Below the pieces are notes generated by a model. That model made no database searches. It was not told the origin of the DNA and saw only the letters and a program-made list of their open reading frames with translations. Position numbers and translations under genes: made by a program. This document shows, piece by piece, positions 1 through 31,484 of a stretch of 31,484 nucleotides of DNA (positions are counted from its first letter, which is position 1; each line of letters starts with the position of its first letter). Origin of the DNA: a virus; the IMG/VR virus record IMGVR_UViG_3300045988_071496; one strand, written 5' to 3'.

Positions 1-14
1 ACGGCATCGGCTTA

Positions 15-923
15 TCAGCCTATTAGGAAGCACGGGCGCGGGCGCACCCACTCATGAGTGGCCGAATAGTTGTAGCAGCTGCCGTAGCTGTAGACATAGC
101 ACACGGTGGACGCGGAACCGCCCACGACGGAACGCAACCACCAAGTGACGCGCTCGCCCATCAAGCGGCTTGCCGCGCTGTCGAATATGGGGAAGTGGCA
201 ATCCATACCAACAGAATAACCCTTGCTGCCCCAAACAGCGCACCCGTAAACTTCCATTTCGGACAAAGACCAGACCTTGCCGAGGTCTGCCCATCCCCAG
301 CCGCTAGCTTCCGTTAGGTTCCCGGAAGAACCGTAGCGCTGTTCTGACAATGAACGGTAGTTCATAAGCACGTTGCGAAGTGCGGCTGGCAATGATGGCA
401 AATAATCGCTAATCTCCCAGCCGTGAAGCTTGCTGATTAGATAAGGTTCTTTCGTGGTCGCGTTGCCGTTGTTGGTCGCTGTGTCGTTCCACTTGATATA
501 GCTACCGTTTGAAGCCTTAGACCCGCCGACAAGGACGGGTGCCGATGGAACGAACGCGATATGGTGCCCCATTGGCGAATCTGAACACTGGTAATAGGGA
601 TCAATTGCGCCGATCATGTAACGCACGGTCTGCGCCGGAACGTTCGTGCCGTATGTGATTGGAACGTCCATGTAATCGCCGATGCGCAAGCCGGTGAAGT
701 CTCCATCCTGCGCCCGCGATTTCAACCAGGCGTAAATATCGCCGCCAGCAGCGGCAATCTCCGAAGCGAAGGTGGTTGCAAGCGAACGCCCCTTGAATTG
801 CGCAATGCCCTTTTGGCGGTCGAACTCCTCCTGAACGGTCACGGCGCTGGCAGAATCACGCGCCGTTGTGTCTGCGTTCATGTATGTAGTGCCATTTACG
901 TTGAAGCCCTTTAAGTCTGACAT
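15..923 (-). CDS. DGR target protein: distal tail fibre / receptor-binding protein with a C-terminal variable region (C-type-lectin/FGE-like ligand-binding fold likely)
   Basis: The ORF runs 941->15, but the ATG at 921-923 is preceded by AGGGG 8 nt upstream (the TTG at 939-941 is less likely). The stop is TGA at 15-17. The last ~43 codons (RVTWWLRSVVGGSASTVCYVYSYGSCYNYSATHEWVRPRPCFL) are encoded by the VR, which matches the TR at 30814-30943. It is the last gene of the tail module, directly after the BppU-like fibre gene. Confidence 0.8.
   Translation of the reverse strand: MSDLKGFNVNGTTYMNADTTARDSASAVTVQEEFDRQKGIAQFKGRSLATTFASEIAAAGGDIYAWLKSRAQDGDFTGLRIGDYMDVPITYGTNVPAQTVRYMIGAIDPYYQCSDSPMGHHIAFVPSAPVLVGGSKASNGSYIKWNDTATNNGNATTKEPYLISKLHGWEISDYLPSLPAALRNVLMNYRSLSEQRYGSSGNLTEASGWGWADLGKVWSLSEMEVYGCAVWGSKGYSVGMDCHFPIFDSAASRLMGERVTWWLRSVVGGSASTVCYVYSYGSCYNYSATHEWVRPRPCFLIG
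24..154 (-). repeat. DGR variable repeat (VR), 131 bp, at the 3' end of the target gene
   Basis: The VR aligns base-for-base with 30814-30943 at an offset of 30789. There are 10 mismatches, at VR positions 56, 68, 74, 79, 86, 92, 98, 106, 125 and 145. At every one the TR carries T on the plus strand, which is A on the coding (minus) strand. The 3' segment 24-55 is identical to the TR and GC-rich (CACGGGCGCGGGCGC), so it is IMH-like. Confidence 0.85.
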
Positions 924-933
924 TTTCAGCCCC

Positions 934-2025
934 CTAAACAAGTGTGATTATGTTGTCTGCGAAGGTCGCGCCCGGAATCGAAAGCACGCCGTTTTCGACG
1001 GTTGCGCCACGGCTTGCGGGCACATAGCAAATGCCGTCAACAATTATGTAATCGTCGGTCGCATCGCAAAGCGCACGCGCAAGCGTCGCATTGTCCTTCT
1101 TCAATTGGTCAATATCGGCGCTGCTGGCACCGCCGCCAGAACCGCCGCCGCCAGAACCAATGACGTTCAATGCACGCTTCGTTGCGTCCCTCGCATCTTC
1201 GGCGGCGCTGTGCGCTTCAGCCGCCGCAATGTCGGCGTTCGCCTTTGCCGTGTTTGCTGCGCTTGCCGCATCGTTGGCCGCAGTGGCCGCGCTTGTGGCA
1301 TTCTCAATGGCTGTTTCGACGCGTGCCGCTGCGCCGTTTGCAGCAGTTGCCGCGCTGGTGGCGCTTGTGGCTGCGCTGTTGGCCGAAGATGCGGCGCTTG
1401 TTGCGCTGCTTGCCGCGCTGTTCGCCGAAGATGCGGCGCTTGTGGCAGACTGCGCCGCCGTATTCGCTGCGCTCGCAGCGCTGTTGGCCGCCGTTGTGGC
1501 CGCTTCGGAGTTCGTCACGGCTGTTTCGACGCGTGCCGCCGCCGCATTCGCTGCACTTGCAGCGCTATTGGCGCTTGCCGCTGCGCTGTTGGCCGAACTT
1601 ACGGCGGCGTTTCCTCGATTGATTAGGTTGTCTATTGCGTCATCCCAGCTTTGCGCCGGTTGCTGTCCGGCTGTGGCGCATTTCAGAATCTCGATTGCGA
1701 AGCGCTCCGTTGAGTAGCGAACGCCGTTTTTCTCGAATGCGAAATAAGCTTCATCCGTGTAGCCCGGAATGCTGCAAAGCTTGCTTTCGTCAACGGTGAC
1801 GGTTGCGGCGTTGCCCGAAATGGTGGCCGCTGCGCGGTAGTAGTTCGCCTTGTTTGGCAACAGCACTTCAAAGTATCCCGTGAAGCCAGTTAGCGCCGCT
1901 TCCGCGCCGCCGTCGTAGATAAGCGCCCTAAGCGTTGTGCCGCCCTTGTCGCCCTGACCTACACGCACAAGGTTTGTGCCCAAACCGTCTTTGCTCAAAT
2001 CAAGTTCAAGCGTTTGTGTGTTCAT
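934..2025 (-). CDS. tail fibre / baseplate upper protein (BppU-like N-terminal domain) with a central Ala/Ser/Asn/Thr-rich repetitive shaft
   Basis: 363 aa. The N-terminus (MNTQTLELDLSKDGLGTNLVRVGQGDKGGTTLRALIYDGG) resembles the BppU_N domain of siphovirus baseplate proteins. The centre is low-complexity SAASSANSAASSATSAASSAN with a duplicated AAARVETA motif. The stop is TAG at 934-936. Confidence 0.55.
   Translation of the reverse strand: MNTQTLELDLSKDGLGTNLVRVGQGDKGGTTLRALIYDGGAEAALTGFTGYFEVLLPNKANYYRAAATISGNAATVTVDESKLCSIPGYTDEAYFAFEKNGVRYSTERFAIEILKCATAGQQPAQSWDDAIDNLINRGNAAVSSANSAAASANSAASAANAAAARVETAVTNSEAATTAANSAASAANTAAQSATSAASSANSAASSATSAASSANSAATSATSAATAANGAAARVETAIENATSAATAANDAASAANTAKANADIAAAEAHSAAEDARDATKRALNVIGSGGGGSGGGASSADIDQLKKDNATLARALCDATDDYIIVDGICYVPASRGATVENGVLSIPGATFADNIITLV
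1190..1610. repeat. intragenic imperfect tandem repeats (about 42-nt units, and a 210-nt unit present twice) inside the fibre gene
   Basis: GGCTGTTTCGACGCGTGCCGC occurs at 1309-1329 and again at 1519-1539, 210 nt (70 aa) apart. GCGCTGTTGGCCGAAGATGCGGCGCTTGT occurs at about 1371 and about 1413, 42 nt apart. The encoded peptide is an SAASSANSAA-type repeat. Confidence 0.6.
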
Positions 2026-2459
2026 TACGCTTCACCGCCTTGCGTTACCTCTTTGAGCGCGGCAAGCGCCGCTTTGAACGCATCTTCTGGCGTGATCTTG
2101 CGCGCCGCCTTGCGCATGGGCGCTGCGCCTGTCTCCGTTGCCGGCTCTGCTTCGGGGAACATGATTGCTTCCAGCGCGTCGAATACCTCGACAACCGCCG
2201 ACATTCTCACGTCAACGTATGGCGGCAAGACAACTTCAACCCCGTTAACTTCGGGGTTGGGCTGCTTGACCTCGATTGCCGGCACAACCTCGCGCGAACC
2301 GTCGTTGTATTCGGCGATAATCACAAGCCCCATGGCTTCAGCGTCAAGCAAGCTTTGCTGCGAATAGTCGGTTATGTATCCCTCTACGTTTGCCGCCGCA
2401 TCGTGCAGCAGGTAGGCAACAATGTGCCGTGTTGCTTCTGAAACCGCGTTATTGTCCAT
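2025..2459 (-). CDS. hypothetical tail-associated protein
   Basis: The ATG at 2457-2459 is preceded by AGGAGAAG. An alternative ATG at 2477 overlaps the Tal stop. The gene sits between Tal and the fibre genes, and I recognise no motif. Confidence 0.45.
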   Translation of the reverse strand: MDNNAVSEATRHIVAYLLHDAAANVEGYITDYSQQSLLDAEAMGLVIIAEYNDGSREVVPAIEVKQPNPEVNGVEVVLPPYVDVRMSAVVEVFDALEAIMFPEAEPATETGAAPMRKAARKITPEDAFKAALAALKEVTQGGEA

Positions 2460-2470
2460 AGTCTCTTCTC

Positions 2471-4381
2471 CTACCATGATTGACTGCCAATGCAGATGCC
2501 GTTGATGAATGCAAGGCGGTAGCGGTAGTGCAACCCCACGTGCCCTTCTCCGTCTAGTTCATAGTAGCTGCACCGCTGCGTGCCCGTGTAACCTATCGTG
2601 CCGGCTTGCGAAGTGTTTTCAGCCGTGTAAAGCTTCGGTGCCCTCAACCCAAGGTAGGTTGCGCCGTTGCACGCCTGAAGGTATCCGCCTTTGTTTCCGT
2701 CCGTGTAGGCCGGGATTGACACAAGTTCTATTGTTTCGTGGTTGTTGTAGTAGAACTGTATTTCTCCGCCTGAAATACGCGCCTTATAGCCCGTGTCCGT
2801 TCCGCTCGTAAGCGTGCCGGTTGCGCTAATGTTGTTTGCCGTCATGTAGTTTGTTCTAAGCGTTCCGTTGGTTAAATCCCATGTGTTGCGCCCGTTCTGG
2901 TCGGTCAATAGGCCGGCGCGGATTCGGTCTGCTCTCATGGTTCCGGCGTTGATGCAATCGGCGGTGACGCTTGCGCCGGTAATGAACGTTTTCCAGTTCC
3001 ATTGCCCCGAACTGGTAAGGCTCGAAGCAAGACGGATGCCGCGCCCGGAAATGTTCACCGCCCACATGCTCGAAGTTGTGCGAAGCGGCAAGCCCGTTTC
3101 GGGGTTAAGCGGAACGTTGCTGTAGATCGTGCCAAGTTCAAAGGTTTCAACTTTGTATGTTCCAACGGCGTTGAACTGATCGTTTAGCGCGTCTTGAAGC
3201 TGAATGAGCCAGCTAACGGACGTGCCGGCCACCGCGTCATAGGTTGCCGCCGCGCGGCTGCTCGCCTTTAGCGTCTGGCTCACGCTCTGCCACATATCGG
3301 CCATGCTGTCGGTGAGGTTGCCGAAAGTCACGCTTGCGTCACCTGTGAGCAGGTCGCGTTCAATCTGCGACACGCGCCCGGTTAGGCGCACGCCGGCTTC
3401 GCTGAAGCCCTTATCAATGATTGCCACCTTGTCGCCGATGCCCACACCTTCCCAGCTTCGCCCGAAAGCGTACAGATCAACAACGCTTGCCGTGTAGCTG
3501 ACTTTAGGTTGCGAAACCTCGGCAAGGTATGCTTTCGTTTCCGCCAGCAGTTGCGCGGCATCCTCGCATTGCTCGTTAACGTAGCTTGTGCAAGCGGGAA
3601 GAACGGTGCTGCCCGTTCCGGGGTGCCCCCAAATCTTCGTTGCCTCCGTATCCTCGACATAGGCTTTATTGCCGTTGATTTTCTCGAAGGTCAAGCGCCT
3701 ACCGTATGCGCCAGAATCCGTTTCAACGCCCTTGCCGTAGCCGTAAACGCGCGTTTTCGGGTTGTCGCTCGAAACGGTGCGCGTAATGCTCTTAATGTCC
3801 TTCGTCCACGTGAAGCGCTTCGGGCTTGACTGGTTGCCGCGCGTCTTTCGCACGCCAACTTTGCGGGTCGTAACCTTGTAACCGTCGGTTATAACTTGGG
3901 TTTCAAGTTCGCCGCCCCACTTTTCCAGTATTTCCGCCACGGATTCGCGCACGCTCTGGTGGTACAGCACGGCGCTTGCGCTGGCCGTAACGTCGCACGT
4001 GCCAACCGTCCAACGCGTGCCCGAAAGCACGCTTGAAAGCGCCGTTGCAACCTGACCAGTTGGCCGCTTGTCATCCGTCCAATCATCCCAAAGTTCGGCG
4101 ATTGAGTTAACGCCGGTGAAGGTGGTTTCTAGCGTCCCATCCTCGCCGTGCGTGCGGTTCACGTCATCAACAATGTGTTCATGGCTCACGCCCTGCGCGT
4201 CAGCCCACACAATGTAATCACCCTTGTTAACGTCATCGCTGCACGTCACCTTGATTTCGTCGGTGCAGTCCAGCGCTTCGCTGTGCGTCGCGCTCGTTAC
4301 GTGCAGCCGGCCAAGGTTCACGCCGAAGCGCGAAAAGCGGGTGAAGCCGATACGTCTTATTACAGCCATCGTTCCCACCAT
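2471..4381 (-). CDS. tail-associated protein Tal (siphovirus minor structural / tail tip 'endopeptidase tail' family)
   Basis: 636 aa, immediately downstream of Dit as in the canonical siphovirus TMP-Dit-Tal order. The N-terminus (MAVIRRIGF...) is typical of this family. The start is ambiguous between 4381 and 4369. Confidence 0.6.
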   Translation of the reverse strand: MVGTMAVIRRIGFTRFSRFGVNLGRLHVTSATHSEALDCTDEIKVTCSDDVNKGDYIVWADAQGVSHEHIVDDVNRTHGEDGTLETTFTGVNSIAELWDDWTDDKRPTGQVATALSSVLSGTRWTVGTCDVTASASAVLYHQSVRESVAEILEKWGGELETQVITDGYKVTTRKVGVRKTRGNQSSPKRFTWTKDIKSITRTVSSDNPKTRVYGYGKGVETDSGAYGRRLTFEKINGNKAYVEDTEATKIWGHPGTGSTVLPACTSYVNEQCEDAAQLLAETKAYLAEVSQPKVSYTASVVDLYAFGRSWEGVGIGDKVAIIDKGFSEAGVRLTGRVSQIERDLLTGDASVTFGNLTDSMADMWQSVSQTLKASSRAAATYDAVAGTSVSWLIQLQDALNDQFNAVGTYKVETFELGTIYSNVPLNPETGLPLRTTSSMWAVNISGRGIRLASSLTSSGQWNWKTFITGASVTADCINAGTMRADRIRAGLLTDQNGRNTWDLTNGTLRTNYMTANNISATGTLTSGTDTGYKARISGGEIQFYYNNHETIELVSIPAYTDGNKGGYLQACNGATYLGLRAPKLYTAENTSQAGTIGYTGTQRCSYYELDGEGHVGLHYRYRLAFINGICIGSQSW

Positions 4382-5106
4382 TCCAGCACGGCGGTGCCGC
4401 TGCTCAATTGCAATTTCGTTCGCCCGTCAATGGTGAAGAAGTCGGAATCAAGCGTTACAGCGGCGGTGCTTCCGTTGACGGTGGCGTGTTCGGTCGCCAT
4501 GTCAACGCGCACGGTGCTTGCGCTTGTGACGCTTGATGCCAGCTTCACTTGCTCGCCAGTATCGACGTTGCGCAAATACCATGCCGCGCTTGATGCCGGC
4601 TTAGCCGTGATTTGAAGGTGCGCCGGCCTGTCACCGCCGGCGTTAATCGTGAATGCTCCCGCGCTCACCTCAACGCGGCGCTTGCGCCCGTAATAAAACG
4701 GGTCGCAAACGTGGAAGGTTATTGTTGTGAACGGGCACTTGTCGGTGATCTCCCCAAGGTCTGTTTCTCCGCTCACGATTGCAAGCAGAAAGCGCGTTGG
4801 GTCATCGGGAAGGAAAAGCGGCGCGGGTTCGTCAGTGCATAGCATCTTCGCCAGCGCGTGGCGAACCGTTGCCGCATCGCGTCTTTCGTCGCTTCTTAGC
4901 CACACATCGACGGGCAAATCATACCCGCCGAAGTGTGCGGCCTTGAATAGTTCGCCGTCGCGCCCGCCGATGCTCTCAAGCGTGACGTTCACGGGCGGCA
5001 TAATAGGGCGGCTTACCTTGCAGGAAACAAAGGCGCTTAGATCGTGCCCGTTGAACAACACGCGGTCGGTTTGCGCCCTAAGCTGTTTACGTTGCAACGC
5101 TAACAC
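4360..5106 (-). CDS. distal tail protein Dit (siphovirus tail component)
   Basis: 248 aa. It follows the tape measure directly, overlapping its end, and precedes Tal. The size and position fit the Dit family. Confidence 0.6.
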   Translation of the reverse strand: MLALQRKQLRAQTDRVLFNGHDLSAFVSCKVSRPIMPPVNVTLESIGGRDGELFKAAHFGGYDLPVDVWLRSDERRDAATVRHALAKMLCTDEPAPLFLPDDPTRFLLAIVSGETDLGEITDKCPFTTITFHVCDPFYYGRKRRVEVSAGAFTINAGGDRPAHLQITAKPASSAAWYLRNVDTGEQVKLASSVTSASTVRVDMATEHATVNGSTAAVTLDSDFFTIDGRTKLQLSSGTAVLEWWERWL

Positions 5107-7642
5107 CCCTTTGCTTCAGTTTGCTTGCGATACCCAAGCCGATTTGCTGGCCTGTCTGGTACGCGTCCGTGTTGCCCGATACCGTGGCGTTAACCTCTAC
5201 GGCCACGGTGATTTGCTGGCCGGGTTGGCCACCGTTGAACGCGTTGTTAACGGCGCGTTCTATGAAGTCCCAAAGCTGCTTTTCGGGTGCCACGTACTCG
5301 CCGCCGCGCTCGCCAACGCCGATGATGCTTGCTTTGTCGAAGTATCCGCCGCGTGCGTACCAATCAACGCTGATGCTCGGCAGCTTCACAACGCCGCCAA
5401 TGTCGTTCCATTGCACGTTGAAGTGCGGCATCTTGATTTTTGGCAACGAAATCTTGATGCCGCCAAAGGCGTTCATGATCTTGTTGGGAATGTCCTTAAT
5501 CCAGTTCCAAGCGTTTTCAATTGGGTTCTTCATGAAGTCGCGCACGCCGTTGAAAACGCCGTTGACCTTAGCGCCAAGGCCGGGAAAGCCAAGCTTGTTT
5601 CCTATGGCATCGGCCACGCGCACGGCGTTAGACTGCGCCGCGTCCATCTTCTGGCTGATATTGTCGCGGATGGTTCCGAACGCGCTTGCCGCTTCGCTTC
5701 TGGCCGTTGACCAATCGCCCGAAAGCGCGGCTTGCAACGCGCTTCCCGCGTGGCTTCCCGCTTCCTTCGCCGTGTTCAGGTCGTTTTGCACGGTGGATTT
5801 CACCGCGCCAAAGGCTGTTTGGGTGTTCGTTTTAAGGTTGTTCCATTTCTCGCTTACCCAATCGGCGGCACCCTTTGCCTTTTCTGAAATGGTGCTTTTC
5901 ACGTTCTCCCAAGCGTTGCTTGCATCGGATTTGAAACCTTCCCACTTGCTAGAAACGTCGTTCTTGAAGTTCTCAACGCCGGTTGTAACGTTGTTCCAAG
6001 TGTCGCTGAAGAAGTCGCCGGCACCGCCGAAGAAGTCGCAAACGCCCTGCCATTTCTCCGAAATCCAGCCGGTGAAGTCAGACCACATTTGCTTGCCCGT
6101 CTCGGTCTGCGTGAAGAACCATGTTAGACCGGCAACCGCCGCGCTGACAGCAGCCACGCCAAGCCCTATTGGGTTGGCCGTGATAAGCCCGGTTAGGCTC
6201 TTCCAGCCCCCGCCAAGCCCGCCGAATTTCCCGCTTAGCCCGTCGGCCTTGCCGCCAAGGTCGGTGAAGCCGCCGGCAACGGTCTTGATAACGCCGCCGA
6301 TTTCCGAAGCTGATTGCATCAGCTTTCCCGCCGCCGTGGTAACGCCGCCGAAAGCAAGCGCACCTAGCGCAAGGTTCTTGACCAGCTCTTGCTGTTCGGG
6401 CGAAAGAGATTTGAACCAGTCGGAAGCGGATTTCAGCGCCGGGGTGAGCTTTCCTAGAATCTCGGTGCCGATCTCCGTGACCATCTGCTTAACCGGCAAC
6501 GCCGCTTCGCCCATTTCGCGCATGGACGTTTCAAGTTCGTTTTGCGCGTCGCGGCTCGCCAAAAGGTCTTTGTTGGTTTCCTGAAACTGCTTGCCGGCAT
6601 CGCCGTAAACTCCGCTAAGCGCTTCGGTTACAAGCGTTGCGCGTTCCTGCTCGGTCTTGCAAGCGGCCAAGGCTTCGTTGAAGGCATCTTCTTTGGTCAT
6701 GCCCTCGCCAATGGCCTTGTTGAACGCCGCCTGTGCGCCGGCGTTTCCGCTAAGCGCTTGGCTCCATTGCTCGGCGCTGGCCGTTGACCAGTTGAGCGCA
6801 TCGGCAAAGCTTCCCGTTACAGCGCCGGTGTGCGCCGTTTCCTGCGCCGTTTCCGCTAGATTCTCCAAGGGCAGGGCATCGCCGAAGGTCGCATAGGCAC
6901 CGGCTGCAATGTCCGTCCACTTCTGCAGTTCCTCTTCGTTCTGCGTAAGCCTGATTAGGTTCTGGCTGGCTTCGGTGGCTGTGTCGCCCTCGCCCAAGAT
7001 GCGGTAGAAGGACGCGTAAACGCTTGATGCCTGTTCTACCGTTCCGCCGGCTTGGGTGAAAGCGGTTTCAAGCTGCGCGTTTTGCTGTATGGCTTCCTCT
7101 TGGCTCTCGGCAAGCGCGGTCAGGCCAGTTGCCGCCGCCGTGATGCCGCCGGAAATGGCAAGCCCGCCGCGCTCAACGCCCTTGCCGGCCTTTTCCAGCT
7201 TGTCTGCGTTGTCCTCGATGGTCTGGCCGAACTGGTAAAGCGAAGTTTTGGACGCTTCGGCTTCGCGCTTCGTGTCTGCAAGTTCCTTGCCGTAGCTTTC
7301 AAGCTGGTTTTCGCATTGCAGGATTGCGCGTTTCAAGCTGTCGTATTGCCGTTCTTCCTCTGAAGTCAGCTTCGCGCCGCTCTGCTTCTTAGATTCAAGC
7401 TGTGAAAGCGCCTGTTTGTACGCCGCAAGCTTCTGTTCGGTTTCGTCGTAGGCGCTGTTTAGCGCCTTTACCTTCTGCGCCAGAAGGTCGGTGTTTCCGG
7501 GGTTGAACTTTAGGGCTTTGTTGATCTCTCGCAAGTCTGCTTGCGTGTTCTTCGATTGCTTGGAAACCTCGCGCAAAGCGCCCTGAAGTTCCGTTGTGTC
7601 GCCGCCGAACTTGATAACAAGCCCCTTATAGCTTACAGCCAT
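5087..7642 (-). CDS. tail tape measure protein
   Basis: 851 aa, with long Ala/Gly-rich coiled-coil and helical stretches and a central hydrophobic segment. It lies after the G/T chaperone ORFs and the N-terminus is MAVSYKGLVIKFGGDTTELQ. Confidence 0.85.
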   Translation of the reverse strand: MAVSYKGLVIKFGGDTTELQGALREVSKQSKNTQADLREINKALKFNPGNTDLLAQKVKALNSAYDETEQKLAAYKQALSQLESKKQSGAKLTSEEERQYDSLKRAILQCENQLESYGKELADTKREAEASKTSLYQFGQTIEDNADKLEKAGKGVERGGLAISGGITAAATGLTALAESQEEAIQQNAQLETAFTQAGGTVEQASSVYASFYRILGEGDTATEASQNLIRLTQNEEELQKWTDIAAGAYATFGDALPLENLAETAQETAHTGAVTGSFADALNWSTASAEQWSQALSGNAGAQAAFNKAIGEGMTKEDAFNEALAACKTEQERATLVTEALSGVYGDAGKQFQETNKDLLASRDAQNELETSMREMGEAALPVKQMVTEIGTEILGKLTPALKSASDWFKSLSPEQQELVKNLALGALAFGGVTTAAGKLMQSASEIGGVIKTVAGGFTDLGGKADGLSGKFGGLGGGWKSLTGLITANPIGLGVAAVSAAVAGLTWFFTQTETGKQMWSDFTGWISEKWQGVCDFFGGAGDFFSDTWNNVTTGVENFKNDVSSKWEGFKSDASNAWENVKSTISEKAKGAADWVSEKWNNLKTNTQTAFGAVKSTVQNDLNTAKEAGSHAGSALQAALSGDWSTARSEAASAFGTIRDNISQKMDAAQSNAVRVADAIGNKLGFPGLGAKVNGVFNGVRDFMKNPIENAWNWIKDIPNKIMNAFGGIKISLPKIKMPHFNVQWNDIGGVVKLPSISVDWYARGGYFDKASIIGVGERGGEYVAPEKQLWDFIERAVNNAFNGGQPGQQITVAVEVNATVSGNTDAYQTGQQIGLGIASKLKQRGVSVAT

Positions 7643-7732
7643 GCCGTCACCTCTTTTCGTTTGTCAAAGTGCATGAGCGTTTCAAGCACCGCGCCCGTTA
7701 ATCAGGTGCGGTGTTGTGAAGCGTTCACACGT

Positions 7733-8011
7733 CTAGCCCCAAAAGGCCGCTTCGGCCTTTCGCGCCTTTTCGTCATCCTCGTAGTTCGCCGCCGCGTCGG
7801 CATAGAACGCGTGAATTTCCAGCAGGTCTTTAACTTGCCTGTAGCTAAGCCGCTGCAAATCCGCCACGGTCAAGCCGCATTGCTGGCAGTCGTACAGATA
7901 ACGCGCGTCGCAAGCGTCGCTAAGATTGCTTGGAAGCGGCGGCGCGGGGTTTTTTGGCGGGCGCGGCTTCCACTCCATCGGGCGTTGAAGGAAAAAAGTT
8001 ATCTTCAACAA
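7733..8011 (-). CDS. tail assembly chaperone frameshift extension (gpT-like), probably expressed as a G-T fusion
   Basis: The ORF lies in the +1 frame relative to the G ORF. Its only start is a TTG with no RBS. The overlap contains GCC AAA AAA CCC CGC (A6 followed by C4). Confidence 0.4.
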   Translation of the reverse strand: MLKITFFLQRPMEWKPRPPKNPAPPLPSNLSDACDARYLYDCQQCGLTVADLQRLSYRQVKDLLEIHAFYADAAANYEDDEKARKAEAAFWG

Positions 8012-8357
8012 TGCCCATCACGTCAGCCGCCCAACCGTCCCCCTTCTGAAGGTCGAATGCTTCTTTGGGAAGCGATTTGACCCAATCGCTAAACGATTGC
8101 TTTAAAGCGGGCGTTGCGGTCTTGATGCACGCATAGAAGATTTCAAGCAGCGCCGACATTGCGGGCATTCCGCAAGCCTGCATTGATTCAACGATTAGCC
8201 CCACATCCTCGTTAATGTCCTTCGGACGGAACTTGCCCGTTGGGTTTCCCTCGTTGTCCAAAGTCTCAACCTTGAAAACGTGCGAAAAGGCAATGGGCGT
8301 CCATCCGTTGAAGTCTGCTTCAAACTCAAGTTCGCCAACCTTGATAACCATATCCAA
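7920..8357 (-). CDS. tail assembly chaperone (gpG-like)
   Basis: 145 aa acidic protein between the major tail protein and the tape measure. It overlaps the downstream ORF by 92 nt in a different frame. Confidence 0.55.
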   Translation of the reverse strand: MDMVIKVGELEFEADFNGWTPIAFSHVFKVETLDNEGNPTGKFRPKDINEDVGLIVESMQACGMPAMSALLEIFYACIKTATPALKQSFSDWVKSLPKEAFDLQKGDGWAADVMGIVEDNFFPSTPDGVEAAPAKKPRAAASKQS

Positions 8358-8365
8358 CCCGCTTT

Positions 8366-8986
8366 CTAGTTACCGGCTTGCGGCGTTGCCGGCGTGGTTG
8401 TTTTCACAAGCCCTTCGATATTGACCGCATCAAAGAAGGTTTCGTAATCGTCGTTGCCGGTGAAGCTGTCGTAACCGCTCGTGCGGTCATCGGCGGTGCC
8501 GCCCGGTGGGATAATGGGCTTCCACGTGAACGGGTAATCAAGCTGCGTGATCTCCGGCGTTTCGGCGGTGGTGGTCATGGTGTTTGAAGGCTTCTGAAGC
8601 TGGCACATGAGCAGACAGCGGCGGCGGCCTAGCACGTGGCCGGGCTGCTCGCACATGAACGCAAAGGGCTTGGGCTTCTTGTTGGCTTTAAGGTTGGTGC
8701 GGCCATCTTCCATGATCTCCCAGCCCACAAGTTCGGCAATCATCTTGCGCACTTCGTCGCTGCTCTCGGTGTCGTAGAAACTCATGATGCCGGAACCGCC
8801 GTTGTCCTGCTGCTCTTCCAGCCACACTTCGTTGTCAGCGTGGCTTGTGCCCGTCTCAACGCTCGGTTCCATGCTGATTTCGACGGTGCCGGGAACGTGT
8901 ACCGGCTTTTTGTAGGTCAATGTTGCTTCGTCCGTGACTTCCGCGAAATGGGAATTGCGCACGCCGAAGAATCCGTTTCGTGCCAT
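8366..8986 (-). CDS. major tail protein
   Basis: 206 aa in the canonical position upstream of the G/T chaperones. The N-terminus is MARNGFFGVRNSHFAEV and an AGGAG RBS is present. Confidence 0.55.
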   Translation of the reverse strand: MARNGFFGVRNSHFAEVTDEATLTYKKPVHVPGTVEISMEPSVETGTSHADNEVWLEEQQDNGGSGIMSFYDTESSDEVRKMIAELVGWEIMEDGRTNLKANKKPKPFAFMCEQPGHVLGRRRCLLMCQLQKPSNTMTTTAETPEITQLDYPFTWKPIIPPGGTADDRTSGYDSFTGNDDYETFFDAVNIEGLVKTTTPATPQAGN

Positions 8987-9001
8987 CTTTAAGGCTCCTA
9001 A

Positions 9002-9328
9002 CTACTCCTGCACGCTGACCGAAAACGAAGCAACTATCATGCTTTCGCCGTCGGCGTGCATAACTGATTCGGAAAAGGCGCACCCCGCCTTGTCAAGCGC
9101 CGCTTCAATCTTGCTTTCAAGTTCGTAAGAACGGTGCGCCGTGTAAAGCAAGATTTCGTAGTTCATCCAGCTTGCCCAAGCCTTGTTGTCGGCATAGGCT
9201 GTTTCACCCAAGCCGGCTTCAAGGCTTATGTAAGGCGGCTGCGGCCTGTCATCGTCCGTGTAACCTTCGTTAGTCCACGGAATGTTCAGACCGTCAAGCA
9301 GCGTGCAAAGGTCATCAAGCTTCATCAC
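9002..9328 (-). CDS. tail completion / tail terminator-like protein
   Basis: 108 aa in the head-tail joining cluster, with an ATGA overlap with the upstream gene and an AGGAG RBS. Confidence 0.4.
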   Translation of the reverse strand: MMKLDDLCTLLDGLNIPWTNEGYTDDDRPQPPYISLEAGLGETAYADNKAWASWMNYEILLYTAHRSYELESKIEAALDKAGCAFSESVMHADGESMIVASFSVSVQE

Positions 9329-9720
9329 TTCGCATCACCGCCGCTGAATTGCCGCCCTATGCGGTCTGCAATCCTCGAAATAACCTTGTCGCCTTTGGCG
9401 GTGCCGAAGGTGCGCCCGGTCTGGTTCTTGATCGCGTGATCGTTTTCAAGCAGGTGCGTTAGCTGGTATTGCGTGTTATGCACGGTTACTTCAACGCCGG
9501 TTGCGCCGCGCTGCGCCGTGGATTTCCAACCTTTGGCGTACTTGCCAGTGCGCTTTCTGCTCTCGTGCTTCAGCGCCTTAACGGCTTGCTTGCCGGCATC
9601 CTGCGCCCGCTGCTGCAACACCTCTTCGTTTTCGTCCACGCACTCGCGCATGAACGTGTTAATGCTGCGCTCAATGTCGTTTCCGCTAGACCGTCCCACG
9701 ATTGCCCACCCTTTCAACAA
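9325..9720 (-). CDS. head-tail joining protein (HK97 gp10-like)
   Basis: 131 aa. Its position and the basic KxxGKYAKGWK-type region resemble the HK97 gp10 family. Confidence 0.45.
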   Translation of the reverse strand: MLKGWAIVGRSSGNDIERSINTFMRECVDENEEVLQQRAQDAGKQAVKALKHESRKRTGKYAKGWKSTAQRGATGVEVTVHNTQYQLTHLLENDHAIKNQTGRTFGTAKGDKVISRIADRIGRQFSGGDAK

Positions 9721-10000
9721 GCGTTAGCCGCACGTTGTCCGGCGTTCGCTCCACGCGCTCGACGGCGTAAACGGTGCCGCCGAACTTCACAAGCGATTCT
9801 TCGCGGTACGCGCAAGCCCGCAACTCAACAACGGCTTGCGGGCGTATGCCCGCCGCGCTGGCGGCATAGTAGGCCGCTGCGCTGATGCTGAAAACGTTGC
9901 ATGGCACTTCTCGTTCAACGGGCTTCGTTGAGACAACGCCGCGCTTGTCGCGCGTCTCTTTCTCTTCGATAAGCTGGCACACGCCAGCCCACATGCTCAT
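9686..10000 (-). CDS. head closure / head-tail adaptor protein (SPP1 gp16-like)
   Basis: The ATG at 9998-10000 overlaps the TAA of the upstream gene (TAATG). It is about 105 aa and sits between the connector and the gp10-like gene. Confidence 0.45.
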   Translation of the reverse strand: MSMWAGVCQLIEEKETRDKRGVVSTKPVEREVPCNVFSISAAAYYAASAAGIRPQAVVELRACAYREESLVKFGGTVYAVERVERTPDNVRLTLVERVGNRGTV

Positions 10001-10320
10001 TACGCGCCCGCTTTCGCGCTTGCGCCATGCTCCGTGCTTCCAGCCATGCGGCAAAGCATATCGGCGAAAGACCGCATGAGCCTTTCAGCGTCCGGGTTGT
10101 CCATGCCGAAGTTGGCCTTAACGTAGACCTTAATTGCAACGCGCACGCTAGCGTCATCGCTGCTGTTCGCCTTGGCTTCAGCAACGCCGCCCGCAAGCAA
10201 TGCTGAACGGGCGGCGCTTATAAGGTCGTTGATTTCTTCGTCATAGATAGTGCAATCAGCGGGGATGCGCAAGGCGCTACGGCAAGCAGCGGTAAGGCTT
10301 GCTTTCGTTTCGTCTGCCAT
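10000..10320 (-). CDS. head-tail connector protein (gp6-like)
   Basis: 106 aa, directly after the capsid gene, with a typical Ala-rich helical composition. Confidence 0.45.
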   Translation of the reverse strand: MADETKASLTAACRSALRIPADCTIYDEEINDLISAARSALLAGGVAEAKANSSDDASVRVAIKVYVKANFGMDNPDAERLMRSFADMLCRMAGSTEHGASAKAGA

Positions 10321-10340
10321 CTTGCACCCCCCCTCTAATC

Positions 10341-11585
10341 TTAGGAAGCCTTGGGCTTGATGGTCAGTTCAACGAACGCTTCAGGGACGGCAAGGCCGCA
10401 ATCATAAAGGAAGTAGCCGTCAAAGCAATGCTTCTGGCTACCGTCGGTTGCGATATAGCCTTGCACGTCTACGCCGTCAAACGCATTGCCCTTGATAAGA
10501 TCAGGGTAGCCAAGTTTAAGCTTACCGTTGGCCATGGAGTCATCTTGCTTGACAAGCTTGCCGAAGATGCGGCCTTGCACGGTCGGGTCATCGGTCTTTT
10601 CATCCACGAAGTAGCTGCGCCCGTTCGCATCCTCGATCATGGCAAGCCAATTCCAAATCATATCGCTGTTAGCGTAGAAAATGGCACCCTTCGGCGCGGG
10701 ATTGCCAAAGGTTTTGAGCAGCGAAAGCGCCTTGGTAATGTCGGCCTTTACAAGCTTTTCAGCCGTTGCGGTCTGAATCTTGTTCGCCGTTGCAATGCCC
10801 AAAGTAGTTGTAGCAAGCTGCGAATGCACACGCGCATTAGCTGCAACAGACAGTCGCGACGCAACCTCGTTGATAATGTACTGCTCGAATCCATCCATAG
10901 ACTGAACGGCCATCTTGCGGGACATTTTAACGGTTTTCTTCAACTCTTCGCCTGTAAGGGAAATGGTATCGAATTCGTTCTGCTCGTCATCGGTAGGCGC
11001 TGCGCCCTCGGTGGTGGTTCCGGCATCGCCCTTGGTGATGCTCTTGTGGCGCACGATCTCAAATTGATGCTTCAGCGTGGAGCGTGCGGCATCGCCGAAC
11101 AGAACCGCCGAATTGTCAATAAGGCTGATAATCTGGTCTTGAATTTCCTTCGGCACAACGCTTCCAGTGTTGGAAGTAAGGTGCGTAAAGGCGGCACGCT
11201 CAACGGGCGTGAACTCGTTGCCGCCGCCAAGCTGAATGCCGCCGCGCGTCGCAAGTTCCTTCACCCAAGCGCGGCGGTAAGCCGCGTCATAGTCGGTGGT
11301 GTCGCGCACGATTCCGCCGGCTGCGCTCGCGCTGCGCTGAAGCGGGACGTTGGAAACCACGGCGGCGGTGCCGCTCTCGATTGCAGAACGCGCATTGGCA
11401 AGCGCCGCGTTGCGGGCGTTGCGTGCGTTGGTCTGCTCGTTGGTGATGCGCTCAATCTCCGCCGTAAGTTCGGCCATGCGCTCTTCGTCCTGCTTGGCTT
11501 CATCGTCGGTGGTGCCCTCGGGCTGACCGTCCTTGTACTTGTCAATGAGCGCTTGCAGTTCCTTCAACAGTTCTTCGAGATTCAT
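10341..11585 (-). CDS. major capsid protein, HK97 fold, with an N-terminal coiled-coil delta/scaffold domain
   Basis: The ATG at 11583-11585 has an AGAAAGG RBS. The N-terminus (MNLEELLKELQALIDKYKDG) is a coiled coil. The capsid follows the prohead protease as in HK97-like modules. Confidence 0.8.
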   Translation of the reverse strand: MNLEELLKELQALIDKYKDGQPEGTTDDEAKQDEERMAELTAEIERITNEQTNARNARNAALANARSAIESGTAAVVSNVPLQRSASAAGGIVRDTTDYDAAYRRAWVKELATRGGIQLGGGNEFTPVERAAFTHLTSNTGSVVPKEIQDQIISLIDNSAVLFGDAARSTLKHQFEIVRHKSITKGDAGTTTEGAAPTDDEQNEFDTISLTGEELKKTVKMSRKMAVQSMDGFEQYIINEVASRLSVAANARVHSQLATTTLGIATANKIQTATAEKLVKADITKALSLLKTFGNPAPKGAIFYANSDMIWNWLAMIEDANGRSYFVDEKTDDPTVQGRIFGKLVKQDDSMANGKLKLGYPDLIKGNAFDGVDVQGYIATDGSQKHCFDGYFLYDCGLAVPEAFVELTIKPKAS

Positions 11586-11589
11586 CTTT

Positions 11590-12237
11590 CTAACCTTTCT
11601 TTGCGTTTGCAATTGCCAATACGGCGCACGCTCTCGCGCGCGTCATGCGCCGCCGTGCAAACTCCTTGCGCGTCTGCTCAATCTCTCCGTTAAGCAAGTT
11701 GCGTGCGCTTATCTCCGTGTTCGGGTCAGCCGGTAGGCTGACTGCCGAAACATCGAAAATCTTCTTTACCCGCGTGATTGTGGTTGTGCGGGTTTCGTGG
11801 TCGAACTCGTCAGCGGCCACGGTGAAAGCCCATGACATACGCGTGATAAGTCCCGCCGCTATTTCCTCGTACAGATCGCGCGAACTCTGGCTGCTCGACA
11901 AGTCGGCGGCAATGAACAAGCCGTGTTCGTCCGGCTCAATAAGCAATGTGTTGTTGCTTGTGCGGGCGTAAACGCGCCCTTCGTGGTCGTACTGCAAAAT
12001 CACGTCTGACATATCGGCTTCGCCGAAAGCATCAGGGCTGATAACTTCCAAATACTCGTTGCCCGCAAAGTCCCGGTAAATCGGGTAAGGGTCATTGAAG
12101 GTGGAAGCGTAGCCCTCGACGTAATAATCAGTGTCGAAGCGCTTCTTTGGCTCTTCGTTGTCACCTTCTGCGCGTTTGACCGGCGCAAGCGTCGCGGTCA
12201 ATGTTCGGTACTGTCGTTCATTCGGTTTTGCTGGCAT
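11590..12237 (-). CDS. prohead protease (HK97 family, S78-like)
   Basis: The ATG at 12235-12237 has a GAAGGGAAAG RBS. It lies between portal and capsid and overlaps the portal 3' end by 20 nt. Confidence 0.7.
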   Translation of the reverse strand: MPAKPNERQYRTLTATLAPVKRAEGDNEEPKKRFDTDYYVEGYASTFNDPYPIYRDFAGNEYLEVISPDAFGEADMSDVILQYDHEGRVYARTSNNTLLIEPDEHGLFIAADLSSSQSSRDLYEEIAAGLITRMSWAFTVAADEFDHETRTTTITRVKKIFDVSAVSLPADPNTEISARNLLNGEIEQTRKEFARRRMTRARACAVLAIANAKKG

Positions 12238-13501
12238 CTTCTTTCCCTTCACTCTTGCCGCCTGTCGGCTGTCCCAACTGGTCAGAAAGCGCAATGTTTG
12301 CGTTGGTGGCCGCTGCGCTCGCGGCGGCTTCGGCTGTGTGTTCGCTGATTAGCGCAAGGTCGATATACTCGCCGCGTATAACGTGGCGCTCGCCGCCGTC
12401 GTAATGCGGCGCTTGGAATACGTCGGCAACCTGATTGCCGTTGAAAATGCCACGGTCAAACAGCGCCGTTGAAACGTTCAGCTTCGTTTGGTTGCTGGCG
12501 AACTCCAAGCGGTTTGCCGAAAACATGATTTCGTTTCCGTGGGCAATCTCGGCTTTGGTAAACGTCATCGTTGTAAGCACAAAGCCAAGCTGCACCGCGA
12601 ACGTTTCAATGTTTCCTTCGTAGAACGCGTTATAGGTTTCTTCGTTTGCCTTGTTAAGCACGACATCTTCGGACGTGCCGAAGAACCTATAGGCCGCTTT
12701 CTCTATGCGCTCCATCTGCGCCGCGTCAACCGTGTAGGTGGAAGGTGAAATCTGCTTCACTTCGTCAAAGATGCGGTCATAAACGGCAATGCCGCCCGAA
12801 TTTTCGGGGTCAAGCTGCTTGTTGAAGTCCTTTTGCGCCTTTTCCTTGTCGGCATCGTTTCTGTTCTGGCTAAGCTTGCCAATGAAGCGAATGAAAGCGT
12901 TCTGCTTGATTGCGTTTTGCTCGCCCTCGTTCTGCGCGTGCAGAAGTTCTAGCGTGGGGTTAAGCACGTTGGTGCCGTCGCCGAACAGATCAGAACGGTA
13001 CTGGTGCCGGGTCATAACGCCGCATCTTGCCCATTCGACGTAAACGCTTTGGCTTGTAGGAAAGTCAAGCTTCAGCCATAGTTCGCCGCCCACATCGTAG
13101 GCGGTGCAGTTATTGGGCAAAACGGGGTAATAGCCAATTTGCGTAACGTTATCTTCTGCGAAAATCGGGATAATCAAAGCCGTGTCGTTCACCTGAAGCA
13201 TGGTGTAAATTCGCTTAATGAATTGCGGCGTTGTCATCCACGGGTTGGGCTGAAACTTCAAAGACGCGGTGGCTTGGCTCTGCGCCGTGCCGGTAACTTC
13301 TGGCTTCAGCTTGCTTGCGTGGTTCGCCCCGCTCTCGATGATCGAACGCGTTAACTCTGCTTCGTAAATGCCGCCCGTCCAAGTGGTAAAGCTTGGCTGG
13401 TACGCCGTGAACGTGGAAAAGTAGCCGTTGACCGCCTGAACCTGCGGGCGGTGAAACACGCTATCGAACATCGAACGCAAGCGCGGTTTCAGTTGTGCCA
13501 C
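12218..13501 (-). CDS. portal protein (HK97 family)
   Basis: 427 aa, directly after the large terminase, with an acidic C-terminus. The N-terminus is MAQLKPRLRSMFDSVF. Confidence 0.8.
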   Translation of the reverse strand: MAQLKPRLRSMFDSVFHRPQVQAVNGYFSTFTAYQPSFTTWTGGIYEAELTRSIIESGANHASKLKPEVTGTAQSQATASLKFQPNPWMTTPQFIKRIYTMLQVNDTALIIPIFAEDNVTQIGYYPVLPNNCTAYDVGGELWLKLDFPTSQSVYVEWARCGVMTRHQYRSDLFGDGTNVLNPTLELLHAQNEGEQNAIKQNAFIRFIGKLSQNRNDADKEKAQKDFNKQLDPENSGGIAVYDRIFDEVKQISPSTYTVDAAQMERIEKAAYRFFGTSEDVVLNKANEETYNAFYEGNIETFAVQLGFVLTTMTFTKAEIAHGNEIMFSANRLEFASNQTKLNVSTALFDRGIFNGNQVADVFQAPHYDGGERHVIRGEYIDLALISEHTAEAAASAAATNANIALSDQLGQPTGGKSEGKEDASKTE

Positions 13502-13503
13502 AT

Positions 13504-15222
13504 CTAGCCCCCTATCATTGATTCGTATTCGTCGGCCATGTCCTTTAGAACCACGAACGCATCACATTCAGCAGCCCAAGCGTCAATGCGGTTGCGCGGG
13601 TCTTGGTTCTTCTTATCCGGCGCAATGTTGCCGTTCGCGTCGCTTCTTACAGCGACGTTTGAGCGGCACCATTCCGCAATCGGGTTGGCGTTATCAACTA
13701 TCCTGTTTTCGCGGTATAGCGCCCTAAGTTCCTTCATCGGCATTGACAGAGTTTGCGCGCCCTGAACAACGCGCCTGAAGTAGTCAGCGCCGAAGTATCC
13801 TTCATAGGCTTCAACCGTCGGCACGTCTCGCATATGCCACGGGTCGTAGCCGCAAGCCACGGCGTAAATGCCGTATTTCTCTTGAATCTCCGAAACCCAA
13901 TCAAGAACTAAGCGCTTGTCGATTATCGGCGTTGCGCACGTGCGCAAGTATCCGTTTGCAATCCACGCATCGTAGGGCACGCCGTCGCGCCCGCCGCGCC
14001 GTCCCTCGCGCTCCGCCTGTTCCAGTGCGCGTTGCGGAATCCATGCCATGTGCATTGCGTAAATGTTCGGGTCGTTCGGGCGCTTCATCAAAAGGCAAGC
14101 CGCCGTTAGGTCGGTGGTGTCCGATGCGTCAACGCCCAAGATCGCATAAGTGAAGCCGTCCGCCGGGTCAAAGGTCGCATCGTTGTGAATCTCTGACCAG
14201 TTCAGCCATGCTTGGCTTTGGTTCTCAATCAAGTTGAAATCCTTAACAAGCAGCGTTGGCAGAAACGTAGGGTCGTTCTTCGCCTTGCTCACGTTCTTGC
14301 GGAGCGCGGGCAGTGATTTGATGGTGCCTAAGCCCGGATTTGCCTTGACCCACGCCGGTTCATGCTCCCATTCCTCGCGTTCGTCCAACTCGTAGATGAA
14401 CGCAATGAAGCGTTCCGCGTCAACGCCGGTTGCCTGACCGTCAAGCCACTTGGCGGCGTACTGGTATTGGGCATCGAAGATGCCGGCACGAACAAAACCG
14501 TTGGTTGTGATCTCCAAGACAAGCGGTTGCCTACGCGCCGACGTGCCCTGTATGGTCAGGTCGTACAAGTCGCGGTTTCTCATTGCCGCCAACTCGTCAA
14601 TGATCGCGCCCGATACGTCCAAGCCGTCAAGGTGGTTCGTGTTTGCAGACAGCGCCTTAATGGTGCCCATGTTCAAATCGCAATACAGGTCACTTACTCG
14701 CTTGCGGATATGCTTTGACAGCGCCGGGGACGTTTTAATCATGCGCCAAGCGTTGTTGAAGCCCTTAGCCGCCTGATCGTGGGCGGTCGCCACGTTGTAG
14801 ACCTCTGGTGCGCCCTCGTCATCGTTCACCTGCAAGTCAATTTCGATGCCGGACGCAAGCGCGGTCTTACCGTTCTTCCTGCCCATGACCCAAAGCACTT
14901 CGCGGTACTGGCGCAAGCCCTCTGCATCAACGAAGCCGAAAATCACGGACAGAATGGCAAGTTGGAACAATTCCAGCTTGAAAGCGTGCCCAAGCTTGCC
15001 GGACGGTAGGCGGCAAAAGCGTTCAATGAAGTTAACGTGCTTGCTCGCGTACTCTTCGCGGAAATGGTACGGATAAAGCGGGTCTTTGTTGTCCATGTCG
15101 CGCAGAATCTTTGCAGCTACCTGCTTGATCTTGCGACACGCCGTTATAGACCCGTCAAGAACGCCGCCGAAGTATTCACGTATAGCTTTCTCGCACCGCC
15201 CAGCCTTAGCGGCCTTAGTCAT
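13504..15222 (-). CDS. terminase large subunit
   Basis: 572 aa between the small terminase and the portal, with an N-terminal ATPase-like region followed by a C-terminal nuclease-like region. Confidence 0.85.
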   Translation of the reverse strand: MTKAAKAGRCEKAIREYFGGVLDGSITACRKIKQVAAKILRDMDNKDPLYPYHFREEYASKHVNFIERFCRLPSGKLGHAFKLELFQLAILSVIFGFVDAEGLRQYREVLWVMGRKNGKTALASGIEIDLQVNDDEGAPEVYNVATAHDQAAKGFNNAWRMIKTSPALSKHIRKRVSDLYCDLNMGTIKALSANTNHLDGLDVSGAIIDELAAMRNRDLYDLTIQGTSARRQPLVLEITTNGFVRAGIFDAQYQYAAKWLDGQATGVDAERFIAFIYELDEREEWEHEPAWVKANPGLGTIKSLPALRKNVSKAKNDPTFLPTLLVKDFNLIENQSQAWLNWSEIHNDATFDPADGFTYAILGVDASDTTDLTAACLLMKRPNDPNIYAMHMAWIPQRALEQAEREGRRGGRDGVPYDAWIANGYLRTCATPIIDKRLVLDWVSEIQEKYGIYAVACGYDPWHMRDVPTVEAYEGYFGADYFRRVVQGAQTLSMPMKELRALYRENRIVDNANPIAEWCRSNVAVRSDANGNIAPDKKNQDPRNRIDAWAAECDAFVVLKDMADEYESMIGG

Positions 15223-15817
15223 AGCGCGTTTCAGCTAGGTAATCCGTGAGCGCATCAGCAGCCGCCGCGCCGGTCGGCATCAGATCGCAAAGCTGCTTGA
15301 TGCCACGCTGAAACGTAGTGAATAGCTTGTTGTAAGCGGAAAAGCCGGGATGCTCTCGCAAGCCCGACTGACCGCCTCCGTTGTCGTACTCGGTGAAGAT
15401 GCTTTCATAAAGCAGTTCTTTGCGTGCTTCGTCAAGCTTGACTTTGAGAAACGCGATATTGTGGAGCATCGGCAACACAACTTTGCGCTTATCGTCTGGT
15501 ATTGCGTTCTTCGTTATGCGCTGAAGGTTGCGCACCTCGCTTTCGACGCGCGATTGCATGGAAGCGGGCTTGCGCTTCGGCTTACTTCCGCTAACTTCGC
15601 CTGAAACTTGCGAAGTCTCGCATACTTTCTTCGATTGCACAAGACCACCCCCCTTTGAAAAGTCGGCGCAAGCAAAAATCTTCCTCCCGGCGTTGGTGCC
15701 CAAGGAATCGTTGCGCAGATTCAAACCGGGGGGATTGCCCGCCGCTCTGACCTGCTGTTTTATGTTCGGTAATTTTTTCTTTGGTTTGCGTTTCTCGTCG
15801 CGCCGATCATTCGGCAA
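15215..15817 (-). CDS. terminase small subunit (P27 family)
   Basis: The N-terminus (KRKPKKKLPNIKQQVRAAGNPPGLNL) matches the P27-family opening (PKPTALKLLEGNPGKRPLN) and the C-terminus has NGGGQSGLREHPGFSAYNK. It overlaps TerL by 8 nt. Confidence 0.65.
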   Translation of the reverse strand: MPNDRRDEKRKPKKKLPNIKQQVRAAGNPPGLNLRNDSLGTNAGRKIFACADFSKGGGLVQSKKVCETSQVSGEVSGSKPKRKPASMQSRVESEVRNLQRITKNAIPDDKRKVVLPMLHNIAFLKVKLDEARKELLYESIFTEYDNGGGQSGLREHPGFSAYNKLFTTFQRGIKQLCDLMPTGAAAADALTDYLAETRYD

Positions 15818-16124
15818 GGCAAATCAAGTTGCCGTCGGCATCAAACGCAAGCCCTTGACGCGTCGCACCGGCACGCGCCCACCCGTGCGTTTTCTTGTGG
15901 CATAGGTCGCAAAGGCTGACCAAGTTATCAAGGCCGCAAGTAATGTCCGGGTTGTCGATGTTGGCCGGTGTCAGTTCTTCGATATGGTGAACCATCGTTG
16001 CCGGTGTGATCTCCCCACCGGCAAGGCAGCGTTGGCACAAGTAGCTATCTCGCTTTAGCGCGTCTTCCCGCGCACGCTCCCAAGCCTTGGAATGATAGAA
16101 CGCGTCACTAAACGGCTTAGCCAT
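15807..16124 (-). CDS. HNH endonuclease (terminase-associated)
   Basis: The ATG at 16122-16124 has a GGGGTGG RBS. Motifs are CQRCLAGGE...HHIEEL...LVSLCDLCHKKTH. It sits immediately upstream of TerS, as is common for phage HNH proteins. Confidence 0.7.
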   Translation of the reverse strand: MAKPFSDAFYHSKAWERAREDALKRDSYLCQRCLAGGEITPATMVHHIEELTPANIDNPDITCGLDNLVSLCDLCHKKTHGWARAGATRQGLAFDADGNLICLAE

Positions 16125-16132
16125 GCGCCACC

Positions 16133-16176
16133 ACCCCAAAAGAAAAAGCGCCACGGCTCTAAGTCCGTGACGCTTT
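16133..16176 (-). terminator. rho-independent terminator between the early and late operons
   Basis: On the minus strand a stem AAGCGTCACGG / CCGTGGCGCTT (one mismatch) is followed by TTTTTCTTTTGGGG. It lies just downstream of the gene at 16242-16688. Confidence 0.5.
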
Positions 16177-16213
16177 GCATAGTTCTAACCACCTTAGCGA
16201 ACTTTAACACAAC

Positions 16214-16233
16214 ATGGGAAGTGATGGGAAGTG
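16214..16233. repeat. perfect 2 x 10-bp tandem repeat ATGGGAAGTG
   Basis: The repeat occupies 16214-16223 and 16224-16233, in the 87-bp gap between the putative regulator gene and the late-operon terminator and HNH gene. Confidence 0.7.
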
Positions 16234-16241
16234 CCAATTTC

Positions 16242-16688
16242 TCATGCGGTGCGAATGTGCGCGAAGCCCACGCCGTCGATATAGGCGAAAGCCGCGCCCG
16301 ATAGTTCACGGCACCACTTCACCGAACAGCGCATGACCTCGGCAACTTCCTTCCATGGCATCCCTTGGCAATACGCCATGCAAAGCACATCGGCGTAGCG
16401 GTTGCCTTTCAGCTTCGCCAAGCCGCCGTGGTCATCGTCGCCGTAAAGCAGCATGGTTGCTTCGTCCAGCATTTCCGATGCTTCGTTGATTCTGCGTTGT
16501 AATCTCTGCTCAAACTCAATGCGCCGGTTTACCCTGTCCATTGCATCGCTGTTGCCGTTGCCCTGCTGCTCACCGTAGCGCTGAACCTTCGCGCCCTCGG
16601 AAGCTTTGAGCCGTTCCAACATTTCCTTTGAGCGCTCAATTTCAACGACGGTTTCCCGTATGCCCTCGAAGTATTCTTGCGCTCTCAT
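16242..16688 (-). CDS. putative late-gene transcriptional regulator (sigma-70 region-4-like HTH)
   Basis: 148 aa. The C-terminus (YADVLCMAYCQGMPWKEVAEVMRCSVKWCR) resembles a sigma region-4/ArpU-type HTH. It is the last gene before the terminase module. Confidence 0.3.
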   Translation of the reverse strand: MRAQEYFEGIRETVVEIERSKEMLERLKASEGAKVQRYGEQQGNGNSDAMDRVNRRIEFEQRLQRRINEASEMLDEATMLLYGDDDHGGLAKLKGNRYADVLCMAYCQGMPWKEVAEVMRCSVKWCRELSGAAFAYIDGVGFAHIRTA

Positions 16689-16696
16689 GTCTCCAC

Positions 16697-17134
16697 CTAC
16701 GCAATGCCGGTGCTGCCGAAGCCAGCCGCCCCGCGCTCCGTCTCGGTCAACTCTTCGCAGGGCACCAACTCACACGGAACGAACGGCATAACGATAAGCT
16801 GGCAAACGCGCGTGCCCGCGTCAAGCGTGGTGGTTTCGTCCGACTGGTTCAGCAGTGTTGCGCCAATCTCGCCACGGTAGCCCGAATCAATCACGCCCAC
16901 GCTGTTTGAAAGCGTGATGCCGTGCTTGCTCGCAAGGCCGCTTCGCGGGAACACAAGCCCCACGCACCCTTGCGGAATCTCAACCGCAAGCCCTGTGCCG
17001 ACCGTGGCGCGTTCGCCCGGATTCAACGTCACGTCATGGGTGATGCGCAAGTCAAGCCCCGCATCACCTTCATGTGCGTAGCGCGGCAGTTCCGCGCCGT
17101 CAGAAAGTCTCACGTTCATTTTGCGTCCAATCAT
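16697..17134 (-). CDS. dut: dUTP diphosphatase
   Basis: Motifs are AGLDLR...FPRSGLASKHGITLSNSVGVIDSGYRGEI...RVCQLIV. The ATG at 17134 has a GAGGA RBS. Confidence 0.8.
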   Translation of the reverse strand: MIGRKMNVRLSDGAELPRYAHEGDAGLDLRITHDVTLNPGERATVGTGLAVEIPQGCVGLVFPRSGLASKHGITLSNSVGVIDSGYRGEIGATLLNQSDETTTLDAGTRVCQLIVMPFVPCELVPCEELTETERGAAGFGSTGIA

Positions 17135-17346
17135 TCTTCGTCCTCACTATCTGTTGCCGGTTCACCGCTGACGCTCTCGCGGACGCAATGCCCAACCTCT
17201 AGGCAATTCGTCCACCTGTCCCAGGCCACGCAAAAGCACTTCTTGCCATCAAGCACCGCGCCCCTGTTTTCGCATTCATCCATTGCGCTTGCACTTCTTC
17301 GCCTTGCGCCACGTGCGCAGACATTCAAGCAGCCCCATTTCTTCAA
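17131..17346 (-). CDS. small Cys-rich hypothetical protein (start uncertain)
   Basis: 71-aa ORF ending in an ATGA overlap with dut. It overlaps the upstream P-loop gene, so the true start may be the internal ATG near 17283. Confidence 0.25.
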   Translation of the reverse strand: MKKWGCLNVCARGARRRSASAMDECENRGAVLDGKKCFCVAWDRWTNCLEVGHCVRESVSGEPATDSEDEE

Positions 17347-17674
17347 GGTTGCCTAACGCCGGGTTTGCCAACCGCAACGCTTCGCCGTCTATAGCAACGG
17401 CAGCAACGTGAACGCCCAGAATGTCGCTAAGGATGCCGCCCGCTTCATCAACCAAAACGTTTCTTAGCAGCGGTGCGCCTACCAGCATTTCACGGCTTGT
17501 GTAGCAAATCGGTTCGGGAATCGGCTTGCCCATCTTCATTGCTTGATGCTCAATCGCCTTAGCCATCTGCGCCGACCGCGTAACAATTGGGATGCCGGTA
17601 TCGTGCGAAAGGTTGATCAGGTGTTGTGTCTTTCCCGATCTTCTGCCGCCTACGTAACATTGCATCAAGGCCAC
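17276..17674 (-). CDS. small P-loop NTPase (Walker A GGRRSGKT, Walker B VLVDEAGG)
   Basis: 132 aa with clear Walker A and B motifs. I cannot place it in a family by eye. Confidence 0.4.
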   Translation of the reverse strand: MALMQCYVGGRRSGKTQHLINLSHDTGIPIVTRSAQMAKAIEHQAMKMGKPIPEPICYTSREMLVGAPLLRNVLVDEAGGILSDILGVHVAAVAIDGEALRLANPALGNLEEMGLLECLRTWRKAKKCKRNG

Positions 17675-17677
17675 CCC

Positions 17678-18079
17678 CTAAAACGGCATGTCGCCGTCAT
17701 AGACGCTGGCAGCTTCAACGGCTTGCGGTTCCGATTCGGGCGTTTGCTGCTCGCGGCGCGTGTTCATCAACTCCACGTCATCAACAACGATTTCAACGCG
17801 GCTGCGCTTCTGGCCGTCGCGCTCATACGTGGATTGCCGAAGGTGCCCAACCAATGAAAGCTTTGTGCCCTTCGCAAGATACGGTTGCAGCGCTTCGGCA
17901 CGCTTTCCGAACATCACGCAATCAAACCAGTTGGCTTCATCCTGATAGCTGCCGTCAGCTTGTTTGCGGCGCTCGTCAACTGCAATGGAAAACGTGACCA
18001 CGGCAACGCCGGTATTGGTGTAGCGAAGTTCAGCGGGCTTGCCCAAGCGCCCTGATTCTGTGCAGGTGTTCAGGCTCAT
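17678..18079 (-). CDS. ssb: single-stranded DNA-binding protein
   Basis: 133 aa with an OB-fold-like sequence and the acidic C-terminal tail DGDMPF typical of SSB. Confidence 0.8.
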   Translation of the reverse strand: MSLNTCTESGRLGKPAELRYTNTGVAVVTFSIAVDERRKQADGSYQDEANWFDCVMFGKRAEALQPYLAKGTKLSLVGHLRQSTYERDGQKRSRVEIVVDDVELMNTRREQQTPESEPQAVEAASVYDGDMPF

Positions 18080-18081
18080 TG

Positions 18082-18399
18082 CTATTCACCGCCCAGCCGG
18101 TCAATAAGCGCTTTCGCTTGGTTCACGCCAAGGCCGCCAACGCGCTTGCTTTCGGATATGCCCAACTCGCGCATGAGCGCTTGCGTTTTCTTGAAGCCAT
18201 AGCCCGGCAGCGCATTGATCATCTGTTTCACTCGCATACCGGCAGCGGCCTTGTCGTGGCTGTCGGCGAAGTAGATAACATCTGAAACGGTGTACGTTCC
18301 GTTGGCCAGCTTTGCGCGAATGTCGGCACGCTCTTTGCGCATCTTCATAGCCTTTTTAAGGTTGGCTTTCCTTTGCTCTTCTGTCAGTTCAGGAATCAT
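18082..18399 (-). CDS. hypothetical basic protein, possibly DNA-binding (HhH-like)
   Basis: 105 aa with a Lys/Arg-rich N-terminus and a GYGFKKTQALMRELGI...GLGVNQAKALIDRL helix-hairpin-helix-like segment. It has an AAGAAAGAGGG RBS. Confidence 0.3.
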   Translation of the reverse strand: MIPELTEEQRKANLKKAMKMRKERADIRAKLANGTYTVSDVIYFADSHDKAAAGMRVKQMINALPGYGFKKTQALMRELGISESKRVGGLGVNQAKALIDRLGGE

Positions 18400-18539
18400 C
18401 GTTTTGCCCTCTTTCTTTACGTGTGTCTGATAATTACTTCTTATCAGTCACTAGCTGTTTTCCTTGAACGCCGAATCGGCGGTGCATCTGCGCTTTTAAG
18501 GCGGTGCGCGATGCGTGCGCGAAATGTGCCGTTGCAACA

Positions 18540-19745
18540 TCATTGCAACACCTCTTCGATGGTTGCCGTGGCTTCCATAGCCGCTTGCTCGAAGATGCTT
18601 GCGGCGTATGCGTCGCGCCCCGGCAGCACGTGCGCGTAGATGCGAAGCGTGGTTGCTTCGTCGGCGTGGCCTAAGCGCTCCGAAACGGTTTTCAGGTCAA
18701 CGCCGTGCGTCAGAAGCCACGTTGCGTGCGTGTGGCGCAGATCGTGGAACGTGAAGCCCTCTGGCATTTCCACTTTGCCCGCAAACGTGGTGAACGCACG
18801 CGACACCGAACGCGGGCGCATATAGCCGCCGTCCATCGTGACAATGGGCGCGTTGGCTGGCAGGTGTCCCAAGAACTGCGCCCGCAAGGCCAGAAACGCA
18901 TCAATGGTTTCTATGTCGCTGTCGGTTATGCCGACGTTGCGGCACTTGCGGCCTTTTGTCACGTCGCGACGCCAAGGCTTCTTGCCCTTTTCCTCGATTA
19001 CGGTACCGCCAACGTGAATGTACTTGGCCGCGCCCCTGAACACCTCGCCCGGACGCAAGGCGCACACCTCGCTAACGCGCATACCGGTTCTAAGCGCAAG
19101 CCAAGCCGAAAACGCGTTGCACGCCTTGCGCCATGTGCGCTTGTTTAAAACCTCTGGTTTAAGCAGCGGTTTTAACTGTTCGTCCAGCTTGCGAAAATCG
19201 CCGATGTTGAGCGCTTGGGCTTCGTGTCTTTCAAGCACCGGCTTGTCAACGTCGTACATCGGGTTGAACTCGCAAATGCCAGCTTTCACGAAGAACTTAT
19301 AGGCACCGCGTATGAAGTCATGGACGTTGCGCACGCTGTTTTGGCATAGCCCTTGCCCCTTCTCTTCTTTCGGCATCAATAGCCGATCTTCAAAGCGGAT
19401 GAAGTCAAGCGCGTGCATATCGCGTGCGTTGGCCGTCGGCAGGAACTTGCGAACGTAGCCGGTGAACGTCTTGTAGCTTCGTATGCTGTTCGGGCTTGCG
19501 CCCTTGCGAAGCCGCATCGCCGTGTAATCGTCCAAAATGTCAGCAAGCAATGCGCTTCTTACGCGCCCGTCGGCGGTGAGGTTGGCAGCCCAGATGTTCG
19601 CCAACTCCTGCGCTTCTTCTTCGGTTTTCGCGTTCGGAAACTCTTTGTATGGCTGAATAGGCTTACCGGCGGGCGTGCGCCCAAGATAAGGGCGCACGAA
19701 CCACACTTCACGCGATGCGCTCCATTTGACCTTGCACGGCTTCAT
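18540..19745 (-). CDS. int: tyrosine recombinase / phage integrase
   Basis: 401 aa. The C-terminus has R...HDLRHTHATWLL...LGHADEATTLRIYAHV (the R-H-R-Y catalytic signature). An N-terminal arm-binding-like domain is present. Confidence 0.85.
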   Translation of the reverse strand: MKPCKVKWSASREVWFVRPYLGRTPAGKPIQPYKEFPNAKTEEEAQELANIWAANLTADGRVRSALLADILDDYTAMRLRKGASPNSIRSYKTFTGYVRKFLPTANARDMHALDFIRFEDRLLMPKEEKGQGLCQNSVRNVHDFIRGAYKFFVKAGICEFNPMYDVDKPVLERHEAQALNIGDFRKLDEQLKPLLKPEVLNKRTWRKACNAFSAWLALRTGMRVSEVCALRPGEVFRGAAKYIHVGGTVIEEKGKKPWRRDVTKGRKCRNVGITDSDIETIDAFLALRAQFLGHLPANAPIVTMDGGYMRPRSVSRAFTTFAGKVEMPEGFTFHDLRHTHATWLLTHGVDLKTVSERLGHADEATTLRIYAHVLPGRDAYAASIFEQAAMEATATIEEVLQ

Positions 19746-19746
19746 G

Positions 19747-20460
19747 CTATGCGCCCATCAGCGCCGGTGCGTCTGCCACGAACTCTGTTTCAGGCTCTTC
19801 AATGCGGTGTGATCTCACCGCGTCGCGCCCATCCATGAAACCTTGCGTTTCGGCGTTGTGCGCATCCCATCCGCACCCAAGCTTCAACGTGGTGTCAACC
19901 GCGGGCAGCGAACTGAAATCAACTTCGTACTTCTCGTTGACCTTTGGCGGAACGACGATCATTAAAGCTTCGGTCTGCTTCTCCAACTCTGATTGAATGC
20001 CAGCAACAAAACCCGCCACATAGGCGTTATAGGTGCCATAATCGGCACCGCGCGAATATCGGGACGCAAGACGGTTGCCGATCTTGTAAAGGCTGTTGAA
20101 CGTCATTGCCGCTGCCGTTGCATCGGTCTTGTAGCCGTAAAACGTTATAAGGTGATCATTGCGCCATCGTGTCTTATGCCAAGCGCGGCGGGTGGTTTCG
20201 TGGTACTTGCAGCGAAACGCAGGCGCTATGACATGCGCAAGATGCCAGCGCCACCGGCGCGGCGCATCGTTGGCGTAAACCTCTTCAATCGGTTCTTCTT
20301 TTGCGGTGTGAATCTCCCATTGCTCAACATCGTATTGAGCAATCAGGCGTTGCGCTGCCAATGCCGCCGCTGCCGCTTCATGCTCGGTTGCCCCTCTATC
20401 CTCTGCAACGGCCATAAGCTTTTTGATGCGCTCAATGATCTTTTCGCGGTCGCTATTCAT
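19747..20460 (-). CDS. DUF2786-like protein
   Basis: The N-terminus (REKIIERIKKLMAVAEDRGATEHEAAAAALAAQRLIAQY) matches the conserved DUF2786 opening. The ATG is at 20458-20460. Confidence 0.45.
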   Translation of the reverse strand: MNSDREKIIERIKKLMAVAEDRGATEHEAAAAALAAQRLIAQYDVEQWEIHTAKEEPIEEVYANDAPRRWRWHLAHVIAPAFRCKYHETTRRAWHKTRWRNDHLITFYGYKTDATAAAMTFNSLYKIGNRLASRYSRGADYGTYNAYVAGFVAGIQSELEKQTEALMIVVPPKVNEKYEVDFSSLPAVDTTLKLGCGWDAHNAETQGFMDGRDAVRSHRIEEPETEFVADAPALMGA

Positions 20461-20785
20461 GGTCAAAACCTTTGGTTTCCGTGGTGGTTTTCGGCTCGAT
20501 TTCATCAATCAGAAAATCAATGCACTGCTGACACTTGCGCAAGTCCTGAACACCGTTCTTGCGAATCCAGCGCCATAGGTACTTGAACGCGCAGCCCCAC
20601 CAGTAAAGCGCGATGGGCGCAAGGTTCACGGCCTTGCCATCGTTGGCGCAGGGCTGCAAGCAATAGCCCGTGCCCATCATCGCCGCCATAGCGTCCTTGC
20701 ACTCAATGCCGCCGCTGGTGTAGTGCCTAGGGTGCGAAACCTCGTCTTTGGCGGCTTCGATCTGCTGCAAGCTAACGTCGCTCAT
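20453..20785 (-). CDS. DUF3310-like phage protein
   Basis: HPRHYTSGGIE...GKAVNLAPIALYWWGCAFKYLWRW matches the HY..GIE...KYL.R pattern of DUF3310. The ATG is at 20783-20785. Confidence 0.45.
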   Translation of the reverse strand: MSDVSLQQIEAAKDEVSHPRHYTSGGIECKDAMAAMMGTGYCLQPCANDGKAVNLAPIALYWWGCAFKYLWRWIRKNGVQDLRKCQQCIDFLIDEIEPKTTTETKGFDHE

Positions 20786-21153
20786 AGCGCCACCCCCAAA
20801 GCCGCGAAGCGCTCTTTGTAGCGGTCTAAATCTGCTGGCAACTCCATGCACCAGTTTTTGTTAAGAACCCCGTCAATCCACGCGTATAAGTCAATTGCCA
20901 CTTGCTCCAAGGTGTCCACATTTGCGCTGTTTTGCGGATAGCTGGCGGCATCGCAGACAATATGGCCGCGTTTGACCTCTACCGTTGGCACTTCGTCAAA
21001 GCGGAAGTTTGCCGTTATGGTCAAATCAGTTAGCAAGCTTGGGTATTCGCCAAGGATGTTTCCGGCGTGATCTTCGATATATCGCCCTGCGCTCTTTATG
21101 GCTTCGATAAAGCCACCGCGCGTGCTTAGATCGCATTCAATCGGGTATGCCAT
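20782..21153 (-). CDS. hypothetical protein
   Basis: 123-aa ORF with coding-like composition in an operon context. I recognise no motif. Confidence 0.4.
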   Translation of the reverse strand: MAYPIECDLSTRGGFIEAIKSAGRYIEDHAGNILGEYPSLLTDLTITANFRFDEVPTVEVKRGHIVCDAASYPQNSANVDTLEQVAIDLYAWIDGVLNKNWCMELPADLDRYKERFAALGVAL

Positions 21154-21156
21154 GCT

Positions 21157-21549
21157 TCACCTGCTTTCATCGGCGGCCATAATTTCGCCGCATTGGTCGT
21201 TCTCGTGGCCGCTGTGGCCGTCTTTTGGTGTTTCTTGGGCTTCTATGCACCTTCTAAGCTTTTTGGCGGCTCTGCGCCTTTCTGCGTTGTACCTGCGCGT
21301 GGCCGCGTGGTGTTCCTTGTCGGCTTTCAGGTGGCAAGGTGCGCATAGGGCAATCAGATTGCTTGGGTCGCAGTTCTCCGGCACGTGGTCTTTGTGATGC
21401 ACCGTCAAGACGTTTTGCCGGTTCTCGCATTTCTCGCCCGGTCTGTAGCACTGCTTGCCGCACTCTTCGCACTTCCAGCCCGCCGCTTCCTTCACGGCCT
21501 TTGCAATCTCTTTCCAATGGGCGGGATAGCGCTTCTTGTCCATCGGCAT
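21157..21549 (-). CDS. HNH endonuclease
   Basis: Motifs are CEECGKQC...LTVHHKDH...NLIALCAPCHLK (the HNH zinc-finger nuclease signature). Confidence 0.7.
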   Translation of the reverse strand: MPMDKKRYPAHWKEIAKAVKEAAGWKCEECGKQCYRPGEKCENRQNVLTVHHKDHVPENCDPSNLIALCAPCHLKADKEHHAATRRYNAERRRAAKKLRRCIEAQETPKDGHSGHENDQCGEIMAADESR

Positions 21550-22070
21550 TAGGATTCACCGCCAACGGCGCTGCAATCTGCGTCATCTAGGAAACCGCCA
21601 AGAAAGCTAAGCACGCGGGCTTTTGACCAGCCGCCACTTGCGCAGACGGCTTGCCGCTGCATTTCTTCGATAAGTTCACGCCTATATGCGTCCATACGCC
21701 CACGGCTGGCGTTCCTCAACTCTTCAATTCTCACTTCAAGGGCGGCGGCGCGTGCCTTTTCCTGCTTTAGGTTGGCTTGAAGCTGCTTTTTGCTCTGCTC
21801 CAAAGGCTCGATCTTTGAAGCGGTGCTTTTCCGCTCTGATTCGCTTTGCCGCGCGAACTCTTCCGCCGCCCGAAGCTTCGTTGCCTTTTCCTGCAACGAT
21901 TCTTCAAGCGTTTCAATGCGGGCTTTCGCGCTGTCAAGCTGCTTTGCAAGATCAAGCTTTTCTTGGTAGGTCGCGTAAACCATCTGTTCAAGTTCTGCGG
22001 CACTCATGCTTGGTTGCTTCGTATCCGCTTCCAATTCCTTTGCCGCTGCGCGTGCGTTGAAAAATCCCAT
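21549..22070 (-). CDS. coiled-coil hypothetical protein
   Basis: A long heptad-like Glu/Lys/Ala/Leu-rich region. The likely start is MGFFNARAA at 22070. Confidence 0.35.
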   Translation of the reverse strand: MGFFNARAAAKELEADTKQPSMSAAELEQMVYATYQEKLDLAKQLDSAKARIETLEESLQEKATKLRAAEEFARQSESERKSTASKIEPLEQSKKQLQANLKQEKARAAALEVRIEELRNASRGRMDAYRRELIEEMQRQAVCASGGWSKARVLSFLGGFLDDADCSAVGGES

Positions 22071-22080
22071 GAGATACCCC

Positions 22081-22545
22081 CTAGCAAGCCAGCGCGGCAG
22101 CGTATGCCGCCGGGTCTGCAATCGCACTGCGCGGAATGCCGCGCGTGCAGTTCATCCACTCTTTGAGCCAGCGCATAAGCGCCCTTAGAAACGGCTGCAC
22201 GTTCTGGTCATCAGCCCAACCGGCAATGCCTATGAAGCCGTCTGCGTTGAAGCTGACCGCTTCACGGCCTTGCCAATAGCGGCCATCAACGCGCAAATAG
22301 GCTTCGTAGATGCCCTTGCCGTCTTGCGCCCGCTCAATGCGCGGTTCGTACTTCTTGCGGTAAGACGGGTGCATGAGCATTGGCAAGCCCTCGTTGGTCG
22401 CAAAGCGCTTGTCGTGCCTTGCGCACTCAATGGCTATGAATCCTTCCAAAGCCCTAACGTCCACCGGCTCAACGTCCGAATAGGTCAAGTTGGCCTTTAT
22501 CGCGTCTTGCACCTGATCGCGCGTCAACTTATCCGATAAGGTCAT
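22081..22545 (-). CDS. hypothetical protein
   Basis: The likely start is MTLSDKLTRDQ at 22545, and it lies within the early operon. Confidence 0.35.
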   Translation of the reverse strand: MTLSDKLTRDQVQDAIKANLTYSDVEPVDVRALEGFIAIECARHDKRFATNEGLPMLMHPSYRKKYEPRIERAQDGKGIYEAYLRVDGRYWQGREAVSFNADGFIGIAGWADDQNVQPFLRALMRWLKEWMNCTRGIPRSAIADPAAYAAALAC

Positions 22546-22747
22546 CACAAGCCCCCTTCGCGTGCTTCCCGTGGCGCTTGCTGATGGAGCCAAGCAAGCC
22601 ATCTTCGGGCGTGCGCTTGTCCTTCCGCGCAAGGTTCTTGCACTTCCAGCACGGTTCACCATCGCTGGCGAACCAATCAAGCGGGCGTTGGTTGCCGCAC
22701 TTTGGGCATTTCCGCGTCTTAACGTGGTTTTCGTAGTGAACTGGCAT
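22529..22747 (-). CDS. small zinc-ribbon protein
   Basis: It has CPKCG...CWKC spacing. It is the first gene downstream of the 300-bp noncoding island. Confidence 0.35.
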   Translation of the reverse strand: MPVHYENHVKTRKCPKCGNQRPLDWFASDGEPCWKCKNLARKDKRTPEDGLLGSISKRHGKHAKGACDDLIG

Positions 22748-22904
22748 GGTCAAAATCTCCAATCTTTCCGAATGTGTAAAACTTTGTGGAAAACGCGTTG
22801 AAAACTGAAATCAACGCTTTGCGAAGATGCGAAAAATCGGTGTGCGCAAGAAAGAAGAAGCAAGAAAGATAACCTTGCTTGTAGATCAACCAAACAAGCG
22901 GGAT

Positions 22905-22946
22905 GGTGGTTTTTTGGGTTGGGTCTGAAAGACCCAAAAAACCACC
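22905..22946 (+). terminator. long imperfect stem-loop followed by a T-rich tract (intrinsic-terminator-like on the plus strand) inside a noncoding island
   Basis: GGTGGTTTTTT (22905-22915) pairs with AAAAAACCACC (22936-22946). A nested hairpin GGGTC-TGAAA-GACCC sits inside. CCTTTTGTTTTGTATTGTTTTGTAT follows, containing a 2x tandem TTGTTTTGTA at 22951-22970. Confidence 0.35.
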
Positions 22947-23058
22947 CCTTTTGTTTTGTATTGTTTTGTATATTGGTTCACCCACCCATTTATGACTGGG
23001 TTTAGCCAACTTAAAACCAATGGTTTTTCTAATCGTGTCTTTCAAGCGCGGCATATCG

Positions 23059-23493
23059 CTATTCACCTGCGCTTTTGGCGGTCTTCTTAGGTCTGCCGCC
23101 CTTGCGTCCGTTCGCCCTTTGCCGCCCGAAGTATTCCGCGTTTTTGTGCATTCGCGGGTTCTCCAAGCAACCTTCTTCATTGGTTTGCAAAAGGCCGATT
23201 GCAAGCAAACCATTTATAAAAGCGGTGGTTTCCTCGATGGTTATAAGTTCGTTGAATTGCCCTGAATCGAAGCCCAAGACTTGACCCAAGATCAACTTAT
23301 CTTCATCGGTCGTGAAGGGCACCGCATGGCCTTTGATGCTTGCCAAGTGTTCGCACATCCGCCACCAACGCCCGTAGCCGTCCCAACCATGGCGCAATAT
23401 AAGGCGCTGGCACTTGATGTCACTTGCAGCGTTGGAATCATGCGGGAAGTACGCCATTGACCCCGCCGCAAGTTCTGCAACGGTGTTAGGCAT
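23059..23493 (-). CDS. DUF4373 (Lin1244/Lin1753-like N-terminal domain) protein, putative replication initiation / replisome organiser
   Basis: The N-terminus (YFPHDSNAASDIKCQRLILRHGWDGYGRWWRMCEHL) matches the conserved DUF4373 opening (YFPHD...GYG..W). The ATG is at 23491-23493. Confidence 0.55.
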   Translation of the reverse strand: MPNTVAELAAGSMAYFPHDSNAASDIKCQRLILRHGWDGYGRWWRMCEHLASIKGHAVPFTTDEDKLILGQVLGFDSGQFNELITIEETTAFINGLLAIGLLQTNEEGCLENPRMHKNAEYFGRQRANGRKGGRPKKTAKSAGE

Positions 23494-23785
23494 CTTCGCC
23501 ACCGTCCGCATCAAGCATGATTTCCAAGTAGATTTCAGCGGCGGTGCCGACAAGCGAAGCAACATACTGCTTGTAGTTGATTGCATCGTCTGGCATATCA
23601 AGGGAAAGCAGCGCTTTGCCCTCTAGCAGTCCGACGATCAACCCGGCCTTGATCGCGTCGCCGTCCGGCTCCACGGGTTTAGCCATGCCGCCCGCAGCGA
23701 TGTTGACAAGCTTAATTTGCGGCTGGCAATTGCTCGTGGTGTCGGCAAGGTTTTGCAGCACTTCGGCTGCTTCTTTCTTCTTCAT
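23486..23785 (-). CDS. hypothetical protein
   Basis: 99-aa ORF in the early operon. Confidence 0.35.
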   Translation of the reverse strand: MKKKEAAEVLQNLADTTSNCQPQIKLVNIAAGGMAKPVEPDGDAIKAGLIVGLLEGKALLSLDMPDDAINYKQYVASLVGTAAEIYLEIMLDADGGEDA

Positions 23786-24240
23786 CGTTCTTCGTCCTTC
23801 CTGTCGAACATTGATTTGCGCGTCTCTATGCGCAAATCGGGGTTGTTTTCAAGCAGCCACCGCGCAAGCAGCGGGGTAACTGTGTTGTTGATGCTGTAGT
23901 GGTGCGTTATGCCGTGCTGGTCGGTGTAGGGCACCGCTATAAGCCTGTAAGCGCTCTCGTAGCGCACGCGCTCAATTAGGTACTTCGTGGATACCCGCAA
24001 GCCGCGCCGGTGAATGGCAAGCGCCGTCAACTCGATTTCGTGCGCCGCCTTGGGATTGACCCGCAACCACTCGTTGAACAACTCGCGGTAGCTTTCCGCT
24101 TTGAGCGGCACCGGGAACACAAAGGCGCGTTCTTGGGCTATGACGGCTTCCATGGGCTGCGTGTAGTCATCGACGTTCATAGCGGTGCTGCCTTTCAAGG
24201 CGTGCCAGCAAGCAATCAAATGCGAAGCGGGCTTGCTCAT
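23782..24240 (-). CDS. hypothetical protein (start 24240 or 24180)
   Basis: 152-aa ORF with an alternative ATG at 24180. I recognise no motif. Confidence 0.35.
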   Translation of the reverse strand: MSKPASHLIACWHALKGSTAMNVDDYTQPMEAVIAQERAFVFPVPLKAESYRELFNEWLRVNPKAAHEIELTALAIHRRGLRVSTKYLIERVRYESAYRLIAVPYTDQHGITHHYSINNTVTPLLARWLLENNPDLRIETRKSMFDRKDEER

Positions 24241-24344
24241 GTGTGGCGGTGAACGGCACCGGCAGCGGATGCCTTACGCGCACCCCGTTGCCCTGCTCAA
24301 TGTAGGCCGTCCAAAAGCCGTTTGCGTTACGTCCGAATGTTCCT

Positions 24345-24626
24345 TTAGGCATGGCGCTTCACCAGCCACACGATCACGGCAGCGTCAACGGCGATGCAAA
24401 GAGCCGTCAGCCAAAGCCCGTAGGTGTCGCCAAGCCAGATTTGGAAGGTGGCAACGGCCATGGGCAGAATGCCGGACATTAAGAGCGCTAGGAAAACGGC
24501 AACGGCAATGCGCTGCCAAAGGCGCGGCCAACGTGCTAAGATTTCTTCGTCAAATTGCGGTCTGCATTTTTGACGTGCAAGCGTGCGGGTACCAGCCGTG
24601 CGCTTGCTTCGTTTTTGCGGCGGCAT
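24345..24626 (-). CDS. small membrane protein (two predicted TM helices at the C-terminus)
   Basis: The C-terminus has two hydrophobic helices (IAVAVFLALLMSGILPMAVATFQIWLG and LWLTALCIAVDAAVIVWLV). The start is uncertain. Confidence 0.3.
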   Translation of the reverse strand: MPPQKRSKRTAGTRTLARQKCRPQFDEEILARWPRLWQRIAVAVFLALLMSGILPMAVATFQIWLGDTYGLWLTALCIAVDAAVIVWLVKRHA

Positions 24627-24720
24627 CGTAAAGCGGTTGCAAGGCTTTGAAAGAAAGCCGCTTGCGTTGCATCCAGCTTGCCGCCCTCGCGGTCGGTAAC
24701 CATGGTTATAACCAATGGTT

Positions 24721-24924
24721 TTAGCGCTGGTTTTCGGCATGGTTCTTCACCTCTTTGTAAAGCCCATCCGTCCAACGCGAAAGCAACCGTTTTGCGCTGG
24801 TCACGCTTTTGCAAGTGCGGCGCTCGGTTTTGCCACCGGCAAACATCCGCAAAACGGCTGTGCCGTCGCTCTTGGCTTGGATGCTCGCATTGCCGCCGTA
24901 CCCGCATTCATAAAAAGTCTTCAT
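24721..24924 (-). CDS. hypothetical small protein
   Basis: 67-aa ORF, the first gene downstream of cro. Confidence 0.3.
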   Translation of the reverse strand: MKTFYECGYGGNASIQAKSDGTAVLRMFAGGKTERRTCKSVTSAKRLLSRWTDGLYKEVKNHAENQR

Positions 24925-24927
24925 CGG

Positions 24928-25155
24928 TTAATCTCCTTTCACTGAATCGAACGAACAAAGATCATTCGGACTACACCCCAGCGCGGCAGCAAGCTTGCAA
25001 GTGGTTTCAAGCGTTGGTGCCATTTCGCCGCGAAGGTATTTGCGGATTGCATCAACCGAAACGGTGGATTTCTCGGCAAGCTGCGGCGGCTTCATGTCCG
25101 CTTCTGCCATGCACACCCGTAGACCCTTCGCAAAGACGCTTTTAAGGTCTGGCAT
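24928..25155 (-). CDS. Cro-like HTH (XRE family) regulator
   Basis: The ATG at 25153-25155 has a strong GGAAAGGAG RBS. The HTH is QLAEKSTVSVDAIRKYLRGE. It is divergent from the CI-like gene. Confidence 0.65.
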   Translation of the reverse strand: MPDLKSVFAKGLRVCMAEADMKPPQLAEKSTVSVDAIRKYLRGEMAPTLETTCKLAAALGCSPNDLCSFDSVKGD

Positions 25156-25182
25156 CGCTTCAACTCCTTTCCTCTCGCCATC

Positions 25183-25265
25183 TGAAAAGTACGGTTTTCG
25201 TACTTCGCTAAGCACTATAACACGGATTTGGTAGATTGAAATAGAAAAGTACGTATTTCGTAGCG
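25183..25265. promoter_or_regulatory. operator/promoter region of the divergent cro / cI switch
   Basis: Palindrome AAGTACG-GTTTT-CGTACTT at 25186-25204. Related half-palindrome AAAAGTACG-TATTT-CGTA at 25245-25262. TTGGTAGA(T/A)TG direct repeats at 25228 and 25281, the second giving TTGGTA...TAGAAT-like -35/-10 hexamers ahead of the cI-like gene. Confidence 0.5.
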
Positions 25266-25312
25266 TTCAATCTTCTAAATTGGTAGAATGTACTTTGTTT
25301 GGAGGTGTCGAA

Positions 25313-25693
25313 ATGGAATACAAACTTAGATTGCGGGAACTTCTCGAAGAAAAGGGAATGACCCAAAAGGCACTTGCGGCAAAGGTTGGCAACACTGAAC
25401 GCGTTGTTGGCACTTGGGTTAGATGCGAAAAACCAATAAGCCTTGAAGATGCTTACCTTGTATGCCTAGCTTTAGATTGCACGCCTAATGATCTGTGCGG
25501 CTGGTATATCGACCACCCGCAAGACCAGAACGGGCAACCTCTCACAAGCGAAGAAAACGAAATAGTAGATTGCTACCGCGACTGCACGCCGCAATGGAAG
25601 CAGAACATTGCAATGACAGCCCGTGCGGCGGCGGGCGAATCGAAAAAGAAAGCCGAAAATAATTTACCTGCCGCCGCTGTCAGGTCGGCATAA
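25313..25693 (+). CDS. CI-like HTH (XRE family) repressor
   Basis: The ATG at 25313 has a GGAGGTG RBS. The HTH is MTQKALAAKVGNTERVVGTWV. A C-terminal region is available for dimerisation. It is the only plus-strand regulatory gene and is divergent from cro. Confidence 0.65.
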   Translation: MEYKLRLRELLEEKGMTQKALAAKVGNTERVVGTWVRCEKPISLEDAYLVCLALDCTPNDLCGWYIDHPQDQNGQPLTSEENEIVDCYRDCTPQWKQNIAMTARAAAGESKKKAENNLPAAAVRSA

Positions 25694-25777
25694 ATAGAGA
25701 AGCCCCGCGCTGGTCGGCAAACTCACGCGGGGCAAACACCCAACCATTAGCAAGGTTATAGGCAAGGTGATTTTATC

Positions 25778-27322
25778 ATGGTCAAACGTAGAGCGGCTAT
25801 ATATGCCCGCTTTTCGTCACACAACCAACGGTCGGAAAGCATCGAAATACAGGTTGACGCTGGCACACGCTACATAGCTGAAAACGGCCTTGAACTGGTG
25901 AAGGTATATGCGGACTATGCCAAGACAGGGCGCAACACTGACCGGCGCGAATACAAACACATGATGAACGATGCCCGGTTGGGCTTGTTTGACTATGTGG
26001 TGATCTACAAGGTGCCGCGCATCATGCGCAACCGCGACGAAATGGCGCTAACGCGCATCATGCTGCGCAAAGCCGGTGTTGAAATACTCTACGCCGGTGA
26101 AGAAATCGCCAGCGGTTCGGCTGGCGTGCTGCAATTGGGAATGCTCGAAGTGCTGGCCGAATGGGAAAGCGCCATAGACAGCGAACGCATCATTGACGGC
26201 ATACAGAAGAACGCACAAAGGTGTATGGCGAATGGCCGCACGCTCTACGGTTGGGACATTGTAGAAGGGCGCTACGTGGTCAATGACCGCGAAGCGGCGG
26301 TGCTGCACCGCATGAAGAACCTGTTGTTTAGCGGCTCGACGGTCGCGGACATTGTGCGGGCTGTCGCCAATGAGCGAAGCCGCAACGGAAAGCCCTTCAA
26401 CCATGACCGCACGAAGAAGCTACTGCTGCGCCCGCAGAACGGCGGCACATACAGTTACGCCGGTCACGTGGTAGAAGACGGAATGCCCGCAATCTGGCCG
26501 AAGATCGAACAAGATATGATTATCAGCATGTTAGGCACACCGCGCCCGCGCCGTCGCGTAGACCACACCGCAGAATGGCCGCTAACCGGCAAGCTGTATT
26601 GCGCCGAATGCGGCAACACCCTTGCCGGAACATCCGGCACCAGCAAGGGCGGCACGGTCTATTCGTACTACAAGTGCAAGAAGTGCAAGCGCACGTTCCG
26701 GCGCGACATTTTGGAAGATGCAATAGTTGATATGACCATATGCGCCCTAGAGCGCCCCGACGTGCGCAAGCGCATTGCCGACGGCATGGCAACCTATGAA
26801 GCTACCATGGAAGATGCGCCGCTTGAAAGCGAACGGTTGCGCAAAGAGATAAAGCGGATTGATGCCGCGTTTGAACGAATCTGGCAAGCCATCGAAGACG
26901 GCATAGCGCCACCGGGCGGCAAAGAACGAATTGAGGATTTGAAAGCCCGCAAAGATGCGTTGGAAACCGAATACCAGATAGCCAAGGCCAATGAAAACAT
27001 TGAACCGGGCTTTTCGGAATTGATGGACTGGCTAGACAACGTAGCCGAAGAAATGAACCCGCAAGAAATCCTAACAATGTTTGTGCGGGCGGTGCAGATC
27101 GACAAAACCGAAGTGCGGTTGTACTTCGCTTTTGACTATTACGGCGACAATTTCACGCCGCCAAAAAAAGACGAACACCCGGTAGATGGGTGTTCGTCTA
27201 ATTCTCTTATGGTGGAGCCTAATATAACTAAGGCGAACACGGTTATATGTCTTGAAACCTGTTATTTGCAGATTAACCGCAATTGGTTTGCGGTTATAGG
27301 CAACCTGCAAAATACCAGATAG
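25778..27322 (+). CDS. large serine recombinase (phage integrase type)
   Basis: 514 aa. The N-terminal resolvase domain has the catalytic Ser in AIYARFSS. A large C-terminal domain carries a zinc ribbon (CAECG...CKKCKR) and a coiled coil. An AAGGTGA RBS is present. Confidence 0.85.
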   Translation: MVKRRAAIYARFSSHNQRSESIEIQVDAGTRYIAENGLELVKVYADYAKTGRNTDRREYKHMMNDARLGLFDYVVIYKVPRIMRNRDEMALTRIMLRKAGVEILYAGEEIASGSAGVLQLGMLEVLAEWESAIDSERIIDGIQKNAQRCMANGRTLYGWDIVEGRYVVNDREAAVLHRMKNLLFSGSTVADIVRAVANERSRNGKPFNHDRTKKLLLRPQNGGTYSYAGHVVEDGMPAIWPKIEQDMIISMLGTPRPRRRVDHTAEWPLTGKLYCAECGNTLAGTSGTSKGGTVYSYYKCKKCKRTFRRDILEDAIVDMTICALERPDVRKRIADGMATYEATMEDAPLESERLRKEIKRIDAAFERIWQAIEDGIAPPGGKERIEDLKARKDALETEYQIAKANENIEPGFSELMDWLDNVAEEMNPQEILTMFVRAVQIDKTEVRLYFAFDYYGDNFTPPKKDEHPVDGCSSNSLMVEPNITKANTVICLETCYLQINRNWFAVIGNLQNTR

Positions 27323-27357
27323 GCGGCTTGCGTATTTGCCTTGTAACGCACGAAAAC

Positions 27358-27382
27358 GGGGCACCCCTTATCAGGGTGCCCC
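27358..27382. terminator. bidirectional rho-independent terminator between the convergent recombinase and endolysin genes
   Basis: A 9-bp GC stem GGGGCACCC / GGGTGCCCC with a 7-nt loop. U-rich tracts follow on both strands (GUUUUCG on the minus strand, UGUGUUUUA on the plus strand). Confidence 0.6.
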
Positions 27383-27404
27383 GCTTGAACGTGTGTTTTA
27401 GCGC

Positions 27405-28370
27405 CTAGCACTTGGCAAGGTACTTTTCCGACCCATTGGACGTGCCGACGGCAACATAACGCGTCGCGCCGCTGTATGCGGTATAGTGCGCCCACGTGTA
27501 GCCGTCCTTTTCCACAACGTCAGCCGCAATGCTGTTGATCTTGTCGCCGTAGTCATACGAAGCGACAATGGAGCCGGAAAGCGACGGCGCGGAACGGACG
27601 TTAAGGCTTGACGCAATAACCTTGTAGGTGCCAGCGATGATGCGGGGCGCTCCTGTTGAGGTTCCGGGCGCGTTGGCGGTGCCGGTAAGCATTTCGTTGA
27701 CGCGCTTTTGCACGGCTTCGTACTTGTCGCCCAAGGCGGCGCGGCGCGAATCGCCGTTGCCGAAGCGTCCGGCAATCACCGCTTGCGCCAGTTCGTCAAT
27801 TGAGCCGCTAACGGCTGTGGTCGGATTTGACGGCGTAGCCGTTGAACCCGATTGCGCGGGCGCACTGGTGACAACCACGCAATGACCGTCGCGCACCAGC
27901 ACGTCACCCAAGCGCAACGCCGATTCCGCAAGACCAGACCCCACGCGCTGCATACCGGCGTTGACAAGCTTAGTTGCCGCGTCGCCGGTATACATGAGGT
28001 TGCCGCCCTTGAACAAAGCCGCGTCGGAAAGACCGGCGCAGATGCAGCAGGTGGCCGCAAGGCTTGTGCAATCGCATTCGCAATCTTTCTTGATCGCCGA
28101 CATGACCCACGAAACGGCCATGGCTTGCGTGCGCACGGTGTTGCGCTCGTACTGGTCATATCCAATGTGCATATTGGCGACAGCTTGCGCGGCGGCGTTC
28201 GCAATCTTGCTTGCGGTGGCCGCGTCCTTCGCGCGGTAGGTAACCCAAGGGTTGCCGCTGCTGCTGTAGTACGCGCGTGTGTTCAGTTCGGTGCCGGACT
28301 GGTTGCCAGCCTGACCGCCAACGTACTTGCCGCGCTCGTCGCAAGATGCTTGGGAAACGTAGACTGTCAT
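27405..28370 (-). CDS. endolysin (N-terminal Cys/His peptidase-like catalytic domain, CW_7 cell-wall-binding motif, C-terminal SH3b-like domain)
   Basis: GRFGNGDSRRAALGDKYEAVQKRVNEML matches the Cpl-7 (CW_7) repeat consensus. The C-terminus (TYKVIASSLNVRSAPS...GYTWAHY) is SH3b-like. The N-terminal DCTSLAATC...GHCVVV is NlpC/P60- or CHAP-like. It lies downstream of the holins. Confidence 0.65.
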   Translation of the reverse strand: MTVYVSQASCDERGKYVGGQAGNQSGTELNTRAYYSSSGNPWVTYRAKDAATASKIANAAAQAVANMHIGYDQYERNTVRTQAMAVSWVMSAIKKDCECDCTSLAATCCICAGLSDAALFKGGNLMYTGDAATKLVNAGMQRVGSGLAESALRLGDVLVRDGHCVVVTSAPAQSGSTATPSNPTTAVSGSIDELAQAVIAGRFGNGDSRRAALGDKYEAVQKRVNEMLTGTANAPGTSTGAPRIIAGTYKVIASSLNVRSAPSLSGSIVASYDYGDKINSIAADVVEKDGYTWAHYTAYSGATRYVAVGTSNGSEKYLAKC

Positions 28371-28678
28371 TTTGCATCATCGCCAAACGTGCTTCGCGGG
28401 GCGGGCTTGGTGTAGGTCATGGCGCGGTTGCTGTCGCCCAAGCCCTCGGTGGTCGGGTCAACCACCACGCCAAGGATTACCAGCACGGCAAACAGCGCGT
28501 CTACGGCGGCAACAACACGGCCTTGCAGTTCCGACAAGTCGAAATTGAAGCCGAAAATAGCGGCCACCATCTGCACAAGCAGGAACAGCGCAGGGATTAG
28601 CGCCATCCAAAACAGCTTGTTCTTTGCGCGTGCAAGAAAGTTGATTTTCAGATCGTCCATAATGTCCCCCTTAGTCAA
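28367..28678 (-). CDS. holin (two TM helices)
   Basis: 103 aa with two hydrophobic helices (LFWMALIPALFLLVQMVAAIF and VVAAVDALFAVLVILGVVV) and a charged C-terminus. It lies immediately upstream of the endolysin with an ATGA overlap. Confidence 0.6.
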   Translation of the reverse strand: MTKGDIMDDLKINFLARAKNKLFWMALIPALFLLVQMVAAIFGFNFDLSELQGRVVAAVDALFAVLVILGVVVDPTTEGLGDSNRAMTYTKPAPRSTFGDDAK

Positions 28679-28991
28679 CGACTAGATAAGGCTTTAGTGC
28701 CTTGATTGCTTCCATGTATTTCTTCGCGGTTCCGTTTCCGCCAAGAGCCGTATACGCGTCGAAGATGCGCAAAAGTTCGTCGTATCGGGCAATAGTCAGC
28801 TTCTTGCCCTTGACCACGTAATCTTCGTAAGCGTCGAAGATCATTTGCCGCGCCATGGCCTTTTCGATCTCGACGCGGGCTTTCTCGAACTTTGACAAGT
28901 GCGTGACCTTGGCAATGAGGAAACCTATAACGCCGCTGGCGATGATGCCGACGATTGACGTTATTAGCTGCTGCCCAGCCGCGCTAATCAT
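28671..28991 (-). CDS. holin-like protein (single N-terminal TM helix, BhlA/UviB-like)
   Basis: 106 aa with an N-terminal TM helix (ITSIVGIIASGVIGFLIA) followed by an amphipathic helical domain, in the lysis cassette. Confidence 0.4.
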   Translation of the reverse strand: MISAAGQQLITSIVGIIASGVIGFLIAKVTHLSKFEKARVEIEKAMARQMIFDAYEDYVVKGKKLTIARYDELLRIFDAYTALGGNGTAKKYMEAIKALKPYLVVD

Positions 28992-29428
28992 TAGTCAACC
29001 ACCTGCCAAAGCGTTTCAGTGCCAGCAACGCCCGGTTCCCACACGTTGTTGTCAACAAGCGATTGCCACTTGCTGCCGCCATGGGTCACCACCGCGCCGG
29101 TTGGGTATCCGTTCGCAGCGTCCGGCTGCTCCCATGCGGGCACGTCTGTTGCGTCCGGGCTGTCGGCTGCGGCAAGGTTACGCGCCCAAAGGCTCGGCGC
29201 TGCCGCCGGTGCCCAGTCGGCTTGCGACGTGTGCGGCTGCAAGCACACATAGAGCGTGCCGCCATATTCCACGCGCTCGCCAGCGGTGTAATAGTGGCCG
29301 TCGCCCGTCCACTGGTCGTATAGCGCCGGGGCAATCTCTGCCACGTCATCGGACAACGACGGCGCTTGCGTCTTGTAAATTGCGATGATGCCGCGCAACG
29401 CGGCTTCCTCTTCGGCTGTGAATGCCAT
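28991..29428 (-). CDS. protein with two CBM5/12-like (chitin-binding-type) carbohydrate-binding repeats
   Basis: The ATG at 29426-29428 has an AGGGGG RBS. Two repeats fit the aromatic W..G..Y..G..V.Y.G..Y.C...H.....W pattern: YDQWTGDGHYYTAGERVEYGGTLYVCLQPHTSQADWAP and GYPTGAVVTHGGSKWQSLVDNNVW. Confidence 0.4.
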   Translation of the reverse strand: MAFTAEEEAALRGIIAIYKTQAPSLSDDVAEIAPALYDQWTGDGHYYTAGERVEYGGTLYVCLQPHTSQADWAPAAAPSLWARNLAAADSPDATDVPAWEQPDAANGYPTGAVVTHGGSKWQSLVDNNVWEPGVAGTETLWQVVD

Positions 29429-29498
29429 GTTTTGCCCCCTAACAATAGGAAAGCCCGCGCAATGGCGGGCTTGGCTTGCTGTTGGTGTGTTTGTGCTG

Positions 29499-30695
29499 CT
29501 ATCCGAAAAGCCGGGTAAACAGCGCATCCATGTTTGCGACGGTTCGCCGCGCGTCAAGGCGCATCATCGAACCGCGCCAAGATTGGTAGCTTTGCAACGC
29601 CTGATCGCGCGTCATCTCGCCGCGCTCCACAAACGCCGCAAGCTTTTTCAACTTGCGCCGCTCCCGCGTTACGGCGGCACGGCACGGGCGCACAATGACT
29701 TTGCCAGTCTCGCCATAGTTAAACCTCTTCTTTAGGAACGTGAAGCCGCGTGTCAGCTTCACGATGCGGGTTTTCTTCTCATTAACGACAATGCCCAGCT
29801 TTGCGCACTCGCTCCGAATGTCGGCAAGCACGCCGCGCAAGTCCGCCTTGTCAATGGCGATGCAATAAAGGTCATCCATGTAGCGCCCACTTGCCAGCAC
29901 GCAGGGCGTGCGCAGCAACATATGGTCTACGGGGCTTGGAAGCGCAACGGCTAGTATCTGGTTCGGCTCGCTGCCAAGCCCAAGGCCACGGGTGCCGTGT
30001 GAATCAACTTGCGCGTACATAAGCGCCTTGATTCGCTCGTCATCTAGCGCCCTGTCAATTAGCCGCTTGGTGGCCGCGTGGTCGATGTTCCCGAAGAAGT
30101 TAGAGAAATCGACAAGCAGCACGTAACCTTCTGCGCCATGCTTCCGATAGTGCCTTGCAAGCTGCTGTTTCAGGCGCGATACGGCAAAGTCCGTGCCGCG
30201 CCCCTTGATGTTCGCGGTGCAGCCCGGCGCAAGCGTCGGCCAGATCGCCGGTGCCAGCGCGTAGCGGTTAAGCGCCTTATGCACAACGCGTTCAGAGTAA
30301 TGCACGGACGTGATATGCCGAAGCTTGCCGCGCTCGAATATGTCAAACTCAACGAAGCCGCGCCGAATGTCGTTGCCCGCCATCAAGTCGGCGTGGGTCT
30401 TTAGGACGTTCGGAAGAATGTTTGCAAGGTAGCGTTGAACCGCCGATTTCCAACCCACGCCATGGGCGCAAGCCTGTGCGCATCTGTAAAGGTTGTCAAC
30501 GTCTGCAACCTGTTCAATGGTACATCGTTCAAGGCGCTTTTCTCGGTTCGCCGCGCGTTTCGCATCGCGGCGGGCACGTCGTGCAGCCCGCCGCTCTTCG
30601 GATTTCACGGGCACCCCGCACGGCTTGCAATCGGCATTCCGTAGCCGCTTAGGCACCAACAATGAAACGCAAGCAAATGCCGAAACCTGCGCCAT
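29499..30695 (-). CDS. DGR reverse transcriptase
   Basis: 398 aa with RT motifs including the catalytic GRYMDDLYC (YMDD box) and upstream fingers/palm motifs (LLVDFSNFFGNIDH, TRGLGLGSEPNQ). It lies 118 nt downstream of the template repeat on the same strand. Confidence 0.9.
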   Translation of the reverse strand: MAQVSAFACVSLLVPKRLRNADCKPCGVPVKSEERRAARRARRDAKRAANREKRLERCTIEQVADVDNLYRCAQACAHGVGWKSAVQRYLANILPNVLKTHADLMAGNDIRRGFVEFDIFERGKLRHITSVHYSERVVHKALNRYALAPAIWPTLAPGCTANIKGRGTDFAVSRLKQQLARHYRKHGAEGYVLLVDFSNFFGNIDHAATKRLIDRALDDERIKALMYAQVDSHGTRGLGLGSEPNQILAVALPSPVDHMLLRTPCVLASGRYMDDLYCIAIDKADLRGVLADIRSECAKLGIVVNEKKTRIVKLTRGFTFLKKRFNYGETGKVIVRPCRAAVTRERRKLKKLAAFVERGEMTRDQALQSYQSWRGSMMRLDARRTVANMDALFTRLFG

Positions 30696-30813
30696 GCAAG
30701 CAGCGGTCTGCGGTACCCACGGGGTGCATATTTACGGCCATATGGCCGAACGTCGCACCTTCCTTCCTCTTCTGCACGGATTGCGGACGCATCCGCAATG
30801 GCTGGCATTTTCA

Positions 30814-30943
30814 AGGAATCACGGGCGCGGGCGCACCCACTCATTAGTGGCCGAATTGTTGTTGCAGTTGCCGTTGCTGTTGACATTGCACACGTTGGAC
30901 GCGGAACCGCCCATGACGGAACGCAACCACCAATTGACGCGCT
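30814..30943 (-). repeat. DGR template repeat (TR), noncoding, between avd and the RT gene
   Basis: This 130-bp segment matches the VR at 24-154 (offset 30789). It carries T on the plus strand, which is A on the minus strand, at all 10 positions where the VR differs. In the target frame it would encode an Asn(AAY)-rich peptide. Confidence 0.85.
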
Positions 30944-30968
30944 AAACAAGATACGACGTATGGTTATT

Positions 30969-31376
30969 CTACCCTTGCCCAATCAATTTCACACCCTTTC
31001 TTGCGCCCTTGATTAGCTTTATCGCCGTTTCAACATCTTCTGCCATCCGCTCGCACCTGCTCACCTTCACAATGCCAAGTTCGATAAGGCATTGCAGGTC
31101 TTGCATGATCTGCTCGCAGTCCGCAACGGCAAGCGTCATGTAATGCCGCCGCTGGCAAACGTTGTGTTCGGTATTGGGGTAGAACGCGTTTGCGGTCACA
31201 AGGTTGTGAACGATGCTTCGCGCTGTTTCCGCCATCGGGACGGCAAACACGAATCGGTATGACTTCGGCAACGCCGAAGAAGTAACAAGCGCCGTGATCT
31301 CTTTTCTGATTCTAACGGCGGTTGTGAAATACTCGTAATTGCTCAAATCGCGATAGCGGGCTAGAACTGTACTCAA
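30969..31376 (-). CDS. avd: accessory variability determinant (Avd, four-helix-bundle DGR accessory protein)
   Basis: 135 aa, basic and helical. It sits in the canonical position between the target gene and the TR. The start is TTG at 31374-31376 with an AAGAAAGG RBS. Confidence 0.6.
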   Translation of the reverse strand: MSTVLARYRDLSNYEYFTTAVRIRKEITALVTSSALPKSYRFVFAVPMAETARSIVHNLVTANAFYPNTEHNVCQRRHYMTLAVADCEQIMQDLQCLIELGIVKVSRCERMAEDVETAIKLIKGARKGVKLIGQG

Positions 31377-31397
31377 AGCAAGCCTTTCTTGTATCTA

Positions 31398-31418
31398 GCG
31401 CCCGCGCAAGGCGGGCGC
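31398..31418 (-). promoter_or_regulatory. GC-rich hairpin downstream of the VR / target-gene stop (DGR target-recognition-type hairpin)
   Basis: GCGCCCGC (31398-31405), loop GCAAG, GCGGGCGC (31411-31418). On the minus strand it lies about 26 nt 3' of the target stop codon (15-17, equivalent to 31444-31446) and is not followed by a U-tract. Confidence 0.5.
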
Positions 31419-31429
31419 GGTTAAAGCGC

Positions 31430-31484
31430 ACGGCATCGGCTTATCAGCCTATTAGGAAGCACGGGCGCGGGCGCACCCACTCAT
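31430..31484. repeat. exact 55-bp duplicate of bases 1-55 (circular overlap of the genome representation)
   Basis: 31430-31484 is identical to 1-55 (ACGGCATCGGCTTATCAGCCTATTAGGAAGCACGGGCGCGGGCGCACCCACTCAT). The identity runs exactly to the window edge and lies inside the 3' end of the target gene. Confidence 0.8.

Follow-up and report, generated by a model that had tools for sequence, protein, structure and literature searches.

The repeat at positions 30814-30943 of the window, the whole 31,484-nt stretch of viral DNA analysed here (IMG/VR record IMGVR_UViG_3300045988_071496), is with high probability the template repeat (TR) of a canonical diversity-generating retroelement (DGR) in a Coriobacteriia phage. 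Taking this assignment jointly with that of its carrier, we are equally confident that the genome, of 31.4 kb, belongs to a temperate siphovirus-like phage whose hosts are gut Coriobacteriia of the Adlercreutzia/Eggerthellaceae type. The cassette is laid out on the minus strand across the junction of a circle, in the order target gene with variable repeat (VR), Avd, TR, RT-2 RNA and reverse transcriptase (RT) (Table 1). It enlarges a well-described class by one clean, complete and apparently active member, found in a Coriobacteriia prophage; DUF6273 targets, DGRs of Coriobacteriia prophages and the AAY logic of the template are all already published, the biology is that of an ordinary DGR, and our understanding of DGRs is unchanged by the finding. 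The cassette serves as an anchor for annotation, pointing to the phage's likely receptor-binding protein and exposing 45-aa 'DUF6273' calls on TRs as very likely artefacts, and it apparently ties to DGRs the Rfam motif RT-2 (RF03077), to our knowledge so far an orphan 'RT-associated' motif.

Table 1. Coordinates of the DGR cassette and neighbouring elements in the window.
Feature	Position	Strand	Remarks
Template repeat (TR)	30814..30943	-	core 30820-30943 = 124 nt
Variable repeat (VR)	25..154	-	encodes residues about 257-300 of the 302-aa target
Target gene, 302 aa	15..923	-	ATG at 923, stop TGA 17..15; ORF reaches TTG 941
G/C-only run, 13 nt, GCGCCCGCGCCCG	33..45	-	VR 3' end, IMH-like; same run in TR, 30822-30834
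Small hairpin GGCT-GATA-AGCC	9..20	-	directly 3' of VR homology; holds target stop codon
GC-rich hairpin, 8 bp	31398..31418	-	between target gene and avd; without T-run
Avd-like gene, 135 aa	30969..31376	-	phrog_3206 'Avd protein of DGR', E 6.8e-7
RT-2 RNA, Rfam RF03077	30591..30800	-	fills TR-RT spacer
Reverse transcriptase ORF, 398 aa longest	29499..30695	-	RVT_1; phrog_1423, E 4.5e-64

Between the two copies of this direct repeat, which are 92% identical over 130 nt, all 11 differences in the window fall at adenines of one copy, 30814-30943. Ten of them are mutagenic: seven occupy the first base of a codon in the target frame (AAY to TAY five times, AAT to CAT once, ATG to GTG once) and three the second (AAT to ACT, AAC to ACC and AAC to AGC); a boundary mismatch at a third base completes the set. 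With 25 adenines in the 124-nt core, the probability that ten of ten changes would meet adenines by chance is ~1e-7. Because every listed substitution is an adenine in the copy at 30814-30943, that copy is the template and the copy at 25-154 the VR. The original prediction had placed and typed these ten changes correctly, with seven at codon base 1, three at base 2 and all at TR adenines; its statement that there are ten changes, none at a third base, stands for the mutagenic sites but not for the repeat as a whole, which holds an eleventh difference at codon base 3.

The same pattern extends to eight Coriobacteriia cassettes, in which 94 of 95 core TR/VR mismatches lie at TR adenines, all at codon base 1 or 2. 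This leaves virtually no credence for the repeats as an ordinary duplication or gene-conversion tract diverging by random mutation, a history for which the existence of a 130-nt repeat speaks and nothing beyond it. The asymmetry between the copies is strand- and base-specific and thus already refutes such a history; moreover, the TR is invariant and the VR hypervariable between near-identical genomes, and an RT, an Avd and an RT-associated RNA adjoin the repeats.

The minus-strand ORF 923..15 runs in frame through the VR, as had been proposed together with the two peptides: read in this frame, the TR gives ...SASNVCNVNSNGNCNNNSATNEW... and the VR ...SASTVCYVYSYGSCYNYSATHEW..., both as originally written. 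In this frame the TR also reads ...RVNWWLRSVMGGSASNVCNVNSNGNCNNNSATNEWVRPRP and the gene copy ...RVTWWLRSVVGGSASTVCYVYSYGSCYNYSATHEWVRPRP. Positions 1-55 of the window are repeated exactly at 31430-31484, and the contig is therefore a 31,429-bp circle; owing to this 55-nt terminal overlap, the VR part at 25-55 is present twice in the window. Searching the genome with the TR, its adenines masked, found no second VR on either strand. In the target frame the TR is bracketed by stop codons (TAG at 30946-30944 and TGA at 30821-30819), and its 5'-edge codon is TAG in the window and in five related loci (L001-L005), where the VR has GAG.

The confinement of substitutions to codon bases 1 and 2 follows from where the TR adenines sit. 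The 25 adenines of the core divide into 13 at base 1, 12 at base 2 and none at base 3, and the 24 adenines of the mutable part include no third-position and no stop-yielding one. The AAY-rich, stop-free design that had been proposed is borne out: ten of the 14 adenine-bearing TR codons are AAY, the others being ATG, AGC, ACT and GAG, and enumeration over the TR codons up to residue 297 finds none of the 14 capable of becoming a stop. Each AAY site can take any of 15 amino acids and no stop, and the enumeration of diversity suggested with the original prediction yields a theoretical repertoire of 1.1e14 proteins with zero stops (15^10 x 3 x 4 x 4 x 4; 5.8e11 from the AAY sites alone), or 2.8e14 sequences at the DNA level from the 24 adenines.

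Adenine placement in the TR is non-random. Third-base adenines stand at 21% in the background of 11 other genes of the genome against 0 of 25 in the TR (P ~0.003), and AAY accounts for 10 of 40 TR codons against 4.8% in the genome background (P ~1.6e-5). The codon-position pattern might still be a by-product of adenine placement in a moderately GC-rich gene, with no selected design behind it. The lack of third-base adenines in the mutable part explains the base-1/2 limit fully, the significance of that lack is modest against a background of merely 21%, and codons that break the rule are tolerated in the TRs of relatives, ATA in two and AAG in one. We nonetheless consider a by-product very improbable: AAY is enriched sixfold over the genome and at the same positions in 8 of 8 Coriobacteriia cassettes, the TR of the Roseburia phage Shimadzu is also AAC-rich with its substitutions at codon bases 1 and 2, stop-capable adenine codons are absent from the window's TR, and the same bias, along with a rationale for AAY, is documented across DGRs (PMC7826257, PMC6328139). 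In the clade, as far as its sequences go, the rule of no stops and no third-base adenines is a strong tendency and not an absolute one.

The eleventh difference sets A at TR position 30819 against C at VR position 30, and thus a TGA codon in the TR against TGC, Cys, in the VR. Lying beyond the 3' end of the G/C-only run, it is unchanged across 8 of 8 Coriobacteriia cassettes and in Shimadzu; in all loci compared, the run is followed by this C/A difference and then by divergent flanks. The VR accordingly lies in frame at the 3' end of its gene, with a GC-rich IMH and a differing IMH* at the corresponding place in the TR. We read the eleventh difference as the fixed IMH/IMH* mark of the 3' homing boundary, at a position that would not be transferred, because it is identical in nine cassettes and the encoded end, ...RPRPCFLIG, is unchanged in 23 aligned homologues. 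Third-base mutagenesis was rejected as its origin, since the difference is fixed in nine cassettes and the codon would otherwise encode a stop. The TGA peculiar to the TR could act as a fail-safe, in that over-extended homing would truncate the target protein. In the small hairpin directly beyond the VR, the stem is retained in relatives and the loop varies; with a stem of 4 bp it is a weak candidate, by analogy, for the equivalent of the hairpin that follows the VR in BPP-1. A functional cruciform is not claimed for it, given the 4 bp and a folding z of only -1.8 for the 100-nt region.

Comparison with relatives bears on whether the cassette works. A locus from another metagenome (L001) carries a TR identical to that of the window, flanks included, and a VR with 14 differences, each at a TR adenine. 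Outside the VR, its target gene shows 6 differences in 769 nt, and 3 more occur in the ~940 nt that begin 3' of the VR, span Avd, TR and RT-2 RNA and end inside the RT. Sixteen metagenome proteins of 92-96% identity vary at all 14 adenine-bearing codons, with six to eight residue types (2.3-2.9 bits) at each of the ten AAY sites; variable columns outside the VR are nearly all biallelic lineage markers. K, E, Q, M, W and stop account for 0 of 160 AAY-site observations in these 16 proteins, the outcome predicted for a third base that is never altered. An invariant TR beside a variable VR is thus seen among close relatives, both in L001 and in the 16 proteins. Information appears to flow from TR to VR, because lineage-specific changes of the TR at bases other than adenine (GGTTGCG to GGCTTCG; GTG to ATA) recur in the cognate VR. 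Judged from these metagenomic relatives, the cassette is apparently active and diversifies in nature.

A recent relic, in which the VR differences would be historical and diversification would have ceased, is quite unlikely. The window itself presents a single VR state, and decay does occur in the lineage: in the prophage of a cultured strain, the close relative on the Adlercreutzia caecimuris contig L002 (4959-6853), the RT is split into ORFs of 282 and 87 aa, no Avd is called on the expected strand, and the DGR may be decaying. In the window, however, the RT is continuous, retains YMDD and aligns over most of its length to a solved RT (see below), the Avd, RT-2 RNA, G/C-only run and TR are all intact, and a different VR exists in a genome with an identical TR. 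In L002, TR and VR still disagree at 16 positions, of which 15 are adenines.

Among named genomes, the best match of the target is in Adlercreutzia caecimuris (P0013, 92%), and target homologues in Collinsella and Olsenella are 55-65% identical. The synteny of tail, DGR and lysis genes is kept in all homologue loci.

The RT adjoining the TR belongs to the DGR clade, as indicated by phrog_1423, by the YMDD catalytic motif and by its only PDB match at E<=0.001, chain 8ub7_A ('Reverse transcriptase', E 2.2e-21, residues 56-383), which we take to be the Bordetella DGR RT (bRT, of BPP-1). NCBIfam matches of the RT are far under the cut-offs, and that collection returns none for the target, the Avd or the BppU-like protein. 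The motif [ILV]GxxxSQ is a signature of DGR RTs. Aligned RTs read IGSLTSQ in Bordetella, LGSETSQ in Shimadzu and LGSEPNQ in the window, the last form being shared by 7 of 7 Coriobacteriia relatives, with Gln kept and Asn in place of Ser. The true start of the RT is probably the GTG at 30608 (369 aa) and not the ATG at 30695, because the RT-2 RNA takes in codons 1-29 of the long ORF and the gene calls of four relatives are 369 aa long; the long ORF is thus probably over-extended in naive ORF calls.

The Avd-like protein has a match to Pfam 23S_rRNA_IVP (E 6.6e-4) that is under the curated cut-off and none among PDB sequences; with its PHROG assignment and a position between target and TR that is conserved in relatives, it supplies the Avd of the DGR. 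The GC-rich hairpin upstream of its gene is not a canonical intrinsic terminator, because it is without a T-run. A 125-aa minus-strand ORF at 30605-30982 that spans the TR was rejected as spurious, having no family match and a frame that differs from the VR frame. In two public genomes, 'DUF6273' genes of 45-46 aa are called on the TR (L008 4944-5084 and L009 4889-5026). ORFs called on TRs are very likely annotation artefacts.

Between TR and RT lies a full-length match to the Rfam RT-2 model (positions 1-222), scoring 87.8 bits against a gathering score of 40, so that the element qualifies as an RT-2 member beside an RT gene. RT-2 occupies the same place in seven related loci and in Shimadzu (5391-5614), with related-locus scores of 86.8-144.9 bits, so that nine bona fide cassettes, drawn from two phyla, carry it in their TR-RT spacer. 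It presumably makes up the spacer segment of the DGR's RNA. Of the RT motifs, Weinberg et al. (PMC5737381) connected RT-10 alone with a DGR and offered as speculation that others are DGR-linked too; in the literature searched we found no paper linking RT-2 to DGRs. From its placement, RT-2 appears to be the spacer RNA of the present DGR clade. A wider proposal, which we put forward tentatively and with slightly more doubt than belief, is that RT-2 serves as spacer and priming scaffold of a distinct clade of DGRs with DUF6273 targets in gut phages of Firmicutes and Actinomycetota, with the TGA/TGC difference as its mark of directionality. If that were true, the window would be a compact, well-populated model for the recruitment of RT-Avd by DGR RNAs other than that of BPP-1.

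By analogy with BPP-1, the TR and the adjoining RT-2 spacer would be carried in one RNA and bound by an RT-Avd complex. Reverse transcription of this RNA would place random nucleotides opposite template adenines, and the cDNA would take the place of the VR in the target gene's 3' end; how far transfer extends in the 3' direction would be set by the G/C-only run together with the following sequence that differs between VR and TR. In the predicted structure, the randomised residues map to the last strands and the hairpin of a C-type-lectin-like DUF6273 domain.

The likeness to BPP-1 (mtd-avd-TR-brt) extends to the order of target with 3' VR, Avd, TR, structured spacer RNA and RT, to adenine-specific TR-to-VR differences with an AAY-rich TR free of stop-capable codons, to a G/C-only run at the 3' end of the VR, beyond which the VR and TR sequences no longer agree, and to a C-type-lectin-type variable domain, here a predicted one, at the C-terminus of a tail protein. 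The systems differ in the target, which in the window is a 302-aa DUF6273 protein with neither sequence similarity to Mtd nor the N-terminal domains of Mtd, in the spacer RNA (RT-2 here, RT-10 in BPP-1), in the RT motif (LGSEPNQ here, IGSLTSQ in BPP-1), in the window's post-VR hairpin of 4 bp only and in the host, which for the window is a Gram-positive actinobacterium. The original comparison with Mtd holds for the mechanism and fails for the protein, which at the sequence level is not a member of the Mtd family.

The target is a member of Pfam DUF6273 (PF19789), with 38.2 bits against a cut-off of 23.5 over residues 158-301 of the 308-aa ORF, and the same family is found in 119 of 120 listed homologues, the remaining one (P0104) being without a precomputed domain. 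Pfam gives DUF6273 only, and neither Mtd, FGE-sulfatase nor DUF1566 membership; PHROGs has no family for the target, and phmmer and profile searches of PDB sequences return nothing significant, only spurious matches to cytochrome oxidase (E >=0.1). An AlphaFold2 model built with 61 homologues (pLDDT 81.8, pTM 0.81; pLDDT 72-85 over the VR) predicts a C-type-lectin-like (CLec) fold for the domain that bears the VR, with its last four strands at 260-267, 273-277, 283-287 and 298-301. The CLec fold that the original prediction had placed at the C-terminus is thus what structure prediction returned. Foldseek finds only an IgA peptidase in the PDB and, in BFVD, many DUF6273 proteins of gut-virome phages; among solved structures, the nearest is that of the DUF6273 domain at the N-terminus of an IgA peptidase from a gut bacterium (PMC12402451), and the FGE-like domains of OvoA and EgtB are listed alongside the predicted fold.

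In the model, the variable positions 276, 278, 280, 282, 284 and 286 alternate (i/i+2) through a predicted beta-hairpin formed by strands 273-277 and 283-287. In natural variants, the variable sites swap among Asp, Arg, Gly and Tyr. Both features argue indirectly that the variable residues may share one exposed face; buried positions would not tolerate such swaps.

The original prediction had set these residues at the end of a fibre, which did not hold up: the target, a DUF6273 protein of 302 aa, has a gene of its own, and this gene comes immediately after that of a BppU-like baseplate protein. Because of this position the target is most likely a phage receptor-binding protein, a role we ascribe to it as putative, and its diversification most likely serves host-range adaptation. 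BppU_N-DUF6273 fusions exist naturally in Coriobacteriaceae-type prophages (P0085, 510 aa; P0100, 470 aa), and these sequences hint at a physical link, within the baseplate, of the DGR target to the BppU-like protein.

That the target is instead an accessory adhesin for mucus, host glycans or immunoglobulin, a role put forward for other DGR targets of gut phages, and does not bind a bacterial receptor, seems unlikely to us. The IgA peptidase origin of the nearest solved DUF6273 structure agrees with such a role, and DUF6273 tentaclins have been proposed to bind either bacterial receptors or intestinal and immune cells (PMC10743442). The target, however, occupies the receptor-binding-protein slot after Dit, Tal and the BppU-like baseplate protein, the fusions just mentioned join the two partners, the sole VR of the genome lies in this gene, and the Shimadzu homologue is annotated as a tail fibre protein. 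We therefore retain the receptor-binding protein as the preferred reading.

The BppU-like gene itself (ORF 934-2025, minus strand), directly upstream of the target, contains degenerate tandem repeats at 1247-1606. They comprise a 47-nt family (D1) and a 150-nt pair spaced 210 nt (D2), and probably encode a repetitive stalk.

DUF6273 targets of DGRs, with the VR at the C-terminal end and a CLec-like fold, have been published (PMC10743442, PMC11792537), and the phages with such targets compared here are the nd4/nd12 tentaclin phages, the Faecalibacterium prophages Lelie, CP11, Roos and Pioen, and Shimadzu. All of these have Firmicutes hosts, and several carry two targets or Ig-domain extensions, whereas the window presents a single short target in a Coriobacteriia siphophage. 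Shimadzu resembles the window in having tail-fibre, Avd and RT genes in the same order, a target 38% identical, RT-2 between TR and RT (144.9 bits) and the same difference of TGA in the TR and TGC in the VR; its RT motif ends in SQ, that of the window in NQ.

Within the same bacterial class, prophages of Eggerthella lenta (clades 3, 4, 7 and 10) have an mtd-like gene, avd, a 130-bp TR and an RT in the same order, a likeness drawn from their published description, and a change of the VR has been recorded experimentally in the E. lenta prophage DSM2243phi4 (PMC8778435). The CLec-fold DGR variable proteins TvpA (2Y3C) and TaqVP (5VF4) share with the target a C-terminal VR of ~40 residues whose variable positions are mostly encoded by AAY. 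They are only ~11-13% identical to it in sequence, the target lacks a Pfam FGE-sulfatase match, and they are bacterial surface or lipoprotein-type proteins whereas the target is a phage tail protein.

The remainder of the genome fits the phage assignment given above. Head genes encode terminase, portal, S78 protease and major capsid protein, and from the tail onwards the gene order is tape measure, Dit, Tal, BppU-like, target, DGR, CBM, holin and endolysin, the last with ELLD/CW_7/SH3 domains. A blastn search of window positions 1-8000 against a GenBank phage collection gave no match, and a tRNA scan found none. The genome carries both a tyrosine integrase (Phage_integrase; 18540-19745, minus strand) and a large serine recombinase (Resolvase + Zn_ribbon_recom; 25778-27322, plus strand). 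A CBM_5_12 carbohydrate-binding protein is encoded at 28991-29557 on the minus strand, between RT and holin, and keeps this position in all relatives.
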